This document shows positions 1 through 61,261 of a stretch of DNA of 61,261 nucleotides, piece by piece. This DNA is from Candidatus Udaeobacter sp. (GTDB taxonomy: Bacteria; Verrucomicrobiota; Verrucomicrobiia; Chthoniobacterales; UBA10450). Position numbers and translations under genes: made by a program. The notes under the pieces were generated by a model. That model searched no databases, was not told the DNA's origin, and saw nothing but the letters and a program-made list of their open reading frames with translations. How positions within the stretch are numbered: the first letter of the stretch is position 1; every line of letters begins with the position of its first letter. The stretch lies in the NCBI GenBank assembly GCA_013372845.1, contig JAALOD010000002.1:29428-90688 (forward strand). The letters run 5' to 3'.

Positions 1-800
1 CGAATTGTCGGATTCGCATAAGCAGCGCGCGCGATGAGCGAGAGGTCGCGCGCAGTGGAGTACTGCCCCGGCACAGGCAAACCATTCGGATTCACAAAAT
101 GCGAATGCACAGCTCCAAGTTGTTGGGCACGTCTGTTCATGACCTCCGCAAACGCTTCGGTGCTGCCGGCATTATCCCGGGCCAGACATCGCGCGACGTC
201 ATTAGGACTTTTCACCAGCAACGCGCGCAGAAGATCGATCCGCTGATAAGTGTCGCCTGCTTTAATGTTCAATTTCACCGGCTCAGCCATTGTATCTGTT
301 GGTTGCACTGTGACCTGTCGATCGAGAAAACCGCTCTCCGCTACAATGAGCGCCGTAAGTAATTTTTGCGTGCTCGCCGGAGCCCTGAATTGATCCGGAT
401 TTTTTTCGTACAAGGTTTTGCCGCTATTCGCGTCCACCACAATCACAGAAGCTGCGCTGGTCCTTGGTATTCCCTCGGGAGTGAACTCTGTCGGCGCGGG
501 AATCGTTTCCGCTGTTTCCTTCGACTTGGCGCGGGCCCGGTGTGAGCGGGTGTGAGTCGATTTCGATGTCTTTGATTTGCGAGTCGGAGTGGGTTCGGCA
601 TCAGCGTCCTGTTCGTCGTCGGAGCGATTAGCTTTAGCGAGCTTATCTTTCGCAGTAACCGCCTTCGCTTTGCGGACGGTACCGGAGGCCCCACTCGGTC
701 GTACCGCTTCGGAGTCAGCGGCGTCCTGGCTCCATGCGTTTGGAACTGATGCCAGGATGAGAACGCAAAGGAACCAGAGCCAGTTGCGCGACGATTTCAT
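1..800 (-). CDS. D-alanyl-D-alanine carboxypeptidase (serine-type, PBP5/S11-like); 3' end runs off the window
   Basis: Absent from the ORF track because its stop lies outside the window. The reverse frame from ATG (800-798) reads MKSSRNWLWFLCVLILASVPNAWS (signal peptide), then VIVVDANSGKTLYEKNPDQFRAPASTQKLLTALIV (SxxK = STQK), LLVKSPNDVA (SxN) and HFVNPNGLP. Confidence 0.8.
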   Translation of the reverse strand, partial: MKSSRNWLWFLCVLILASVPNAWSQDAADSEAVRPSGASGTVRKAKAVTAKDKLAKANRSDDEQDADAEPTPTRKSKTSKSTHTRSHRARAKSKETAETIPAPTEFTPEGIPRTSAASVIVVDANSGKTLYEKNPDQFRAPASTQKLLTALIVAESGFLDRQVTVQPTDTMAEPVKLNIKAGDTYQRIDLLRALLVKSPNDVARCLARDNAGSTEAFAEVMNRRAQQLGAVHSHFVNPNGLPVPGQYSTARDLSLIARAAYANPTI

Positions 801-865
801 GGGTCGGAAATTAGCGACAAAACTTTTAACGGCGCAAGTACCGGGCGCAAATGCCAGTTTCCTGT

Positions 866-1249
866 CTAGGATTTTCGCCCGCGCTCGATCAATTCAATCT
901 CGTAGCCTTCTGGCGCGTCGATGAATGCGATTTTACTGGTGCCAGTTGAATGTGGTCCATCGGATAGCGGATAACCTTTTGCCGCTGCCTCTTTCGCGAA
1001 CTTCTCAAGATCGTCCACTTCAAATGCGAGATGCGTAAGATCGGGACCGACCACTATCGGCCCGCTTTCGTCAAATTTACAAATCTCAATCTCCTCGTCG
1101 CCATGGGGAGCTTTTAAGAACACGAGCTGTGATCCGCGACCGGAAGTGTGACGGCGAAGCTCCTTGAGTCCCAGAACATCCTTGTAGAAAGAAACCGTTT
1201 TCTCCAGGTCTTGTACGCGGTATCGCGTGTGCAGCAGTTTCTTGACCAT
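866..1249 (-). CDS. VOC-family protein, glyoxalase I (lactoylglutathione lyase)-like
   Basis: 127-aa ORF with an ATG start. KLLHTRYRVQDLEKTVSFYKDVLGLKEL...THLAFEVDDLEKF...KIAFIDAPEGYEIELIE is colinear with small glyoxalase I proteins. Confidence 0.75.
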   Translation of the reverse strand: MVKKLLHTRYRVQDLEKTVSFYKDVLGLKELRRHTSGRGSQLVFLKAPHGDEEIEICKFDESGPIVVGPDLTHLAFEVDDLEKFAKEAAAKGYPLSDGPHSTGTSKIAFIDAPEGYEIELIERGRKS

Positions 1250-1298
1250 GGCTTATCTTATTCCTGCACGATGCGGATTCAAACTCACATACATGTCG

Positions 1299-1390
1299 GT
1301 CATCTCGAGCGAAGTCGAGGGATCCCGTAGCCTGATCAACGGTTGCTCTGCGGGATTCCTTGACTACGCTTTCGCTCCGCTCGGAATGAC
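1299..1390 (+). repeat. ~90-bp palindromic intergenic element, copy 1 of 3
   Basis: GTCATCTCGAGCGAAGTCGAGGGATCCCGT...GGGATTCCTTGACTACGC..GCTCCGCTCGGAATGAC. The termini GTCATYC/GAATGAC are inverted. The same element occurs at 23772-23862 (+) and 34101-34189 (-). Confidence 0.8.
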
Positions 1391-1402
1391 AGAAGTGAAC
1401 CT

Positions 1403-2258
1403 ATGAAAAAAATCGGAATTCTTTTTGGCCAGGAACACAGTTTCCCGCCGGCATTCGTGGAGCGGGTGAATCAGAAAACCGGCGGCAAAGACATCGTCGC
1501 GGAATTTGTCAGAATCGACAAGGTGATTCAGGGGGAGCCATGCGGCTACGACGTGGTGATCGATCGCATCTCGCAAGACGTCCCATTCTATCGGGCCTGG
1601 CTGAAGAACGCCGCGCTCACGGGCACGGCAGTCGTGAATAATCCGTTCTGGTGGAGCGCGACGAAAATTCTTCAACAACGCGCTGGCGACCAAGATCGGC
1701 GTCGCGTTCCGCGAACGTGTTGCTTCCGTCAAACCAACCGCCGACGGACACGAACGACAAATCATTTCGCAATCTCGGATACCCGCTCGATTGGGAAGGA
1801 TTTTCAGTTACGTCGGTTGCCGGCATTTTTAAACCGTTCGCAGGCGGCGGTTGGAAGAATGTCTATCGCTTGCATAACCCGGAGGAATTTTATCGCGCCT
1901 ACGGCGAGACTGGCCAACTGGTGATGATGTTGCAGGAAGAAGTGAAATTCGACATGACTTCCGCTGCTATTCAATCGATCAACGGCATGTTCGGATTATG
2001 CCATACGAGCCGCGGCATCCTTATCATTGCGGTATCAAACCGAATGGCAGGCGCCGAAGAAATCCTCCAAAGAGTCGAGCAGGATGTGCTGACGCTGAAC
2101 CAGTTTCTGGTTACGACTTGAACACGGTCGAGTTTGCGATTCGCGACGGCGTGCCGGTCGCGATCGATTTTGCAATCCGCGCCGGATGCGAAGCGGCCAA
2201 CGTCGGTCAGGCAAATTTCGAATGGGTGGTCGAAGCGGTTCGAAATGGCAATCCGTAA
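1403..2258 (+). pseudogene. ATP-grasp fold ligase (RimK/glutathione-synthase-like), at least 3 frameshifts
   Basis: Three overlapping frames (1403.., 1651.., 1998..) together read MKKIGILFGQEHSFPPAFVERVN..NNPFWWSA / ..FKPFAGGGWKNVYRLHNPEEFYRAYGETGQLVMMLQEEVKFD / MPYEPRHPYH..DLNTVEFAIRDGVPVAIDF..ANFEWVVEAV. Confidence 0.6.
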
Positions 2259-2474
2259 AGCGCGCGAACAAACCCGGACGTGAAATTTGAACTGGGGCAA
2301 ATACCTGCAAGCAGCGGTGACAAGGCGAGCGCTGGGCGAGCTCGCTAAGATAACTGAAGCGAGGTGCATCGATGGCTCGCGGGAAATGCCTTCGACGAGT
2401 CCGTCGGACTGGCGGACAAGGGACCCTGCTCGATCCACGATGACAGCGAGGTTTTTGACGGAAGTCTACCCCTG

Positions 2475-3591
2475 ATGAGCGCAAAGCAGCACACACGTTT
2501 ACTCTCGGCATCGAAGAGGAATTTGCGATCATTGATCCGGAGACACGCGAGCTTCGGTCGCACATCCAGGAGATCCTCGAGGGCGGGAAAGTCACGCTCA
2601 AAGAGCAAATCAAGCCGAGATGCACCAATCGGTCGTTGAGCTCGGCACTGAAATTTGCCAGTCGGTTGTCGATGCGCGTGCCCATGTGATCGAACTGCGC
2701 AGCAGACTCGCGGAACTCGCGGTCGCAGCGGACTACAGATTGCTTCGGTCGGCACACATCCGTTTTCGCACTGGCGCGATCAACTCATTACTCAAGGCGA
2801 GCGCTATCAGGAGATAGTCAAGGACATGCAGCAGCTCGCACGCGCCAATCTCATCTTCGGATTGCACGTCCATGTCGGAATTGCAGATCGTGAAATGGCC
2901 ATTCACGTCATGAATCAAGCGCGCTATTTCTCCCGCACATTTACGCGCTCTCGGTGAACTCACCGTTCTGGGTGGCCAGGACACGGGCTTGAAAGGTTAT
3001 CGACTCAAAGTGTTCGAACGCTTTCCACGCACCGGGATTCCAGACGCGTTCGAAAGCCTTTCGGAGTACGAAGATTACTGCAAATTGCTGGTCAAAACCG
3101 GTTGCGTCGATAACGCTAAGAAAATCTGGTGGGACATCCGGCTGCACCCATTCTTCGACACACTGGAAGTGCGCGTGTGCGATGCGCAATCGCGCGTGGA
3201 CGACACGCTCGCGATCGCGGCTTTGATTCAGGCGGTGATTGCGAAGCTGCACAAGCTGCTCCGGCAAAATATCACCTTCCGTGTTTATCGCCGACGGCTT
3301 CTCGACGAAAACCGATGGCGGGCGTCGCGTTACGGCATTGACGGTAAACTGATCGATTTCGGTCGCGAAACCGAAGTCGACGCACGCAGTCTGTTAAATG
3401 AATTGCTTGAGTTCGTCTCGACCGAAGTAAACGAACTCGACAGCGAGAACGAAATGGCGCACATCGAGCGCATCATGCGCGAAGGCACCGGCGCAGATCG
3501 ACAACTCGCAGCCTACGAGCGGACGCACGATATGAAAGCGGTGGTCGATCAGATCGTTGCAGAAACGTACGAAGGCTTAAGTCTCGCATAG
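2475..3591 (+). pseudogene. Carboxylate-amine ligase, YbdK / glutamate-cysteine ligase family 2; at least 3 frameshifts in the 5' half
   Basis: Joined frames read HTFTLGIEEEFAIIDPETRELRSHIQEIL / MHQSVVELGTEICQSV / GTHPFSHWRDQLITQGERYQEIVKDMQQLARANLIFGLHVHVGI / KGYRLKVFERFPRTGIP..WWDIRLHPFFDTLEVRVCD. One break near 2617 is CCGAG where CCG GAG is expected (a lost G). The last 200 codons (2989-3591) are intact. Confidence 0.75.
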
Positions 3592-4667
3592 CGGCCGATC
3601 GCGGCGACAAGGTCCCGCACGTTTTGCTCGTTCATCCGGCCAATGGTTCCGATGCGAAAGCAGTTGGCCCGGCTCAACTTGCCGGGATAGATGACGAAGC
3701 CGCGCGCCCGGAGATGCTGATAGAAGTCTTCAAATTGGAAGTTCGGATCATCCGGATAACGAAACGCAGTGATGATGTTGCTTTGGCGTTCTTCCGGCAA
3801 ATACTCGGCGAAACCAAGCTCGCGCATCCCCGTTCGCAATGCCTCGTGATTAGCGCGGTAGCGGGCGGCGCGAGCGGAGACGCCGCCTTCTTCGCGCAGT
3901 TCTTCAAGCGCTCTGGCGAAGGCGAGCAACGCGTGGGTGGGCGGCGTGAAGCGGAATTGGCCATTGCGTTCAAGACCTTCCCATTGTGCGAACAGATCTA
4001 GGCTGACGCTTCGCGCGCAGTCTTTGGTAGTTTCGAGCACTGCGCGTCGCGCCAACACGAAGGAGAAACCGGGGACGCTTTCGAGACATTTGTTAGGGGA
4101 AGAAATTACATAATCGATTTCCAGTTTGTTCAAATCGATGGGCACACCACCGAAACTGCTCATCGCGTCGACAATGAATTCGCGACCGGCCGCTTTTACA
4201 ATGTGCGTAATCTCATCGATCGGATTCAAAATGCCGGTGGTCGTTTCGCAACGCACGATTGCCACATGCGTCGCGGCCGGTTCTTCCTCGATGAGGTGTT
4301 GTACGCTGGCAGGGTCCGGCGATTCGTTCTCCGGCCAGCGTGCCAGCCTGGTGGAAATTCCCAATCGCTCCGCGATCGCAGCCATGCGTTCGCCATAAGC
4401 GCCGTTTGCCAGCACCACGAATCTGCCTTCCGGCGGGATGACTGATGAAATGACCGACTCGAGCCCAAACGTTCCGCTTCCCTGCATGAGCACAGCTTCG
4501 TAACCCTGTTCGCGTGAGACACCGGCGATGCGGAGTAATTCCGCGCGAATGCCTGCCACCAGCTCGATGAAGTCGGTGTCGCGCGAACCAACGTCGTGTT
4601 GCATCGCGGCTTTGACGGTCGCGCTCGTGGTGAGTGGTCCCGGGGTGAACAGAAGCGGATCTTTCAT
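3549..4667 (-). CDS. phnW: 2-aminoethylphosphonate--pyruvate transaminase
   Basis: 372-aa class-V aminotransferase fold (LLFTPGPLTTSATVKAAM; PLP-lysine context ISSPNKCL). It lies directly downstream of ppd with an ATGA start/stop overlap, in the canonical pepM-ppd-phnW order. Confidence 0.85.
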   Translation of the reverse strand: MKDPLLFTPGPLTTSATVKAAMQHDVGSRDTDFIELVAGIRAELLRIAGVSREQGYEAVLMQGSGTFGLESVISSVIPPEGRFVVLANGAYGERMAAIAERLGISTRLARWPENESPDPASVQHLIEEEPAATHVAIVRCETTTGILNPIDEITHIVKAAGREFIVDAMSSFGGVPIDLNKLEIDYVISSPNKCLESVPGFSFVLARRAVLETTKDCARSVSLDLFAQWEGLERNGQFRFTPPTHALLAFARALEELREEGGVSARAARYRANHEALRTGMRELGFAEYLPEERQSNIITAFRYPDDPNFQFEDFYQHLRARGFVIYPGKLSRANCFRIGTIGRMNEQNVRDLVAAIGRYARLKPSYVSATI

Positions 4668-5818
4668 TTCGCGTTGGACCTCAAGAATTGTGAAAAGCGT
4701 TCTTTAACTTCGTGCGGCGCCACAGTGGGACGGCCGAGCTTCGCGGGCGAGCCCGATCGTATCTTCACATGCAATAAGGAAGGTCCGGGCCGGTAACGCA
4801 GCAGACGAACAGCCTCCCGAATGTCTTCCGGGCGGTCCACTGCAAAAGCCGAGCGATAATTAGCCGCAGCGGCGACGGCCGCGAAGCGGACAATCTCCGA
4901 CGCCGTTTGCTGGCCTCCCGTTGAATCGTGCGCTTCGTTATCTAGGATGATGTGAAGAAGATTCGATGGTTGATAGAAGCCAATCGTGGCGAGCACGCCG
5001 AGCTTCATTAAGGCAGCGCCATCTCCGTCGATGACGACGACTGGTTGCCTCGCGAGCGCGTGGGCCACACCGAAAGCGATCGCCGACGCGGTGCCCATTC
5101 CGCCGACGACGTAGAGGTGGTTGGCGCGATCCGAGATTGTGAAGAGTTCGCGGCCGGTCTTGCCGGTCGAAGCGATGATCGCTTCGTCGCCGGCGAGAGC
5201 ATCGAGGATGAGCTCAATTGCGGCGGTCCGGGTGAGTTGCTCCTTCTCCTTTGCTGAGAGGTTTTGTCGCAGATCGGTTTTGATCGACTCGGGCTCGACG
5301 CGACCCGACAAAGCCTGCGGCGCGACCGATCCTTTTTGCATCACCAACGCGAACGGCCGTTTCCGCTGCTCCATGCTCGCTTCAGCCTCCGCCAGGGTTT
5401 GGGCAATTTCTGTTTCGCCAGCCGGAAAAGGCAAATACGGTATTTCCAAGGTCTCGAGCAAACGCCGCATGATCCTTCCCATCTGTTCATGTTGCGGTTC
5501 GTCCCTTACTTCGGGCTGGCCGCGCCAGGTAACGATGAGCAACGTCGGCACACGAAACGGATAGTTTAGCGAGGTCAGAGGATTCACCATGTTACCGAGG
5601 CCGGAGTTCTGACACATGGTCACCGTTTTCCGGCCGGCGAGAAACGCTCCGAAAGTAATCCCGACTGCCTCGCCTTCGCTCGTGGCGCCGATGTAGTCGA
5701 CCGTTGGATCATCTATCACGTAGTTGATCAGAGACGTTAAAAAGGAGCAGGGCACTCCCGCATATTGCGAATAACCAAGGCCATGCAGGTGATCGACGAA
5801 GGAGAAAGCGCTGATCAT
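4664..5818 (-). CDS. aepY: Phosphonopyruvate decarboxylase (ThDP-dependent)
   Basis: 384 aa. N-terminus FVDHLHGLGYSQYAGVPCSFLTSLINY and ThDP motif VVVIDGDGAALMKLG...IILDNEAHDSTGG. It sits between pepM and phnW. Confidence 0.85.
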   Translation of the reverse strand: MISAFSFVDHLHGLGYSQYAGVPCSFLTSLINYVIDDPTVDYIGATSEGEAVGITFGAFLAGRKTVTMCQNSGLGNMVNPLTSLNYPFRVPTLLIVTWRGQPEVRDEPQHEQMGRIMRRLLETLEIPYLPFPAGETEIAQTLAEAEASMEQRKRPFALVMQKGSVAPQALSGRVEPESIKTDLRQNLSAKEKEQLTRTAAIELILDALAGDEAIIASTGKTGRELFTISDRANHLYVVGGMGTASAIAFGVAHALARQPVVVIDGDGAALMKLGVLATIGFYQPSNLLHIILDNEAHDSTGGQQTASEIVRFAAVAAAANYRSAFAVDRPEDIREAVRLLRYRPGPSLLHVKIRSGSPAKLGRPTVAPHEVKERFSQFLRSNAK

Positions 5819-5843
5819 GACTTAAGACGCGGCCTGATTAAAA

Positions 5844-7529
5844 TTAAAACGCCTGTGCTCGTGCGAGATCCTCGAGATCGTCCACGTCCAGCCATTGTCC
5901 GGTGATGTAAAGGGCCTGCACGCGTTGTCCCCTCCTGACGAGATAATTGAAAAGATCGTCGAAGCGCAATCGGCGAAAATCGGGACGCCTGGATACGACA
6001 TCCAACGCATCGCATATCGCAGCGGAGCCACGCGCTGTCGTTTTGATCAAGCCGATCCATTCGCCTTGGATTTTGTCCGCCGAAAGATCGGGTCCTATCT
6101 CCGTCAGGAACGCATCCTCTTCGTCATAACTGAGAGAGTAGGGCCGGGTCGCGGTGATATAGTCGATATATCCACCCCCCTCACGCTTGCGTCGCCGCTC
6201 CCACATCGCATCCACCGCGATAACGATATCGTGTTCTTCGGCGAGCAGATTGTTCAGGATATGCTGGCGAAAAAGTATATCTCCAAAGGAAATGATCGTA
6301 TCGCCATCGATCCGATCGAGGGCCTTATGTAGCGAAACCAATTCCCCCGTGCTTTCGAAATCTTCGTTCTCTATGAATTCAACGTCGGCTGCGCGCACTG
6401 TCTCGGCCGCATAGCCACGCACCACGGTGATCGCACGGACGCCGGCTGCGCGAAACTGGGCGACAAGCTTGTGCAGTAGTGGCGTCCCGCCAATGGGCAC
6501 CATAGCCTTCGGGATGCCGGCCGTGACGTCTCCCAGTTCGTTACCGCGACTGGCAGCGAGAATAATCGCGCGCATCGAAGCGCGGCCCTTGGGCAAATAA
6601 CGTTCCTCGGCAAGCAACAGTTCTTCCGCATTCTGAAGCCGGAAAACTTCTTTCACTGGGACAATTCTATCTTCGACATTTTGAACCGAACGCTCAGCAA
6701 AAATACGGCGGGTCGTTTCCTGCATCGCGGCAATTGCGCTGCGGACATTTTGATTTGCCCAGATCACGATTCTGATGCCCGCCTGCTCAAAGACTTCAAC
6801 CGGCGTACTATAATAAGTGGTGGGGGCGATCACGAGCGGACACTTGTTCGCCCACGCTTTCGCAAACGCGAGCACTTGATCTGGCGTCACCTTCTTGCTG
6901 TGAATGAGAAGCGCGTCCGCCCCCGCGAAATGATAGGCTTCGGCGCGGCGGAGCATTTCATCGATCCCCCAACCCGCAATGAATCCCTCGAGCCGTGCCA
7001 CCAGACAAAAGTCTGTGTCCGTTTGCGCATCCTTAACCGCTTTAATCTTGCCCGTGAATTCGTCGATCGTGGCGAGAGGCTGACGTTCGCCCTCGATGAA
7101 TGAATTGGTCTTGGGGAAAAGTTTGTCTTCGATGCAGACGGCTGCAACCCCGCGTTGCTCCAGTTTTTTCACGAGCCGCCGCATGTTGTTGAAGTTTCCG
7201 TAGCCAGTATCACCATCGAGCAGGATTGGAATGCGAGTGGCATCGCTCATGAATTCGACGACTTCCAGTACTTGCGTCCAGCTGGCTTCATTGTTGTCGC
7301 GTACGCCGAGGGCGGCGGAGATCGAAAGCCCGCTGGCCCAGATTCCGCGAAACCCAGCTTCCTCGACGATGCGGGCGCTCAATGCATTGTGAGCCTCCAT
7401 CAAAAACTCAAGACGTCTGGATTGCAGGAGCCGCTTAAATTGCTGCGTCTTACTGATTTCGCAAGTGGTCGAGGAAGTCATGATGCACAGCAGTCTACGA
7501 TGAGAATCATTGACTTTCTCGCTACTCAA
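5844..7529 (-). CDS. aepX: Phosphoenolpyruvate mutase fused to a C-terminal nucleotidyltransferase (LicC/PntC-like) domain
   Basis: 561-aa ORF. The N-terminal half has [30 protein letters not shown] and the PepM-diagnostic EDKx5NS motif ([12 protein letters not shown]). The C-terminal half starts [29 protein letters not shown] (NTP-transferase fold). The longest ORF starts at TTG 7529; an ATG at 7481 is an alternative start. Confidence 0.85.
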
Positions 7530-7592
7530 TACCAGTGATTAGTTTCTCCGTTTGTTTCGGTTTAAGGCGTCTGTTCAGTTCCTTTTGATTCC

Positions 7593-7913
7593 ATGCTCGC
7601 AACCGCCACGGCCAAGATAGACCAATTGATTTGTGATTCATTGAGAGGAACGGACGAAGCGAACCTGCGACGAAACTATTCCGAGCACGATGAGTTCGTA
7701 ATCGTGGAAGAATTCCTGTCCCGGGAAGTGCTCAGCCGATGGCAGATGGAAGTGGCATCGCCGCTAAAAGAAGGCGAGTCACGCTACATTGTATCGATGC
7801 AGTACGTCACGGCCGGCGAGATGAATCCCTTCATGCGCTTTATCTCGAACATGAAAGATGTAGTCGCCTACTTCGGACTTCGCGGGGTCTTCGGCAAAGG
7901 CAAGGTGCGGTGA
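7593..7913 (+). CDS. Hypothetical protein (106 aa), first gene of the divergent operon
   Basis: ATG-initiated ORF whose stop overlaps the next start (GTGA at 7910-7913). No family recognised. Confidence 0.35.
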   Translation: MLATATAKIDQLICDSLRGTDEANLRRNYSEHDEFVIVEEFLSREVLSRWQMEVASPLKEGESRYIVSMQYVTAGEMNPFMRFISNMKDVVAYFGLRGVFGKGKVR

Positions 7914-8974
7914 GAAAAGTCCCCGCCATCCTCGACTGCGTCGCTGAAACGAGCGGCGTACAGATCGCGGGATTGAGCCTGCTCGATCGCTTGATTGTGA
8001 CCGTCCATCGGGCGGGTTGCGCTCCGATCTACCTGATCGCAAAAACCACGCCGCCAGCTCCGCGTGCCCGCGCCCTTGGCGTCGACATAACACTTGCTTC
8101 AGCAATACCACTCGATGAACCCGCGCTTCTCATTAATGGAGGTGTGTTCGTCGAGACCGCGGATCTTCAGCGAGTAATCGAAGGTGGAGGACAGCTGTTT
8201 TCGGCTGATGACGCTTGTCTGCCGGTTGCGATGACGGTGGGTGATGCCATGCCAGTGAGCGCCGGAAAAGTCGCCGTACCGGTAACTGACGCGACTTCGG
8301 CACGCGAGGCCGAGCGCCGTCTTTGGGCATCGCTCACCAGCAATGCGGATGGAATCGTCGATCGGTTTCTTAATCGCCCACTCGGGCGCTACCTGTCGAA
8401 AATTCTTATCCATGCTCCATTCTCGCCCAACCAAGTTTCGATCGTATCGACACTCGTTGGCATTTTGTCGGGGTGGTTTTTCGCCGGGGGATATTTTATC
8501 TCTGGCGCGTTTCTCCTGCAGATTTCCGCCATCATCGACTGCGTGGATGGCGATCTTGCGCGCGTCCTTTATAAAGAATCGCGCTTGGGCAAATGGCTCG
8601 ACCTGGTGGGTGACCAGTTCGTGCACATCGCTGTTTTCTCCGGCATCGGCTTTGGCTTGGCTCGGAGCGATCCCGCATCGCCCGCGCTTGCGCTCGGAAT
8701 CAGCGCCGTGCTCGGCGTAATCATCTCCTTCGCCGTGATTGTGTGCTCCATGCAACGCAAGAGCGGTCGCAAATCTTCTGGTCTCAAAAAATTGATTAAT
8801 GCCACGACCAACCGCGACTTCTCGCTGCTGGTCCTGTTGCTGGCCATAGCCGGCAAGCTCGATCTCTTCCTCTGGATAGCCGGGATAGGTGTACATCTCT
8901 TCTGGATCATTGCGCTTCGCTCGCAGTGGCGAGACGCCGGAAGTGCGCCGGCTATCTCGAAGAAATCCGCGTGA
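7910..8974 (+). CDS. CDP-alcohol phosphatidyltransferase with an N-terminal soluble nucleotidyltransferase-like extension
   Basis: Perfect CDP-OH-P motif DG(x2)AR(x8)G(x3)D(x3)D in DCVDGDLARVLYKESRLGKWLDLVGD, followed by several TM helices. The N-terminal ~150 aa (ILDCVAETSGVQIAGLSLLDRLIVTVHRAG) resemble a degenerate NTP-transferase, as in IPCT/DIPPS-type fusions. Start placed at GTG 7910 (GTGA overlap); the ORF is open from 7739. Confidence 0.8.
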   Translation: MRKVPAILDCVAETSGVQIAGLSLLDRLIVTVHRAGCAPIYLIAKTTPPAPRARALGVDITLASAIPLDEPALLINGGVFVETADLQRVIEGGGQLFSADDACLPVAMTVGDAMPVSAGKVAVPVTDATSAREAERRLWASLTSNADGIVDRFLNRPLGRYLSKILIHAPFSPNQVSIVSTLVGILSGWFFAGGYFISGAFLLQISAIIDCVDGDLARVLYKESRLGKWLDLVGDQFVHIAVFSGIGFGLARSDPASPALALGISAVLGVIISFAVIVCSMQRKSGRKSSGLKKLINATTNRDFSLLVLLLAIAGKLDLFLWIAGIGVHLFWIIALRSQWRDAGSAPAISKKSA

Positions 8975-9987
8975 AATTGGCGTTAAGATTTATTATCGCT
9001 GGAGCGGGCCTGGCGCTGTTTGCCTGGTTCGTACACCGAACCGGAGTAGATACGATCCCGCGCGCCTTCGCCACGCTCGGCTGGTCGGCTCCTCTTATTC
9101 TACTGCCCTACGCACTCGTTTATCTTCTCGATACTGTTGGATGGCGTTTGTGCTTGGGCCGCACGCTTCCTAAATCGATCAGCTTCGGAGCGCTATTTCG
9201 CATTCGATGGGCTGGTGAATCGCTCAACAATGTTGTGCCTTCCGCTTATCTCGGGGGCGAAGCGGTGAAAGTCTATTTGCTCCATAAACGCGGCCTGCCG
9301 GTTGTCGACGGCGCATCAAGCGTAATCATCGGAAAGACAGCGCAAGTTCTGGCTGAAGTGATTTTTATCGCGTTTGGAGCCGTGGCCGGCTCTTCCATTC
9401 TGCCGGCCAATTCACCTGCTCGCGCCGGCATGTTCGCAATTACCGGCGCGGCAACGGCACTCATCGGGATGCTTTTCTGGCTGCAGCATCGAGGAATCTT
9501 CAGCACATTCCTGGCGTTGACTCGGCGATTGCGGTTGCGCATTCGCGCGCTTACATCGCGAGCTGAAAGTTTGCGGCAACTCGATCGGCGAATTTTAGAT
9601 TTCTATCGCAATGATCGGCGACGCTTCCTTTCCAGCGTTACGTTTTATCTGGCGGGTTGGATCGCCGATTCACTCGACATTTTGCTCGTCTCATACCTGG
9701 TTGGAATGCCGTTGGATTGGAGTCAGGCACTGGCCTTTGAGGCATTCATCGGCGTCGCCAAGGCACTCGGGATTTTTGCCCCGGCCGCCCTTGGAGTGCA
9801 GGAAAGTGGCATTATTTTTCTATTTTACCTTTTCGGTTTGCCACCGGCGCTTGCGGCTCCCTACGCCATCATCCGCCGTGCGCGTGACTTGACGTTCGCG
9901 CTAATCGGTGGCGCGCTTCTCTATGCCGAGGAACCGCTGCGCGGTTTCGCGCAGCGCGTCGCGCGAGAAGTTGAGGCGCCGGCATGA
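8971..9987 (+). CDS. Flippase-like / lysylphosphatidylglycerol-synthase-TM-region family membrane protein
   Basis: Polytopic membrane ORF with LRFIIAGAGLALFAWFV..LLPYALVYLLDTVGWRLCLG..RIRWAGESLNNVVPSAYLGGEAVKVYLL, typical of the UPF0104/LPG_synthase_TM family. GTG 8971 overlaps the upstream stop (GTGA). Confidence 0.7.
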   Translation: MKLALRFIIAGAGLALFAWFVHRTGVDTIPRAFATLGWSAPLILLPYALVYLLDTVGWRLCLGRTLPKSISFGALFRIRWAGESLNNVVPSAYLGGEAVKVYLLHKRGLPVVDGASSVIIGKTAQVLAEVIFIAFGAVAGSSILPANSPARAGMFAITGAATALIGMLFWLQHRGIFSTFLALTRRLRLRIRALTSRAESLRQLDRRILDFYRNDRRRFLSSVTFYLAGWIADSLDILLVSYLVGMPLDWSQALAFEAFIGVAKALGIFAPAALGVQESGIIFLFYLFGLPPALAAPYAIIRRARDLTFALIGGALLYAEEPLRGFAQRVAREVEAPA

Positions 9988-10724
9988 AAGCCATTATCTA
10001 CGCCGCGGGGCGCGGAACTCGTTTGCAATCGGACTCGCCGAAAATCCTTCTCGAATTCGGCGGGCGAACGCTGCTGGAGTGGCACGCGTTGCGGTTACGT
10101 GAGGCCGGCGTGCGCGACGTCGTGCTGGTGACCGGCCATCTTCGCGAGCAGATCGCAGAATTGCTTCCCGGCATTTGCGTCCGGCACGACATTGCGGTAC
10201 GCGAGATTGTGAATCCACGCTTTCGAGAGGGGAGTTTGCTCAGCCTGAAACTCTCGCTTCCAGAAATCGAAAACAGCTCCGAGCCTCTCTTGTTGATGGA
10301 TGCCGATGTGTTTTATCCAACCGGGATGCTCGACCGTCTCACCGGATCGGTACACCCCACTGCATTACTGCTGGATCGTGAATTCTCCACCAACGACGAT
10401 GATCCCATGCTCGTGCCGGTAAAAAACGGACGACCGATCGACTTTCGCAAGCAATGGAGCGGCGACGCCGAGTTCGTGGGCGAATCAATCGGTTTCTTCA
10501 AGATCGCTCCGGTTGATTTTCCCCTTCTGATTAAGGAGACACGGGCGCGAAGTCGTGGCTCCAGTTGCGCGGATTCCTACGATGATGTCTTAAGGACGTT
10601 GGTGCTTGCCGGGCGATTCGGATACGAAGACGTGACCGGACTGCCGTGGATCGAGATCGACTTTCCGGCGGATGTCATCCAAGCTCGAAAGCAACTAGTT
10701 CCAGCGATCATTCGATCTGCATGA
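9984..10724 (+). CDS. Nucleotidyltransferase (LicC / phosphocholine- or phosphonate-cytidylyltransferase-like)
   Basis: 246 aa. MKAIIYAAGRGTRL is the GxGtRL signature. There are ATGA overlaps with both neighbours. Confidence 0.8.
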   Translation: MKAIIYAAGRGTRLQSDSPKILLEFGGRTLLEWHALRLREAGVRDVVLVTGHLREQIAELLPGICVRHDIAVREIVNPRFREGSLLSLKLSLPEIENSSEPLLLMDADVFYPTGMLDRLTGSVHPTALLLDREFSTNDDDPMLVPVKNGRPIDFRKQWSGDAEFVGESIGFFKIAPVDFPLLIKETRARSRGSSCADSYDDVLRTLVLAGRFGYEDVTGLPWIEIDFPADVIQARKQLVPAIIRSA

Positions 10725-11111
10725 TGCCGCACGATCTTCATCATTTTTTCGTCGGACAACATGTCTTCGTCACTGGCGCATCCGGTTTTATCGGCGGCCA
10801 TGTGGCGTCGTTGTTAATTCAGGCCGGCGCTCATGTTCGGGCGCTCACGAGATCGACAAAAAGGGGGCTACGACAGTGCGATCGATTGGGTGGAGGGCGA
10901 TCTCCTAGCTCGGGATTCGATTGACGCAGCGATGAAGGACTGCCGATACGTTTTTCACGTCGCGGGTGACTATCGGTTTTGGGCGCGCAATCCGCGTGAG
11001 ATTTTTGCCAACAATGTGCAGGGAACTATCAATCTTTTGGAAACAGCGAAGTGTTGCGGGGTAGAAAAAATCGTTTGTACGAGCACGACCGGAATTCTTC
11101 CTGACGGCAAT
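10721..11111 (+). pseudogene. 5' third of an hpnA-like NAD-dependent epimerase/dehydratase (SDR), interrupted
   Basis: MMPHDLHHFFVGQHVFVTGASGFIGGHVASLLIQAGAHVRALTR, then one frameshift near the A5/G5 run at ~10860, then IDWVEGDLLARDSIDAAMKDCRYVFHVAGDYRFWARNPREIFANNVQGTINLLETAKCCGVEKIVCTSTTGILPDGN. SDR similarity ends at 11111 and the remainder resumes at 14437. Confidence 0.75.
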
Positions 11112-11131
11112 CATTGCCGCAGCATCGCTGA

Positions 11132-11416
11132 TTGAAGTGTGGTGGCGAGGCGGAGGCGATTGGCGAATCCATCGGCTTTTTTCGCGTGGCGGCCTCGGAC
11201 ATTCCTCTCCTGATCGAGGAGACGAAAGCTCGACTTAGTGGGGCCGGCCGGAGGGAATCTTATGACAATATTCTTCGGGCGCTCGTTAGAGCCGGCAGGT
11301 TCTTCGCGGAAGATATAACGGGTATTCCGTGGACCGAAATCGATTTTCCCGAGGATGTCGCGTATGCGAATAATATCATCCTTACGGCGCTACAGGATAG
11401 GGCGGTGAGATTATGA
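11132..11416 (+). pseudogene. C-terminal fragment (~90 aa) of a second LicC-like nucleotidyltransferase
   Basis: GEAEAIGESIGFFRVAASDIPLLIEETKARL..SYDNILRALVRAGRFFAEDITGIPWTEIDFPEDV aligns with the C-terminus of the 9984-10724 product (roughly half to 60% identical by eye). No N-terminal GxGtRL part is present. Confidence 0.75.
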
Positions 11417-11462
11417 AGCGCCCCGGTTCCAACTGCGCCCTGCACAAAGCGTCCGCAACCCA

Positions 11463-12467
11463 ATGATCAATAGGCCTATTCACGTTGTTGGCGCAGGAGG
11501 AATCGGGGTTGCTCTGGCGTGGTCGTTGTGTCGCGCTGGCTGTAGTGTGACGGTTGTGGATGCCGATCCGCAAAAAGTCGAGCACGGACGGCGCGAAGGT
11601 TTGACTGTGGTCGGGCACGGGACAGAGCAGGCATCGTTCACGCTTTTTGAAAACTGGTTGCTCCCAACCGATGCGCTGGTTCTTTTATGCACTAAGACCT
11701 ATAACAACGCCGCGGTGCTTGCCGTATTGCCTGAGACATCGCGCCTTGTGCCCGTGCAGAACGGCTTCGATCCAAAACTTGATCAGCGAAATCATGCGGC
11801 CGAAGGAATTGCATCGTTTGTCTCGGAATGTTTGCGCGATCGGCCCGTCACACGCATCACCCGCCCCGGCGACCTCCACCTGGGTGCGCGGCGTAGTGTG
11901 TCTGCCGCTGAGAAAAATGATCTTGCCGAGTTGGCTCACGCACTTTCGCCAGGCGCGCTATTTGCTGTCCAATCGGTAGACGACGTCAGGCCGTACAAAG
12001 CGACAAAGCTGATGTACAATGCCGCCATCTCGCCTCTTGCGGCGGCGGCGGGTGTCGACAATGGTGAACTGCTAACCGACCCGGTGGCTAAGCGGCTTTT
12101 CTTTGGCTTGCTGCGAGAAAACTACACTATCCTTCGTCACGCTCGCATACCTTTGTCGAAGATTGGTCCCTTTCATCCGGACACCGTCTCACTTATTCTC
12201 AGAATCCCGGGTTTGCCCTCGATCATGGGTGCTTTCTTTCGTCCGTCTTTGCGGGGCACCTATTGTTCGATGGCTCCTGATATGGTCACCGACCGAACCG
12301 AGATCGATGCATACAATGGACACCTGATTCGGCTTGCGGGCGGATTGCCTTGTCCTCTGAACCGTGCCGCTTTTGCGCTCGTCAATAAGATCGTTCGCGA
12401 CCGGCTGATACCCGGGCGTGCCCATCTGCATGAATTGGAGGGAGCCCTGAAAGGAGAACCGGTATGA
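11463..12467 (+). CDS. Ketopantoate reductase (ApbA/PanE) family oxidoreductase
   Basis: 334 aa. Rossmann motif IHVVGAGGIGVALA; C-terminal domain KATKLMYNAAISPL..CSMAPDMVTDRTEIDAYNG is typical of the family. Confidence 0.7.
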   Translation: MINRPIHVVGAGGIGVALAWSLCRAGCSVTVVDADPQKVEHGRREGLTVVGHGTEQASFTLFENWLLPTDALVLLCTKTYNNAAVLAVLPETSRLVPVQNGFDPKLDQRNHAAEGIASFVSECLRDRPVTRITRPGDLHLGARRSVSAAEKNDLAELAHALSPGALFAVQSVDDVRPYKATKLMYNAAISPLAAAAGVDNGELLTDPVAKRLFFGLLRENYTILRHARIPLSKIGPFHPDTVSLILRIPGLPSIMGAFFRPSLRGTYCSMAPDMVTDRTEIDAYNGHLIRLAGGLPCPLNRAAFALVNKIVRDRLIPGRAHLHELEGALKGEPV

Positions 12468-13486
12468 AGAACTTGGTTACCGGGGGCGCCGGCTTTCTGG
12501 GGACTCATCTCGTCACCGAACTACTCGCGAGAGGGGAACCCGTTCGCGTGTTGGAAAGACCGGGGGCGGTGGTGGATCATCTGCCGCTGGACAAGATAGA
12601 ACTGGTTTTCAGCGACATCCGGGATAGTGCCACGGTGCAGAGGGCCACCACGGGGTGCAACTCCGTTTACCACCTGGCCGCGGATCCTAATCTGTGGCGC
12701 AGGGATCGTCAGGAATTCGACGCGGTTAACCATCTGGGAACGATCAATGTGATGGAGGCAGCTGTTCAGAGCGGCGCCCAACGGATCCTCCATACGAGCA
12801 CGGAAAGTATCCTTTCATCCGCGGACTTCAAGGGCGGTTCTGTCGAGCACTTGTTGAAGGAGGAAGATATGATCGGCCCTTACTGCCTGAGCAAGCTTCG
12901 GGCGGAACAAGCGGTTCACCGCATGATCGAAAAGGGAATTCCGATCGTGATCGTTACACCAACTCTACCCGTGGGCCCGGGTGATCGGAATCAAACACCG
13001 CCGACGCGAATGGCTGTCGCATTCTGTCGCGGAGAGTTACCTGCATATCTCGACTGCCGCTTCAACTTGGTCGATGCGAGAGATGTCGCCCAGGGAATGG
13101 TTCGGGCAATGGAACGTGGACGCCCCGGAATTCGGTACCTGCTCGGCGGAGCTAATCATCGCCTTCATGAGTGGCTGCAAATTCTTGGCCGCGCGGCGGG
13201 ACGCAAGGCGCCCCGTTGGAAAGTTCCGTTCGGTCTTGCGCTCACCGTGGGGTGGTTGAGTGAGCTTTGGGCTGACTACGTGACTGGCCGTATGCCAATG
13301 GCGACGCTTACCGGCGTCCGACTGGCGCGACGCTGCATGTATTTTGACCCGGCACCATCTCTCGCGGAGCTCGGTCTTAAACCGCGTTCGATCCAGGAGT
13401 CTGCCCGCGACGCGGTGACGTGGTACAGGGAACAGGGTTGGATCCCGCCTGGCTCGCCACCTGGCGCGAGCGCCACAGAACAATAA
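12464..13486 (+). CDS. NAD-dependent epimerase/dehydratase (hpnA / dihydroflavonol-reductase-like SDR), intact paralog
   Basis: 340 aa. LVTGGAGFLGTHL; HTSTESIL; catalytic YxxxK in GPYCLSKLRAE. ATGA overlap with the upstream gene. Confidence 0.8.
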   Translation: MKNLVTGGAGFLGTHLVTELLARGEPVRVLERPGAVVDHLPLDKIELVFSDIRDSATVQRATTGCNSVYHLAADPNLWRRDRQEFDAVNHLGTINVMEAAVQSGAQRILHTSTESILSSADFKGGSVEHLLKEEDMIGPYCLSKLRAEQAVHRMIEKGIPIVIVTPTLPVGPGDRNQTPPTRMAVAFCRGELPAYLDCRFNLVDARDVAQGMVRAMERGRPGIRYLLGGANHRLHEWLQILGRAAGRKAPRWKVPFGLALTVGWLSELWADYVTGRMPMATLTGVRLARRCMYFDPAPSLAELGLKPRSIQESARDAVTWYREQGWIPPGSPPGASATEQ

Positions 13487-14081
13487 TCAGGAAAAGCGGA
13501 GCGGCGATGGCGGACGCGACTAACAATGGTAACAAAACCTTGAGCCACGCACAGAATGAAACCAGAAACAGCGAATCATCGAGATCGAAGTAGATCGGAA
13601 GCTTGAATGCGGTGCTCGGATGAGTGCCGAGAGCGTGCAGCCGAAACACGATCAGGAAAGTCACTCCCACCGACAACCCTGCGACGCCCCCCATCACCGG
13701 GCCCCACCAGCCCATCTGTTCCCTTAGTCCGACGCCGATTCCAAGGAAAACCAGGACGTTCACGATCATGTCGCACGCCAGATCATACCAATGTCCACCC
13801 GGCGTAGCGCGGTCCGCCACGCGGGCCAGTTCTCCGTCAGCGCGATCGAGCATGGCCGAAATGAAAAAGATAGCTCCCCCCCACGCTGACCAAAAATAAT
13901 TTCCAACGCCAAAAGCCACGGCGGCCCCAATGCCCGTCAGGAGACGAAGATGCGTAATGTGATTCGGCATGATCGAGGTCTTAACCAGCGGGAGAATACA
14001 CCAGCGGGCCACCGCGTGCATTGGAGTTCGCGGGGGCGGAACGGACGTGGGAACAGCGGGTTCGGAGCGTCTTTTATTCAT
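13377..14081 (-). CDS. CDP-alcohol phosphatidyltransferase (second copy)
   Basis: Perfect motif in DRADGELARVADRATPGGHWYDLACD, and multiple TM helices. The start is uncertain (internal ATGs give MHAVARW.. and MPNHITHLRL..). The 3' end overlaps the convergent SDR gene by 110 nt. Confidence 0.75.
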   Translation of the reverse strand: MNKRRSEPAVPTSVPPPRTPMHAVARWCILPLVKTSIMPNHITHLRLLTGIGAAVAFGVGNYFWSAWGGAIFFISAMLDRADGELARVADRATPGGHWYDLACDMIVNVLVFLGIGVGLREQMGWWGPVMGGVAGLSVGVTFLIVFRLHALGTHPSTAFKLPIYFDLDDSLFLVSFCAWLKVLLPLLVASAIAAPLFLIIVLWRSRQVASQAGSNPVPCTTSPRRGQTPGSNAV

Positions 14082-14193
14082 TGTTTATCCACTTGAGTAC
14101 GCCCCATCTTGGCAGTTCGCACCGTATGCCCTCAAGTTTTTGCTGCGTTTACCGGAAATACTTGTCAGACTATCAGACGATAAATGAGTTGGT

Positions 14194-15162
14194 ATGGTGC
14201 TCGATGAAGCGTTTAAACTTTCGGCTCGGGACGAAGTCTTGCAACGGCCAGACATTCGCAAAACCGGAATTCATCCCAATTTCTGGTATCCGGTCGCTCG
14301 CTCAGACAACGTCAAAACGGGAAAACCTCACGGCGTTTCATTTGCCGGCGAGCCAATCGTTCTAGTCCGGACCGAATGCTGCTCGTGTCCAGACTTCGTT
14401 GATAATAAAAATGGTCTCTTCGCTAGATGCATCTTCGGCAACTTATTTATCGAGCTAGGAACGCCGGAGCGGCTGGCAAGTGAAGAGCGTCTTGCTTCGC
14501 CATCCCAATTCAAGGGACCCTACAAACGCTCCAAGTTTCTGAGTTATCTCGAAGTGAAAAAACGGGCGGACACTGGCTGGCCCATCGTAACCACGTTGCC
14601 CACCGCGCCCATCGGCCCGCACGACCTGAGACCGACGCCAACTGGAATGATCATAGTCGCATTTCTAAAGGGACGAATCCCGTTGCTTGCCCGTACGGGA
14701 CTCAACTTCGTCGACGTACGGGATTGCGCGCTCGGTCATCTTCTGACAATGGCGCGGGCTAAGTCCGGTGAGCGTTACTTGTTAGGCGGGATCAACCTGT
14801 GGTTGTGCGATTTTCTAAAGCGTGTCGAACCCTACTCGCGTCACCGCACGCCACGTTTTTATGCGCCCCATGGGCTCAGCTTTCTCACCGCTTGCGCCAG
14901 CGAAACTGCTGGCCGGTTTTGGCCGAATTGGACTCCGTTTGTGACGCGCGAATCCGTGCGAATGTCGCGCGGTCCACATTTTTCCAGCAATGCAAAGGCG
15001 GAAAACGAGCTCGGTTATGTTCCTAGCTCATCAATAGACCACGCTATTCATGATGCCGTGGAAGATTTCGTCGCGCGAGGTCTCGCGCCAGTGGCTGCCG
15101 ACCGATCAAAATGCCATGGCACGGAAGGCACAGGCGGTGTCCGTAGCTTCATTCCCAGATAA
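14194..15162 (+). pseudogene. Chimeric ORF: N-terminal ~60 aa of a Rieske-type oxygenase fused in frame to the C-terminal two-thirds of the interrupted hpnA-like SDR
   Basis: Residues 1-62 (GIHPNFWYPVARSDNVKTGKPHGVSFAGEPIVLVRTE) match the start of Rieske oxygenases but stop before the CxH..CxxH cluster. From 14437 onward GNLFIELGTPE..FKGPYKRSKFL..PTPTGMII..LNFVDVRDCALGH..GERYLLGG.. is colinear with the C-terminal part of the 12464-13486 product. Confidence 0.75.
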
Positions 15163-15361
15163 GTGGCAGTGAGATCCGTAGCTACTGTGGCGCGCCGCGG
15201 ATAAACGGACTATACCGCAGCCATCCATTCTTCCCGATCTTCGATCAAATAATTCCCAAGGCCTTGATAAGGCGCTTACGAGCCGGCTGTCGTTTCTCCT
15301 TCAGTTCAATCTTCGCATCCTCTGCGACCAAAGATTATGGTAACCGCCAGACCCAGGACGC

Positions 15362-16475
15362 TAACTTGTCCGCCGTCTTCGAAGACTAGAAAAAGCTAGC
15401 AGCAGGATGCCGAAATGCGCGCTTCATGGCGACGCGGCCGTCGCATTGCCTTATAGTCAACCGTAATCGTGCGAGTAAAGCAGCGGCGCCGTAAGCTGAC
15501 GCAGAGGATCAAGCAAAAAACGCCTAAAGCACCAGCGCCGACGCATCCATTGATAGTCAACCAGCGTTTGGATGACGTCGGTATCGCGTGCGCGAATCGA
15601 CACAGTTTCTCCGACCCGCAGCTTCTCGCCGAAGCAGTTGCGAAATTCTCCGATCCGCTGGTTGAGCGCCAACCTGACCAACTCCGGGGCTCGTATGTAA
15701 CTCCACCGCAACGAGCGCTCTCTCGCTTAAAAGCAAAAAGCGTGCGCTTAACCGGCTGAACCAGCCCTTCACGTCAGCAGACGTCCTGCGTTCTCCTTTC
15801 TTCCCGCTGAAGTGATTTTCGCTTTCGCGCCATCGCGAACTGCGTCCACATGTGCCACGAGTCATTCCAACGAACCAGTTTGAATGGTGCAACAGCTCAT
15901 CAACGAATACCCGTGCAGAGAAAAAGCGCAATCACTGCCCGTTAAAAGAAGTCGGCGTATTGCTCGTCAATTAACATGCAGTGTGCTTCCCAGTTCGTCA
16001 TTTTTGCGTGCCTCGCCCGCATTTGGTCGGGCATCCCAAGGGCACTCCTGAGTCGAAGCGAATTGCGTGCACGGTGTCTTCTGGTCAAACGGGAGTAGGC
16101 CCGTGGCGATAATGGAATGATTGATCGCTTCTGTCACGAACAACTCTTCCACGGCGGCGAAATTTTGTTTTCCTCGACACGCCGTTTCGCTTTCTAGTCC
16201 AAGAGAAATTCTTGCTCGTGATGAAAAATAAAATTCTTTTTTGTTCATTTTTTGCGTCGATTTTGGAAGCGATTTCAGTCTCGCCTGCTGGCGAGGCAGA
16301 AACCAGAGCGCATGTGAATAAGTTGCTGAACCTTTTCTGAGAAACTTTTACCAGCGAGAATGAACGAGACGAGAGCTTCCATAAATGAACTGACGGAGCG
16401 CAACGCCACCTGAAGCCCGATCTAATCAATCGCTAACGCTCAGCGCAGTCTATTTCGGGTCCCTCGCATTTACGC
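15362..16475 (-). repeat. Direct repeat unit A (~1.1 kb) with degenerate minus-strand coding content
   Basis: Aligns along its whole length with 16709-17740 with many indels. It contains minus-strand ORFs 15967-16248 and 15457-15711. The plus-strand left end carries the perfect palindrome GTCTTCGAAGAC (15375-15386). Confidence 0.8.
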
Positions 16476-16708
16476 ACTCGATCATCCATGGTATGGGTCC
16501 CCAGAAATAAGCCAGGAAGGCCGAAAGCGCTTTTCTTTCCTCAGGCAGCGCATTTGGTCCGCACTACTCAGATGTTCCGAAGTTGGCCGGGATTCAGACT
16601 GGTCGATCAGTCCGCTTCGTCAGAATTTCGGCGATGGTGGGATTGGCGGATCCCCGACATCAGATGCTGCCATGAACAACTCCTCGGCTCATTCGGTAGG
16701 AGACGTGA

Positions 16709-17740
16709 TAACTTGTCGGTCTTCGAAGACTAGAAAAAGCTAGCAGCAGCGATGCCGAAATGCGCGCTTCATGGCGACGCGGCGTTACATTGCCTTATAG
16801 TCAACCGTAATCGTGCGGTAAAGCAGCGGGCCGTGTTGGGCGAGAAGTAAAAGCTCAAGCATCGTCGCGCCGACCATCCATTGATAGCCAACCAGCGTCT
16901 GGATGACGTCGGTGTCAGTGTCGCGAACGTACACGGTTTCGTCCCGCTTTCGTCGAGTATTGCGAATTTCTCCCATCCGCTGGTTGTAGCGTTCAACCGA
17001 CCAATCCGGGTACTCGTATTGCAACTCCACCGCAACGAGCGCTCTGCTTAAAGTAAAAGCGTGCGCTTTAACCCGGATGAACCAGCCCTTCCACTGTCAG
17101 ACGTCCGGTTCTCCTTTTCTCCCGGAAGTGATTTCGCTTTGCGACATGCAGCACGCTCCACATGTGCCATCGAGTCATTCAACGAAAGCCGAATGGTGGC
17201 AACAGCTCATCAACGGAATACGCCTGTGCCGCAGAGAAAAAAGCGCAATCACGCTCGTTAAGAAGTCGGCGCATCGCTGGCCACAATTAATAATGCAGTT
17301 GCTTCCCAGTTCGTCATTTTGGTGTGCCTCGCCCGCATTTGGTCGGCATCCCAATGGCACTCGAGGTCGAAAATTGCGTGCACGTCAATTCGGTCAATCG
17401 AGAGCGCCATGGCGATGTGAATGGATTGATCGCTTCTGTCACGAACAACTCTGCGGCGAAATTTTTTTTTCCTCGGACACGCCTGTTCTCTCTTCTAGTC
17501 AGAAAATTTCTGTGATGAAAAATAAAATTCTTTTTTTCATTTTTTCTTGTCGATTTTGAAAGCGATTTCTATCTCAAGCCGCGGCGAGGCAGAAACAGAG
17601 CGCTGTGAATAAGTTGTGAACATTTCAGAACTTTTACGCGAGAATGAACGAGACGAAAGCTTCCCGAACAACGATGGAGCGCGCAACACCTGAAGCATCA
17701 ATATCGCTAACAGCGCAGTCTATTTCCCTCGTATTTACGC
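16709..17740 (-). repeat. Direct repeat unit B (~1.0 kb), a more fragmented copy
   Basis: Same order of blocks as unit A. ORF 16785-17030 (..VAVELQYEYPDWSVERYNQRMGEIRN..DTDVIQTLVGYQWM..) is the paralog of 15457-15711 (..NQRIGEFRN..DTDVIQTLVDYQWM..). Palindrome GTCTTCGAAGAC at 16719-16730. Confidence 0.8.
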
Positions 17741-17858
17741 CTTGACGTTTTCCTCAGGATCCTCACGAGTTACACTGGCATCTCGATGTGCCCGGTTTTC
17801 CGGCGATTTTCCGCGTATCAGCGAGTATGGCGATCGTGTAACACTGTTAACAATCGCT

Positions 17859-19289
17859 ATGGACAAGAAATGCACAGCTGTGCAATTGTCAGCCGCGCTC
17901 AAGCCACAGATTAGCTCGATAGCTTTAAACGCTGGTTTTCGGCGTCGAACTTGTCGAAGCGAAGACAAATCGCTCACACTTCGTGTTCCAAACAACATCT
18001 ATCAGTTTTGATAGGTAATTACATGCCGCACTGCAGACTGCCATCGTGACGACATTCGCGCCCGCGCCCGTAAGTTCTGCTCTCCGTCTGGAACTAGCAT
18101 ACAAATGCCCGCGAGATGCCGCGCCGCTGGAAAATTTTACCGGAGCCGCCCGCCGACATAAACCAGGCGCACCGTGCCGGCTCAATCCTGCGGAACACGT
18201 TCGAATCTTTCGGTTGGTCGAACAATGAAATTGGCATGCCGCCGCTCGCCGTGGCCAGGCGCCCGCACGCACGCAACCGCTTTCATTTATGGCGGTGTCG
18301 GTCTTGGCAAGACCACCTGATGCAGCCATCGGCCAATATGTCTGGGCAAGAAGAAAAACGTGAAAGTGATTTATGTCTCCAGTGAACTGTTCATCAACGA
18401 GTTTATCGACGCGATCCAGCACAGTAATCTGGTCAAATTCCGGAAGCGCTATCGGCAGGTCGATCTTCTCCTGATTGACGACATCCAATTTCTTGGAGGT
18501 AAAGAGCGGTCCCAGGAGGAATTCTTTCACACATTCAATACGCTTTTCGATGGACATAAGCAGATCGTCCTTTCCAGCGATCGGCCCGCTTCCGAGATCG
18601 CAAATCTGGAGCACCGCCTGGTTTCGCGCTTTGAATGGGGACTCACCGCTGAGCTTCAACCGCCGGACATCGAAACTCGTATGGCGATCCTGCGGAAAAA
18701 GCGCGCGGCATGCAGATCGTATTGCGCGACGAAGTTTTCAATTTCTCGCCACCGCATTCGCACAAATGTGCGCCGGCTGGAGGGCGCGCTTATGCGAGTC
18801 GCATCGTTTGCGTCACTCAGCGGCAAGGAACTGACGCAGGAGGTCGTGGAGCATTTGCTAAAAGATATTTTGCAGGAGGAAGGACGCCACTCCGTCACGA
18901 TCGAACAGATTCAACGGCGCGTAGCTGAACATTTCGATGTGCGCTTGGCCGACATGACAAGCAAGCGGCGCCCGGCCAGCATCGCCTTTCCGCGGCAAGT
19001 GGCGATGTATCTGCGCGCGAGCTACCAAGGCGTCCCTGAATGAAATTGGCGATGCATTCGGGGACGCGATCACGGCACCGTGCTGCACGCCTGCAAACTG
19101 GTAAAGAAACGAATGGCCGAACAAGACAATATTCGCCAGACGATATCCTTCATTGACAGTTCCTTCAACGTTGAGTGCGTTTCGAGCTTGCGATTCCGAC
19201 TACTGCAGCTACAAACTTGGTCGCCGCGGCGATATGAATCCGCCGAGGTGGACTTGCCCGACACTGGAGAGATTGCGGTTGCCGAATAA
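17859..19289 (+). pseudogene. dnaA: Chromosomal replication initiator DnaA, full length but with many frame breaks (possibly consensus errors)
   Basis: Frame-hopping translation gives MDKK..LSAALKPQISS/DSFKRWFSASNL/..LRVPNNIYQF/IGNYMP..LQTAIVTTF (domain I), LNP/RNTFESF..SNNE, FIYGGVGLGKTHLMQAIG (Walker A, broken), VKVIYVSSELFINEFIDAIQHSNLVKFRKRYRQVDLLLIDDIQFLGGKERSQEEFFHTFNTLFDGHKQIVLSSDRPASEI..LVSRFEWGLTAELQPPDIETRMAILRKK (intact 18360..), RIRTNVRRLEGALMRV, VTIEQIQRRVAEHFDVRLADMTSKRRPASIAFPRQVAMYL and GTVLHACKLV. At least six frame changes. The 3' end is approximate. Confidence 0.85.
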
Positions 19290-19323
19290 AACGCGAAGCC
19301 TTACATCTTAAACTCGTCTCATA

Positions 19324-20412
19324 ATGAAATTTAGTGTAGCGAAAGAAAACTGCTCGAAGGTCTGCAGCAGGTCCAAAACGTCGTCAGCACCCGCACTACT
19401 CTTCCTCATCCTTTCCAATGTTCTTTTGCAGGCGCACGGTGACGAAATTCATCTCACCACAACAGATCTTGATGTCGGTACGCGGCAGTTGTGAAGCGGA
19501 CGTAGAAAAGAAGGAGCGACCACGCTTCCTGCTCGTCGCTCTTCAATATCGTCCGTGAACTGCCTTCGAGTGAGATTCAGATAGACGTTAACGGAAAAAC
19601 GCCGCCTCCATTCGGAGCGGCCAAAGCTTTTTCAAAATTCTCGGCTGCCCGAGGAAGAATTTCCACCGCTGCCGAAATTCGAGGACGCGAAGGTTGTCAC
19701 GATTCGGCAAAAGGATTTGCGCGACGGTCTGCGCAAAACTTCCTATGCGATATCAACAGACGAGACTCGCTACGCTTAATGGCGTCCTGTTCAGTTTCAA
19801 GGAGAACAAGCTGACGCTGGTCGCGACAGACGGCCGGCGGCTTGCCATGGTCGAAATCGAATTGGAATTTCCGCGCAGCCACGAGGCGGACTTTATTGTT
19901 CCAACGAAGGCGGTGACAGAATTGCAACGCCTGCTTGCCGATGATGGCGAAATCAAGGTCAGCATGGGCAGCGGGCAGATCGCTTTTGATCTCAGCAAGA
20001 CGCTGCTCGTCTCGAAATTGATCGAAGGCAATTATCCAAACTATCGCCAGGTCATTCCGTCCGAGGCAAAAGAGCGAATAAAACTCGAGCGTGAAACGTT
20101 TCTAAATTCGCTGCGACGCGTTTCGCTGCTCGCGAGCGACAAATCGCATTCGGTCAAACTAAATTTCGGCAAGAACAACATCGACATTACCGCTACGACA
20201 CCGGAGGTAGGCGAAGCGAAGGAATCAATCGCCGTTGCCTATAAAGGGCGCGATTTTTCCATTGCGTTTAATCCGAATTCCTCATGGCGCCGCTACGCGC
20301 ACTGACCGAGGACGAAGTTTTTCTCGATCTCATCGACGAGATGAGCCCAGGTGTATTGAAAATTCAGACTCCATTTCTCTACGTCCTGATGCCGATGCGC
20401 ATCAGCTCGTAG
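19324..20412 (+). pseudogene. dnaN: DNA polymerase III beta sliding clamp, frame breaks in the first third and near the 3' end (possibly consensus errors)
   Basis: MKFSVAKE..ILSNVLLQAHGDEIHLTTTDLDVG / ..LPSSEIQIDVNGK / ..FPPLPKFEDAKVVTIRQKDLRDGLRKTSYAISTDETRYA / NGVLFSFKENKLTLVATDGRRLAMVEIE...YKGRDFSIAFNPN / ..LTEDEVFLDLIDEMSPGVLKIQTPFLYVLMPMRISS*. The middle section 19694-20305 is intact. Confidence 0.85.
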
Positions 20413-20523
20413 ACTGCAGCGAGTTAAGTCGCGTTCAGCCCTCGTAGCCACAGCCCTGCGGGCCGTCTATGCGTGCGAAACAAATCTAAAGATGGACTTG
20501 TCCCAGGCCGGTGCCTGCAGCGT

Positions 20524-21610
20524 TTACGATTCGTCCGGCTCGATGCTCGCCGAGGCGGCATCGCGGATTGCACCATCATCAGTTCGGTCACGTTCTCCGG
20601 CGTGAGTAAGCCGACCAGGCGCTTCATCCGATCCAGCGGGCACTGCCGGGCAATTGCACTCCTGCATGATTCGGAACGCATCTTCGAAACGCGTTCCAGT
20701 AGTCACCGTGGGAATATCCGCCGCATCACATCGCCCACGCGAAGCGCAGGATCGTTTTGCGCAACGCGGCGATCAAATCCTGACGCGTCAACAAACCGGC
20801 GACGCCGCCGGTGTCATCAACGACTGGAAAGTCGTGCTGCGAAGTCGCAAGCAACGCGTCGACCGCTTCTTGCAGGCTGGCGTCTTCCGAGAGCGTGCGA
20901 AATTCGCGCACCATCGCGCTGGAGACTGGAAACCGGCGCGAGATATCTTTCATCTGCGCCAGGGCTGCTTCCTGAGACGCACCGATATAAACGAAAAGCG
21001 CGATGAAGAGAAGAAACGGATTCCAAAGCAGACCGATGAAACCAAAGACGAATGCAAAACCCTGGCCGACGTTTCGGCGACCTGGTGGCGCGCGCATAAC
21101 TCAGCCGTGTGGCGAGCAGAGCGCGTAACACGCGCCCACCGTCCATTGGAAATGCCGGCAGCAAATTAAAAGCACCAGCATGATGTTAATCGTCAGCAAT
21201 TGCGCAACGAGCCGCCGCCTTCGACGCTCGAGGGATTCAGCAAGGCTTGCGATCCACCCGCGACGAACAAACCAAGTGCGATCACCACATTCACCAAGGG
21301 CCCGGCCACTGCGATGATTAATTCCTGAACCGGCTCCTCCGGCATGCGTTCCAGGCGCGCCACACCGCCGATCGGCAGCAACGTGATGTCCGGCGTGTTG
21401 ATCCCAAACGCTTTCGCAGCGAATGCGTGCCCGAATTCATGCAACACCACACAAAGGAAAAGAAGCAAAACAAATATCACGCGGCTCGCCGCCACCGCGA
21501 ACCGCCTTGCGCGTAATAGCCGAAAGCCAGCCAGGCAATCAGCAGCAGAACGTAATGTGAATCCGCAATTGAATGCCGGCGATGCGAAAGATTGGGAGAG
21601 ACCAGCTCAT
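20524..21610 (-). pseudogene. Site-2 (M50) metalloprotease with CBS domains, multiple frameshifts
   Basis: [21 protein letters not shown].. / [34 protein letters not shown] (HExxH) / [16 protein letters not shown] / [55 protein letters not shown] (CBS) / ..MKRLVGLLTPENVTELMMVQSA. The pieces lie in at least four frames. Confidence 0.7.
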
Positions 21611-21765
21611 CTAAAGTGAATTTGCTCCGGTATTGAATCGCGCGCCAGTGCGGTCGAAGCCGGATTGCGAGAGATTATAAACAGAAGAGAACAAAGAAAA
21701 ACAAAGAGTCTGCGCTGGAAGAAAAGCCTTCGTTGTCTTCGTTACATTCTGTGAAATTACCCGCG

Positions 21766-22800
21766 ATGGAAATTTTTGATGTCGCAATTATCGGCGGCGG
21801 CCCGGCCGGATCGAGTTGTGCGGCATTTTGCGCTCTGGCTGGTTTGCAAACGCTTGTCCTCGAGCGGGAAAGATTTCCGCGAGAAAAAGTGTGTGGCGAT
21901 TGTCTAAATCCATCGAGTTGGCCTGTATTGGAGCGTCTCGCACTCACGCGGCGGGTTTTGGATTTGCCTCACTCCAAACTCACCTCAGTCGAGTTCATCG
22001 CCATCGACGGTCACAAAGTCGTTGTCCATCTTCCAACTGGAGACGATTGCGAGATTTCGGTAAAACGCAGCCTCTTCGATGATCTGGTGCTGAGACGCGC
22101 TCGCGAAGTTGGCGCGCTGGTTCGCGAGGAAACAATCGTCACAGCGCTGGACCACAATGGCGATGAAAATTGCGACCGCCGCAAGCGAGGATTTTCACGC
22201 CCGGGCATTAATAGCCGCAGATGGACGCAACTCCACTGTTGCACGGCTGCGCAATTTGCTGCCGCGCCCTACGCGCGAACGCGTCGCATTGCAAGCGCAT
22301 CCCGCTGCGCAGAACTTCGGCAAGCGCATCGTACTGCAATTTCTTCGAGAAGGTTACTCTGGTCAGGCTCCAGTGAACAAAACCGAGCTCAATCTTTGCC
22401 TGGTGGACGCCGCCGACGATTTCGGCTGGCAATGGGCGCAAAGCCATTTCGAAATCGCCGCCAATCAACCCTGGCGCACCATCACTCCGCTCACACGTGC
22501 GCCGTTCCCTGCGCCCATGAAAATCTTCTTTCATAGGAGACGCTGCCCGCGTAGTAGAGCCATTTACCGGCGAAGGAATTTTTACGCACTTCGCTCAGGG
22601 AACTCGCAGCGGACGCCATTGCGAAAATCGTCAGAGGCAAAGATCGACAATTAGCGCTGCGAGAATTCGCTCGCGACTGCGCCGAAATGTATCGGAGAAG
22701 ACTCTGGATCAATCGGCTGGCGCGAGCGGCCGTTCTATCGCCTCGGCTGGCATCATTTTTATCCAAGCTGCGCGAGTTGAACCCATTTTTCGCTCGCTAA
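21766..22800 (+). pseudogene. FAD-dependent oxidoreductase (geranylgeranyl-reductase family), at least 2 frameshifts
   Basis: MEIFDVAIIGGGPAGSSCAAFCALAGLQTLVLERERFPREKVCGDCLNP.. / ..FHARALIAADGRNSTVARL.. / ..EFLRTSLRELAADAIAKIV..LWINRLARAAVLSPRLASFLSKL. Confidence 0.7.
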
Positions 22801-22875
22801 CTACAAAGATCGCTACACCTAAGTTGTAGCCGCGACCCTGTCGGTTGTCTGGGATAGATGTGCCTGAGCAAGGAG

Positions 22876-23754
22876 CTACAGGGATTGCCGAGCCGCTTTG
22901 ACCGTGTTGGACATCAGCATCGCAATGGTCATCGGGCCAACGCCGCCCGGCACCGGAGTGATCGCGCCTGCCTTTTTTGATACTTCATCAAATGAGACGT
23001 CGCCCACCAGGCGATAACCACGCTCGGCCGCTCCGTCCTCGACGCGATTAATCCCAACGTCAATGACGACGGCGCCGTCGCGCACGTGGTCAGCTTTCAC
23101 AAATTCCGCATGACCAATTGCTGCGACAATAATGTCGGCCGAGCGAGTAATCTCCGCGAGGTCGCGACTCCGTGAATGCACCACGGTCACTGTGGCATTA
23201 GCGTTCTCGTTCTTCTGCATGAGGAGCAAAGCCAGTGGTTTGCCCACTATCATGCTGCGGCCAAGAACCACGACATGTGCGCCGTTGATTTCAATTTTGC
23301 TCTCGATCAGCAAACGCTGCACCCCAAGCGGCGTACACGGAACAAAGCCGCTGGGATCGTCGAGTACAAGCTTTGCGACGTTCTCCGGATGAAATCCGTC
23401 CACATCCTTGCTTGGGTCGAGCGCACGTACGATCGCTGCTTCGTCGATATTATCGGGCGGCGGCGATTGAACCAAAATCCCATGGATGGTCGGGTCGGCA
23501 TTCAATTCTTCGACACGTCGCAGAAGCTCCATTTGCGTGGTCGACGCCGGTAACTCCAATTTCACCGAATGCAGTCCAAGCTCCCGACACATCTTGTCTT
23601 TCGAGCGCACATAAGCGCGCGATGCCGGGTCGTCGCCCACGAGAACCCCGGCAAGGCCCGGCGTGACGCCTTTTGTTTTTAGTTCGGCAATTTCGCGGCG
23701 AAGGTCTACATAAACTTTCTCCGCGATCGCGCGTCCATCGATGAGGTTGGGCAT
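22876..23754 (-). CDS. folD: Bifunctional methylenetetrahydrofolate dehydrogenase / methenyl-THF cyclohydrolase
   Basis: 292 aa, colinear with FolD: [82 protein letters not shown]. Confidence 0.92.
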
Positions 23755-23771
23755 GATGATGCAACTTCAAT

Positions 23772-23862
23772 GTCGTTCCGAGCGAAGTCGAGGAGTCCCG
23801 TTGCATTACTTTCAGCAGCTCCACGGGATCCTTCGACTTCGCTTGGCTCCGCTCAGAATGAC
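23772..23862 (+). repeat. ~90-bp palindromic intergenic element, copy 2 of 3
   Basis: GTCGTTCCGAGCGAAGTCGAGGAGTCCCGT...GGGATCCTTCGACTTCGC..GCTCCGCTCAGAATGAC, located between folD and the DUF374 gene. Confidence 0.8.
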
Positions 23863-23870
23863 ACGAACAG

Positions 23871-24602
23871 TTAGCGCATTTCAACCAGCGCCATCATGGT
23901 GTTCTGTAAACTCAGGCGTTCGGCTTCAAATTGCTCCGGTGTGTTAGTCGCCCCAACACGATGCAGCTGGCTAACCAGCACACGTACTTTGGAAAATGGT
24001 CGCGGCACGATGAACCGGTCCCAGCTTCCCAGCCGCCAGCAATGCGAAAATTCCAGATTCATCGGCAACACTGCGGCACCTGATTTCTGGGCGAGGAAAA
24101 TAATCCCCGGACCAAGTTCGTAAACCGGGCCACGTGGACCATCCGGAGTCATCACTACATCACGGCCCGATGCTAGCACTTCGGTCAGCTGAAGAATTGC
24201 GCTCGCTCCCAGTCGAGAACTCGAACCGCGAACCACTTCGTAGCCAAAGCGATGGATTGCATCGGCGAGCAAATCGCCATCACGGCTGGCGCTAATGAGG
24301 GCTGCACCGTGACGATTTGGTAAAAACCGCCGCAAAACTAATGGAAAGATCAGCAAGCGATTGTGCCAGAGCGCGCCGATATAATTTTCCGTCACCGGTT
24401 TGCCGACAACGCCCGCTCGGTCATCGACTTCATAACGCAGCGTACGCGCCCAAATCTGCAGCAACCAAAATCCGAACGCGATCAACCATCGCGCAAGCCA
24501 ACCTTCGATCTTCAATTTTTCTTGCGTTTCGCCGAGACACTCTCCTCTCCCCATCGATACGTGTGAGCGCTGGGCAGCCCAATTTGGTCGAGAATACGCC
24601 AA
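23871..24602 (-). CDS. DUF374 / lysophospholipid-acyltransferase-like protein
   Basis: GALWHNRLLIFPLVLRRF..AALISASRDGDLLADAIHRFGYEVVRGSSSRLGA..DVVMTPDGPRGPVYELGPGIIFLAQKSGAAVLP is typical of DUF374. The start is uncertain (ATG at 24554 is possible). It overlaps the ubiX 3' end. Confidence 0.65.
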   Translation of the reverse strand: MAYSRPNWAAQRSHVSMGRGECLGETQEKLKIEGWLARWLIAFGFWLLQIWARTLRYEVDDRAGVVGKPVTENYIGALWHNRLLIFPLVLRRFLPNRHGAALISASRDGDLLADAIHRFGYEVVRGSSSRLGASAILQLTEVLASGRDVVMTPDGPRGPVYELGPGIIFLAQKSGAAVLPMNLEFSHCWRLGSWDRFIVPRPFSKVRVLVSQLHRVGATNTPEQFEAERLSLQNTMMALVEMR

Positions 24603-25087
24603 ACCACTGTGTCAACGACTTCGGTTACGGAACCGGGGCGGCTGTAGAACGAAGGAATCGCCGGCAACACAATCGCCCCGGCCTCGAGCAACGTCACCAC
24701 ATTCCGTGCGTGAATTAAATTCCACGGCGTCTCCCGCGGGACGACGATCAGTTTCCGGCGTTCCTTCAGGAAAACATCGGCGGCTCGCAACAACGCGCTA
24801 TCACTCGAACCGGAGGCGATTCGCCCCAGCGTAGCCATCGAACAAGGGACAATCACCATCGCGTCGAAACGCGCTGAGCCGCTGACGAATGGCACGTTCA
24901 TGTCGTTTTCAGAATGGTGCAAAACATTTGATGGGATCTTGAAATCATCGAGCTCCTGCTTCGCAACCGCTTTTGCAGGCGCGCTCATGACCAGATGAAT
25001 CTCGTGTGCCCCACAATCGATCTGCGCAAGCAACCTTTGCAGATAGATCGCGCCGCTGGCACCGGTAGCGGCAATCACCAGTTTCAT
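24512..25087 (-). CDS. ubiX: Flavin prenyltransferase UbiX
   Basis: Starting from ATG 25087: MKLVIAATGASGAIYLQRLL..MVIVPCSMATLGRIASG.SDSALLRAADVFLKERRKLIVVPRETPW..H..N...L...GA.VLPA.P.FY. The upstream part of the 249-aa ORF is not protein-like. Confidence 0.88.
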   Translation of the reverse strand: MKLVIAATGASGAIYLQRLLAQIDCGAHEIHLVMSAPAKAVAKQELDDFKIPSNVLHHSENDMNVPFVSGSARFDAMVIVPCSMATLGRIASGSSDSALLRAADVFLKERRKLIVVPRETPWNLIHARNVVTLLEAGAIVLPAIPSFYSRPGSVTEVVDTVVWRILDQIGLPSAHTYRWGEESVSAKRKKN

Positions 25088-25100
25088 TGACACAGAGAAA

Positions 25101-25811
25101 TCATAAGACCGACAGATAATACGGCAGCATGTCGCGCCAATAGCTCCACTCGTGGCCGCGCCATTTTCCGTCGTCGAGCCAATGCTTGATGCCTTTTGAA
25201 TTGAGAATCTCGGACAGTCGATACGATTCGTGGCGCGTGTTGTCCCATTCGCCGGTGCCAATGATGATGCCCATGTGATTGTATTTCCACGGGTCGCTCA
25301 TGTTCGGCAGATACTCGTACGGGCTGTTAAAGTAAATGTTATCGTCGTGATAACCATTGAAGAACGAACTGATGTCGAACGAGCCGCTCAAGCTGATGAG
25401 ATGACTCACGGTGTCAGGATGACGAAAAGCGATGTTCGCCGCGTGATATGCTCCGAGGCTCGCACCGCAAACTGCGACGCGATGACAATTGCATTCGCGG
25501 CGCGCGAGATCGAACACGTCGCGCACGATTACGTTTTCATACGCGTTATGTGTGCGCATCCGATCGGCTGGATGAATCGATTTGTTGTAAAAACTTTCGA
25601 GGTCGATGGCGTCCGGGCAGTAGACCGTCACTCTGCCCGCATCGACATAATCGCTCACGGAACCAACCAGGCCAAAGTCCTTGTTTTGATAATAACTGCC
25701 GAATGAGGTCGGGAAGAGGATCAGTGGCAGACCGCCTCCATTTCCGAACACAAGCATTTCAAATTCGCGGCTCAGCCACGGCGTGTACCATTTGACGTAA
25801 CGTTCGTTCAT
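25101..25811 (-). CDS. Esterase-family alpha/beta hydrolase (esterase D / putative-esterase family)
   Basis: SREFEMLVFGNGGGLPLILFPTS..; nucleophile elbow VCGASLGAYHAANI; ..GTGEWDN. Start taken at ATG 25811. Confidence 0.7.
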   Translation of the reverse strand: MNERYVKWYTPWLSREFEMLVFGNGGGLPLILFPTSFGSYYQNKDFGLVGSVSDYVDAGRVTVYCPDAIDLESFYNKSIHPADRMRTHNAYENVIVRDVFDLARRECNCHRVAVCGASLGAYHAANIAFRHPDTVSHLISLSGSFDISSFFNGYHDDNIYFNSPYEYLPNMSDPWKYNHMGIIIGTGEWDNTRHESYRLSEILNSKGIKHWLDDGKWRGHEWSYWRDMLPYYLSVL

Positions 25812-25907
25812 TAGAAGTAGCGCGACCATCTTGGTTGCAAGGCCGCTAAATCGCAAGCCGGCAGGCTTGCGCTACATTCCATCTTCGGCGAAGCATCTCG
25901 TTTTTCG

Positions 25908-26711
25908 ATGCCCAAGCATACGCTTACTGGAAACATTAAACGGCATCGCGCGTTTCCGTCGAAGATTCTTGGAAACCGACGCGACGTCCTGGTGTATTTG
26001 CCCCGCGGCTACCGGAGTCTCTCACGACGGCGTTATCCGGTGCTCTATTTGCACGACGGCCAAAATGTTTTCGATGCGGCGACTTCGTTTGCAGGCGTGG
26101 AATGGGGTATGGACGAAACGGCTGGACGCTTGATCAAAGAGAACCTTATCGAACCACTCATCATTGTCGCAGTTGCGAACATGGGCGAGGAACGTGTTGA
26201 TGAATACGCTCCGACGCGGGGAGTGATCGATGCCAAGGCGAAACGCAAGAAACGCAGCAAAGGTCTGGCCCGAAAGTATGGACACTTCCTAATGGACGAA
26301 CTCAAGCCTTACATCGACCGAAAATATCGAACCAACCCCGATGCGGAATTCACCGGATTAGGCGGTTCATCCCTGGGCGGTCTCGCCACGCTTGCGATTG
26401 GAATTTTATACCCTCAAGTCTTCGGGCGGCTTATGGTAATGTCGCCATCAATCTGGTGGGACAATTTCGCAATTTATCGACTCGTCGATTCGACCGAGCA
26501 GAAACCACCGTTGAAAATCTGGCTCGATACCGGCACAGCCGAACCCGGTTGGGAACACGCGCGCGAGTTACTCAACCGTCTCGTTAAGAAAGGCTGGAGG
26601 CTCAACAAGGATCTTCAGTACATAGAAGCCCAAGGCGCCGATCACAGCGAAGCGGCCTGGGCCGCGCGGGTCGAACCGGCGCTGCGGTTCTTATTTCCGT
26701 CGACAAAATAA
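25908..26711 (+). CDS. Esterase-family alpha/beta hydrolase (enterochelin-esterase-like)
   Basis: LVYLPRGY..RYPVLYLHDGQNVFD..; GLGGSSLGGLATL (GxSxG); MSPSIWWDN. Divergent from the other esterase. Confidence 0.7.
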   Translation: MPKHTLTGNIKRHRAFPSKILGNRRDVLVYLPRGYRSLSRRRYPVLYLHDGQNVFDAATSFAGVEWGMDETAGRLIKENLIEPLIIVAVANMGEERVDEYAPTRGVIDAKAKRKKRSKGLARKYGHFLMDELKPYIDRKYRTNPDAEFTGLGGSSLGGLATLAIGILYPQVFGRLMVMSPSIWWDNFAIYRLVDSTEQKPPLKIWLDTGTAEPGWEHARELLNRLVKKGWRLNKDLQYIEAQGADHSEAAWAARVEPALRFLFPSTK

Positions 26712-26843
26712 GTCCCACCTGCCTACCGGCGGGACCGGCGGCGGATTCGGCGGCAATGGTTCAGGAGGCGGCGTGGGAGTTGGTGGAGTCGGCTTGGGCG
26801 GTGATGGAGTTTCTGGCATCAGGCCTTCTTCAGAGAATCGTCT

Positions 26844-27641
26844 TTACTGCAACCACTTGCTGTAAACTTGATAAACGCGAACGGAGCCCCCAATGAAGTC
26901 CCAATCTTTTTGGTACGAAAAACTGCGAGCACGCGGGGACCAGGTGAGCTCGCGCGGTGATTCTGGGTGATTGGGATCGTAAACGAAATAGCGCTCAACT
27001 CCAGGATTCGGAGAAAAAGACTTTTGTTTATAAATTAAAACGGAATGATTGATGCTCAGACGTGGATAAGTAGTAAGGAATCCGATAAACACCTCGTCGC
27101 GCGCCAAGGCTGCATTCAAACGAGTGTGAGTCTTCTGCTGATACCCGGCACCGGCCTGAAACATCATTCGCGCGTTACTGATTCGGAAGTAGCTGGGCCA
27201 GCCATGCCCGATGTTTAGTTGCAAAAGTTCGCGACGTGCCTCGCTCATTTCCCGCAGGTTCTTGTATCCTGGAAACACAATTCGTTGATTTTCGGGCAAT
27301 GGCGCCGTCCAAGCCGCTCGGTGTGTCACGGCGCGAACGCGAGGAGCCAATGACGCATCGTCCAGGGGAGCGCCGTCGGGGTCAAAGCGCGCGAACTTCC
27401 TAAATTGCATCGCTGTGCGGCACAACACGAAACAGTGGCGATTGTATGCGTCTCGTTTCACCGCCGATTTTTTCCGCAAAGAAGCGTGTCCTTCGTGATA
27501 TTCGAACACGGTTTGATTTGCGAACGAGAAGGTGTCGCGGTCGAAGCGAAACTCTGGCTCTACGGCGCTTGCGGGTGTCGCAAAGATCCCGACCGCCCCC
27601 AGCCACGCAACACCCGCGAGTTTGCCCCAACTCCCAAACAT
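26844..27641 (-). CDS. Hypothetical secreted protein
   Basis: Start set at ATG 27641 (MFGSWGKLAGVAWLGAVGIFATPASA, a signal peptide) because the longer ORF would overlap accA. No family recognised. Confidence 0.5.
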   Translation of the reverse strand: MFGSWGKLAGVAWLGAVGIFATPASAVEPEFRFDRDTFSFANQTVFEYHEGHASLRKKSAVKRDAYNRHCFVLCRTAMQFRKFARFDPDGAPLDDASLAPRVRAVTHRAAWTAPLPENQRIVFPGYKNLREMSEARRELLQLNIGHGWPSYFRISNARMMFQAGAGYQQKTHTRLNAALARDEVFIGFLTTYPRLSINHSVLIYKQKSFSPNPGVERYFVYDPNHPESPRELTWSPRARSFSYQKDWDFIGGSVRVYQVYSKWLQ

Positions 27642-27645
27642 CACA

Positions 27646-28632
27646 TTAAGAGCGCGCCGAGGCGGCGGCGGTTTTGCCTTCGGAGAAGGTACCCAGCCGG
27701 CGAAATTTTTGATACCGTTTTTCCAACAGTTCGTCGCTTGGAACCTTGGAAATCTCCTGCAGGACCTGGCGCAGCGCTGCGCCAAGATTTGCAGCAACAG
27801 AATCATAGTCCCGATGCGCGCCGCCGTCCGGTTCAGAAATGATTTGGTCAACCACTTCCAGCTTCAATAAATCCTGTGCCGTCAATTTAAGCGCCTCGGC
27901 TGCTTCAGCGGCATGTCGGCGGTCTCTCCACAAAATCGCGGAACACGCTTCCGGGCTGATTACGGAGTAATAAGCGTTTTCCAGGATCATTACATGGTCT
28001 GCCACTCCGATGCCAAGCGCGCCACCCGAGCCGCCCTCGCCAATGACTGCCGCTATGACCGGCACGCGAAGCCTCATCATTTCGAGAAGATTTACGGCAA
28101 TGGCCTCCGAAATGTGACGTTCCTCCGATCCGATCCCGGGAAAAGCGCCTGGCGTATCGATCAATGAGATCACCGGCACGCGAAATTTTTCGGCCAGTCG
28201 CATTAATCGCAGTGCTTTGCGATAACCTTCAGGATGCGCGCAGCCGAAATTGCGCATCACATTTTCTTTTGTGTTGCGACCTTTTTGGTGGGTGATGACG
28301 ACGCAGCGCTGTGTGCCAAGTGTGGCCAGACCGCAAGGCATGGCTCGATCGTCGGCAAAGCGGCGATCTCCATGCAGCTCAATCCAATTTGTAAAGCACC
28401 GTTCGATGTAGTCCATCGCGAACGGCCGCTGCGTATGCCGCGCGATTTGCACGCGCTGCCAGGCAGTGAGATTGCCATAAATCTCCCGCCGCGTTTCGCG
28501 AAGTTTCTCCTCAACGGCCTTAACGGCCGAATCAAGGTCGACATCATGCGCGTCGGAGTGATTCTTTAAATCCTGTAGGCGCCGTTCCACCTCAAAGATC
28601 GGTTTTTCAAAATCGAGCGGTTGCCAATCCAT
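27646..28632 (-). CDS. accA: Acetyl-CoA carboxylase carboxyltransferase subunit alpha
   Basis: 328 aa. LDFEKPIFEVERRLQDLK..LTAWQRVQIARHTQRP..DRAMPCGLA..VITHQKGRNTKE...NFG...PEGYRKALRLM..AEKF..PVI..IDTPGA.PG..SEERH..EAIA. Confidence 0.92.
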   Translation of the reverse strand: MDWQPLDFEKPIFEVERRLQDLKNHSDAHDVDLDSAVKAVEEKLRETRREIYGNLTAWQRVQIARHTQRPFAMDYIERCFTNWIELHGDRRFADDRAMPCGLATLGTQRCVVITHQKGRNTKENVMRNFGCAHPEGYRKALRLMRLAEKFRVPVISLIDTPGAFPGIGSEERHISEAIAVNLLEMMRLRVPVIAAVIGEGGSGGALGIGVADHVMILENAYYSVISPEACSAILWRDRRHAAEAAEALKLTAQDLLKLEVVDQIISEPDGGAHRDYDSVAANLGAALRQVLQEISKVPSDELLEKRYQKFRRLGTFSEGKTAAASARS

Positions 28633-28636
28633 GGAA

Positions 28637-28727
28637 GTTAAAAAATTACACCGTTAAAAGAGTTACAAAGTCCAGAAACTCGCGGTCATGTCCAATCGTG
28701 TCCGTTTTAACATTGTAATTTTTTAAC
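28637..28727. repeat. 24-nt AT-rich inverted repeat in the LysM-accA intergenic region
   Basis: Left arm GTTAAAAAATTACACCGTTAAAAG (28637-28660). The reverse complement of 28703-28727 is GTTAAAAAATTACAATGTTAAAACG. About 21 of 24 positions match, with a 42-nt spacer. Confidence 0.7.
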
Positions 28728-28742
28728 TTTTTAACTCTGAAT

Positions 28743-29585
28743 TCAGTCGGTAATCGTGACGGCGGTGCGGTTGCTTACAAGGCTGCTGAGTTCCTCGAGG
28801 TCCGAAGCCGCCAGACCAAGACCCACTGGCGGCGGGGGTTGATCAAGATTGGGATGCGCAGAATCCGGTACCGAATACAAGGTGTAACCTGCCGCGCCGG
28901 CCAACCGGATCCACCGGGTGCTGCTGAGGTACTCCTTGCTGCCAACGCCCACACGTTTTCCGTCCTTCCAAGCCATGGTTTCGGCAACTTTTGCAGAGAT
29001 TTTAGCTGCCTGTTTACCCGGTAACTTTGCCTCGCGAACATGATATTGCTTGAAGAATGCGCCGTGATTCAAAAGCACAACCGAATTCTCCTTCCGTTGA
29101 ATAACCATCGAGAAATCAGGATGCGAGATGAGCAGGTGGTCGCCAATGCGGAGCATGGTGCCGCTCATGTTGTTCATGCGCATAATCAGCTCGGGAGTCG
29201 TCTTAAGCTTCCGCGCAATCTTGGCCAGCACGTCTCCGGATTTAACAACGTATTCCGTTTTTTCCGGAGACGGATAACGCGATAGCAGAATGGCGACGTT
29301 CGTTTCGCCGAGTAAATCCTTCGCTTCTTCGAGATGTTTTCCGGCGGGATATTTTTGAATAAATGCAATGAGCGCGTCGCGAGCTTCGGTCAATTTTCCG
29401 TCCTGTCGCAGTTGCGCTGCCGCCTGAAACTCGGGAAGACTGATGTCCGGCACAGGCGCTGGTGTGACTTCTCCACGCTGCTCTTTTTTTACCGCGATTT
29501 CTTCTTTTACAAAGGTGTTGTAACCGAACCAGGCTGCGCCGCCGAAGATGATCAACGCCAGCAACAACACGAAGAGCCACTTCAT
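28743..29585 (-). CDS. LysM domain-containing membrane-anchored protein
   Basis: N-terminal TM helix MKWLFVLLLALIIFGGAAWFGY (start ATG 29585). LysM motif YVVKSGDVLAKIARKLKTTPELIMRMNNMSGTMLRIGDHLLI. Confidence 0.75.
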   Translation of the reverse strand: MKWLFVLLLALIIFGGAAWFGYNTFVKEEIAVKKEQRGEVTPAPVPDISLPEFQAAAQLRQDGKLTEARDALIAFIQKYPAGKHLEEAKDLLGETNVAILLSRYPSPEKTEYVVKSGDVLAKIARKLKTTPELIMRMNNMSGTMLRIGDHLLISHPDFSMVIQRKENSVVLLNHGAFFKQYHVREAKLPGKQAAKISAKVAETMAWKDGKRVGVGSKEYLSSTRWIRLAGAAGYTLYSVPDSAHPNLDQPPPPVGLGLAASDLEELSSLVSNRTAVTITD

Positions 29586-29722
29586 GACTGGCAAAACGTG
29601 ATCGAGACGCCGAGCGAAATCCCAGAGCGACGCCGAACCAGAAAACACCAAGGCAACCCGGGATCCATTACAAGAAGAATCGTGTGCGAGGAATCAAGCG
29701 CCGGCACTGAAATCGGTCTTGC

Positions 29723-30181
29723 CTAGGAGGCCTCGGTCCCAGATTCGCTCCCTGGAAAGAAGCGATGCCAGAGCCGTCCGATCGTCGGCTCTTCCTGGTT
29801 GCTCCAGGTAAAATGGCAATCCTGGCAGTAAAACTCCTTGGGAATGATTTTGAGCGCGCAAAGCACACCAACCAGCGCAGGAGTCATAAATTTTCGAGTC
29901 ATCTGTGGATATTCGATATTCGAAGAACTGCATTGCGGGCAACGAACAAGGGCCGCGGAGATATCAGGATCAGTCGCCTCCCATTCGACCATGAGATTTT
30001 GGGCCTTTTCGAAATCGGCGTCCTCGACCATTACTTTCGCGTTCGCCTGCGGGCGCGACATGAAGCCAACCTGTTGCAAGGGCGCCTCATTGTGAACATC
30101 GGCGCGTAACCCCGCATCTTGGAAGCGCCGTTTTAGTTGCCTCGCCTTGGCCGGATCATTGAACGTGGCAATCGTCACCAT
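29723..30181 (-). CDS. Hypothetical protein, DUF2007-like N-terminus plus CxxC..CxxC zinc-ribbon-like region
   Basis: 152-aa ORF. MVTIATFNDPAKARQLKRRFQDAGL..; CPQCSS...CQDCHF. Confidence 0.45.
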   Translation of the reverse strand: MVTIATFNDPAKARQLKRRFQDAGLRADVHNEAPLQQVGFMSRPQANAKVMVEDADFEKAQNLMVEWEATDPDISAALVRCPQCSSSNIEYPQMTRKFMTPALVGVLCALKIIPKEFYCQDCHFTWSNQEEPTIGRLWHRFFPGSESGTEAS

Positions 30182-30254
30182 AAATCTTGTCGCATCCGCG
30201 GCATTAACACGGTGTGATCAAACATCAACTAATGGTCAAGTGCAAGATTTGCCG

Positions 30255-30686
30255 TTACGCCCCTGGCGGAAACCACTTGTAAAGAATCAAGTACACGAGC
30301 ACGCCCGTGACCGAGACGTAAAGCCAGATTGGGATCGTCCAACGCGCGATTCGCTTGTGGCGATCCCATCGGCGGCGAAAAACCTGAACGAGCGTGATAA
30401 TCACCAGAGGCAGCGTCACAAAAGCAAGCAAAACGTGCGACGCCAGTATCGGGAAGTAAATTGCCGCGATCCATCCCGTGTATCCCGAAGATTTTTCGCC
30501 GACGTTCGCGTGATAAATGATGTAACCCGTCAAGAAACAAGCCGAGGAAGCCACTGCGGCGATCATGCACGCCATGTGCCGGCGCCAGGCGCCATGCCGA
30601 ATGAAGTACCAGCCCATTGAAATAAAGACTGTGCTCACCAAATTGAAGGACGCGTTAAGAGCGGGAAGATCGGAGATTGATATCAC
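30255..30686 (-). CDS. DUF420 family membrane protein
   Basis: LPALNASFNLVSTVFISMGWYFIRHGAWRRHMACMIAAVASSACFLTGYIIYH...IYFPILASHVLLA, with four predicted TM helices; a typical DUF420 pattern. Confidence 0.7.
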   Translation of the reverse strand: MISISDLPALNASFNLVSTVFISMGWYFIRHGAWRRHMACMIAAVASSACFLTGYIIYHANVGEKSSGYTGWIAAIYFPILASHVLLAFVTLPLVIITLVQVFRRRWDRHKRIARWTIPIWLYVSVTGVLVYLILYKWFPPGA

Positions 30687-30764
30687 GTTGAAGCATTGAA
30701 CCGTTAAAACACTACATTGACCTATCGCTTCAACGCTTCAACGATTTAACGATTAACCAACACC

Positions 30765-33148
30765 ATGCCGCCCGTCCTCGAACCACCCCAGGTTCGGCCG
30801 CACCGACGACGTCGGAAATCAATCTGGGGGCGTCGAATCGCCGTCAGCGTCGTGCGCCTGGTGATTCTTGCCATGATTCTTGGGATTGCCGGTGGCAGCT
30901 ATTACCTCGCCAAGAGAGGATTTGGCCGTCAATGGCGCTACCGCGTAGTGGAGGAATTGCGCAAACACGGAGTCGAAGCCAGCATCGGGCGTCTGACGCT
31001 GGACCCCTTTCGTGGTTTGGTCGCAAAAAATGTACGGATTTTTGATTACAAGAATCGCGAGAACACTCTGGCCCTGATCAGCGAAGTCTCGCTCGATATC
31101 AATTACGCCGCGCTCATCCATCATGAGCCGTTTCTCAACGCGCTCGATGTGCGTGATGCGCAAATCATTTTTCCATTCAAGACGGCGGACGAAAAAGGCG
31201 ACAGAGCCGTACTCACCAACTTGCGCGCCCACGTTTATTTTCCCAGAACAAATTTACGTCAGTCAGGCCGAGGGAACTTTTTGCGGGATTCGATTTCTGC
31301 GACTGGGCAACTAATCAAGCGCGAGATTATCAACCGTCGCCTGCGCTTTCGGCTGAAGAATGGCAAAGGCGATTATTGATTGCACAGCGCGTGTGAACGA
31401 ACTGCAAAGTTCAGGTTCCCGGCACGCTCCCGTCGTTACAATAAAATTAGCGGCGACGTCGCCGAGCGAGAAGGCGCACGTGGAGCGACCCTCCGCGGCG
31501 ATCGACTGCAACGGGGCAGCTACGAAATAGAGACCTCTCCGCGGCGGCAGAATGGAACAACAAGCTGCTGAATATTGCACATTGCGAATGGAGTGATGGT
31601 ATGGGCAGTTTTGCCGGGCGCGCCAGTTGGAATGTGGAAGGCAGCAGGGCGAGTTTGCAAGCGCGCAGCAGTCTGGATTTGAAAGCGTTTCTTGACGCAT
31701 TCGGACTTGGCGAGCCGGTTGCGACAATCGAATTTCAAGCGCCGCCAGTCGTCGAGGTTTCCGGCTCGGTAAATTTTGGGGCCGATCGCTTCAAGCCAGA
31801 GATCATCGGACACCTTGCCTTGGGCCGGTTCACTTACAAGAAAGTTCCTTTTTCCGATCTTACAGCTGATTTTTCGTGGGACGGCGAGCGGACACTGGTC
31901 AGGGACCTGCGCCTGCGTCATCAAACCGGCCAGGTTCGGGCCGACCTTTTTGATGCGCCGGCGGATTTTCGTCTAAACATCGAAAGCACAATAGTCCCGG
32001 AGGCGGTCCGGGGGATCGCACCACCGGAAATGAATGAATTTCTCCGGCAGTGGGAATGGCAACGTTCGCCTGCCATTCGCCTCGCGATCCGGGGTCAGGA
32101 TCACAATCCGGGAACTTGGAAAGGTGATGGGAGCGTCATTTTGGGACGCAGTCGGTTCCGCGGCGCATGGATGAACAGCGCGGATACTGAAATCCATTTT
32201 GCCGACGGCGCGCTTACTTGTGATGATTTGCATGTAACGCGCAACGAGGGTTCCGGCACGGGCAGTTTTACCTACGATTTTAAAAAACACGAGGTACGCA
32301 TCTCCAATATTAAAAGTTCACTGAATCCTGCCGAGGTAATCTTTTGGATTGATCCAAAAATTTGGAACACTGTAGTGCCATATAAATTTCGGCGGCCGCC
32401 CTCCGTCACAGCGAACGGTTTATATCAATTTCGCGGCGGGAAGAACACGCGTCTGGAAATCAAGGTAGAGGGCGCGAACGGGATGGATTACATCTTTCTT
32501 GGAAAGACCTTGCCCTTCGATCGCATCTCCGCGCGATTGCTCATCACTAACGACCGATTGCAAATCACCGATCTTCGTGGCGCGTTTCTCTCAGGCACGC
32601 TGCGTGGGAACGCCGACATCTCACTGGCGAAAAATGACCCGCGTTACCGGGCAAGCATTTCGGTAAGCGAAATCAATTTCCCACTGCTGACTAACTTGTA
32701 CTACAATTACAAGACAGCGCTGGGCCTCTTCAACGGCACCTACGATTTCACCGGCCTCGGCAGCGATGCCCGCACCATGCGGGGCCGTGGAAAAGTGGAA
32801 GTCACCAACGGCGATGTTTTCGCCATACCGATTTTCGGGCCCCTCTCAGGAATTCTGAACCGGATTCTTCCCGGCAGCGGCTACAGCATCGCGCACAGAG
32901 CAACGGCGAACTTCAAGATCGATGAGGGGATTATTCATACCGACGATTTCGACGCAGCCGGCTCCCTCTTTAACATGCTGGGTCACGGCGATGTTCATTT
33001 TCTGGATGACAAGCTCGATTTTAATGTGCGGCTAAACATGAAAGGGCCCGGCTTTGTGCTCACGCCGGTGTACAAACTTTTCGAATACGCCGGCACAGGG
33101 AGCTTGAAGAAGCCGGATTGGCGCCCAGCTGTCTTGAAGAGCCAATAG
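30765..33148 (+). pseudogene. AsmA-like outer-membrane-biogenesis-type protein, frame breaks between ~31230 and ~31600
   Basis: The N-terminal TM anchor ORF 30765-31379 loses a protein-like frame after ..LRAHVYFP. The frame 31123-31314 continues with PEQIYVSQAEGTFCGIR. The intact ORF 31601-33148 (515 aa) ends with an AsmA_2-like region (VEVTNGDVFAIPIFGPLSGILN..HGDVHFLDDKLDFNVRL). Confidence 0.5.
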
Positions 33149-34110
33149 TGAACAGAAACGAAACGAAGAAACGCCGAGACGGACAAACGGCACCTTCACC
33201 GGCTCGCCGATTCGTTGATTCGCCGATTTATCCGACTCTCCTTGGCGCGCACATGTCGATTGCCGGTGGTGTCGACATGGCGATTGAGCGCGCGCGTTCG
33301 ATCAACTGCACTGCAATGCAAATGTTCGTGAAAAACAACATGCAGTGGTTCGCTCGCCCGCTCACTCGCGATGAAATCGCCCGCTTCCGCCAACATCAGC
33401 AACGCAGCGAATTGTTATCGATCTTCGCGCACGCGAATTATCTCATCAATCTCGCCGCCACCAACGGGCAGTTTCACGCAAATTCGATCCGCTCGCTGTC
33501 GGAAGAATTGGTTCGCGCCGATCAGCTGGAACTCCCATTTTTGGTATTGCACCCCGGCGCGCACCTCGGCGCGGGTGAAGAAGCGGGTCTTGAAAAAATC
33601 GTAGAATCGATTGACTGCGTCCTCTCCGGTCTGCCGAAAATCAAAACGCGGATCGCGCTGGAAACGACCGCTGGCCAGGGGTCATGCCTGGGGAACAAAT
33701 TCGAGCATCTGGCATACATTATCAGCCGCGTGCGTGAACCCAATCGATTGTGTGTCTGCCTCGACACCGCGCACGTTTTTGCTGCGGATTATGATATTGG
33801 CAGCGACGCCTCGGTTCGGAAGACATTCCGTGAATTCGATCGTGTGGTTGGCCTGGATCGTCTCGTGGCAATTCACCTGAACGATTCCAAAACTCCCCGC
33901 GGTTCACGGGTGGATCGACATGAACATATCGGCAAGGGCAAAATCGGACTTCCGGCCTTCCGCTTCATCATGCGCGACCGCCGGTTCCGCAAGATCCCAA
34001 AAATACTCGAAACCCCCAAGGGCAAAGATTTACGAGAAGATGTGATCAATCTAAACAGGCTGCGCCGATTGGCAGAAACGCGCGACGCCAGCCACGCAGT
34101 GTCATTCTGA
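33148..34110 (+). CDS. nfo: Endonuclease IV (deoxyribonuclease IV)
   Basis: LLGAHMSIAGG..HANYLINLA..LVLHPGAH..ALETTAGQGSCLG..CLDTAHVFAAGYD..HLNDSK...GSRVDRHEHIG.G.IG..AF...M is colinear with Nfo. Start assumed at GTG 33148 (the ORF is open from TTG 33118). The stop TGA (34108-34110) lies inside palindromic element copy 3. Confidence 0.9.
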   Translation: MNRNETKKRRDGQTAPSPARRFVDSPIYPTLLGAHMSIAGGVDMAIERARSINCTAMQMFVKNNMQWFARPLTRDEIARFRQHQQRSELLSIFAHANYLINLAATNGQFHANSIRSLSEELVRADQLELPFLVLHPGAHLGAGEEAGLEKIVESIDCVLSGLPKIKTRIALETTAGQGSCLGNKFEHLAYIISRVREPNRLCVCLDTAHVFAADYDIGSDASVRKTFREFDRVVGLDRLVAIHLNDSKTPRGSRVDRHEHIGKGKIGLPAFRFIMRDRRFRKIPKILETPKGKDLREDVINLNRLRRLAETRDASHAVSF

Positions 34111-34189
34111 GCGGAGCGGCGCAGTCAAGAATCCGCGATATCATCTCAAGGGCAGCGCGACGGGATCCCTCGACTTCGCTCGGGATGAC
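34101..34189 (-). repeat. ~90-bp palindromic intergenic element, copy 3 of 3 (inverted orientation)
   Basis: The reverse complement reads GTCATCCCGAGCGAAGTCGAGGGATCCCGT...GGATTCTTGACTGCGCCGCTCCGCTCAGAATGAC. Confidence 0.8.
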
Positions 34190-34198
34190 GACGCGGAG

Positions 34199-34568
34199 TT
34201 AATTGATCAGCCGAATCGTAAAGGGATAGCGATAGAACTCTCCCTGGCCGGCCTTCACAGATGCGATGATGACAAGCACCGTGTTCAACACCCAAAGCCC
34301 GATCAAGATCGGAATGCCGATAAGACGGCACAGAGGATCGCGGCGACGGCATCATAGATCAGCATCGAGATTTGGAAATTGAGCGATTCCTTTCCGTAGG
34401 CGTCGATCTCAGGCGAGTCGCCACGTTTCATGAGCCAAACGATCAGCGGCCCCAAGATGTGACCCAGGAAATGAAAAACAATCCGAGTAATGCGCTGGCG
34501 TGACAGAGGACACACCACGTTCGTACATCGGATGAAGTTGATGGAGGCGGCGAAGGTGTTTGATCCAT
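34199..34568 (-). pseudogene. DUF4870 family small membrane protein, 2 frameshifts
   Basis: MDQTPSPPPSTSSDVRTWCVLCHASALLGLFF / HFLGHILGPLIVWLMKRGDSPEIDAYGKESLNFQISMLIYDAVAAILCAVL / IGIPILIGLWVLNTVLVIIASVKAGQGEFYRYPFTIRLIN*. Confidence 0.65.
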
Positions 34569-34638
34569 ATTTATCCTTTCACTTGCGTATCACAACGACT
34601 GCCCGCTGGCCGCGAGAAGCGCAAGGAAAAAGATTCGA

Positions 34639-35901
34639 TTACGCTGCTTTTGCACGCTCGATGTGTGCGCCAAGTTCGCTCAATTTCTCATCGAGATGTT
34701 CGTAGCCGCGGTCGATGTGATAAACGCGGGTAACTTCGGTAATCCCGTCGGCCTTCAATCCTGCAAGCACCAATGCGGCCGACGCGCGCAGGTCGCTCGC
34801 CATTACCGGCGCCCCGAGGAGACAATCAACACCATCAATTACCGCGGTCGCCCCCTCCAACTGCACTTGCGCACCCATGCGCTTTAGCTCCGCCACGTGC
34901 ATATAACGCTGCGGAAAAACATTTTCGGTCACGGAACTGGTGCCCTTGCTAATGGAGAGCAACGCGCACATCTGCGCCTGCATATCGGTCGGGAAGCCTG
35001 GATATGGTGCCGTTGTTAACTCCAGCGCGCTGGCGTCTCCGTTAGGCAGGATCGAAATCGCATGGTCGCCGACATTGATGTGAAAACCGCATTTCGCCAG
35101 CGCATCGGTGACTGCGCATAGATGCCCTGGTTCCACTCTCTTGACGGTGACTCCTTTTCCGGCAATTGCGCCTGCGACTAGGAATGTTCCAGCTTCAATC
35201 CGGTCGGGGATCACCCAGTGTTCCGCGCCGTGCAAATCGCGCACACCTTCGATGATAATTCGACGCGTTCCCGCGCCTTCGATCTTGGCGCCCATTTTAT
35301 TCAGGAACGTTGCAAGGTCTACGACCTCGGGCTCCTGTGCCGCCCCTTCAATTACTGTCACACCATCGGCCAGAACGGCAGCCATCATCACGTTATCAGT
35401 ACCGAGGACGGTTGGGCCGAATTTACTCTGCATATTGATAACCGCCCCGCTCAATTTTGGCGCAAAAACCTTGATGTCGCCGCCTTCCACGCGCACCGCT
35501 GCGCCGAGCGCTTCGAAACCTCTCAAATGCAAATCAATTGGCCGGTCACCGATGACACAACCGCCGGGCAAAGCAACGGTCGCCTCCTTGCAACGGCCCA
35601 GTGACGGTCCAAGCACGCACACGGAAGCGCGCATCTTGCGCACGACGTCGTAGGGAGCCACAGAGTGGATCTTCTCCGCCGTGACGCTCACGGTGCCACT
35701 GGCGCGCTCCACCTGCGCACCCAAGTGAGCTAAGATTTGAAGCATGTAATGCGTGTCGCTCAGGTCGGGCACGCCGTGAACAATACAAGGCTCTCGAGTA
35801 AGCAAGGTCGCAGCCAGGATTGGCAGCGAAGAATTCTTCGAGCCGCTGACCTTGATAGAACCGGAAAGCGGATGACCGCCGTGGACGAGGATCTTATCCA
35901 T
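34639..35901 (-). CDS. murA: UDP-N-acetylglucosamine 1-carboxyvinyltransferase
   Basis: [34 protein letters not shown]..; colinear with MurA over ~420 aa. Confidence 0.93.
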
Positions 35902-36730
35902 ACCTGGCAAAAATGAACCGTGTCACGCCGTTATAATCCTTCTTCGAACAAATGTCGCGGTAATTTTTTTCCGCCAGAGCCGAAAGAAGCGTCTCGCTCT
36001 GACCGAGGCCTATTTCCAAGGCCAGCAGCCCACCGGGGTGGAGCCGTGTTGGGGCCTGATCAATCAGTTCGCGCACCAGCTCATCGCCTCGTTTTCCGGC
36101 GAACAGTGCAACTTCCGGATCGTGCAATACTTCGCGCGAAAGAGTATGTCGGTCCTGTGTCGAGACGTAAGGAAGGTTCGCAACAATTAGATCGAAAGCT
36201 CCCTCGACATTTTCGAGCAGACGGCTTTTCACAAACTGGACCCGGTCCTTCAAGTTTAGCATGGCGGCATTTTCCTGTGCGAGCGCAAGCGCGTCATCTG
36301 AAACATCAACCGCAAGAATCTTCGCCTCTGGAAATTTCGCTGCCAAGCTGATCGCGATCACACCGCTGCCTGTACCGACATCCACAATTCTCGATTCTCG
36401 ATTCTCGATTCTCGATTCAACGAGCTCCACGAGTTGCTCAGTTTCCGGCCGCGGAACCATAGCGCGTTTGTCGCATAGAAAAGTGAGTTCGCAAAATTCT
36501 ACGGTGCCTAACAAGTGCTGGAGAGGCTCGCCTTCGCTGCGACGCTTCACCAATTCGCGCAATGGCCCCAGTTCCGTTTCAGTCAACTCCCGCTCGAAAT
36601 CCAGATAAAGCTCGATCCGTTTCCGACCCAGCGCATGCGCCATTAGGTGCTCGGCGTTGAGGCGCGAGTTCTCGACGTTGTGCTTCTTCAAGTACGCAGT
36701 TGTCGCTTGCAGCACTTCGAGAACGGTCAT
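35894..36730 (-). CDS. prmC: Release-factor glutamine N5-methyltransferase
   Basis: LLGTVEFCELTFLCDKRAMVPRPETEQLVE..VDVGTGSGVIAISLA..; NLPYV is the NPPY-type motif. It overlaps the murA start by 8 nt. Confidence 0.88.
   Translation of the reverse strand: MTVLEVLQATTAYLKKHNVENSRLNAEHLMAHALGRKRIELYLDFERELTETELGPLRELVKRRSEGEPLQHLLGTVEFCELTFLCDKRAMVPRPETEQLVELVESRIENRESRIVDVGTGSGVIAISLAAKFPEAKILAVDVSDDALALAQENAAMLNLKDRVQFVKSRLLENVEGAFDLIVANLPYVSTQDRHTLSREVLHDPEVALFAGKRGDELVRELIDQAPTRLHPGGLLALEIGLGQSETLLSALAEKNYRDICSKKDYNGVTRFIFARYG
36387..36418. repeat. Heptanucleotide tandem repeat (ATTCTCG x4.6) inside prmC
   Basis: ATTCTCG ATTCTCG ATTCTCG ATTCTCG ATTC, read directly. It encodes ESRIENRESRI just upstream of the SAM-binding VDVGTGSG motif. 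Confidence 0.9.
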
Positions 36731-36809
36731 GCGTCGTAATTAAGCGAAAACGTCAACGATTGCTCCTTTTCAGTCGAAGCGGCAGAATGCGAAGTCTTTT
36801 GGAGTCCGT

Positions 36810-37213
36810 TTACGGCGAAGTCTTGTCTCTTTTTTGAACTACGCCAATAAACTCGTCTGCGCCTTGCTTCGCGCCGCCAGTTCCCCAAGTGCCGCGAAGC
36901 GTGTCGCCCTGGCTTTCCGCGACGCCGCGACCATTGAGGCCACCCTCACGCCACGTGAAATCTAACACGCCATCCTTAATATTCCCTTCGATGAAGCCAT
37001 CGACTTTGCCATTCGAGTAGCCGCCCGTTACTTCGTCACCCATGCGCAACAGCAGAAGGTCCACTCTGTCTTGCCCGCCATCGGCGGCCGTTCTGCGCAC
37101 CGCGAATAAACCATTAAAACCTGGCTCCTGCTCCGACCAGGAATTGTGAAGGCCGATTTGCGTGGCTTGAAGTCTTCCGCATGCAATTTCTCCACCCGTG
37201 AATATTCGGCCAT
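36810..37213 (-). pseudogene. Hypothetical protein, apparently one frameshift
   Basis: ATG 37213 gives MAEYSRVEKLHAEDFKPRKSAF... The protein-like frame then switches to ..GFNGLFAVRRTAADGGQDRVDLLLLRMGDEVTGGYSNGKVDGFIEGNIKDGVLDFTWREGGLNGRGVAESQGDTLRGTWGTGG. No family recognised. Confidence 0.35.
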
Positions 37214-37224
37214 GCGCGCCGGGA

Positions 37225-38049
37225 TTAGTTGTCCACGGGCACGGCCAGACTAAAATATTGCGCGAAGTTTTTCCAACGTTCAGTCCACGGCGCCTGATTG
37301 GCCTGATTGCGGGCGAATGAGTCCGGTGCCTTTTCGATCGCAACGGTGATCGCCTCCTATCGTCCGTTCGTGACCGGTGATCCAAACCGGCAATGTATTT
37401 CTGCCATTCTGCTTCAGTTGGAAACTTACCTGCCGGGACGTGTTGAACCCCTCAACATGTCGAATGCGCTCGACATCAAACCACAGCTCCAGTCCTAGGG
37501 GTCTGCCCGATTCGCCGCATCGCTTGAATGGCGAATTGATCGGCTTCGATTTCCTGGTTCCGCTTCTGAAGCGGATCGCTCAAATCGGTTCCATGTTTTT
37601 CAGCGCGTGTCCAAATTCGTGCGCAAGCAGAAAGACGATCGTGTTTCCAAAATTCCGATCTGCGCAGTCCGTGACCGCAGCTTCCTCGCGCGCATTGTCA
37701 GGAACGCCTAGCGCATGAAAAACTGTGGAAGCGGAGCGCGGGACGAAGCCGCTGCTTGTTTAAACAGCCAACCCACATAATCACGCACCGTAGTTCCCTC
37801 GAACCCATGAGGCGTTAAGCCAGGCATTTGCCACGCAAAGGCCTGAATAAAACCGCAGTGAAAGCGCGGGAAGATAAATGGTCGAACCATCCGAGTAGAG
37901 CTCGAACGGTCGCCCTTTGGTCCTGAGATAGGAATCTCGATCTTCATACCGCTTAACGCGCTCCGTTCCTGATCAGTTAGCTGCGGCTGAATGGTGTCCT
38001 GATATTCGGCGCGAATTTGTTCACCCCAGCGCGCGGCATCGGGCTGCAA
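37225..38049 (-). pseudogene. HExxH zinc-metalloprotease-like protein, at least 3 frameshifts
   Basis: MQPDAARWGEQIRAEYQDTIQPQLTDQERSAL.. / ..GNTIVFLLAHEFGHALKNMEP / DLSDPLQKRNQEIEADQFAIQAMRRIGQTP / ..ITVAIEKAPDSFARNQANQAPWTERWKNFAQYFSLAVPVDN*. Confidence 0.5.
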
Positions 38050-38117
38050 TTTTTCGCGCGGATACTGATCTTCAAGTCAACGGCACGATCACGCGCCAGC
38101 CGCCACCGCTGAGTCTT

Positions 38118-39162
38118 TCAGCCGCTCCCCACATCGGCGGCTTGCAACGCGCTGATCAACTCGCCGAGATCGCCGTCGATCACGCGGTCAAGATTATGAA
38201 GCGTCAGGCCGATGCGATGATCGGTTACGCGGTTCTGAGGGAAATTGTAGGTGCGAATTTTCTCTTCACGTCCCCGGTCGATCTGCGCGCGCTGTGCACT
38301 GTATTTTTCCTCTTCCTCGCGCTGCTTTGCTCCAACAACCGCGCGCGCAAGATCGAAAGCGCTCGCTCCTTGTTTTTGATCTGACTGCGACCCTCCTGAC
38401 AACGCACGATTGTGCCTGTCGGAATGTGCAATATCTGCACGGCCGAATCGGTTGTGTTCACGCCTTGCCCGCCCGGGCCACCAGAGCGCGAGACTTCAAT
38501 TCGCAAATCCTCAGGCTTCAATTCGAGATCGACGTCTTCCGCTTCGGGCAAGACTGCGACTGTCGCGGTCGATGTATGGATGCGACCTTGTGCCTCGGTG
38601 GCAGGCACGCGCTGCACACGATGAACTCCGCTTTCGTAACGGAGCTTGCGGAAAACGGACTCGCCTGAAACGCGGAAGATCGCTTCCTTGAATCCGCCCA
38701 GCTCAGACGGACTCGATTCGAGGTCCTCGGTTTTTAACCCGGCAGATTCTGCATAGCGATGATACATCCTACAGGTCGGCGGCGAAAATGGCCGCTTCGC
38801 TCCGCCCGTTCCGGCTCGATTTCCACGATCGCGTCACGGTCTTCATTTTCGTCCAGCGGCAGCAACGCGATCTGAACTTCGCGTTGGAGATCGGCCACCC
38901 GCCTTTCGAGGTCCGGAATCTCGTCGTCGGCGATCGCCGCAATCTCAACATCGCCTGACATGGCCAGCTCCCGATTGTCGTCCAATTGCTTCCGCGCAGC
39001 TTCGAGCTCGTCCCATTTCGCCAGCAGTTGTTTGATGCTTGCATGCTCGCGCATGATCGCCTTGGCGCGCTGGCGATAGGAAAAAAGGGACGGGTCGGCA
39101 ATGTCGCGCTCGAGTTGATCGAAGCGCTCGCGTTTGAGTTGAATTAGGGAGTTAAATTCCAT
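38118..39162 (-). pseudogene. prfA: Peptide chain release factor 1, split into three frames (possibly consensus errors)
   Basis: 39162-38734 gives [34 protein letters not shown]. 38767-38225 gives [42 protein letters not shown] (RF1-specific PxT = PAT)..[26 protein letters not shown] (GGQ). 38402-38118 gives ..[31 protein letters not shown]. Confidence 0.88.
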
Positions 39163-39228
39163 TGCGTTGTAGCCGCGGTCGCTGACCGCGGACGGGCCGG
39201 GGTCTACGACCCCAGCTACAGAAATCGG

Positions 39229-39456
39229 CTAAGCTTTCTTTTCAGCCCGCGCGGCTTTGGTGCTGCCGTAGCGGCGGGCAAATTTCTCGACGCGCCCGGC
39301 CGTATCCACGAACTTCTGTTCGCCGGTGAAAAAGGGATGACAAGCGGCGCAAATACCGATCTTAATATCGCGGCGCGTGGAGCGGGTATGATACACCGCA
39401 CCGCATGCGCACACCATATCGGTCACGTAATACTCTGGATGAATACCGGCCTTCAT
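39229..39456 (-). CDS. rpmE: 50S ribosomal protein L31
   Basis: [64 protein letters not shown]. Confidence 0.93.
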
Positions 39457-39506
39457 TTTTGGAAAGGAGCGCGAAATCTACTCGTGCAACTAGCTTAGCG
39501 CAAGCG

Positions 39507-40937
39507 ATGAAATCCTCAGATCCATTGTTAGAAGTGTGGGAGAGAACACTCGCGCGAAAGCGCGATGCGCCAGCTATCTTTGCACCGAGCGGCGAAGTCC
39601 TCCGGACATTCGGCGAGATCGAACAGCGCACGCGTGATTTGTTGCAAAACATCGGCGTCTTTCCCGAAGGAAGCGTTCTCGCCGTCCAAGTCGGCAACCA
39701 TGAAGATTGGCCGTCGATTTTGATTGGTTGCCTGCGCAAACATTTGGTTGTTCTTCCACTCGAACAATCAATCAGCGAACAACAACGCGCCGAGGCCTTG
39801 AAGATTTGCCGCGTGAACGTTGTAGTATCCGCTGGCCCCGGCGGAGGCTCACCGGAAATCATTCGGCTGAGGACAACCGGCACTACACCGGATTGGGACG
39901 AACGACGTCCGGCCCTGTTAAAATTAACCTCCGGCACAACAGCCACACCACGGGCGATTCGCTTTCGCAGCGAGCAACTTTTGGCCGATTGCAATCAGAT
40001 TTGCGACACCATGGAAATCGCCGACGATGATCTGAATTTCGGAGTTATCCCGATCTCGCACTCTTACGGTTTTAGTAACCTCCTCACGCCGCTGATCGCG
40101 CGCGGTGTGCCGATGGTCATCAGTCGTGACAGAACACCACGCGCCATTCTTGCCGATCTTGTCCGCAGCAACGCAACCGTTTTCCCAGGAATGCCTGTTT
40201 TCTATCAGGCATTTTGTGAAATGGAACACGTTCCCGCGTTGTCAAAGCTCCGGCTCTGCATTTCTGCCGGAGCGCCTCTCCCGGTGGCAATCGCGAAGAA
40301 GTTCCAAGAAAAGTTTAATCTGGCAATCCACTCATTTTACGGTGCATCGGAATGTGGCGGGATTTGCTACGATCGCGAAGCAACTAACCCGAGCGAAGGG
40401 TTCGTTGGCGAGTTAATGAAAGGTGTAAATCTTGAGATGATCGATCCAAATGGGTCAGCGACCCAGGTTCGCGTGCGCAGCGCCGCTGTGGGCGATGGCT
40501 ATTTCCCGGAACCGGACAACGAAAAGTTAAGCGATGGAATTTTTGTCCCCGACGATCTACTGGCGCGAGAGGGTTCCGGGTTCAAAATCGTCGGTAGGAT
40601 TTCGGACGTAATCAACGTCGCGGGTAAGAAGGTGAACCCCGCAGAAGTGGAAGCGCATTTGCTGCGCTTCAGCGGGGTGCGGCAAGCAGTCGTGTTTGGT
40701 CGTCCCGCAGGCCCGGGAGCATTGCGCAATGAAGAAGTGTCGGCCTGCGTGGTGACAGCGCCGAATGTAAGCGAAACTGACCTCCTGCAGTTTTGCCGTG
40801 GCGGCCTAAGCACTTGGCAGGTCCCGAAGCAGATTTTCATCGTGGACGCAATCCCGGCGAACGAGCGGGGAAAAATCAGCCGGCGCGAGCTCTCGCGACG
40901 GTTCTCAACAGACCGCCGGAGGTCCTCATTGCAATGA
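39507..40937 (+). CDS. AMP-dependent synthetase/ligase (acyl-CoA synthetase-like adenylate-forming enzyme)
   Basis: LKLTSGTTATPRAI (AMP-binding P-loop-like motif), SFYGASECGGI, GRISDVINVAGKKVNPAEVE, ERGKISRREL. Start set at ATG 39507 to avoid overlap with rpmE. Confidence 0.8.
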   Translation: MKSSDPLLEVWERTLARKRDAPAIFAPSGEVLRTFGEIEQRTRDLLQNIGVFPEGSVLAVQVGNHEDWPSILIGCLRKHLVVLPLEQSISEQQRAEALKICRVNVVVSAGPGGGSPEIIRLRTTGTTPDWDERRPALLKLTSGTTATPRAIRFRSEQLLADCNQICDTMEIADDDLNFGVIPISHSYGFSNLLTPLIARGVPMVISRDRTPRAILADLVRSNATVFPGMPVFYQAFCEMEHVPALSKLRLCISAGAPLPVAIAKKFQEKFNLAIHSFYGASECGGICYDREATNPSEGFVGELMKGVNLEMIDPNGSATQVRVRSAAVGDGYFPEPDNEKLSDGIFVPDDLLAREGSGFKIVGRISDVINVAGKKVNPAEVEAHLLRFSGVRQAVVFGRPAGPGALRNEEVSACVVTAPNVSETDLLQFCRGGLSTWQVPKQIFIVDAIPANERGKISRRELSRRFSTDRRRSSLQ

Positions 40938-40979
40938 TTGGGTTCTTGATAAAGCCGTTATATGGGATTTGCTTAGGTT

Positions 40980-42032
40980 ATGCGGAAATCATCCGGTGAA
41001 CCCAAGTCAATAGAAGCTGAAATCGAATCTTCGAATAGCCAAGAGCAAGACCAGGACCAGGAACAGGAACAAACGGAAGGTTCAGACGTTCCGCAGGCGG
41101 ACGAACCGCTCCAGGACGCCGCTGCGAATGCGGAAGCTGCCCAGTCCGACGATTGGTGGAGCGCTTCGCAACAGGCTGGCGATTGGGCCGACCCTGCCAG
41201 CAGCGATCCGGCTGACGACGTCACTCCTTCAAAGGAGCCGCGCACAGCCGACGTCTATTTCTGCGGTCACACGACCTTCTTTCCATTAAACCGCGCCCTG
41301 CAAGTGATCTCAAAGGAGAAGCTAACCGGCTTGCTGCGATCATTTTGGGAGCAAGAGCCAATCGACCTTTTGGCGCGCGATGGCGAGATCATCTTTGTCT
41401 CTACCCGGGATACAGAGCTTTATTGCCCTGAGACGCCAGCGCCTCTTGCCGACCTCGATGTGGTAGGTGTTGCGAGGGCGCGCGATCAACAGAGAGAAAC
41501 TGGAACCCCATTCGTTCTCACTCTTACCCGCGAGGAATCGATAGGCCGTGAGTTAGCGTTGGAACTCATACAGCAATATGGGCAAAAGCTTTTCTCGCAA
41601 CTTTGGGCGGCGCCGCGGGTGTGGATCATGTTTGAAAAGAATGCCGAACTTTTGGCGAATGCTGCCGATGTGCCTGGGGAGCCGAATGTCCGCGACTGGG
41701 CGTTGGAAACCTTGCGCCTTGTTGAGAATATCGATGAGACGGCCCACTTCGAACCGGCGTCGATTCCAGCTTATACAAAAGACGGCTTCGAGCGTGTCCA
41801 AAAGCTGAAGCTGACTCCAGATGAGGCCCAGTTCGCGTCGCAATTCAATGGCAGCCGCTCGGTACAGCAAATTGCGAAGAACCTGCGACTCGATTTGAAA
41901 TCTGCGCGGCAGATGCTCTTCCGGTTTGTCGCCCTTGAAATAGTGGAATGCTGGCCAGCCAGCACGGCGGCAAAACCAGAACAGCAGGGCATCTTCCAGC
42001 GTTTTGGGCGAAAGGCGCGACGCGACCGCTAG
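40980..42032 (+). CDS. Hypothetical protein with acidic low-complexity N-terminus (possibly DUF4388-like core)
   Basis: 350-aa ORF. The N-terminus is ESSNSQEQDQDQEQEQTEGSD..; the core is LTGLLRSFWEQEPIDLLARDGEIIFVSTRD. The family assignment is tentative. Confidence 0.5.
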   Translation: MRKSSGEPKSIEAEIESSNSQEQDQDQEQEQTEGSDVPQADEPLQDAAANAEAAQSDDWWSASQQAGDWADPASSDPADDVTPSKEPRTADVYFCGHTTFFPLNRALQVISKEKLTGLLRSFWEQEPIDLLARDGEIIFVSTRDTELYCPETPAPLADLDVVGVARARDQQRETGTPFVLTLTREESIGRELALELIQQYGQKLFSQLWAAPRVWIMFEKNAELLANAADVPGEPNVRDWALETLRLVENIDETAHFEPASIPAYTKDGFERVQKLKLTPDEAQFASQFNGSRSVQQIAKNLRLDLKSARQMLFRFVALEIVECWPASTAAKPEQQGIFQRFGRKARRDR

Positions 42033-42061
42033 TACCTCCGAACGCGTCGGGGCCGTCGCTC

Positions 42062-42751
42062 ATGAAGAGAAAAGTTTTGGTCGTCGACGTCGGCGGCACA
42101 TACGTGAAACTGCTAAGGTCCTCTCGCGATGAGCGTGAATTTCCTTCCGGCACGCGACTGAAACCCCAACAACTAATCGCAAAACTCAAGGAAACCGCGC
42201 GCGGATGGAAATTTGACCGGGCTGCCATCGGTTTCCCCGCGCCGGTGCGCAAGGGACGAATCGCAAAAGACCCCAAGCACTTGGGCAACGGATGGATTGG
42301 TTTCAATTTTGCGAGAGCGCTGGGCATTCCGGTGCGTGTTGTCAACGATGCTGCCCTGCAGGCGCTCGGGAGTTACCGCGGCGGGCGGATGCTCTTTCTG
42401 GGGCTCGGCACTGGACTGGGATCCACATTGGCCTGGGACAATATTTTGATGCCGCTTGAACTGGGCGATCTGCCATATCGACACGGACACATCATCGAAA
42501 ATTACCTCGGCATTCCAGGCCTGGCGCTGTTGGGCGAAAAAAAATGGAAGCGAGAAGTGGCTTACGCGGTCACCCAGTTAAGAAAATCCTTCGTTACCGA
42601 TTATGTCGTTCTTGGCGGCGGTCTCGTGCACCGTTTGAGTCGCTTGCCGGAAGGAACAGAACGCGGCCAAAACGAGAATGCATTTCTAGGTGGAATCCGT
42701 TTATGGGAAACCAAGAAGCATTCACGGGAACTGAGGTGGCTTGTGCTGTGA
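42062..42751 (+). CDS. ROK-family sugar kinase (polyphosphate/ATP glucokinase-like)
   Basis: MKRKVLVVDVGGTYVKL..; VVNDAALQALG; LGLGTGLGS. Start at ATG 42062. Confidence 0.7.
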   Translation: MKRKVLVVDVGGTYVKLLRSSRDEREFPSGTRLKPQQLIAKLKETARGWKFDRAAIGFPAPVRKGRIAKDPKHLGNGWIGFNFARALGIPVRVVNDAALQALGSYRGGRMLFLGLGTGLGSTLAWDNILMPLELGDLPYRHGHIIENYLGIPGLALLGEKKWKREVAYAVTQLRKSFVTDYVVLGGGLVHRLSRLPEGTERGQNENAFLGGIRLWETKKHSRELRWLVL

Positions 42752-42866
42752 CGATATTTCAACGCCGAACGCGCAACGTCCAACATCAAACGTCTAATGT
42801 AGCGCCGCCTGAATTGAAAATTGGGCGTTGAGAGTTGGGCGTTAGCCGTTGATTGCCTTGTTCAAA

Positions 42867-42948
42867 TGCCAGGGAGGGGACTCGAACCCCTAAGGATTTC
42901 TCCACCAGATCCTAAGTCTGGCGCGTCTGCCAATTTCGCCACCCTGGC
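42867..42948 (-). tRNA. tRNA-Leu (anticodon UAG)
   Basis: The reverse strand reads GCCAGGGTGGCGAAATTGGCAGACGCGCCAGACTTAGGATCTGGTGGAGAAATCCTTAGGGGTTCGAGTCCCCTCCCTGGCA. It has a 7-bp acceptor stem, anticodon stem CCAGA/TCTGG with loop CTTAGGA, a long variable arm (class II) and a GGTTCGAGTCC T-loop. CCA is not encoded. Confidence 0.9.
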
Positions 42949-43468
42949 ATCGTTGATTGTGAACGACTTATGCTTAGATATGTATAACTAGATATTGCCT
43001 GTGCTAGCAAGCTTGTTGTTTGCACCGATGAAAACGGCACTTCCTCCGGGAGAACTTGCACTGAAGATCTGGCCGATAAAGCAACTGCTATCAGTGTTCG
43101 AACCTTGGAGCGGGAAGCGGCGCGCGATTGCCTGGATGAGTTATTCTTAGCTCGTAACAATTTGACCGGTTCGTAAAGAGTCGGTGCGTGAATTTTTCGG
43201 CAACGATCTAGCACAAATCCTAGCACAATGGCCGGTCTGCCCGGCAGATCTCGCCGATGAGAGGCTTTGGCCGCGTCAGACTTACACTCGCCAGATCCGG
43301 CGCGGACGAGCGCATAAGGATCGCGCCTTTGTGCTATTCACTAACATGGCGGTCGCCAAGAGTCGAGTGACCTCTTCGCACTGATTCGAATCTCGACTTT
43401 TTATTCATTACGAGGGTTCTTCGAGCATCTCGACATTGAACGACTGGAAGCGCGCATCGCCCAACAGT

Positions 43469-44122
43469 TCATTTCGTCTGCAACAATGGCTGCAACCTCT
43501 TCCACACCGTCTCGGCGATGATCTTCTGCCCGGCGGCAGTCGGATGGATTTGATCCGGCTGGTTGAGACCTCGATTGCCGCCAACACCCTCGAGCAGAAA
43601 CGGGACGAGCACTGCTCCATTCTTCGTCGCCAGATCGGAGAAGACCTGCTCGAACTCGCCAGTGTAATCCGCGCCGAGATTCGGCGGGATCCGCATTCCT
43701 GCGATCATGATTCTAGTGAGCGGGCTTCGCGCTCTTACTTTGTCGATGATGGACTGCAGGTTTGCCTCAGTCACGCCAGGGGGCAGCCCGCGTAATCCGT
43801 CGTTACCGCCGAGCTCGATCACTAGCACGTGGATTGGCCGCTGCAGGAGCCAATCGATCCGCCGCAAGGCACCGGCGGTGGTATCGCCGCTAAGCCCGGC
43901 GTTTTCTACTTCGTAGGGCAGGCCCGCTTCTTCTATTTTCTTTTGGATCAGAGCCGGATAGGCATCTCCTTTGGCCAAACCGTAACCGGCGGTGATGCTA
44001 TCGCCGAGAAATACGATCGTCTTTTTCGGCGCGACCGCCGCAGTTTCCGCCAAGCTCCCCGTAGCGAGAGAAAAGCCAATGAAGAAGGCGAATAGACTGA
44101 CTTGAGGTATTGTTTTGCCCAC
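43469..44122 (-). CDS. SGNH/GDSL arylesterase - acyl-CoA thioesterase I-like lipase (TesA-like)
   Basis: IVFLGDSITAGYG (block I), ENAGLSGDTT (block II), ELGGNDGLRG (block III), DQIHP (block V). Signal peptide from GTG 44122. Divergent from the ABC pair, as in the E. coli tesA-ybbA-ybbP arrangement. Confidence 0.85.
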   Translation of the reverse strand: MGKTIPQVSLFAFFIGFSLATGSLAETAAVAPKKTIVFLGDSITAGYGLAKGDAYPALIQKKIEEAGLPYEVENAGLSGDTTAGALRRIDWLLQRPIHVLVIELGGNDGLRGLPPGVTEANLQSIIDKVRARSPLTRIMIAGMRIPPNLGADYTGEFEQVFSDLATKNGAVLVPFLLEGVGGNRGLNQPDQIHPTAAGQKIIAETVWKRLQPLLQTK

Positions 44123-44159
44123 GCGTTGCGAAACGAAAGCGAGTTGCACGTTAACGTCA

Positions 44160-44843
44160 ATGAATGCCTCTGCCATCCTGGATGTTCAGCGCTTGACGAA
44201 GTCATACCGCACGAACTCCGGTGAATTAACGGTACTAAAAGAGATTTCGTTCGTTTTGGGACCGGGCGCGACGTGCTCCATCCTCGGACCCTCGGGAAGC
44301 GGGAAAACCACGCTATTGGGATTGTGCGCCGGGCTCGACCTTCCTACTTCAGGCCACGTCTGTCTGAATGGAATTGCCCTGGACGAAATCGGAGAAGACG
44401 AGAGGGCGCGAGTGCGAAACCAGCTGGTAGGCTTCGTCTTTCAAAGTTTCCAGCTGATCCCGACCCTGACTGCGCTAGAAAACGTCACCGTGCCGATGGA
44501 ATTGCGCGGCGACCGGACAGCCCGACAGCAAGGGCTGCAACTCCTGGAACGCGTCGGGCTCGCGGAGCGCGTTTCGCATCTTCCGACCCAATTGTCCGGC
44601 GGCGAACAACAACGCGTCGCGCTGGCGCGGGCGTTCATTAACAAGCCGCTTGTCCTATTCGCCGACGAGCCCACGGGAAATCTGGACGCGGAGACAAGCC
44701 GGTCGGTGATTGACATCATGCTCGAACTGAATTCCGACTCCGGAACGACGCTCGTGCTGGTGACGCACGACCCAGAGGTCGCGTGTCTCACAGAGAAAAC
44801 GATCCGGTTGCGGAACGGTGAAATGGTTCAGGATGGCGCCTAG
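44160..44843 (+). CDS. ABC transporter ATP-binding protein (YbbA/LolD-MacB family)
   Basis: GPSGSGKTTLL (Walker A), LSGGEQQRVALARA (signature), LVLFADEPTGNLD (Walker B). Confidence 0.88.
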   Translation: MNASAILDVQRLTKSYRTNSGELTVLKEISFVLGPGATCSILGPSGSGKTTLLGLCAGLDLPTSGHVCLNGIALDEIGEDERARVRNQLVGFVFQSFQLIPTLTALENVTVPMELRGDRTARQQGLQLLERVGLAERVSHLPTQLSGGEQQRVALARAFINKPLVLFADEPTGNLDAETSRSVIDIMLELNSDSGTTLVLVTHDPEVACLTEKTIRLRNGEMVQDGA

Positions 44844-47370
44844 TTTCATACTCAAAATGGCGTGGCGCGACAGTCGTACCAGTCGAATGCGCCTTCTGCT
44901 CTTCTCACTTTCTATCACGGTGGGGGTCGCGGCGCTGGTAGCCATCGGTTCGTTTCGCCAAAGCCTTTCGCAATCGATCGATGACCAGGCGCGGACGTTG
45001 GTAGGAGCAGACCTGATCATCGAATCCACGCGTCCGTTCACCACTACAGAAGAAGGGTTTCTCGGTTCGATCGGCGGAGCACAGGCGCGCGAGGTGCGTT
45101 TGTCGACCATGGCTGTGTTTCTCGGCCGCGGTACGCGCCTGGTGCATCTTCGCGCCCTCAGCGGCGACTTCCCATTCTACGGAAAGATGGAAACTGAACC
45201 AGCAGGGGCAGTGCAAGATTTGAGGCAAGGCGGTCGCGCTGTCCCAGACGAAACGTTGCTCTTCCAGTTTGGCGCGGCACCCGGCGGTAACGTTTCGCTA
45301 GGCGGCCGCGATTTCGAGATCGCCGGTGCTCTGAGAAAAGTGCCGGGCGACGCATCAGCCTCTGCGAGTTTCGCGCCGCGTGTTTACATTGCGCTGCAGG
45401 ATCTTCCGCTTGATCTGCTCCGTCCCGGAAGCGTGGCTCATTACCGCGCCTATGTGAAGTTTCGCGAAGGAACGGATGTGGCGCAGAAAATTGCCGCGCT
45501 CACGCCACAAATCCGACGCTTGGGTCTTGAGTTCGAAACGGTCGACAAACGAAAAAAGGATCTCGGAGCATCGGTCGAGAATCTTTACCGATTTCTGAAT
45601 CTGGTCGGATTCATTTCATTGTTGCTGGGCGCCGTGGGGATAGCGAGCGCAATCCAAGTGCACCTGCAGCAAAAAGTGCGAACTGGCGCGATTCTGCGGT
45701 GTCTGGGTACTTCGACGAGCGGAATAGCATTTATTTACTTTATTCAGGCATCGGCGATCAGCCTGGCCGGAGCATTGTTCGGCGGTTTGGTAGGGATTGG
45801 ACTGCAGCGAATTTTCCCGAGTATTCTGCGGACATTTTTACCATTAACGATTCGAAACGTGATTGCGTGGTGGCCGATTCTGACTGGCGTTTTGATCGGC
45901 TGCGGAATTTGCCTCCTATTCGCCGTGCCACCGCTCCTGCGGTTTCGCAGAGTATCGCCTTTGCTTATGCTTCGCTCAGCGGACGCCAGAGTTGAAACGC
46001 AGTCGTTCGCTCGTGATCCGCTATTGTTTGCAGCCTACGCGTTGATTGCGGCGAGCATCACAGCGTTCGCGATCTACCGGAGTGAAACGTGGCTTCAAGG
46101 TTTGGTCTTCGCCGTCGCACTTGGCGTCGCCGTTGCGATCTTTGCGGGAGTCGCGCGGCTGCTGATTGTGTCGCTACGCCGCTGGTTTCCGCTGAGCTGG
46201 AGCTTCGCCCTCCGGCAGGGACTGGCAAATCTGTACCGCCCGAACAACCGAACTCTTCTTCTCATTGTTTCCCTCGGTCTCGGAACTTTTTTACTGCTCA
46301 CAATCCATCTCACGCGCGGCGTTGTGATGACGCAATTCCGGTCAATCGGTCGGAATAATCAGCCGAATATCTTCTTGTTTGATATCCAGTCGGACCAGAA
46401 AGATGCCGTCGCTGCGCTGGTAGGTTCTCTAGGTTTTCCGGTGGTGCAGAAGGCGCCGATCGTGACGATGCGGCTGAGCGAGATCAAGGGAAGGAAGAGC
46501 AGTGACATTCTGGCCGACCCGCAACGGAAGATTCCCGAATGGGAGTTAGAGCGAGAATATCGATCGACTTATCGCGAGCAGATAGTCGAGACAGAAAAGG
46601 TCACGGCCGGGAAATGGATCGGCCGGGTCGATTATCATTCCGGCGATGTAGTTCCAATCTCGTTAGATCGCGAGATTGCGAAGGACCTCAGAGTCAATGT
46701 TGGAGACGAATTGGTCTTCGACGTCCAAGGCATTCCCATTCGGACGCGCATCGCGAGCTTGCGAAGCGTCGATTGGAAGCGTTTTCAAACGAACTTCTTC
46801 GTCGTTTTCCCGGCCGGCGTGCTTGAAGCCGCACCGACATTTCACGTATTAGTCAGCCGGGCGAAGACACCGGCGGATTCGGCCCGCCTTCAGAATGCAA
46901 TTGTCTCGAAGTTTCCGAATGTCTCTGCCTTGGATCTTGCTGCGGTTATTCAAACGGTCGATTCGATCTTGAGCAAGGTGGCGTTGGTTATTCGGGTGAT
47001 GTCGCTGTTCACTGTCGCCGCGGGCCTGATCGTGGTGGCGAGTGCAATCTGGAGTGGTCGCTACCAGAGAGTCGAGGAGAGCGTTCTTCTCCGTACCTTG
47101 GGGGCTTCACGTCGTCAGATCTGGCAAATCCTTGGTGCGGAATATTTCCTCCTTGGGTTTCTGGCGAGTCTCACCGGCACCGGTCTGGCCGTCGCCGCGA
47201 GCTGGGCACTTGCGACATTTGTTTTCAAGCTAAGCTATGCTCCGACTCTTCTTCCGTTGCTGATCGCTACCGCATCGGCAACTACTTTAACGGTATTGAT
47301 CGGGTTGCTAACCAGTCGCGGGGTTTCCAGCCAGCCTCCCCTTGAGGTGCTCCGGGCGGAAGTGGGATAG
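44833..47370 (+). CDS. ABC transporter permease, FtsX-like, duplicated (YbbP-type)
   Basis: ~845-aa polytopic protein with two FtsX-type 4-TM modules separated by large periplasmic domains. The start is either GTG 44818 or ATG 44833. Confidence 0.82.
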   Translation: MAPSFILKMAWRDSRTSRMRLLLFSLSITVGVAALVAIGSFRQSLSQSIDDQARTLVGADLIIESTRPFTTTEEGFLGSIGGAQAREVRLSTMAVFLGRGTRLVHLRALSGDFPFYGKMETEPAGAVQDLRQGGRAVPDETLLFQFGAAPGGNVSLGGRDFEIAGALRKVPGDASASASFAPRVYIALQDLPLDLLRPGSVAHYRAYVKFREGTDVAQKIAALTPQIRRLGLEFETVDKRKKDLGASVENLYRFLNLVGFISLLLGAVGIASAIQVHLQQKVRTGAILRCLGTSTSGIAFIYFIQASAISLAGALFGGLVGIGLQRIFPSILRTFLPLTIRNVIAWWPILTGVLIGCGICLLFAVPPLLRFRRVSPLLMLRSADARVETQSFARDPLLFAAYALIAASITAFAIYRSETWLQGLVFAVALGVAVAIFAGVARLLIVSLRRWFPLSWSFALRQGLANLYRPNNRTLLLIVSLGLGTFLLLTIHLTRGVVMTQFRSIGRNNQPNIFLFDIQSDQKDAVAALVGSLGFPVVQKAPIVTMRLSEIKGRKSSDILADPQRKIPEWELEREYRSTYREQIVETEKVTAGKWIGRVDYHSGDVVPISLDREIAKDLRVNVGDELVFDVQGIPIRTRIASLRSVDWKRFQTNFFVVFPAGVLEAAPTFHVLVSRAKTPADSARLQNAIVSKFPNVSALDLAAVIQTVDSILSKVALVIRVMSLFTVAAGLIVVASAIWSGRYQRVEESVLLRTLGASRRQIWQILGAEYFLLGFLASLTGTGLAVAASWALATFVFKLSYAPTLLPLLIATASATTLTVLIGLLTSRGVSSQPPLEVLRAEVG

Positions 47371-47613
47371 TCTCCTGTTCTTGCGTGCATCGGACATGCC
47401 GGATCGCGGATTTTGGTAATGGGTCGGTTTGGATTACACTTGCCATCCTCGCGGCATTATCCGAGACGCAGACGGCGGTGGCTCGTAGTCAGGATTTGTC
47501 GCGAAGTATTTACATTCGCGAATGGACGCTGCCATCAGTTTCAACGAAGTCGTAGCATGTGACGGTATCGCCACGCCGTGGTGGCACCTGGCGGTGGAAA
47601 TGGTTGTGAGATC

Positions 47614-47830
47614 TACTTCAACCCCAAACGGCCAAGGTGGATCTGGGTTACCAATAGCAGCGATCGCCCAAATCGTGAGCGGAATGCGCGCGTTGGTGTG
47701 GACCGAGTTGGCAACCGACCATTCTAAACACGCCAGACTTACACTCCGGCCCATCCGAAATGACCGTTTAGATCGAGTCAGGTTTGCGCCGACGGTGCTT
47801 GAGTCTCGCACAAGTGACTTTGAATCAAGC
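47614..47830 (+). promoter_or_regulatory. Possible Mg2+-responsive leader (M-box-like sequence blocks) upstream of mgtA - tentative
   Basis: AAGGUGGAUCUGGGUUACCAAUAGCAGCGAUCGCCCAAAUCGUG resembles the M-box core (AGGUGAGGCUCC...AUACGCUGCUGCCCAAAAAUGUC). GACGGUGCUUGAGUCUCGCAC resembles the 3' ACAGUGCUAAAGCUCUACG block. CUUCAA/UUGAA could close P1. Judged by eye only. Confidence 0.25.
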
Positions 47831-47921
47831 GCCGCTTTTGTGACGGCGGAGTTGCAACCGCTTTCTCCTACTTAAGCGGATCTATTTTTCGAAAGCTTGG
47901 CTAGGCGACCTTCTTTTCGAC

Positions 47922-50531
47922 TTGTTTGCACGGGACGAGACTCAGATTTTACGCGTGAAAGTGGAGCGCGGCAGATCGCCGCCATCGCGAGCCGGAGTGA
48001 CGAGTGATTCGACTGAGCTAATTTTTCAACGGCTTGGCAGTTCACCGAATGGCCTAACGAGCAGTGAAGCAAGCGCGCGGCTGGCTCGATTCGGCGGAAA
48101 CCGGCTCAAAGGAAAAAGCCGTGCCGCAATGCTTACTCTTCTGGTCGGACAATTTAAGAGCCCGATTGTCCTCATTCTGATCGGTGCAGCTATCCTGTCG
48201 ATCTTCCTCCAGGATGCAAGCGACGCGGCGATCATTTTGGCGATCGTCTTGGTAAGCGGCTTGCTCGGCTTCTGGCAGGAGTACGGCGCCGCGAATGCAG
48301 TCGAAAAATTGCGCGCAGTCGTCGGAACCAACGCGCGTGCGGTACGCGATGGCGCGGAAGTTTCAGTGCCGTTGGAAGAAATCGTTCCCGGCGATGTCGT
48401 GCTGCTATCTGCGGGCGCGATTATTCCTGGCGATTGCCGGCTGCTCGAAGCACGCGACCTGTTTGTTAACGAGGCGACACTGACAGGCGAAACTTATCCG
48501 GTCGAGAAAACGCCTTGCGTACTCGCGCCTGAGACTGCACTGGCGCGGTGTACGAACGCTGCTTTCATGGGCACGCACGTAGTCAGTGGCAGCGGCAAAG
48601 CGCTCGTCGTCTACACCGGCCGGGAGACAGAGTTCGGCAAAGTGTTTGAAAGTTTGAAACTGCGGCCACCGGAGACCGAGTTTGAGCATGGCATCCGGCG
48701 CTTCGGTTATTTGCTTGCCGAAGTGACATTCGTCCTCGTGCTGGCGATTTTTGCCTTCAACGTTTACTTCCACAAGCCGGTCCTCGACTCCTTCCTGTTT
48801 GCACTCGCGCTAGCCGTCGGACTGACGCCGCAGCTTTTGCCCGCCATCATCAGCATCAATCTTTCTCACGGCGCGCGCCGCATGGCGGAGAAAAAAGTGA
48901 TCACGAAGCGACTCGCTGCGATCGAAAACTTCGGCAGTATGAACATGCTTTGTTCTGACAAGACCGGCACGATTACCGAAGGAAAAGTCCGCGTCCACGC
49001 CGCGCTCGACGCGCAGCGACGCGAGAGTGCAAAGGTGTTGCTCTACGCTTATCTCAATGCGGCTAACGAAACGGGCTTTGTCAATCCAATTGACGAAGCG
49101 ATCCGGGAATCCGCCGCGCCCAACTGCGATGGCTGGCGCAAACTTGATGAACTGCCGTACGACTTTCTGCGAAAACGTCTGAGCATTCTTTTTGAAAAAG
49201 ATGGCCGGCATCTGCTCATCACGAAGGGCGCGCTCCGGCAAATCCTCGGTGTATGCACACAAGCGGAGTTGAGCGACGGATCGTTGATCGACATGGACCG
49301 CTCACGCCCGGCGGTCGATCGCCATTGGCACGAGTTCAGCGCTCAGGGTCGCCGGGTTCTCGGTGTCGCCTGTCGCGATTGCGGGACTGAAACGGCGATC
49401 AAGCGGGACGCTGAGAACGGGATGATTTTTCTCGGATTCATCGTCCTGTCCGATCCGCCGAAAGCGGGTATCGAAAAGACGATCCGCGAACTTAACGAAC
49501 TCGGAATTACACTAAAGATCATCACTGGCGACAACGCGCTCATCGCCGAGCACGTCGCGCGCGAAGTTGGCTTGAAAAGCGCGCGGATCCTCGCGGGCCC
49601 CGAAATGCGCGCGATGAGCAATACGGCGCTCGTTCGTCGCGCCTCGGATGTCGATGTTTTTGCCGAAATCGAGCCGATGCAAAAGGAGCGGATCATCGTC
49701 GCGCTCAAAAAAGCCGGCCACGTTGTCGGCTACCTGGGCGATGGCATTAACGACGCAACTGCGCTGCACGCCGCAGACGTGGGTCTCTCGGTGGATAGCG
49801 CTGTCGATGTTGCACGCGAGGCCGCGGATTTTGTCCTGCTGGAACGCGATCTCGAAGTGCTCGTGGATGGCGTGCGCGAGGGTCGCCGCACTTTTGCCAA
49901 CACCCTCAAGTACGTGTTTATCGCGACGAGTGCGAACTTCGGAAACATGTTCAGTATGGCGGGGGCGTCCCTGTTCCTTCCCTTTCTTCCACTCCTGCCG
50001 AAGCAGATTCTGCTCATCAATCTACTGACTGATTGTCCGGAGATGACGATAGCCGGCGACAATGTCGATCTTGAATTGGTGCAAGCGCCGCGTCGCTGGG
50101 ACATCGCCTTCATCCGACGATTCATGATCGTGTTCGGCCTTGTGAGTTCGATCTTCGACTATCTGACTTTCGGCGTGCTCGTCTGGTTGCACGCGACCGT
50201 CCCACAGTTCCGGACCGGCTGGTTCATTGAATCGATCGTCTCCGCATCGATGATCGTACTCGTGGTGCGGAGCCGTCGGCCGTTTTTCAAAAGCAGGCCA
50301 AGCAAACTATTAGCGCTCGCCACGGTTGCGGTTGTCGTCGTGACCGCGTTCACGCCGTATCTGCCATTTGCGGGGAGGCTCGGTTTTCAGCCGATGCCAG
50401 CGCACTTCTATCCGATCATCGCGCTCATCATTTTCGCCTACATCGCAGCAGCTGAATTCGCGAAGCTTCTATTTTATCGCACAAATCGCGCGTCATTCGG
50501 CGCGAAAGCGCAACAACCGCAGTGCGTTTAA
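47922..50531 (+). CDS. mgtA: Magnesium-translocating P-type ATPase
   Basis: 869-aa ORF. GLTSSEASARLARFGGNRL; TGE; CSDKTGTITEG (phosphorylation site); ELPYDFLRKRLSILF (MgtA-type FDFxRRR motif); TGDN; GDGINDA. The start is uncertain (TTG 47922, or downstream GTGs). Confidence 0.88.
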   Translation: MFARDETQILRVKVERGRSPPSRAGVTSDSTELIFQRLGSSPNGLTSSEASARLARFGGNRLKGKSRAAMLTLLVGQFKSPIVLILIGAAILSIFLQDASDAAIILAIVLVSGLLGFWQEYGAANAVEKLRAVVGTNARAVRDGAEVSVPLEEIVPGDVVLLSAGAIIPGDCRLLEARDLFVNEATLTGETYPVEKTPCVLAPETALARCTNAAFMGTHVVSGSGKALVVYTGRETEFGKVFESLKLRPPETEFEHGIRRFGYLLAEVTFVLVLAIFAFNVYFHKPVLDSFLFALALAVGLTPQLLPAIISINLSHGARRMAEKKVITKRLAAIENFGSMNMLCSDKTGTITEGKVRVHAALDAQRRESAKVLLYAYLNAANETGFVNPIDEAIRESAAPNCDGWRKLDELPYDFLRKRLSILFEKDGRHLLITKGALRQILGVCTQAELSDGSLIDMDRSRPAVDRHWHEFSAQGRRVLGVACRDCGTETAIKRDAENGMIFLGFIVLSDPPKAGIEKTIRELNELGITLKIITGDNALIAEHVAREVGLKSARILAGPEMRAMSNTALVRRASDVDVFAEIEPMQKERIIVALKKAGHVVGYLGDGINDATALHAADVGLSVDSAVDVAREAADFVLLERDLEVLVDGVREGRRTFANTLKYVFIATSANFGNMFSMAGASLFLPFLPLLPKQILLINLLTDCPEMTIAGDNVDLELVQAPRRWDIAFIRRFMIVFGLVSSIFDYLTFGVLVWLHATVPQFRTGWFIESIVSASMIVLVVRSRRPFFKSRPSKLLALATVAVVVVTAFTPYLPFAGRLGFQPMPAHFYPIIALIIFAYIAAAEFAKLLFYRTNRASFGAKAQQPQCV

Positions 50532-51093
50532 GACCACAACCACGATGCTACCTTCGTGGCCAATGACGCCGAGGGTGAGATTGATTTTCAGCAAGCGCGG
50601 AGATCACGAGTAGCAGGGGCGCCCATCGCACTCTTCCAGCGATGCCTGCGCTACTTCCTTTGTTTGCCATGCAAACGCCCGTTTTGTTGCCTGTCGACCT
50701 CTTAGTTCGCTTTCCCACTACAGCAGGCGGCTTGCACCGCTTGCCATTTTCCAATCATTTGTTGCTCAGTTTGCAACGCGTCTGCGCCGCCGCACAAGAA
50801 CACAGGACACGACGGCGCATGTGCTTCGAGAACCTCAGCGCAAGAAATGCACAAGATTCGGCAATTGGTGGTGAGCCAGCCGTTCCTTAGCCGTCGAGAA
50901 TCTCTGCAAATGAATACTCAAGTTATGGAACCCGACAGTGTCGTGGACTTAATCCCGCAGATTGTGAATCTCAAAAAATTCTCGTGCCTATACAGCTTCG
51001 CCCTGTGCGACGAGCAGCCAACGGCGGAACATTTGACGTAAAAATGCATAGTCGTTAATTGAAGTTTCAGAGAAACTCCGGATAACTTTCAAT

Positions 51094-51423
51094 ATGGTCA
51101 TCAATGCTGGGGAATACGTTCACATCATTCATCGACAACTCTTTCAAAGTGACGCGCAGCGTCACTTCGTAGGCACGGTAGAAGCAATTGAAGGAAATCT
51201 CATTCGCGTCAAAGGGTACCTTTTCGCGATGGATTCGTCGCACAGCCAATTTGTCCGGCGCGAACAACTCCGTACGCGCATCGTCGCGTTAAGTGATGCT
51301 GTGATCGTCAACGTGCTTCCTTCACACGTGAAGATCGACCATATCACCTACACCCACCGGCCAAACGGCGACATTCATATTACGGATGGAACCGACTGGC
51401 GTTTCGACATCACGCACTTGTAG
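51094..51423 (+). CDS. Hypothetical protein (109 aa)
   Basis: ATG ORF with protein-like composition. No family recognised. Confidence 0.4.
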   Translation: MVINAGEYVHIIHRQLFQSDAQRHFVGTVEAIEGNLIRVKGYLFAMDSSHSQFVRREQLRTRIVALSDAVIVNVLPSHVKIDHITYTHRPNGDIHITDGTDWRFDITHL

Positions 51424-51448
51424 GGTTCGCACCGTTAAAAGGTGTTGA

Positions 51449-51649
51449 TCTGCGAGCGAGGTCGAGATCAAGCTCGACCGGACGAAACGCGTGCTCGCGG
51501 CGGAGTTCGGAGCGACCAGCGAAACACTCTCACGAACGCTGGCAAAATTTCGCGATCGCAAACTTCTGCACATCAGAGGCAACACACTTACCGTAACGCG
51601 TCCAGACCAATTGCAGAAACTGCTTCGACATCATTTGGGAGAACTCTAG
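51449..51649 (+). pseudogene. C-terminal HTH remnant of a Crp/Fnr-family regulator
   Basis: ..IKLDRTKRVLAAEFGATSETLSRTLAKFRDRKLLHIRGNTLTVTRPDQLQKL.. is the Crp-type wHTH. There is no cNMP/sensor domain upstream, and the frame opens only after a TGA at 51446. Confidence 0.6.
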
Positions 51650-51787
51650 CGACCGCAGTGGCTTGTGATGCGATTTAGTGGCTTTTTTTGGGCGGCGTCG
51701 GCTCGAATCGTACTTTGCTGGTAGCGTATTCCGTAACGTGCTTGAAACCGGCCGCGACCTCGTCCTGGTGAAACAAAGGAGCAACTA

Positions 51788-53752
51788 ATGTTGCAAAAGT
51801 GGAACGACAAACAACCGACTGCTGTCGCACCAAAGTTAAGACATCACCCGCCCGTCCGTCGGTTTTGGGAGTCGGTCACCATCCTACATCGTCGCAGGAC
51901 CAGCGTCATCGCTGTTTTCGCCGCTGCGGCGATCCTGCGATCTCGTCCTTCGTTTCGCCTTGCGCACGCCTCCCGGAATTTACCAAATCCCGCTTCTGGC
52001 CACGCTTGTTTTCGGCGGTATTCCTCTCGTCTACGAACTAACCAGGAATCTTTTTCGGCGGAATTTGGCCGATCTCCTCGCCGGAATTTCCATCGTCACT
52101 TCTGTTCTTCTCACGAATACCTCGCCGGCTCCATCGTTGTCCTGATGCTCTGGCGGCGAGGCGCTGGAAAATTACGCATTGCGCAATGCATCTTCTGTTT
52201 TGCGCGCTTTGGCGAAACGGATGCCTGCCATCGCGCATCGTAAAAGAGATTCTGTCATCGCCGATGTCGCGTTGGATGACATCGCAGTCGGCGACATTCT
52301 TGTAGTTTATCCGCACGATATCTGTCCGGTCGATGGAACGGTCGTCGACGGCCATGGCGTCATGAACGAAGCGTTTCTCACCGGCGAACCCTTTGAGATC
52401 ACGAAGGCCCCGGCTCAGCCGTCATTTCCGGAGCGGTGAATGGTGAATCCGCTCTCATTATCACTGCTCTCGCCGTGCGGTCGATTCGCGCTATGCCAAG
52501 ATTATGGAGGTAATGCGCGAGTCGGAGCAAAACCAACCGCACCTGCGCCGGCTCGGAGATCAGCTCGGGCGATTTATACTCCAGTTGCGGTGAGCATCGC
52601 GGTGCTGGCTTGGGTTCTCAGCGGTGAAGCTGTTCGCTTCCTCGCGGTGCTCGTGATCGCCACGCCTTGCCACTGCTCATCGCCATTCCTGTCGCGATCA
52701 TCGGTTCAATTTCGCTGGCAGCGCGACGCTCGATCGTGGTGAAGAACCCTGCCGTCCTTGAACAAATAACTGAATGCCGCACCGCTATTTTTGATAAAAC
52801 TGGCACCCTAACCTACGGCGAGCCAAAGTTAACGGAGCAAATCATCGCACCGGGGTTCGCGCAAAAAGAGGTGCTCACGTTGGCGGCAAGCCTAGAGGTC
52901 TACTCAAAGCATCCTCTGGCCCGAGCGATCCTCACAGGGGCGAAAGCGGAAGGGCTTCACCTCCAGCAAGCATCTCATGTGAGTGAGCCTCCCGGTCAGG
53001 GACTGCGCGGAACGGTCACCGGTCACGAGATTCAACTCACCAGCCGCGGCAAGCTCCTTTCTCAAAACGTCCCCGGCGCCGAGCACCTTCCGCCGATTGC
53101 GGGTGGCCTCGAGTGCATCATCGTCATCGACGGCAAGTTTGCAGCGACATTCCGATTGCGCGATGCGCCGCGTGCTGAAGGACGTTCCTTTATTCAACAT
53201 CTCGGGCCGAAGCATCAGTTCCAACGCATCATGATCCTTTCCGGGGATCGTGAATTGGAAGTGCTTTATCTCGCGAAGCAGGTCGGCATCAACGAAATTC
53301 ATGCTGAGCAAAGCCCAGAACAAAAACTGGCGATCGTAAGGCAGGAAACCGCGGTCGCGAAAACTCTCTACGTCGGCGACGGAATCAACGATGCACCCGC
53401 AATGATGGCGGCCACGGTGGGAATGGCGGTAGGACAGAACACCGATGTGACCGCGGAAGCGGCTGACGTTGTGGCGATGGAAAATTCATTAAAGAAGGTG
53501 GACGAATTCTTGCATATCAGCCGCCGGATGCGCTCCATCGCCTTGCAGAGCGCGGTCGGCGGAATGTTGTTGAGCCTGGGCGGCATGATCTTCGCGGCCG
53601 GCGGATATCTGGTTCCGGTAGCCGGAGCGATCAGCCAGGAAATTATCGACGTGCTTGCAGTGCTCAACGCCTTGCGCGCTGCGTTCCCGCCTAAAGTAAT
53701 TTCGGATATGGCTGAAGACCTGACGAAACCTTCACGAAGAGTCGTCGAGTGA
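51788..53752 (+). pseudogene. Heavy-metal-translocating P-type (P1B) ATPase, at least 4 frameshifts in the 5' 900 nt
   Basis: Joined frames read ..PLLATLVFGGIPLVYEL..LAGISIVTSVLL / [13 protein letters not shown] / [71 protein letters not shown] / ..VLVIATPC / [13 protein letters not shown]. The intact part 52667-53752 carries [14 protein letters not shown] and [11 protein letters not shown]. Confidence 0.8.
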
Positions 53753-53852
53753 TGAGCATCGAGAGGCCAACTAGGGTCACTGCGAATGATCTGCTCAGCG
53801 CGTTTTGGCTTTGGCTAAGCGAAAATTGCGCTTGGTATCTGATGCGGTGCGA

Positions 53853-54890
53853 TTATTTCGCGAGCGATCGCGCGAGATGAAACAGTTCACTGTTGAGCGG
53901 TTTTTCTCGACCGATCATGTCGATAAAAGGGGTGGCAGTGATTTGAGCGCCTTGCATCCCGACCAGAATCCCTTTCTGACCATCGAGCAGGTAATCGGAA
54001 GCCGCCGCGCCGAGACGCGTCGCGAGAATGCGATCGAAAGCGGTCGGCGCGCCGCCGCGTTGCACGTGACCGAGCTTGGTCACACCTAATTGGAATCGCA
54101 ATCGATCGCGATGCTGGTCAAAGTAAGCATTCAATCTTTCGGCGTTGTAAGACGAACCCTCAGCTACAACAACCAGGGCGTGCGATTTGCCGCGATCGTA
54201 AGCATCGCGCAATTCAGTTGCGACCGCCTCAGGATCACTCTCGATCTCTGGGACAACGATCGCATCAGCGCCGCCCGCGAGACCGGCCATTAGCCCAAGG
54301 TAACCGCAGTTGCGTCCCATGACTTCGACGAGAAAGGCACGGTGGTGCGACGAAGCGGTGGTCTTTAATCGGTCGATCGCTTCAAGTGCAATGTTCAATG
54401 CAGTATCAACACCAATCGTCAGATCGGTTCCGCACAGATCGTTGTCGATAGTGGATGCGACACCTGCGACGGGAAGCCCAAGTTGTGATAGTGCCTGCGC
54501 GCCAGCCTGTGAGCCGTTACCGCCGATCACGACAAGCGCGTCAATATTGCGTTTCGATAGATTCGCGCATGCTTTGTTCTGTCCAGCAGCTGTTCGGAAT
54601 TCGTCACACCGCGTGCTGCCCAGTATTGTACCGCCAAGATGTGAAATCCGGCCGACGCCGCGGGCAGACAACGGTAGTATTTCATCTGCGATCAGTCCCG
54701 CGTAGCCACGTCGAACGCCGGCAACTTCCGCTCCGCGGAAAATCGCTCGCCGCGTGACCGCGCGAATTGCGGCGTTCATCCCTGGTGCATCGCCTCCGCT
54801 GGTTAGGACCGCTAGTCGTTTCACCGCCGGTGTTCTTTCAGTAAAGAGGCCATTACAGTTTGCTGCATTTGCACTCGCCAATGGCTTCAA
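53853..54890 (-). CDS. pfkA: 6-phosphofructokinase
   Basis: LAVLTSGGDAPGMNAAIRAV..GGTILGSTRC..ALVVIGGNGS..STIDNDL.GTD.TIG.DTA..VEVMGRNCGYL...G.A.GAD..VVPE..LGHVQRGG. Confidence 0.9.
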   Translation of the reverse strand: MKPLASANAANCNGLFTERTPAVKRLAVLTSGGDAPGMNAAIRAVTRRAIFRGAEVAGVRRGYAGLIADEILPLSARGVGRISHLGGTILGSTRCDEFRTAAGQNKACANLSKRNIDALVVIGGNGSQAGAQALSQLGLPVAGVASTIDNDLCGTDLTIGVDTALNIALEAIDRLKTTASSHHRAFLVEVMGRNCGYLGLMAGLAGGADAIVVPEIESDPEAVATELRDAYDRGKSHALVVVAEGSSYNAERLNAYFDQHRDRLRFQLGVTKLGHVQRGGAPTAFDRILATRLGAAASDYLLDGQKGILVGMQGAQITATPFIDMIGREKPLNSELFHLARSLAK

Positions 54891-55009
54891 GCGTTATCAC
54901 GGGCGTTCAAAGAACGCAGTTATTTAATGGATTCCCGCCGCAAAAAACGCACAAGCTTTGACAAAGAGCGGAGAGCGCATCGTTGCGGTTGCAGGCAAAA
55001 TCACCTGCA

Positions 55010-55540
55010 ATGAAATCAGAAACTGTCGGAACCCAGCCGGTGAAATCACGGACTTCAGTTACCAAGTCGGTAACTGATGGCACCACGATCCCGATCAAAA
55101 AAATATTGGCGCCGACCGATTTTTCTCCCGCATCGCAGAAAGCCTTGAGATATGCCCTTCGGTTTGCCCACGACTGCGGTTCGGAGCTCACATTGCTTCA
55201 CGTTCTTGAGCCTGCGATCTCGCCGGCTTTCGCGGATACAACAGCAGGCCCGGCATTTTCCAAGGCGGAGATAGCGGACGCGGAAGAGAGTTTGCGCACT
55301 TTAGTTAAATCGGTCCGAGGTGCTGGCGCAGCCGGGGTAAGATCGACAATACGCATGGGAGTGGCGACACATGAGATTGTCGAAGCAGCCAAGGAACTCG
55401 ATGTCGACCTGGTTGTCATTGCAACACATGGATATACGGGGTGGAAGCATTTCGCCATCGGCAGCACTGCGGCACGAGTTGCCCGGGCGGCGCCCTGCCC
55501 GGTGCTCGTTGTTCGTGAAAAGGAGCACGATTTTCTTTGA
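55010..55540 (+). CDS. Universal stress protein (single USP domain)
   Basis: KKILAPTDFSPASQKALRYA..LTLLHVLEP..; ATHGYTGWKHFAIGSTAARVARAAPCPVLVVRE (the G-2x-G-9x-GS ATP-binding type). Confidence 0.85.
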   Translation: MKSETVGTQPVKSRTSVTKSVTDGTTIPIKKILAPTDFSPASQKALRYALRFAHDCGSELTLLHVLEPAISPAFADTTAGPAFSKAEIADAEESLRTLVKSVRGAGAAGVRSTIRMGVATHEIVEAAKELDVDLVVIATHGYTGWKHFAIGSTAARVARAAPCPVLVVREKEHDFL

Positions 55541-55720
55541 GATGAAAACGATCTGCTGCGTTCTTTGCCGAAACAGAAAACACGGCCACTTCAATGGTGA
55601 CGTTGAAATGGTCGCTTTCACGAAATGGTCGGAGAAGAAAGCCGAGGCTCGCATCCGATTACGCCGAGAGCGAGTCGCTCGTCATCGGCGACTCATTATC
55701 CAAAAGCAAAAGGGCAGACA

Positions 55721-56278
55721 ATGAAAACTAAAACCGAAACTAAAACAAAAACAGAATCAATGGCTACGCGCGTAGCGTTACATCCGTTTCTTGCGGGGAT
55801 GAATCACACGCAGTTGGCATTATTGACCGATTGCGCGATGGCGTCGCATTTCAAGTCCGGCCAGATCATTCTGCGCGAGGGTGAAATGGCAAACCGTTTT
55901 TATTTGATCGAGAAGGGCGAAGTCGTCCTGGAATCCGGAGGAGATTTCGGCAAACCGGTAGTAGTGGAAAAAATTGGCGCTGGAGATTTGCTTGGCTGGT
56001 CGTGGATGTTTCCGCCGTACGTCTGGCATTTCACCGCACGCGCGGTGGAACCAACGCAAGCGATCTTTTTCTATGGTACGATCCTGCGCGAGTACTGCGA
56101 GCGAGATCCCTCGTTAGGCTACGAGCTTTTCAAACGCATGGCGCCGATCATGCTCCGGCGTCTGCAAGCCGCCCGCGATAAAATGTTGGCCATACACCAT
56201 GGGCGGGCATCGCTTGAGCCGGTGGTCTTGGAGTCGCCATTTATGGACCAGGAGCTGGATACCTCTGAGGATTCTTGA
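55721..56278 (+). CDS. Cyclic-nucleotide-binding domain protein without a recognisable DNA-binding domain
   Basis: FKSGQIILREGEMANRFYLIEKGEVVLE..IGAGDLLGWSWMF is the cNMP-binding beta-barrel. The C-terminal ~50 aa are not HTH-like. The N-terminus is MKTKTETKTKTES. Confidence 0.75.
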   Translation: MKTKTETKTKTESMATRVALHPFLAGMNHTQLALLTDCAMASHFKSGQIILREGEMANRFYLIEKGEVVLESGGDFGKPVVVEKIGAGDLLGWSWMFPPYVWHFTARAVEPTQAIFFYGTILREYCERDPSLGYELFKRMAPIMLRRLQAARDKMLAIHHGRASLEPVVLESPFMDQELDTSEDS

Positions 56279-56577
56279 AAGTGCGAGCCAGTCAAACCGG
56301 CTCCCGCGACGTTATTGTCGAGCTATTTGCCAGCGTTGCTTATTCTCCGGAAAGAAGCCGCGGAATTAGCCAGAAACGCAGATCGGCTCCCACAAAAGGA
56401 TTGGGCGGATGTACGCAGTGGCCGAGCGCCTCCAGAAAAAAATTGATCAGACACGTCGCCGAATTCGCATCTACACATCCCTCAATCGGATTCCCAAGTT
56501 GCTTGCGCGCGGCGAATCCGGATTCGAATAGCATTGACCTTGGCATTTGAGGGGGCAACACTAAGTCTTTTCCTGAT

Positions 56578-57498
56578 ATGGTCGAGGCCGGTGCAAGGCG
56601 CGCGGAATCGAACAAGCAACTTATCGACATGTTGCGCCGGTCCCGATTATTTCGGGATTACGAAGGCGTATTCACTAAGGCGACTGGCCTGCCGCTAGTG
56701 CTACGGCCGTTGGAATTTTGGCAACTCGCGCATCACGGCAAAAAACACGAAAATCCATTCTGCGCTCTCCTCGCCGAAAACCCCGCAACTCTCAGCGTTT
56801 GTCTACAAGCGCACCAGGACATGATCGACCACACCGGAGTGCTGCCGCACACGGTTACTTGCCCTTTCGGTTTAACGGAGACCGCGGTGCCGATTAAACT
56901 GGCCGAGCGAACTATTGGTTACCTGCGCATTGGTCAGGTGCTGCGCCATATGCCGGCGAAGTCCGACACGACCAGGGTCAGCCGCCAGCTCGCGCGATGC
57001 GGCGTCCGGTTTACCGGTGAAATTCGCAAGGCCTGGCAGAAGAATCCGCTTTTCCCGCGTGAGAAATACAATGCCATTGTGCGGCTGCTTTCATTTTTTG
57101 CCGATCAACTTTCAGCCTTGAGCAATCAATTAGTGACGGAGAAAACCAATGCCGAACCACCTCTTGTGCTAAGAGCGCGCGATTACATCGACAAGCATAA
57201 GACCGAACAATTATCTTTGACTGATGTGGCGAAGGTGGCTGGAGCCAGCGTGTTTCATTTCTGCAAAGTTTTCCACAAAGCTACCGGCTTGAAGTTTACT
57301 GATTACGTGGCTCGCGTGCGTCTGGAGGATGCGCGCAACCGGTTGCTTAACCCGAACCTGCGTATCAGCGAGGTGGCCTATGATGTCGGCTTTCAGTCGC
57401 TCACCCAGTTCAATCGCACGTTCAAGCGCGTCTTTGGCCAAGCGCCGACCGAATTTCGCGAACACTTGCATGGAAAACGACCGCGAAACGCTGCCTGA
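56578..57498 (+). CDS. AraC-family transcriptional regulator with N-terminal PocR-like sensor domain
   Basis: The N-terminal part is LFRDYEGVFTKATGLPLVL..NPFCALL..CLQAH..TCPFGLTETAVPI..IGYLRIGQV (PocR-like). The C-terminal part is LSLTDVAKVAGASVFHFCKVFHKATG..ISEVAYDVGFQSLTQFNRTFKRVFGQAPTEFR (two AraC HTHs). Confidence 0.8.
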   Translation: MVEAGARRAESNKQLIDMLRRSRLFRDYEGVFTKATGLPLVLRPLEFWQLAHHGKKHENPFCALLAENPATLSVCLQAHQDMIDHTGVLPHTVTCPFGLTETAVPIKLAERTIGYLRIGQVLRHMPAKSDTTRVSRQLARCGVRFTGEIRKAWQKNPLFPREKYNAIVRLLSFFADQLSALSNQLVTEKTNAEPPLVLRARDYIDKHKTEQLSLTDVAKVAGASVFHFCKVFHKATGLKFTDYVARVRLEDARNRLLNPNLRISEVAYDVGFQSLTQFNRTFKRVFGQAPTEFREHLHGKRPRNAA

Positions 57499-57530
57499 AT
57501 TTTCAAATTCCTTTGCGCAACCGAGCAAGA

Positions 57531-58491
57531 ATGACACAGAAAGCTTCCACAGCAGGCTCCGGCTCGCAGCTAGGATTCAAAATCACGAGAATTTTGAAAT
57601 GCCACTGGATTTCTCATGCGTCGATGGAAGCGCTCGATTATGCGATCTCCGTGGCGAAACAATTTCGCGCCGTCATTCATCTCGTCATGTCTGCCCGCCT
57701 GATGAAGCTTCTTCGGTACCGGCCGCAGGCCATTTGTTGGTGCAATCAGCCGGGGCAATCGAAATCCTTAACGAGGAATTGACTGGCATCCATCGGAAAC
57801 GTGTCTTGCCCTTTCGTCCGGAGAATTGCCACGTTCGCAGTGGCCGGCCCTACCAGGCGATTATCAATTTGGCCCGCGAAATCGATGCCGATTTGATCGT
57901 CCTTTCGACACGCGGCTACAGCGGGCTGAAGCATCTCCTCCTGGGAAGCACGGCGGAGCGAGTCGTTCGCGGCGCCCCGTGCCCTGTCCTGATCGCACGG
58001 AAGCGAAAACAAAAATCGAAAGCGGCGGACAAAACATTCACGGTTCGCACCATTTTAGTTCCGGTAGATTTCTCAAACTGTTCCCTCGCCGGGGTGGAGT
58101 ACGCAGCGTTCATGGCAAAGAAACTTTATGCCACGCTCCGCCTATTTCATGCGATGTACCCGTATACCAACTACGTGATTGCTGACCGCGCGGGCGCTCG
58201 TCTCTCTGGGCTGGCCGACGCGGTGGAAGAGGCGACCCGGATAGAGATGGACGCGCTTAAGCAGATGGATTTTTTGCGGGGCCTGCCGGTTCAAACGGAA
58301 ACTTGCCCGGGTCACGCAGTGGACGAAACTGCGCCGCCGCCGGTCAGCCCGATATTGACCTTGTGGTCACTTCCACACATGGCCGCACAGGGTTCAAGCA
58401 CGCGGTGATCGGGAGCGTCGCCGAACATGTCGTTCGCTACGCCGAGTGCTCGGTCCTGGTCGTTCCCAGCGGATCGCTTTCCGAATCCTGA
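57531..58491 (+). pseudogene. Tandem-domain universal stress protein, at least 3 frameshifts
   Basis: ..ITRIL..PLDFS / ASMEALDYAISVAKQFRAVIHLV / ..STRGYSGLKHLLLGSTAERVVRGAPCPVLIAR..TILVPVDFSNCSLAGVEYAAFMAKKLYATLRLFHA.. / DIDLVVTSTHGRTGFKHAVIGSVAEHVVRYAECSVLVVP. Confidence 0.75.
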
Positions 58492-58674
58492 TTTTTGGAT
58501 TGACATATAACGCGGCGCGAGGGCGGAGTGGACGCGTTTGTGCTTTGGACTACTGCTGTGTTCAGACACTGTTCGATTCTCGGGCTGCACAAGAATTGGA
58601 CAATCCTTCGCAAAATCCGGCGAGTAATTCGCGAACCTTTCGCGAAGAATGAATCCAAAAAGGAAGGGGATCTT

Positions 58675-58965
58675 ATGACTCACCGAAAAATTAACACTAC
58701 ATTGGCACTGGTCATTTCGTGCGGCCTAACCGTCTTCGGGCAGACGCCTCAATTCAACATTATCAAACCAAGCACGACTGGCGTGCCTGGGGAAGAGGTG
58801 CGTGTCATGAAGTTTGATCTGGACGGCAACTTATGGATCGCCGGGCGGTTTTATTTTTCGGGCGAAGCTGCTCTGGCGATGTTATCGGCTGATCAAGTCG
58901 ATCATCAGCCATTACCCTCAACAGCGGGTTGCCACATTACTTTGTCGATCGGATCACGCTCCTAG
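58675..58965 (+). CDS. Small secreted hypothetical protein; a PRPTP-repeat tail continues in another frame to 59026
   Basis: Strong RBS-like AAGGAAGGGGA lies 6 nt upstream of ATG 58675. Signal peptide MTHRKINTTLALVISCGLTVFGQ. Frame 58814-59026 ends PRVTPRPRPTPHPRPTPQPRP. Confidence 0.4.
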   Translation: MTHRKINTTLALVISCGLTVFGQTPQFNIIKPSTTGVPGEEVRVMKFDLDGNLWIAGRFYFSGEAALAMLSADQVDHQPLPSTAGCHITLSIGSRS

Positions 58966-59128
58966 AGTCACGCCGAGGCCTCGCCCGACTCCGCACCCTC
59001 GTCCAACTCCGCAACCAAGACCCTAATTCTGCTCCTGTCGTGCCTCACTAGCCAAGACGCGCAAAAAATGGAGGGTTTTTGACAACCGATGCCAAGCTCA
59101 GGAGGGCATGGGAGTTCATGGTATCGGC

Positions 59129-60160
59129 ATGAAAAGACCGAGTATTCGAAATATTCTCGTGCCGATCGATTTCTCAAAGATGTCGATCGGCGCCATCAAA
59201 ACCGCTAGACAACTGGCGGGGCGTTTTCCCGCTACCATACACATCGCGCATGTTCGGCGGGTTGATTATGCAACCGCGTTTTCGGCGCCGTCTCCGACAA
59301 TCGCCCCATTTCCGCTCATGACATATGACCAGGACGCAGAGAAACGTGTCCTACAAGAACTGAACGGGTTGGCATGCGAACACGGCATCTCATCGGCGAG
59401 CTGCCATGTTGTCGGCGGTGGTCCCGCGTTTGATGAAATCTGTCGGTTAGCGCAGAAAATTCCTGCCGATCTTATCGTGATGCCAACGCATGGGCGCACA
59501 GGATTGAAGCACGTTTTCCTTGGCAGCACAGCTGAGCGAGTTGTGCGGCATTCGCCATGTCCGGTACTCGTGGTACGAGAAAGAAGGCGACAATCGAAAA
59601 CCGGACCACGGCTCACGATTAAGAGGATCCTTGTGCCCGTAGATTTTTCCGAGTGTTCGAAGGAAGGTCTCCAATACGCAATCGGCTTCGCCAATCAATT
59701 TGGAGCCAGGATCATGCTACTTCATGCCACATATCTAGGATACATCTATTCGAGCGAGGGCACAGCGCTCTACGACGTCCGCGGGTTACAGAACGCGGCC
59801 CGCGAAAATGCGGAGCGCCAAATGCAAAAGTTCGTGCGTTCGGCAAAATTCGGATGCGTGAAATATGAGACAGCATTTACTGATGGCTCGCCGGCTCTGG
59901 ATATCTGTGCGTTTGCAAAGCAGCACGATATCGATTTGATCATTAGTTCCACGCACGGCCTAACCGGTTTTGAACATGTACTGATCGGAAGCATCGCAGA
60001 GAAAGTCGTGCGACGCGCGCCTTGTTCCGTTTTGGTGGTGCCGTCTCATCCGCAGACGAGAATCGCCAATCTGGAGGAAGCAGGCGCACACACGCGACGA
60101 ACAACCGCCCAGAAGCGCCAACAAGGACGCCAGCCGATAACACATACTGCCGGTCGCTGA
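59129..60160 (+). CDS. Tandem-domain universal stress protein
   Basis: The two USP modules begin IRNILVPIDFSKMS and KRILVPVDFSECS. Each module also contains a PTHGRTGLKHVFLGSTAERVVRHSPCPVLVV-type segment. Confidence 0.88.
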   Translation: MKRPSIRNILVPIDFSKMSIGAIKTARQLAGRFPATIHIAHVRRVDYATAFSAPSPTIAPFPLMTYDQDAEKRVLQELNGLACEHGISSASCHVVGGGPAFDEICRLAQKIPADLIVMPTHGRTGLKHVFLGSTAERVVRHSPCPVLVVRERRRQSKTGPRLTIKRILVPVDFSECSKEGLQYAIGFANQFGARIMLLHATYLGYIYSSEGTALYDVRGLQNAARENAERQMQKFVRSAKFGCVKYETAFTDGSPALDICAFAKQHDIDLIISSTHGLTGFEHVLIGSIAEKVVRRAPCSVLVVPSHPQTRIANLEEAGAHTRRTTAQKRQQGRQPITHTAGR

Positions 60161-60164
60161 TCAA

Positions 60165-61088
60165 ATGGAACGAAAGATCGTGACACAGAAGAACGACAAA
60201 CGACCGATCGTTTGTGGAACGGATTTTTCCCTGGCGAGCGAGGCAGTTGACATTGCGGCGGCGATGGCGAGACGGCTTGAGACAAAACTTGTTCTTGTCC
60301 ATGTGGACCAATTGCTTGGGGCTCTCGTGTCTAATCCAGTTGTGCTTGAAGCTGCGATTTTGCAAAGACGGGGTGACCTAGATGATGAAGCGCAGCGGGT
60401 GCGCGAGCTGGGAACGCAGGTCGACGAAAAATTTCTTTCTGGTTCCGCCTGTGACGAATTAGTAACGGCGGCCAAGAAATCAAAGGCGCGATTCATTGTC
60501 GTCGGAGCGGTCGGGCACGGTCTCGCCCGACGATTACTCCTCGGAAGCGTAGCCGAGCGTACGGCCGAAACTTCGCGCACCCCCACGTTAGTGGTGCGTC
60601 GTGGTGGGAGATTTGGCTCGTGGATTCGCGGCGAATACCCGTTGAAAGTTCTAGTAGGATACGATTTTTCCGCTGCCAGCGATGCCGCTTTGGATTGGGT
60701 TAATCAGCTGCGGGAGATCGGCCAATGCCAAAGCACGGTACTTTACAGCAGCTGGCCGCCGGATGAAACACGCAGGTTGCGCTATCAGGGATCGCCGCCG
60801 TTGGCAGTGAATCCAAAAAAAAATCAAAAAGTACTTGAACGCGATCTCACAGAACGTGTCGCCACGTTCCTGCCGGAGCAACAAGTGACGGCCATCGTAG
60901 AGTCCGGCTGGGGAACTCCGGAAGGATACCTGTTCGAAATCGCGAGCAAACGACACGTCGATCTGATCGTCGTCGGAACTCACCAGCGACAAGGTTTAGG
61001 CCGCGTACTCTTGGGGTCGGTTTCGCGCGCTGTCTTGCATCATGCAAAGATGACAGTAGCCGTTGTTCCTCCAGCGGCGCGAAAATAA
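60165..61088 (+). CDS. Tandem-domain universal stress protein
   Basis: PIVCGTDFSLASEAV..GAVGHGLARRLLLGSVAERTAETSRTPTLVV and KVLVGYDFSAASDAAL..GTHQRQGLGRVLLGSVSRAVLHHAKMTVAVV. It starts 4 nt after the previous stop. Confidence 0.85.
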   Translation: MERKIVTQKNDKRPIVCGTDFSLASEAVDIAAAMARRLETKLVLVHVDQLLGALVSNPVVLEAAILQRRGDLDDEAQRVRELGTQVDEKFLSGSACDELVTAAKKSKARFIVVGAVGHGLARRLLLGSVAERTAETSRTPTLVVRRGGRFGSWIRGEYPLKVLVGYDFSAASDAALDWVNQLREIGQCQSTVLYSSWPPDETRRLRYQGSPPLAVNPKKNQKVLERDLTERVATFLPEQQVTAIVESGWGTPEGYLFEIASKRHVDLIVVGTHQRQGLGRVLLGSVSRAVLHHAKMTVAVVPPAARK

Positions 61089-61093
61089 CCAAT

Positions 61094-61261
61094 ATGCCAA
61101 CGGAACCACCCAGGCGAAGTCGTCGTTCTCGTGTCAAACCAGAACGCATTTTGGTGCCGGTCGATTTCTCCGACTCCTCCGCGCGTGCGCTGCAGTACGC
61201 CGCAAAACGCGCCGCAGAATGCAGCGGGTCGTTGATAATTGTTCACGTCGTCCCGGCAGAC
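61094..61261 (+). CDS. Universal stress protein, 5' part only (runs off the window)
   Basis: MPTEPPRRSRRSRVKPERILVPVDFSDSSARALQYAAKRAAECSGSLIIVHVVPAD. Confidence 0.75.
   Translation, partial: MPTEPPRRSRRSRVKPERILVPVDFSDSSARALQYAAKRAAECSGSLIIVHVVPAD

Follow-up and report, generated by a model that had tools for sequence, protein, structure and literature searches.

The window analysed here is a 61,261-nucleotide stretch of a contig from Candidatus Udaeobacter sp., an uncultured soil Verrucomicrobium, in which the open reading frames between positions 2035 and 12467 were annotated. Profile searches place a 2-aminoethylphosphonate (AEP) locus at 3549-10724, where phnW, ppd and a pepM-nucleotidyltransferase (NTase) fusion lie on the minus strand opposite a divergent plus-strand operon encoding a CDP-alcohol phosphotransferase, an LPG_synthase_TM protein and a free NTase (Table 1). 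The divergent region between pepM and this operon is presumably the seat of both promoters. A preliminary description of this DNA had reported that the plus-strand operon is chained by four 4-nt start/stop overlaps, and all their coordinates were recovered in the sequence (GTGA at 7910-7913 and 8971-8974, ATGA at 9984-9987 and 10721-10724). On the minus strand, phnW and ppd overlap by the 4 nt ATGA, which reads TCAT on the plus strand at 4664-4667. A GCS2 fragment is found at 2989-3591, and ligase fragments flank phnW.

Table 1. Features of the AEP locus and their positions in the window.
Feature	Position	Strand	Remarks
phnW (AEPT), 2-aminoethylphosphonate-pyruvate transaminase	3549-4667	minus	372 aa
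ppd, phosphonopyruvate decarboxylase	4664-5818	minus	384 aa
pepM-NTase fusion	5844-7481	minus	545 aa from ATG 7481; ORF open to TTG 7529
PF12804 NTase domain of the fusion	5847-6584	minus	residues ~300-545
PEP-mutase signature EDKx5NS	7101-7130	minus	motif inspection
Intergenic region between pepM and the plus-strand operon	7482-7592		111 bp, divergent
2OG/Fe(II) oxygenase remnant (HalD-like)	7593-7913	plus	106 codons, in-frame deletion
AF2299-type CDP-alcohol phosphotransferase	7910-8974	plus	354 aa; PF01066
N-terminal NTase-like domain of the transferase	7910-8284	plus	residues 1-125; no P-loop
Catalytic motif Dx2DGx2ARx8Gx3Dx3D of the transferase	8537-8614	plus	residues 210-235, in the six-helix domain
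LPG_synthase_TM / HpnL-like flippase-like membrane protein	8971-9987	plus	338 aa; PF03706, 122 bits
Free LicC/PntC-like nucleotidyltransferase	9984-10724	plus	246 aa; signature AAGRGTRLQSDSPK
HpnA-like SDR/epimerase, 5' part	10721-11135	plus	broken over two frames, 10721-10924 and 10833-11135

The three minus-strand products all score above curated equivalog cut-offs: PhnW with NF010006 (489 bits, cut-off 296), TIGR02326 (477 bits, cut-off 401) and TIGR03301 (457 bits, also above cut-off); Ppd with TIGR03297 (419 bits, cut-off 312.5), its TPP_enzyme_N and TPP_enzyme_C domains being found as well; and PepM with TIGR02320 (383 bits, cut-off 319.6), together with PF13714 and PF12804. The PhnW ortholog of one relative (L002) is also 372 aa long. 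In the fusion, the PEP mutase occupies approximately residues 1-299, and the product matches the Mytilus PEP mutase 1M1B with an E-value of 8.5e-131. The true start of the fusion is most likely ATG 7481, because the resulting 545 aa equal the length of the homologues. These scores and the EDKx5NS motif, as defined by Rice 2019 (PMC6697681), bear out the earlier claim of an NTase-fused PepM accompanied by ppd and phnW. The locus holds no further AEP-consuming gene.

The preliminary description had also counted up to three NTase-type domains. Three such regions are present, but they are not equivalent: the canonical GxG(T/S)Rx4-8PK signature, the consensus of such NTases (PMC6697681), occurs in the free enzyme only. 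This protein, like the fused domain, shares PF12804 (58 bits) with PntC and LicC (Rice 2019, PMC6697681), and like them it bears the full signature. Its similarity to both is weak; the best PDB match is LicC (1jyk, E 5.8e-8), as its designation as LicC-like implied, and Tde-PntC (6pd1) follows at 9.7e-5. It thus resembles LicC slightly more than Tde-PntC, and the substrate specificity of these NTases is not readable from sequence. The pepM-fused domain has SRGNE in place of GxG(T/S)R, a non-canonical but conserved SRGxx P-loop variant (LAASRG) shared by Verrucomicrobiota and Burkholderia; when the arginine at the equivalent consensus position of Tde-PntC is replaced by alanine, less than 10% of the activity remains (PMC6697681). 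Fusion to PF12804 is seen in about 33% of PEP mutases, and a second NTase in the cluster has precedents, Ppm-fused and separate enzymes having been described in one cluster as in the Udaeobacter locus (Rice 2019, PMC6697681).

The transferase combines an N-terminal NTase-like domain with a six-helix catalytic domain, whose motif residues are invariant across 25 homologues. Its GTG start is supported by the length of the homologues, 355 aa. The GxGxR...PK signature is absent from the N-terminal domain in all 25 homologues examined, and the transferase is therefore not bifunctional. The best NCBIfam matches, each falling far short of its cut-off, are the DIPPS, AIP-synthase and PIP-synthase models, and among PDB entries AF2299 (4o6m, E 1.6e-12) and IPCT-DIPPS (4mnd, E 1.2e-11) were recovered. 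The AF2 model (pLDDT 92) aligns with full-length AF2299 in Foldseek with a TM score of 0.70-0.76 over approximately 374 columns. AF2299 of Archaeoglobus fulgidus (4o6m, 4o6n, 4q7c) and IPCT-DIPPS (4mnd) likewise place a cytosolic NTase-like domain ahead of a six-helix phosphotransferase and share the Dx2DGx2ARx8Gx3Dx3D motif, although their identity to the locus transferase is only about 20%; the donor of IPCT-DIPPS is CDP-inositol, whereas that predicted here is CMP-AEP. Of the IPCT/DIPPS-like architecture proposed earlier, the two-domain layout therefore stands, but the missing NTase signature and the score with NF041135 (IPCT/DIPPS; 77 bits, cut-off 580) do not agree with it. A PgsA/PssA-like transferase was ruled out with TIGR00560 (22 bits, cut-off 109), and by this profile test the enzyme lies outside those housekeeping enzymes, a point on which the preliminary description had made its reading depend.

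The PF03706 match of the next gene agrees with its earlier designation as an LPG-synthase-TM/flippase-like membrane protein. At a size of about 330 aa it resembles the flippase domain of MprF and HpnL, and it exceeds the cut-off of the "flippase-like domain" model TIGR00374 (53 bits, cut-off 43). Unlike MprF, it lacks a lysyl-PG synthase domain at the C-terminus (NF033480, 26 bits, cut-off 600), and unlike HpnL it stays below the cut-off of TIGR03476 (157 bits, cut-off 196). Hopanoid genes were found neither adjoining the locus nor in the 83%-complete assembly.

Two further genes of the plus strand are not intact. The oxygenase remnant, on which the preliminary description was silent, still has its ATG, about 52 residues from either end of the protein and the GTGA that overlaps the start of the transferase, but the HxD...H iron ligands are lost. 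In tblastn searches it aligns only to residues 1-52 and 194-245 of the intact 250- and 276-aa orthologs of two relatives (L001 and L002), which match PF23169 and PF13640, while the family profiles do not match the 106-codon remnant. The deletion junction, at approximately 7755-7760, is spanned by independent soil contigs; loose ends show the intact allele, which occurs in soil alongside the deleted one. In close relatives the remnant is another one, of 34 codons. Neither deletion shifts the frame or removes the overlap with the start of the transferase. In the SDR, positions 2-35 and 45-118 of TIGR03466 are matched in separate frames; L001 and L002 have an unbroken copy (292-366 aa), and the gene belongs to a conserved Chthoniobacterales operon.

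This gene set has a published counterpart. Ppm-PntC, Ppd, AEPT, an oxygenase, a second PntC and two phospholipid genes make up the core of the most frequent family of ppm neighbourhoods (PMC8942020), a seven-gene core named "Group 1 phosphonolipid" or "Burkholderiales_CDP-OH" (Li & Horsman 2022, PMC8942020), the former neighbourhoods being those of Yu et al. 2013 as cited in that paper. As of 2022, none of the family's products had been characterised (PMC8942020), and no newer report on a product was found in the open-access literature searched. The Burkholderiales_CDP-OH family has the same gene set as the Udaeobacter locus (Ppm-PF12804, Ppd, AEPT, oxygenase, second NTase, CDP-OH_P_transf and LPG_synthase_TM). 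Each protein of the Burkholderia stagnalis copy is 30-65% identical to its homologue here (PepM 65%, Ppd 47%, oxygenase 47%, PhnW 38%, second NTase 35%, HpnL-like protein 30%, transferase 30%), and the fused NTases share the LAASRG variant. The genes form one block in Burkholderia but two divergent operons in the soil Verrucomicrobium, the Burkholderia transferase lacks the extra 125-residue AF2299-like N-terminal domain, the SDR/epimerase is an addition of the Chthoniobacterales, and the oxygenase, a core gene in Burkholderia, is a remnant in the window. Our preferred reading, with a probability of about 0.7 that covers the pathway proposed below as well, assigns the locus to the "Group 1 phosphonolipid / CDP-OH" family of phosphonate clusters as a verrucomicrobial representative of Ca. 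Udaeobacter type. The interpretation is supported but not new, clusters of this type having been catalogued in Burkholderia before; what the preliminary description listed as unusual was likewise in print, the fused and second NTases in PMC6697681 and the core set in PMC8942020.

Relatives with transferase identities of 56-90% have the same genes in the same order. The two-operon linkage is conserved in Chthoniobacterales, the linkage extends to Burkholderia, and Nitrospirota have related loci in which the mutase motif is atypical. Purifying selection acts on all six intact genes, with dN/dS of 0.07-0.26 against two other oxygenase-less lineages and of 0.07-0.35 per gene and domain when oxygenase-less relatives are included. 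This recurrence and the low dN/dS show that the locus is more than a chance assembly. Nearly identical loci are found in soil metagenomes of at least 11 studies, and the pepM-NTase and transferase genes are matched at 95-98% identity by metatranscriptome contigs, a handful of short ones from relatives, in runs of a kind that can contain DNA.

A product other than a membrane lipid is unlikely. In that case AEP would be put on a soluble or glycan acceptor, such as a polyol phosphate (cf. di-myo-inositol-phosphate), a glycolipid sugar or a lipid-linked oligosaccharide, giving a phosphonate diester solute or a phosphonoglycan. DIPPS, the characterised member of the transferase clade and the closest characterised relative of the enzyme, uses a soluble CDP-alcohol donor and a soluble acceptor. 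The closest models and structures (DIPPS, AIP/PIP synthases, AF2299) point in this direction, as do the conserved SDR/epimerase and a PepM-less relative (L023) in which the transferase-flippase-NTase trio lies between GT4 and GT1/GT28-type glycosyltransferases. The invariable coupling of the flippase-like protein to the transferase fits a membrane-anchored product, no glycosyltransferase or inositol-phosphate synthase was seen among the ORFs annotated at 2035-12467, and published predictions file the family under phosphonolipids (PMC8942020).

The trio could also work independently of the phosphonate genes, its NTase activating an ordinary phosphate ester such as phosphoethanolamine or phosphocholine and its transferase installing that group, presumably the situation in the PepM-less relatives, while AEP is used elsewhere or exported. 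Because the trio occurs in 11 Verrucomicrobiota genomes where no true PepM was detected, one of them a complete 10.6-Mb chromosome, it looks like a generic head-group module, and the module therefore does not require phosphonate; the slightly better match of the free NTase to LicC agrees. For the locus itself such independence is improbable. The divergent adjacency to pepM is kept across the range of transferase identities given above, the genes form one co-directional block in Burkholderia and a related block, with the atypical mutase motif, in Nitrospira, and no other gene of the locus would consume AEP. The transferase of the locus clusters with relatives linked to PepM and stands apart from the main PepM-less clade. 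Moreover, the oxygenase-bearing subtype and PepM go together without exception in the 15 Verrucomicrobiota genomes that lack an adjacent pepM and whose upstream sequence is readable: a true PepM was found in all four with the oxygenase beside the trio and in none of the 11 without it (Fisher p ~7e-4). Least probable is a decaying locus that makes nothing; the oxygenase remnant, the split SDR and the GCS2 fragment would suit it, but six genes retain full ortholog length, intact motifs and low dN/dS, the two different oxygenase deletions both spare frame and overlap, and the locus is nearly unchanged in soils of many studies.

The most likely product of the locus is AEP that is activated with CTP and joined to a membrane-bound acceptor. 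By homology above curated cut-offs, PepM converts PEP to phosphonopyruvate, Ppd decarboxylates it to phosphonoacetaldehyde, pulling the unfavourable mutase equilibrium, and PhnW forms AEP by transamination. A cytidylyltransferase, most likely the free canonical NTase, would make CMP-AEP from CTP and AEP, and the SRG-variant domain fused to PepM may catalyse the same or a related reaction. With CMP-AEP as donor, the AF2299-type transferase would then move the aminoethylphosphonyl group to a hydroxyl of a membrane-associated acceptor, releasing CMP. Diacylglycerol is a plausible acceptor and the simplest candidate, a glycolipid or another lipid alcohol being possible, and the LPG_synthase_TM protein would carry the product to the outer leaflet. 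Translation of the oxygenase mini-ORF probably still supplies ribosomes to the transferase, whose GTG start it overlaps. In relatives, the 2OG/Fe(II) oxygenase is predicted to yield a 1-hydroxy-AEP head group; the Udaeobacter copy of the cluster has lost this hydroxylase, its gene being reduced to the mini-ORF, and its head group should therefore be plain AEP.

The locus at 3549-10724 was proposed in the preliminary description to be a complete system for the synthesis, activation and transfer of 2-aminoethylphosphonate (AEP), and our analysis confirms the overall observation and supports this interpretation by homology. The minus strand encodes, as described, a PEP mutase (PepM) fused to a nucleotidyltransferase (NTase) domain, together with a phosphonopyruvate decarboxylase (Ppd) and an AEP transaminase (PhnW). 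In profile searches, all three genes exceed the curated NCBIfam equivalog cut-offs, the mutase signature EDKx5NS is read in the sequence, and the mutase domain matches the Mytilus PEP mutase 1M1B with an E value of 8.5e-131. The steps from PEP to phosphonopyruvate, phosphonoacetaldehyde and AEP are thus shown by homology to be encoded here. Because the homologues of the pepM-NTase fusion are 545 aa long, its true start is most likely the ATG at 7481. A fragment of a GCS2/YbdK-type ligase (2989-3591, profile positions 173-290 of 291 only) is convergent with phnW, whose 3' end it overlaps; since the neighbours of phnW are different (DJ-1/PfpI and AraC) in L002, the locus of a relative with an intact oxygenase, this fragment lies outside the conserved cluster.

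On the plus strand, five reading frames are joined by four 4-nt overlaps, all of them exactly as quoted, and the matches to PF01066, PF03706 and PF12804 bear out a divergent operon encoding a CDP-alcohol phosphotransferase, a flippase-like LPG_synthase_TM protein and a free NTase (hereafter, the trio). The coordinates of the genes are compiled in the table, along with their identities to the proteins of Burkholderia stagnalis, which are discussed below. The operon continues into an HpnA-like SDR that is split in the window (at 10721-15162); between its parts lie genes for a ketopantoate-reductase-like protein, another SDR and a further CDP-alcohol transferase of short length (13377-14081, minus strand). 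The locus of a closest relative (L003) is arranged likewise, whereas L002 and L001, another locus with an intact oxygenase, have one intact SDR.

Features of the phosphonate locus, with profile scores in bits and identity to the Burkholderia stagnalis counterparts
Feature	Position	Strand	Remarks	Identity to B. stagnalis
phnW	3549-4667	-	372 aa; NF010006 489 bits, cut-off 296	38%
ppd	4664-5818	-	384 aa; TIGR03297 419 bits, cut-off 312.5	47%
pepM-NTase fusion	open 5844-7529	-	TIGR02320 383 bits, cut-off 319.6	PepM 65%; fused NTase 36%
PEP-mutase signature EDKx5NS	7101-7130	-	read in sequence	
106-codon ORF	7593-7913	+	oxygenase remnant	47%, E 6e-71 (intact oxygenase of relative L002)
CDP-alcohol phosphotransferase	7910-8974	+	PF01066	30%
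LPG_synthase_TM protein	8971-9987	+	PF03706	30%
Free nucleotidyltransferase	9984-10724	+	PF12804	35%
HpnA-like SDR, 5' part	from 10721	+	broken across two frames	

The kind of cluster found here is already catalogued, and its product is a predicted one. The "Burkholderiales_CDP-OH" families, which constitute the largest set of ppm (PEP mutase) neighbourhoods in RefSeq, are the "Group 1 phosphonolipids" of Yu et al. 2013 (Li & Horsman 2022, PMC8942020). Their seven-gene core consists of a Ppm-PntC fusion (PntC being AEP cytidylyltransferase), Ppd, the AEP transaminase, a 2OG/Fe(II) oxygenase, a second PntC and two phospholipid-biosynthesis genes; 1-hydroxy-AEP is predicted as the head group, and as of 2022 the family had no characterised product (PMC8942020). 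Our literature searches for a characterised product of the Group 1 family found none, and PMC13700237 concerns the uptake of AEP, not its synthesis. The window shares with this core the AEP enzymes (Ppm with EDKx5NS, Ppd and the transaminase), two PF12804 cytidylyltransferases, one of them Ppm-fused, and the phospholipid-type genes CDP-OH_P_transf and LPG_synthase_TM, but it differs in the oxygenase, which is reduced to a remnant of 106 codons that lacks the HxD...H ligands. The complete set (transferase, oxygenase, LPG_synthase_TM, NTase, PepM-NTase, Ppd and PhnW) is found in one block, in this order, on a chromosome-sized replicon of B. stagnalis, where homology was established protein by protein against the window, or against L002, beyond domain composition; for the two phospholipid-type genes (CDP-OH_P_transf and LPG_synthase_TM), the E values are 7e-19 and 9e-35. 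The features initially regarded as unusual, such as the several NTase domains, are therefore typical of the family, given that about 33% of PEP mutases are PF12804-fused and that clusters with an extra, separate NTase are known (Rice et al. 2019, PMC6697681). An uncharacterised "potential phosphonate synthesis cluster" was also mentioned earlier in a paper on a Candidatus Udaeobacter MAG (PMC7343977). The names carried by close homologues assign the window itself to Candidatus Udaeobacter (Chthoniobacterales, Verrucomicrobiota). New in our results are the host lineage, a two-domain transferase of AF2299 type, the repeated loss of the hydroxylase by in-frame deletion while intact alleles circulate, and the existence of sister modules in genomes where PepM was not found.

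The presence of up to three NTase-type domains holds, but they are not equal: the free enzyme is canonical, the PepM-fused domain is a variant, and the N-domain of the transferase is devoid of a P-loop. The free NTase reads AAGRGTRLQSDSPK, which has the full GXG(T/S)RX4-8PK signature (GRGTR-LQSDS-PK); it resembles both LicC and Tde-PntC only weakly, and its preference for AEP is putative. The PepM-fused domain departs from this signature: the positions of the first Gly, the Thr/Ser and the Arg in the consensus hold other residues, and an Arg is located one position after that of the first Gly. In Tde-PntC, the mutation of the consensus Arg to Ala reduces the activity to less than 10%, and no Ppm-fused PntC is among those characterised (Rice et al. 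2019, PMC6697681). The variant is kept as AA[ST]RGxE in Verrucomicrobiota and as AASRGKG in Burkholderia, a comparison based on locus-derived sequences (a search with residues 316-561 of the fusion gave close relatives only), and the domain is under purifying selection, with a dN/dS of 0.22. This conservation suggests that the fused domain represents a functional, non-canonical subfamily of putative activity.

According to the mechanism that we propose, CTP and AEP would be converted into CMP-AEP, most likely by the free NTase, while the PepM-fused domain may also make CMP-AEP or take another substrate. The transferase would then move the aminoethylphosphonyl group from CMP-AEP to the hydroxyl of an acceptor, releasing CMP, and the LPG_synthase_TM protein would translocate the product. 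The transferase motif Dx2DGx2ARx8Gx3Dx3D is intact, with D210, D213, G214, A217, G227, D231 and D235 invariant and R218 nearly invariant among 25 homologues. Its separation from the housekeeping enzymes PgsA and PssA, a firm grouping with which would have refuted the preliminary description, is sustained by low scores (22 bits for TIGR00560 and 16.5 bits for TIGR00473, against cut-offs of 109 and 107, respectively). The AlphaFold model (pLDDT 92, pTM 0.87) can be aligned end to end with AF2299 (TM 0.70-0.76) and also superposes on IPCT-DIPPS, so the architecture is confidently modelled as AF2299-like. The IPCT/DIPPS likeness that had been suggested thus stands for the two-domain fold and not for bifunctionality: the N-terminal 125 residues show no P-loop or NTase signature in any of the 25 homologues, and the score for NF041135 (bifunctional IPCT/DIPPS) is 77 bits, far under its cut-off of 580, for which reasons we rejected a bifunctional IPCT/DIPPS identity.

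Regarding the acceptor, diacylglycerol is the simplest guess, made by analogy with the CDP-ethanolamine and CDP-choline routes. A hopanoid acceptor was suggested by the HpnL- and HpnA-like matches, the LPG_synthase_TM protein scoring 157 bits against the HpnL model TIGR03476 (cut-off 196). The squalene-hopene cyclase gene (shc) is found in 16 of 18 trio-bearing genomes, but it is common in the order with or without the trio (57-59 of 101 background genomes); among the genomes listed, all eight from the same family have shc and none has the trio. In the genomes that allowed both to be located, shc and the trio are 116-212 kb apart or lie on different contigs, never side by side. In the 83%-complete assembly of the window, neither shc nor hpnH was found above cut-off, which, at this completeness, argues mildly against a hopanoid acceptor here; the candidate is thus unsupported for this locus rather than dismissed.

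The gene at 7593-7913, which was missed in the preliminary description, is, by sequence comparison, a hydroxylase remnant. The gene that opens the plus-strand operon in L001 and L002 specifies a protein of 250-276 aa matching PF23169 (HalD) and PF13640, and the HxD...H ligands are present both in these proteins and in the Burkholderia ortholog. The name of the Pfam family would point to a halogenase, but the intact orthologs have HxD and not HxG/A, so a hydroxylase-type enzyme is more likely. The 106-codon ORF aligns only with residues 1-52 and 194-245 of the intact oxygenase; about 144 codons, including those of all the iron ligands, have been deleted in frame. The loci of the closest relatives (L003 and L008) have a different, larger in-frame deletion that leaves an ORF of 34 codons. 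Both remnants retain their ATG and still overlap the GTG start codon of the transferase through xTGA, which fits retention for translational coupling; two in-frame events would occur by chance about 1 in 9 times.

The same deletions are seen in soil sequencing runs, where the allele evidence lies at window positions 7755-7761 and 7863 in runs X2, X5, X8 and X27, in contigs that match the flanks at at least 90%. Runs X2 and X5 contain independent contigs across the window-type junction, and run X8 has the L003-type junction. In run X5, loose ends at 7755, 7758 and 7761 read TLKPHVHRN and FNGDKVYHAV, which indicates an intact allele in co-occurring strains. One metatranscriptome contig hints at a third deletion variant. 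In natural populations, the hydroxylase gene is thus polymorphic, with at least two losses, and the lineage of the window should make plain AEP instead of 1-hydroxy-AEP.

The trio, including the N-domain of the transferase, occurs together in many Verrucomicrobiota at 45-49% identity in a scan of species-representative genomes. A PEP mutase was sought genome-wide in 16 trio genomes without pepM beside the trio, and it was found above cut-off in five of them, exactly the four with an oxygenase beside the trio plus one whose upstream region is cut off. None of the 11 trio genomes without the oxygenase, one of which is a complete chromosome of 10.6 Mb, has PepM above cut-off. The oxygenase-bearing subtype is thus confined to genomes in which PepM was found, and the other subtype to genomes in which it was not. 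We read the trio as a putative generic head-group module (activate with CTP, transfer and flip), of which the oxygenase-bearing subtype, the window included, would be the phosphonate version. In the transferase tree, the window groups with PepM-linked relatives from Chthoniobacterales and most PepM-less loci form a separate, well-supported clade; the backbone of the verrucomicrobial tree is unresolved, so that switches between the two subtypes are not countable. It is possible, although on balance improbable, that a donor-flexible trio has switched between phosphate-ester and phosphonate donors in Verrucomicrobiota, that the surface head group in Udaeobacter soil populations is still toggling between 1-hydroxy-AEP and AEP, and that the remnant is kept as a leader ORF serving translational coupling, all three taken jointly.

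L023 (7523-14192) is the locus of a Limisphaerales MAG whose search for PepM was negative. Its trio is flanked by glycosyltransferases of GT4 and GT1/GT28 type, a metallophosphoesterase and a cytidine-deaminase-like gene, a setting that hints at a glycolipid or a glycan as the acceptor of the non-phosphonate subtype. The loci from Nitrospirota and Binatia (L029-L087) have co-directional Ppd, PhnW, NTase, a longer transferase and LPG_synthase_TM, with a mutase-like fusion whose motif is EDNVYPKRCS and not EDKx5NS, so that motif-based surveys would miss the Nitrospira cluster. In Nitrospira (L040, 3643-5355, Nitrospira sp. NFB02), the related cluster carries, besides the mutase-NTase fusion, a split Ppd-like pair (165 and 217 aa) and a transferase of 471 aa whose N-domain is longer.

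The two divergent operons are conserved with an identical gene set on contigs whose transferases are 90%, 72% and 56% identical to that of the window, and pairwise dN/dS values against relatives are 0.07-0.26 per gene for the six intact genes and 0.09-0.35 per single domain. Soil metagenomes produced by at least 11 studies contain near-identical sequence. Metatranscriptomes from soil and sediment yield a few short contigs on pepM-NTase and the transferase, at 95-98% identity and from relatives, which are weak evidence of transcription, as such runs can contain DNA. No transferase homologue with E <= 1e-20 was found in other species-representative genomes of the order (150 sampled, two of the same genus), unlike the metagenomes, which contain hundreds of close relatives; the locus is either patchy or poorly captured in representative genomes. 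Two Bacteroidota MAGs (L011, recorded as Chitinophaga pinensis, and L016, Candidatus Kapaibacterium) fall with strong support inside the verrucomicrobial transferase clade, which could be due to mis-binning or recent transfer. Contig C23 (L007, 10,466 bp), from the assembly of the window, duplicates 5002-14832, with 100% identity at 8807-14832 and 97.8% at 5002-8451, all 78 mismatches falling within 5009-5505, the 3' part of ppd. We considered and rejected a second paralogous locus, since C23 is a redundant strain-variant contig that looks co-assembled.

The locus leaves the accepted picture of phosphonate biosynthesis unchanged. The natural variant without hydroxylase, the AF2299-like transferase and the sister modules in genomes where PepM was not found provide testable contrasts in donor and acceptor specificity. 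Candidatus Udaeobacter is described as being among the most abundant groups of soil bacteria and is largely unexplored (PMC7343977). Any cell-bound phosphonate that it makes could be a sizeable, unaccounted pool of C-P phosphorus in soil, and could also supply the AEP that is scavenged by other soil bacteria.

Follow-up and report, generated by a model that had tools for sequence, protein, structure and literature searches.

Is the HpnA-like SDR gene at the end of a lipid head-group cluster in Candidatus Udaeobacter truly split, and if so, how did the intervening DNA come to lie there? We analyzed a stretch of 61,261 nucleotides of contig JAALOD010000002.1 (assembly GCA_013372845.1), hereafter called the window. 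Candidatus Udaeobacter is an abundant soil bacterium. The host locus encodes a PEP mutase fused to PF12804, Ppd, a class-V aminotransferase, a CDP-OH-PT, an HpnL-like membrane protein and a second NTP transferase. This set matches that of the phosphonate lipid-type clusters in Nostoc and Burkholderia, which contain a pepM-NTP transferase fusion, ppd, an AEP transaminase, a CDP-alcohol phosphatidyltransferase and hpnL (PMC5987646); fusions of pepM (Ppm) to nucleotidyltransferases have been surveyed (PMC6697681). The gene content is the setting and not the finding. Unlike those clusters, that of Udaeobacter has an HpnA-like SDR, SDR-A, as its final gene, closing the operon CDP-OH-PT-A / HpnL-like / NTase-A / SDR-A, and this is the disrupted gene. 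We found that the window carries a real insertion allele of SDR-A (the W allele), the gene starting at 10721, ending at 15162 and being interrupted by a block of about 3.3 kb, as a preliminary description had recognized.

The split gene and its insert

The limits of the insert were set by DNA alignment to intact orthologs, namely L001 and the I-type loci (see below) in which the W site is undisturbed. The intact target reads GGAATTCT/CGAGCC (slash, insertion point) while the window reads GGAATTCT[T...TTTAT]CGAGC (brackets, insert). The two remnants abut exactly on the single ortholog P0001 (residues 1-126 at 96% and 127-342 at 92.6% identity), which excludes an origin from different paralogs, and both are colinear with the paralog SDR-B (12464-13486), as had been proposed. 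Intact SDR-A orthologs have 375 aa and are 92% identical. The block had earlier been placed at 11109-14439 (3,331 bp), about 10 nt off at each end, and its removal there does not restore the product exactly at normal length but leaves seven extra residues (PDGNLFI). The accompanying frame arithmetic is correct, because either length leaves a remainder of 1 when divided by 3, but any insertion into an ORF would satisfy it trivially. Similarly, the CGGCAA/CTTC sequences thought to be shared at the junctions lie 6-14 nt inside the insert ends, and the true overlap at the W target junctions is 0-1 nt. Two random 30-nt windows of the window sequence share a 6-mer with P of about 0.15; the repeat is thus off-junction and at chance level, and microhomology-mediated capture through CGGCAA is not supported.

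The 5' part had been described as lying in one frame, overlooking a +1 frameshift within an A5G5 run at 10858-10867. Two Illumina contigs, L113 and L012, share this A5G5, and the 100-aa ORF that the frameshift creates, which also spans the junction, has exact copies in 26 blocks of the collection; the frameshift is therefore real. The A4G5 allele was found in L003, L004 and L112. On the other side of the insert, the 3' remnant is fused in frame to a Rieske fragment, giving a 322-aa ORF (14194-15162).

Within the block, the C-terminal nucleotidyltransferase fragment, three intact genes and the N-terminal Rieske fragment were all confirmed. The block does not, however, begin and end in the nucleotidyltransferase and Rieske genes, as its outer 47 and 74 nt come from a third, native gene for a 542-aa membrane protein. 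The left edge piece matches the intact 542-aa gene of L120 at 93.6%, homology stopping exactly at GTGTGGTGG. The right edge piece matches L013 9282-9358 at 98.7% and L119, where the 542-aa gene is intact, at 96%; it is attached to the Rieske fragment by an internal join (L013 12919 to 9282) that shares 3 nt (GAA), with 277 bp missing. NTase-B aligns to the C-terminus of NTase-A, is 62% identical to the nucleotidyltransferase upstream of the KPR gene in Nitrosomonas L014, and is cut at the same point in L013 as in the window. The Rieske gene, with the SdmA N-terminus as its top NCBIfam match (58 bits), goes on in L013 (..LVRTE/RGTVYALEDRCAHRQ.., slash at the break). The exact KPR-like protein occurs in 482 blocks of the collection. 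SDR-B scored 342 bits against TIGR03466, under the cut-off of 367.65, and is 34-35% identical to SDR-A. CDP-OH-PT-B is convergent with the KPR-SDR pair, likewise in Nitrospinaceae and Nitrospirales. No promoter-like site was detected.

Table 1. Features of the split SDR-A gene, its insert and related alleles (window coordinates)
Feature	Position	Strand	Description	Match or carrier
SDR-A 5' remnant	10721..11098	+	codons 1-126, HpnA-like extended SDR	96% to P0001 residues 1-126; DNA homology to L001 stops at 11098
A5 run	10858..10862	+	+1 frameshift in 5' remnant; A4 in in-frame alleles	
I-type insertion site	11021..11031	.	second insertion, other lineages; intact in window	
Inserted block	11099..14450	+	3,352 bp (+/- 1 nt), between SDR-A codons 126 and 127; target bases neither duplicated nor lost	
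Left edge piece, native 542-aa gene	11099..11145	+	47 nt, codons about 385-400, ..LTAIIAAASLIEVWW	100% to L013 9636-9682
NTase-B C-terminal fragment	11146..11416	+	about 90 codons of second nucleotidyltransferase; truncated, probably foreign	
Core common to W, I and K	11365..14361	.	at least 98.5% identical in all	
KPR-like (ApbA/PanE family) reductase	11463..12467	+	intact	Pfam ApbA and ApbA_C
SDR-B, HpnA-like SDR paralog	12464..13486	+	intact	Pfam Epimerase
CDP-alcohol phosphatidyltransferase B (CDP-OH-PT-B)	13377..14081	-	intact	PF01066
Rieske oxygenase N-terminal fragment	14194..14376	+	61 codons	PF00355
Right edge piece, native 542-aa gene	14377..14450	+	74 nt: 50 nt upstream and first 8 codons (MHLRQLIY, ATG at 14427)	
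SDR-A 3' remnant	14451..15162	+	codon 127 to end	92.6% to P0001 residues 127-342
Decay variant			360-bp deletion joining 11011 to 11372	L092, L108
Decay variant			deletion joining 14417 to 14962	L098
Decay variant			truncation at 14665, CDP-OH-PT-A lost	L005, L006, L009
Decay variant			both SDR-A remnants gone	L114
Decay variants			frameshift alleles A5 and A3	

The window belongs to a metagenome contig assembled from long reads, in which an error-rich patch lies nearby, and the split could in principle be an assembly chimera of two paralogous loci, the alternative raised originally. We rejected this, and regard its probability as practically nil. Among the loci fetched, 24 contained the left junction and 14 the right. 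Illumina contigs L110 (SRR11086695) and L111 (ERR12916233) were 100% identical to the window over both junctions, and the fetched loci also include L012, a contig assembled with MEGAHIT that belongs to another Udaeobacter species-representative MAG. Dozens of nanopore and Illumina assemblies, made independently in different studies, contain both junctions, and several of these match the window at 100%; the split in the gene is thus genuine and not an artefact.

Three arrangements of the same core

The same core was found in three arrangements. In W, that of the window, it is bracketed by the two pieces of the native 542-aa gene; in K it is located inside that gene. The complete K-type locus is known from one nanopore contig (L013) and a partial Illumina contig (L118). 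Since the right-edge sequence of W lies upstream of the left end of the block in L013, W is, as its order of segments indicates, a circular permutation of the K-type locus, and we infer that the immediate donor of W was a core copy within the 542-aa gene. Arrangement I was seen in L008 and in 13 metagenome contigs; its core lies in the reverse orientation, has other ends and is accompanied by a 60-nt filler that matched no source, and SDR-A is broken between 11021 and 11031 with the loss of 9 nt, 77 bp upstream of the W site. If insertions fell uniformly at random in a genome of 3-4 Mb, two of them would lie within 77 bp in one gene with a probability of about 4e-5.

These arrangements might be explained if the core were a non-autonomous mobile element, moved in trans by some enzyme via a circular intermediate and preferring SDR-A. 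Copies of the core no less than 98.5% identical occupy three or more contexts and are carried by three species-representative MAGs (L011, L012 and L013), the one copy per MAG being compatible with cut-and-paste; the permutation of W relative to K, the clean W insertion, the 77-bp spacing and the clustering of block-side endpoints (11365, about 11369 and 11372) within 8 nt also fit. Elements of the IS200/IS605 and IS91 types transpose via circular or rolling-circle intermediates without target duplication. The Udaeobacter insert resembles them in lacking a target-site duplication and terminal inverted repeats, and its permutation suggests a circular form, but the cassette has no TnpA, Rep or HUH gene and no conserved ends or target motif over three insertions. 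The block ends differ (W, 11099 and L013-9358; I, 11365 and 14361 plus filler; K, about 11146 and L013-12993), the target sequences are unrelated, and the W ends consist of unremarkable coding sequence from a native gene. L120 has an imperfect version of the palindrome CGGCAATCATTGCCG, and the target loss and filler of I are typical of illegitimate joining. As had been noted before for the block, we found no transposase or integrase there, nor in the scanned large ORFs of the window, and no terminal inverted repeats at the block ends; no recombinase was found, comparison of W, K and I gave no common termini, and searches against viral contigs, plasmids and phages gave no match. We consider the mobile element unlikely. 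The earlier view of a captured fragment of another lipid head-group cluster, and not a classical mobile element, agrees with these results.

The core differs by at most 41 substitutions in 2.8 kb (23 copies compared), and W and I core sequences are intermingled without fixed differences, I being at least as diverse as W. Together with the many secondary deletions, which mark the locus as rearrangement-prone, this would fit a common origin of W and I, in which one arose out of the other, either through inversion and rearrangement within the locus or through gene conversion involving an intact allele. However, I-type loci keep the W site (GGAATTCTCGAGCC) and W-type loci the I site (GTGCAGGGAACTATCAATC), the 542-aa gene pieces occur only in W and the filler only in I, and conversion would require two sites to be precisely restored, which makes such a dependence quite improbable. 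The presence of the core in both orientations within one gene could also reflect two states of a programmed invertible (phase-variable) segment, but the junctions differ beyond inversion, in SDR-A position, block ends and filler, and neither a recombinase nor inverted repeats at the ends were found. Moreover, the W and I flanks differ by 4-7% in nucleotide sequence, a distance indicating different lineages, and we hold phase variation to be extremely improbable.

Probable origin, spread and consequences of the W allele

The closest KPR outside Udaeobacter is about 70% identical (Nitrosomonas, Nitrospinaceae) while those of other Chthoniobacterales reach only 55-59%, which makes a foreign origin of the core probable. 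The KPR-SDR pair is kept in 67 of 77 loci. The donor had been called a paralogous locus, which is imprecise, as even the nearest non-Udaeobacter relatives stand at only about 70% and the immediate donor appears to lie in the 542-aa gene. Synonymous divergence of the flanking genes was about 5- to 10-fold above that of the core. Between the window and L008 it was 0.084 for NTase-A and 0.145 for both the HpnL-like gene and SDR-A 3', against 0.000 for KPR, 0.016 for SDR-B and 0.011 for CDP-OH-PT-B; between the window and L012 it was 0.12-0.17 in the flanks and 0.012-0.024 in the core. Mosaic breakpoints were located in the SDR-A 3' remnant at about 14500, 14650 and 14800. While the three core genes remain intact, the SDR-A remnants have acquired a frameshift and, in different lineages, several independent deletions at microhomologies; the 3' remnant is deleted or truncated in several lineages.

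Foreign DNA can integrate into bacterial genomes by illegitimate, end-joining or homology-facilitated recombination, after which the allele spreads by homologous recombination in a gene-specific sweep. On the best and probable reading, the W allele arose by illegitimate recombination and then spread by homologous exchange, and its remnants decayed. It agrees with such cases in having no recombinase, 0-3 nt of junction overlap, filler and a small target loss at one event, breakpoints that differ per event, inserted DNA far less diverged than its flanks and mosaic breakpoints in those flanks. It departs from them in that one gene was struck by the cassette at two sites separated by 77 bp, with the orientation reversed between them, and in that the W insert is permuted. 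Horizontal transfer would first have brought a cluster fragment into Udaeobacter, where it came to lie in the 542-aa gene (K). Either a circle or a tandem duplicate of K, or else a replicative template switch, may then have supplied the DNA that end-joining or illegitimate recombination fused into SDR-A (W), with I arising by a separate illegitimate event, and the W allele would have spread across lineages via homologous recombination in its flanks.

O-antigen and capsule locus switching are examples of cassette replacement in surface-polysaccharide and lipid head-group loci. As there, a foreign biosynthetic block in Udaeobacter replaces resident genes of a conserved cluster and spreads across lineages, and the residents (SDR-A and, in some lineages, CDP-OH-PT-A, which is also deleted) decay or are lost. 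The classical form, however, swaps whole allelic cassettes by homologous recombination in conserved flanking genes, whereas entry in Udaeobacter was by illegitimate insertion into coding sequence. Selection for replacement of SDR-A is the most likely, if putative, explanation for why one gene was hit twice; the operon capture part of this argument is weakened because, in I, the genes for the KPR-like reductase and SDR-B run against the direction of the operon. In W, SDR-A would have been knocked out and the KPR-like reductase and SDR-B would now follow CDP-OH-PT-A, the HpnL-like gene and NTase-A in the same direction, and the head-group branch of the cluster has thus probably been re-tooled by the cassette.

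The interrupted SDR gene and its host locus

Comparison with uninterrupted orthologs confirmed that SDR-A, an HpnA-like SDR gene, is split by an insert. Its 5' part corresponded to residues 1-126 (96%) and its 3' part to residues 127-342 (92.6%) of the intact ortholog P0001; since the two parts abut at residues 126 and 127, both halves belong to one gene and not to different paralogs. The reconstructed SDR-A matched intact orthologs of 374-377 aa with up to 92% identity, and all of these read TSTTGIL/EPGTPERLASE across the interruption (slashes mark junctions). DNA homology to the intact locus L001, which defines the uninterrupted site, ran up to 11098 and resumed at 14447-14451. The intact target site is GGAATTCT/CGAGCC, and the junctions of the window-type insertion (W) are GGAATTCT/T.. 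on the left and ..TAT/CGAGC on the right, without target duplication. The insert is therefore 3,352 bp long and occupies 11099-14450, with an uncertainty of +/-1 nt because of a shared T, and its precise excision restores SDR-A. The preliminary description had correctly seen an interruption but had placed the block at 11109-14439; that join would add PDGNLFI relative to the intact orthologs. The CGGCAA microhomology it took for the recombination site was rejected: it lies 6-14 nt inside the insert and is at chance level, two random 30-nt windows of this sequence sharing a 6-mer with P ~0.15. We also noted that ten nucleotides, ACCGGAATTC, are identical in the W target site of SDR-A (11087-11096) and in the Rieske fragment of the insert (14262-14271); the chance expectation is ~0.2. 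The W target of the intact alleles, GAATTC^TCGAG, consists of two abutting 6-bp palindromes.

The 5' part, previously read as a single frame, contains a +1 frameshift in an A5G5 run at 10858-10867, where other W-type loci have A4G5. We consider this frameshift real, since A5G5 was also found in the Illumina contigs L113 and L012 and the collection has 26 blocks with the exact junction-spanning 100-aa ORF that it produces. Taking a pseudogene to be an ORF interrupted relative to intact orthologs and carrying secondary inactivating changes, we found P0001 residues 126 and 127 separated by 3,352 bp, the Illumina-confirmed frameshift, and independent remnant deletions in other lineages, indicating that SDR-A is a pseudogene by insertion.

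An assembly chimera, the alternative raised initially, was rejected because the junctions recur in unrelated Illumina and nanopore assemblies. Two Illumina contigs from unrelated runs, L110 (SRR11086695; 10871-14832) and L111 (ERR12916233; 10908-14652), were 100% identical to the window through both junctions, and the exact junction strings occurred in 24 (left) and 14 (right) of the fetched loci. Window positions 7863-15106 were colinear at ~97% with nanopore contigs from six samples, and a MEGAHIT contig (Illumina) of Ca. Udaeobacter sp. SMAG_U1005 was colinear with 8734-15106; the collection contains the exact KPR-like protein of the insert in 482 blocks. No record was found for the chimeric 322-aa ORF (Rieske fragment plus SDR 3' part) or for a DnaA fragment ORF, which is uninformative.

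Upstream of SDR-A, the minus strand encodes a PEP mutase fused to a MobA-like NTP transferase, a phosphonopyruvate decarboxylase and a class-V aminotransferase, while the plus strand carries, in order, a CDP-alcohol phosphatidyltransferase (CDP-OH-PT-A), an HpnL-like membrane protein, NTase-A and SDR-A. We defined a phosphonate cluster by a PEP mutase that scores above the cut-off of TIGR02320 and has Ppd and an aminotransferase next to it. The PEP mutase scored 382.8 against a cut-off of 319.55 and was fused to PF12804, and a TPP enzyme (Ppd) and Aminotran_5 adjoin its gene. Phosphonate lipid-type clusters of this layout are already known (PMC5987646; PMC6697681), and the upstream cluster of the window has the same layout. 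Against TIGR03466 (HpnA, hopanoid-associated sugar epimerase; curated cut-off 367.65 bits), P0001 scored 298.3 bits and SDR-B, the intact paralog within the insert, 342.0 bits. The term HpnA-like thus denotes mere resemblance for both proteins; no hopanoid genes were seen in the locus. The cluster occupies two neighbourhoods, PPDK...MFS and glyoxalase/GCS2...dnaA, and the W allele is present in both.

Several local differences were observed in and around the cluster. A GCS2-family ORF (2989-3591) is just 200 aa long in the window as opposed to 372 aa in L002, an intact-SDR-A locus, and in L005. The stretch 7643-7822, upstream of CDP-OH-PT-A (region noted: 7640-7860), did not align to related loci, and L002 carries a 2OG-Fe(II) oxygenase gene in its place. 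The CDP-OH-PT-A ORF has 411 aa in the window and 355 aa elsewhere. Downstream, a direct duplication of ~1.1 kb with 80% identity (15362-16475 and 16709-17740) corresponds to the hypothetical-protein region between SDR-A and dnaA in L002; lying between SDR-A and the dnaA region, it adjoins the presumed replication origin. ORFs appear broken from ~15.2 to 31 kb and intact elsewhere in the window. Relative to L002, dnaA and dnaN (17859-20420) show ~35 indels, nearly all of them 1-nt deletions in the window and often of the G of CG, and long stretches of 100% amino-acid identity alternate with garbled ones. A decaying genome was considered for these frameshifts, but a low-quality patch of a nanopore metagenome contig was judged more likely; the frameshift in SDR-A, by contrast, is real.

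Features of the locus, insertion contexts and decay forms (window coordinates; slashes mark deletion endpoints)
Feature	Position	Strand	Remarks
NTase-A (nucleotidyltransferase)	9984-10724	+	
SDR-A (extended SDR)	start 10721; C-terminal two-thirds ~14450-15162	+	start overlaps NTase-A stop
NTase-B	between SDR-A halves		C-terminal fragment of second nucleotidyltransferase
KPR/ApbA-like reductase	11463-12467		intact
SDR-B (SDR paralog)	12464-13486		intact
CDP-alcohol phosphatidyltransferase (CDP-OH-PT-B)	13377-14081	-	intact
Rieske protein fragment	14194-14376		first 61 codons
Core	11365-14361		common to W, I and K
Context W	insert 11099-14450		window type
Context I	SDR-A broken between 11021 and 11031		9 nt lost; L008, L011 and 13 metagenome contigs
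Context K			foreign DNA inside native 542-aa membrane-protein gene; L013, L118 in part
Deletion	11011/11372		AA overlap; L092, L108
Deletion	14417/14962		L098
SDR-A 3' remnant truncated, CDP-OH-PT-A lost	14665; equivalent of 8105-8929		W-type L005, L006, L009
Both remnants gone			L114
Deletion, I-type	14965/~11369		L093
Deletion at 9-nt repeat, I-type			L101, L103
Frameshift alleles A5 and A3			

Origin of the core and its three contexts

The ORFs of the block are all biosynthetic genes or fragments. A genome scan identified the carriers of the core as Ca. Udaeobacter / 'uncultured Verrucomicrobiae' MAGs (the MFD isolates). Its KPR gene was 99-100% identical in three different Udaeobacter species-representative assemblies, while the next-best relatives, at ~70%, came from Nitrosomonas, Nitrospinaceae and Pirellulales, and other Chthoniobacterales reached 55-59%. 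The block was absent from the intact-SDR-A loci L001 and L002. With its closest relatives outside the host lineage and a patchy presence within it, the core was probably acquired horizontally. The KPR-SDR pair was kept in 67 of 77 comparison loci (L014-L090: Nitrosomonas, Nitrospinaceae, Planctomycetota, Gammaproteobacteria and others), in some of which a CDP-alcohol phosphatidyltransferase lies convergently downstream, as in the block, or directly upstream; the core is a piece of a widespread cassette. We found no literature on the function of a KPR-like reductase/HpnA-like SDR/CDP-alcohol transferase cassette and no sigma-70-like promoter upstream of the KPR gene. No sign of carriage by a phage or plasmid was found: viral contigs, PLSDB and INPHARED gave no match.

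The same core was found in three contexts. In I, 77 bp upstream of the W site, SDR-A contains a 60-nt filler and the core from 14361 to 11365 in inverted orientation, and the W site is intact (GGAATTCTCGAGCC). The source of the filler was not found in any fetched sequence. In K, the interrupted 542-aa gene is flanked by kynurenine 3-monooxygenase and kynureninase genes; it is intact in L119 and L120. The first 47 nt of the W insert (11099-11145) correspond to codons ~385-400 of this gene, and the last 74 nt (14377-14450) to its upstream region and first 8 codons. In K both pieces lie to the left of the core and in the opposite order, indicating that W must have come from a K-type locus, of which it is a circularly permuted form: it equals L013 positions 9636-12919 followed by 9282-9358; 277 bp are absent, and the two segments overlap by GAA where they meet. 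W and I are not simply interconvertible, since each keeps the other's site intact and has different extra sequences. Core SNPs could not be used to derive I from W, as the two have no fixed differences.

In the K-type L013 (9335-9775) codons ~26-305 of the 542-aa gene are deleted as well. The retained middle piece of the gene resembles L120 (88.6%) more than L119, even though the flanks are closest to those of L119, which suggests that the K-type block itself has moved between lineages by recombination. On the block side, three junctions end within 8 nt (11365-11372), about 95 nt before the KPR gene starts. They belong to the I-type end, to the 360-bp deletion seen in L092 and L108, and to the L093 deletion. 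This position could be a minimal-promoter boundary or a fragile site.

Mechanism of insertion

Neither the block nor those large window ORFs that were scanned contained a recombinase, transposase or integrase, and we found no pair of terminal inverted repeats at the two ends of the insert and no target duplication at the W junctions, in agreement with the earlier proposal of capture rather than a classical mobile element. An IS or transposon has constant ends, whereas the block ends differ among W, I and K. A palindrome at the left end, CGGCAATCATTGCCG, was dismissed as an element signal, being part of the coding sequence of the native 542-aa gene and imperfect in L120. An invertible, phase-variable segment would have flanking inverted repeats, a nearby invertase and two states differing in orientation alone, whereas W and I occupy different positions in SDR-A and are also unlike in block ends and filler. 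An integron gene cassette has attC at its end and a neighbouring integron integrase with attI; no integrase was found in the block or the scanned window ORFs, and the block ends are coding fragments of a native gene. The joins overlap by 0-3 nt, one of the events shows filler together with a small loss at the target, and the three events have unrelated targets. These features are the signature of illegitimate recombination, by end-joining or template switching, and not of an element with defined ends.

The permutation of W requires a circular, tandem or template-switched intermediate. As each species-representative MAG has one copy of the core, the K-to-W step was either cut-and-paste or a transfer between genomes. 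Two hits within 77 bp have a probability of ~4e-5 under random insertion in a 3-4 Mb genome. We attribute the double hit to selection, in which SDR-A would be knocked out while SDR-B, the KPR-like reductase and CDP-OH-PT-B join the cluster. A break-prone or targeted site in SDR-A is a possible alternative, and the block-side endpoints at 11365-11372 also cluster. We regard it as improbable that the 3-kb core is a cargo-only non-autonomous module that moves through a circular intermediate, uses some joining activity supplied in trans and prefers a short stretch of SDR-A. If true, genes of a dominant, uncultured soil genus would be moving with no transposase, integrase or terminal signal that can be recognised. 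Overall, illegitimate insertion of foreign DNA followed by a recombinational sweep is of a known kind; its unusual features here are that the insert is circularly permuted and that a single gene was hit twice.

Spread, decay and significance

Copies of the core differed by at most 41 substitutions in 2.8 kb. Synonymous divergence between the window and the I-type L008 was 0.084 (NTase-A), 0.145 (HpnL-like) and 0.145 (SDR-A 3') in the flanks, compared with 0.000 (KPR), 0.016 (SDR-B) and 0.011 (CDP-OH-PT-B) in the core; relative to the W-type L012 it was 0.12-0.17 in flanks and 0.012-0.024 in the core. In the 3' remnant of SDR-A, W-type loci matched the window perfectly over 50-350 nt before an abrupt divergence at ~14500 (L010), ~14650 (L007) and ~14800. 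Past ~14800 the window differs by ~10% from every other W-type locus, even from Illumina contigs that otherwise match it exactly; this position is a recombination breakpoint. Leftward, identity declines gradually. Spread of the allele by homologous recombination would be expected to leave such a mosaic.

The remnants of SDR-A have decayed in several ways (table), while the three core genes are full length in all short-read contigs. Loss of CDP-OH-PT-A in L005, L006 and L009 fits a replacement of resident enzymes by the cassette paralogs. Measured against intact orthologs, the 3' remnant had a pN/pS of 0.19, similar to functional neighbours, indicating that the disruption is recent relative to the divergence of the lineages. 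In annotation, the SDR 5' and 3' ORFs and the chimeric 322-aa Rieske-SDR ORF ought to be marked as pseudogene remnants.

Candidatus Udaeobacter ranks with the most abundant bacteria of soil; as none of its members is in culture, sequence is the only way to read its genome dynamics. At this locus the intact gene, K, W, I and the deletion derivatives form a clean, dated series that illustrates how a foreign biosynthetic cassette without a mobility gene enters a genome and re-locates. The cassette inactivates a resident head-group enzyme, which it probably replaces, and sweeps through species-level lineages, and the remnants are erased stepwise. With two hits within 77 bp, the question of selection or targeting becomes testable in natural populations.
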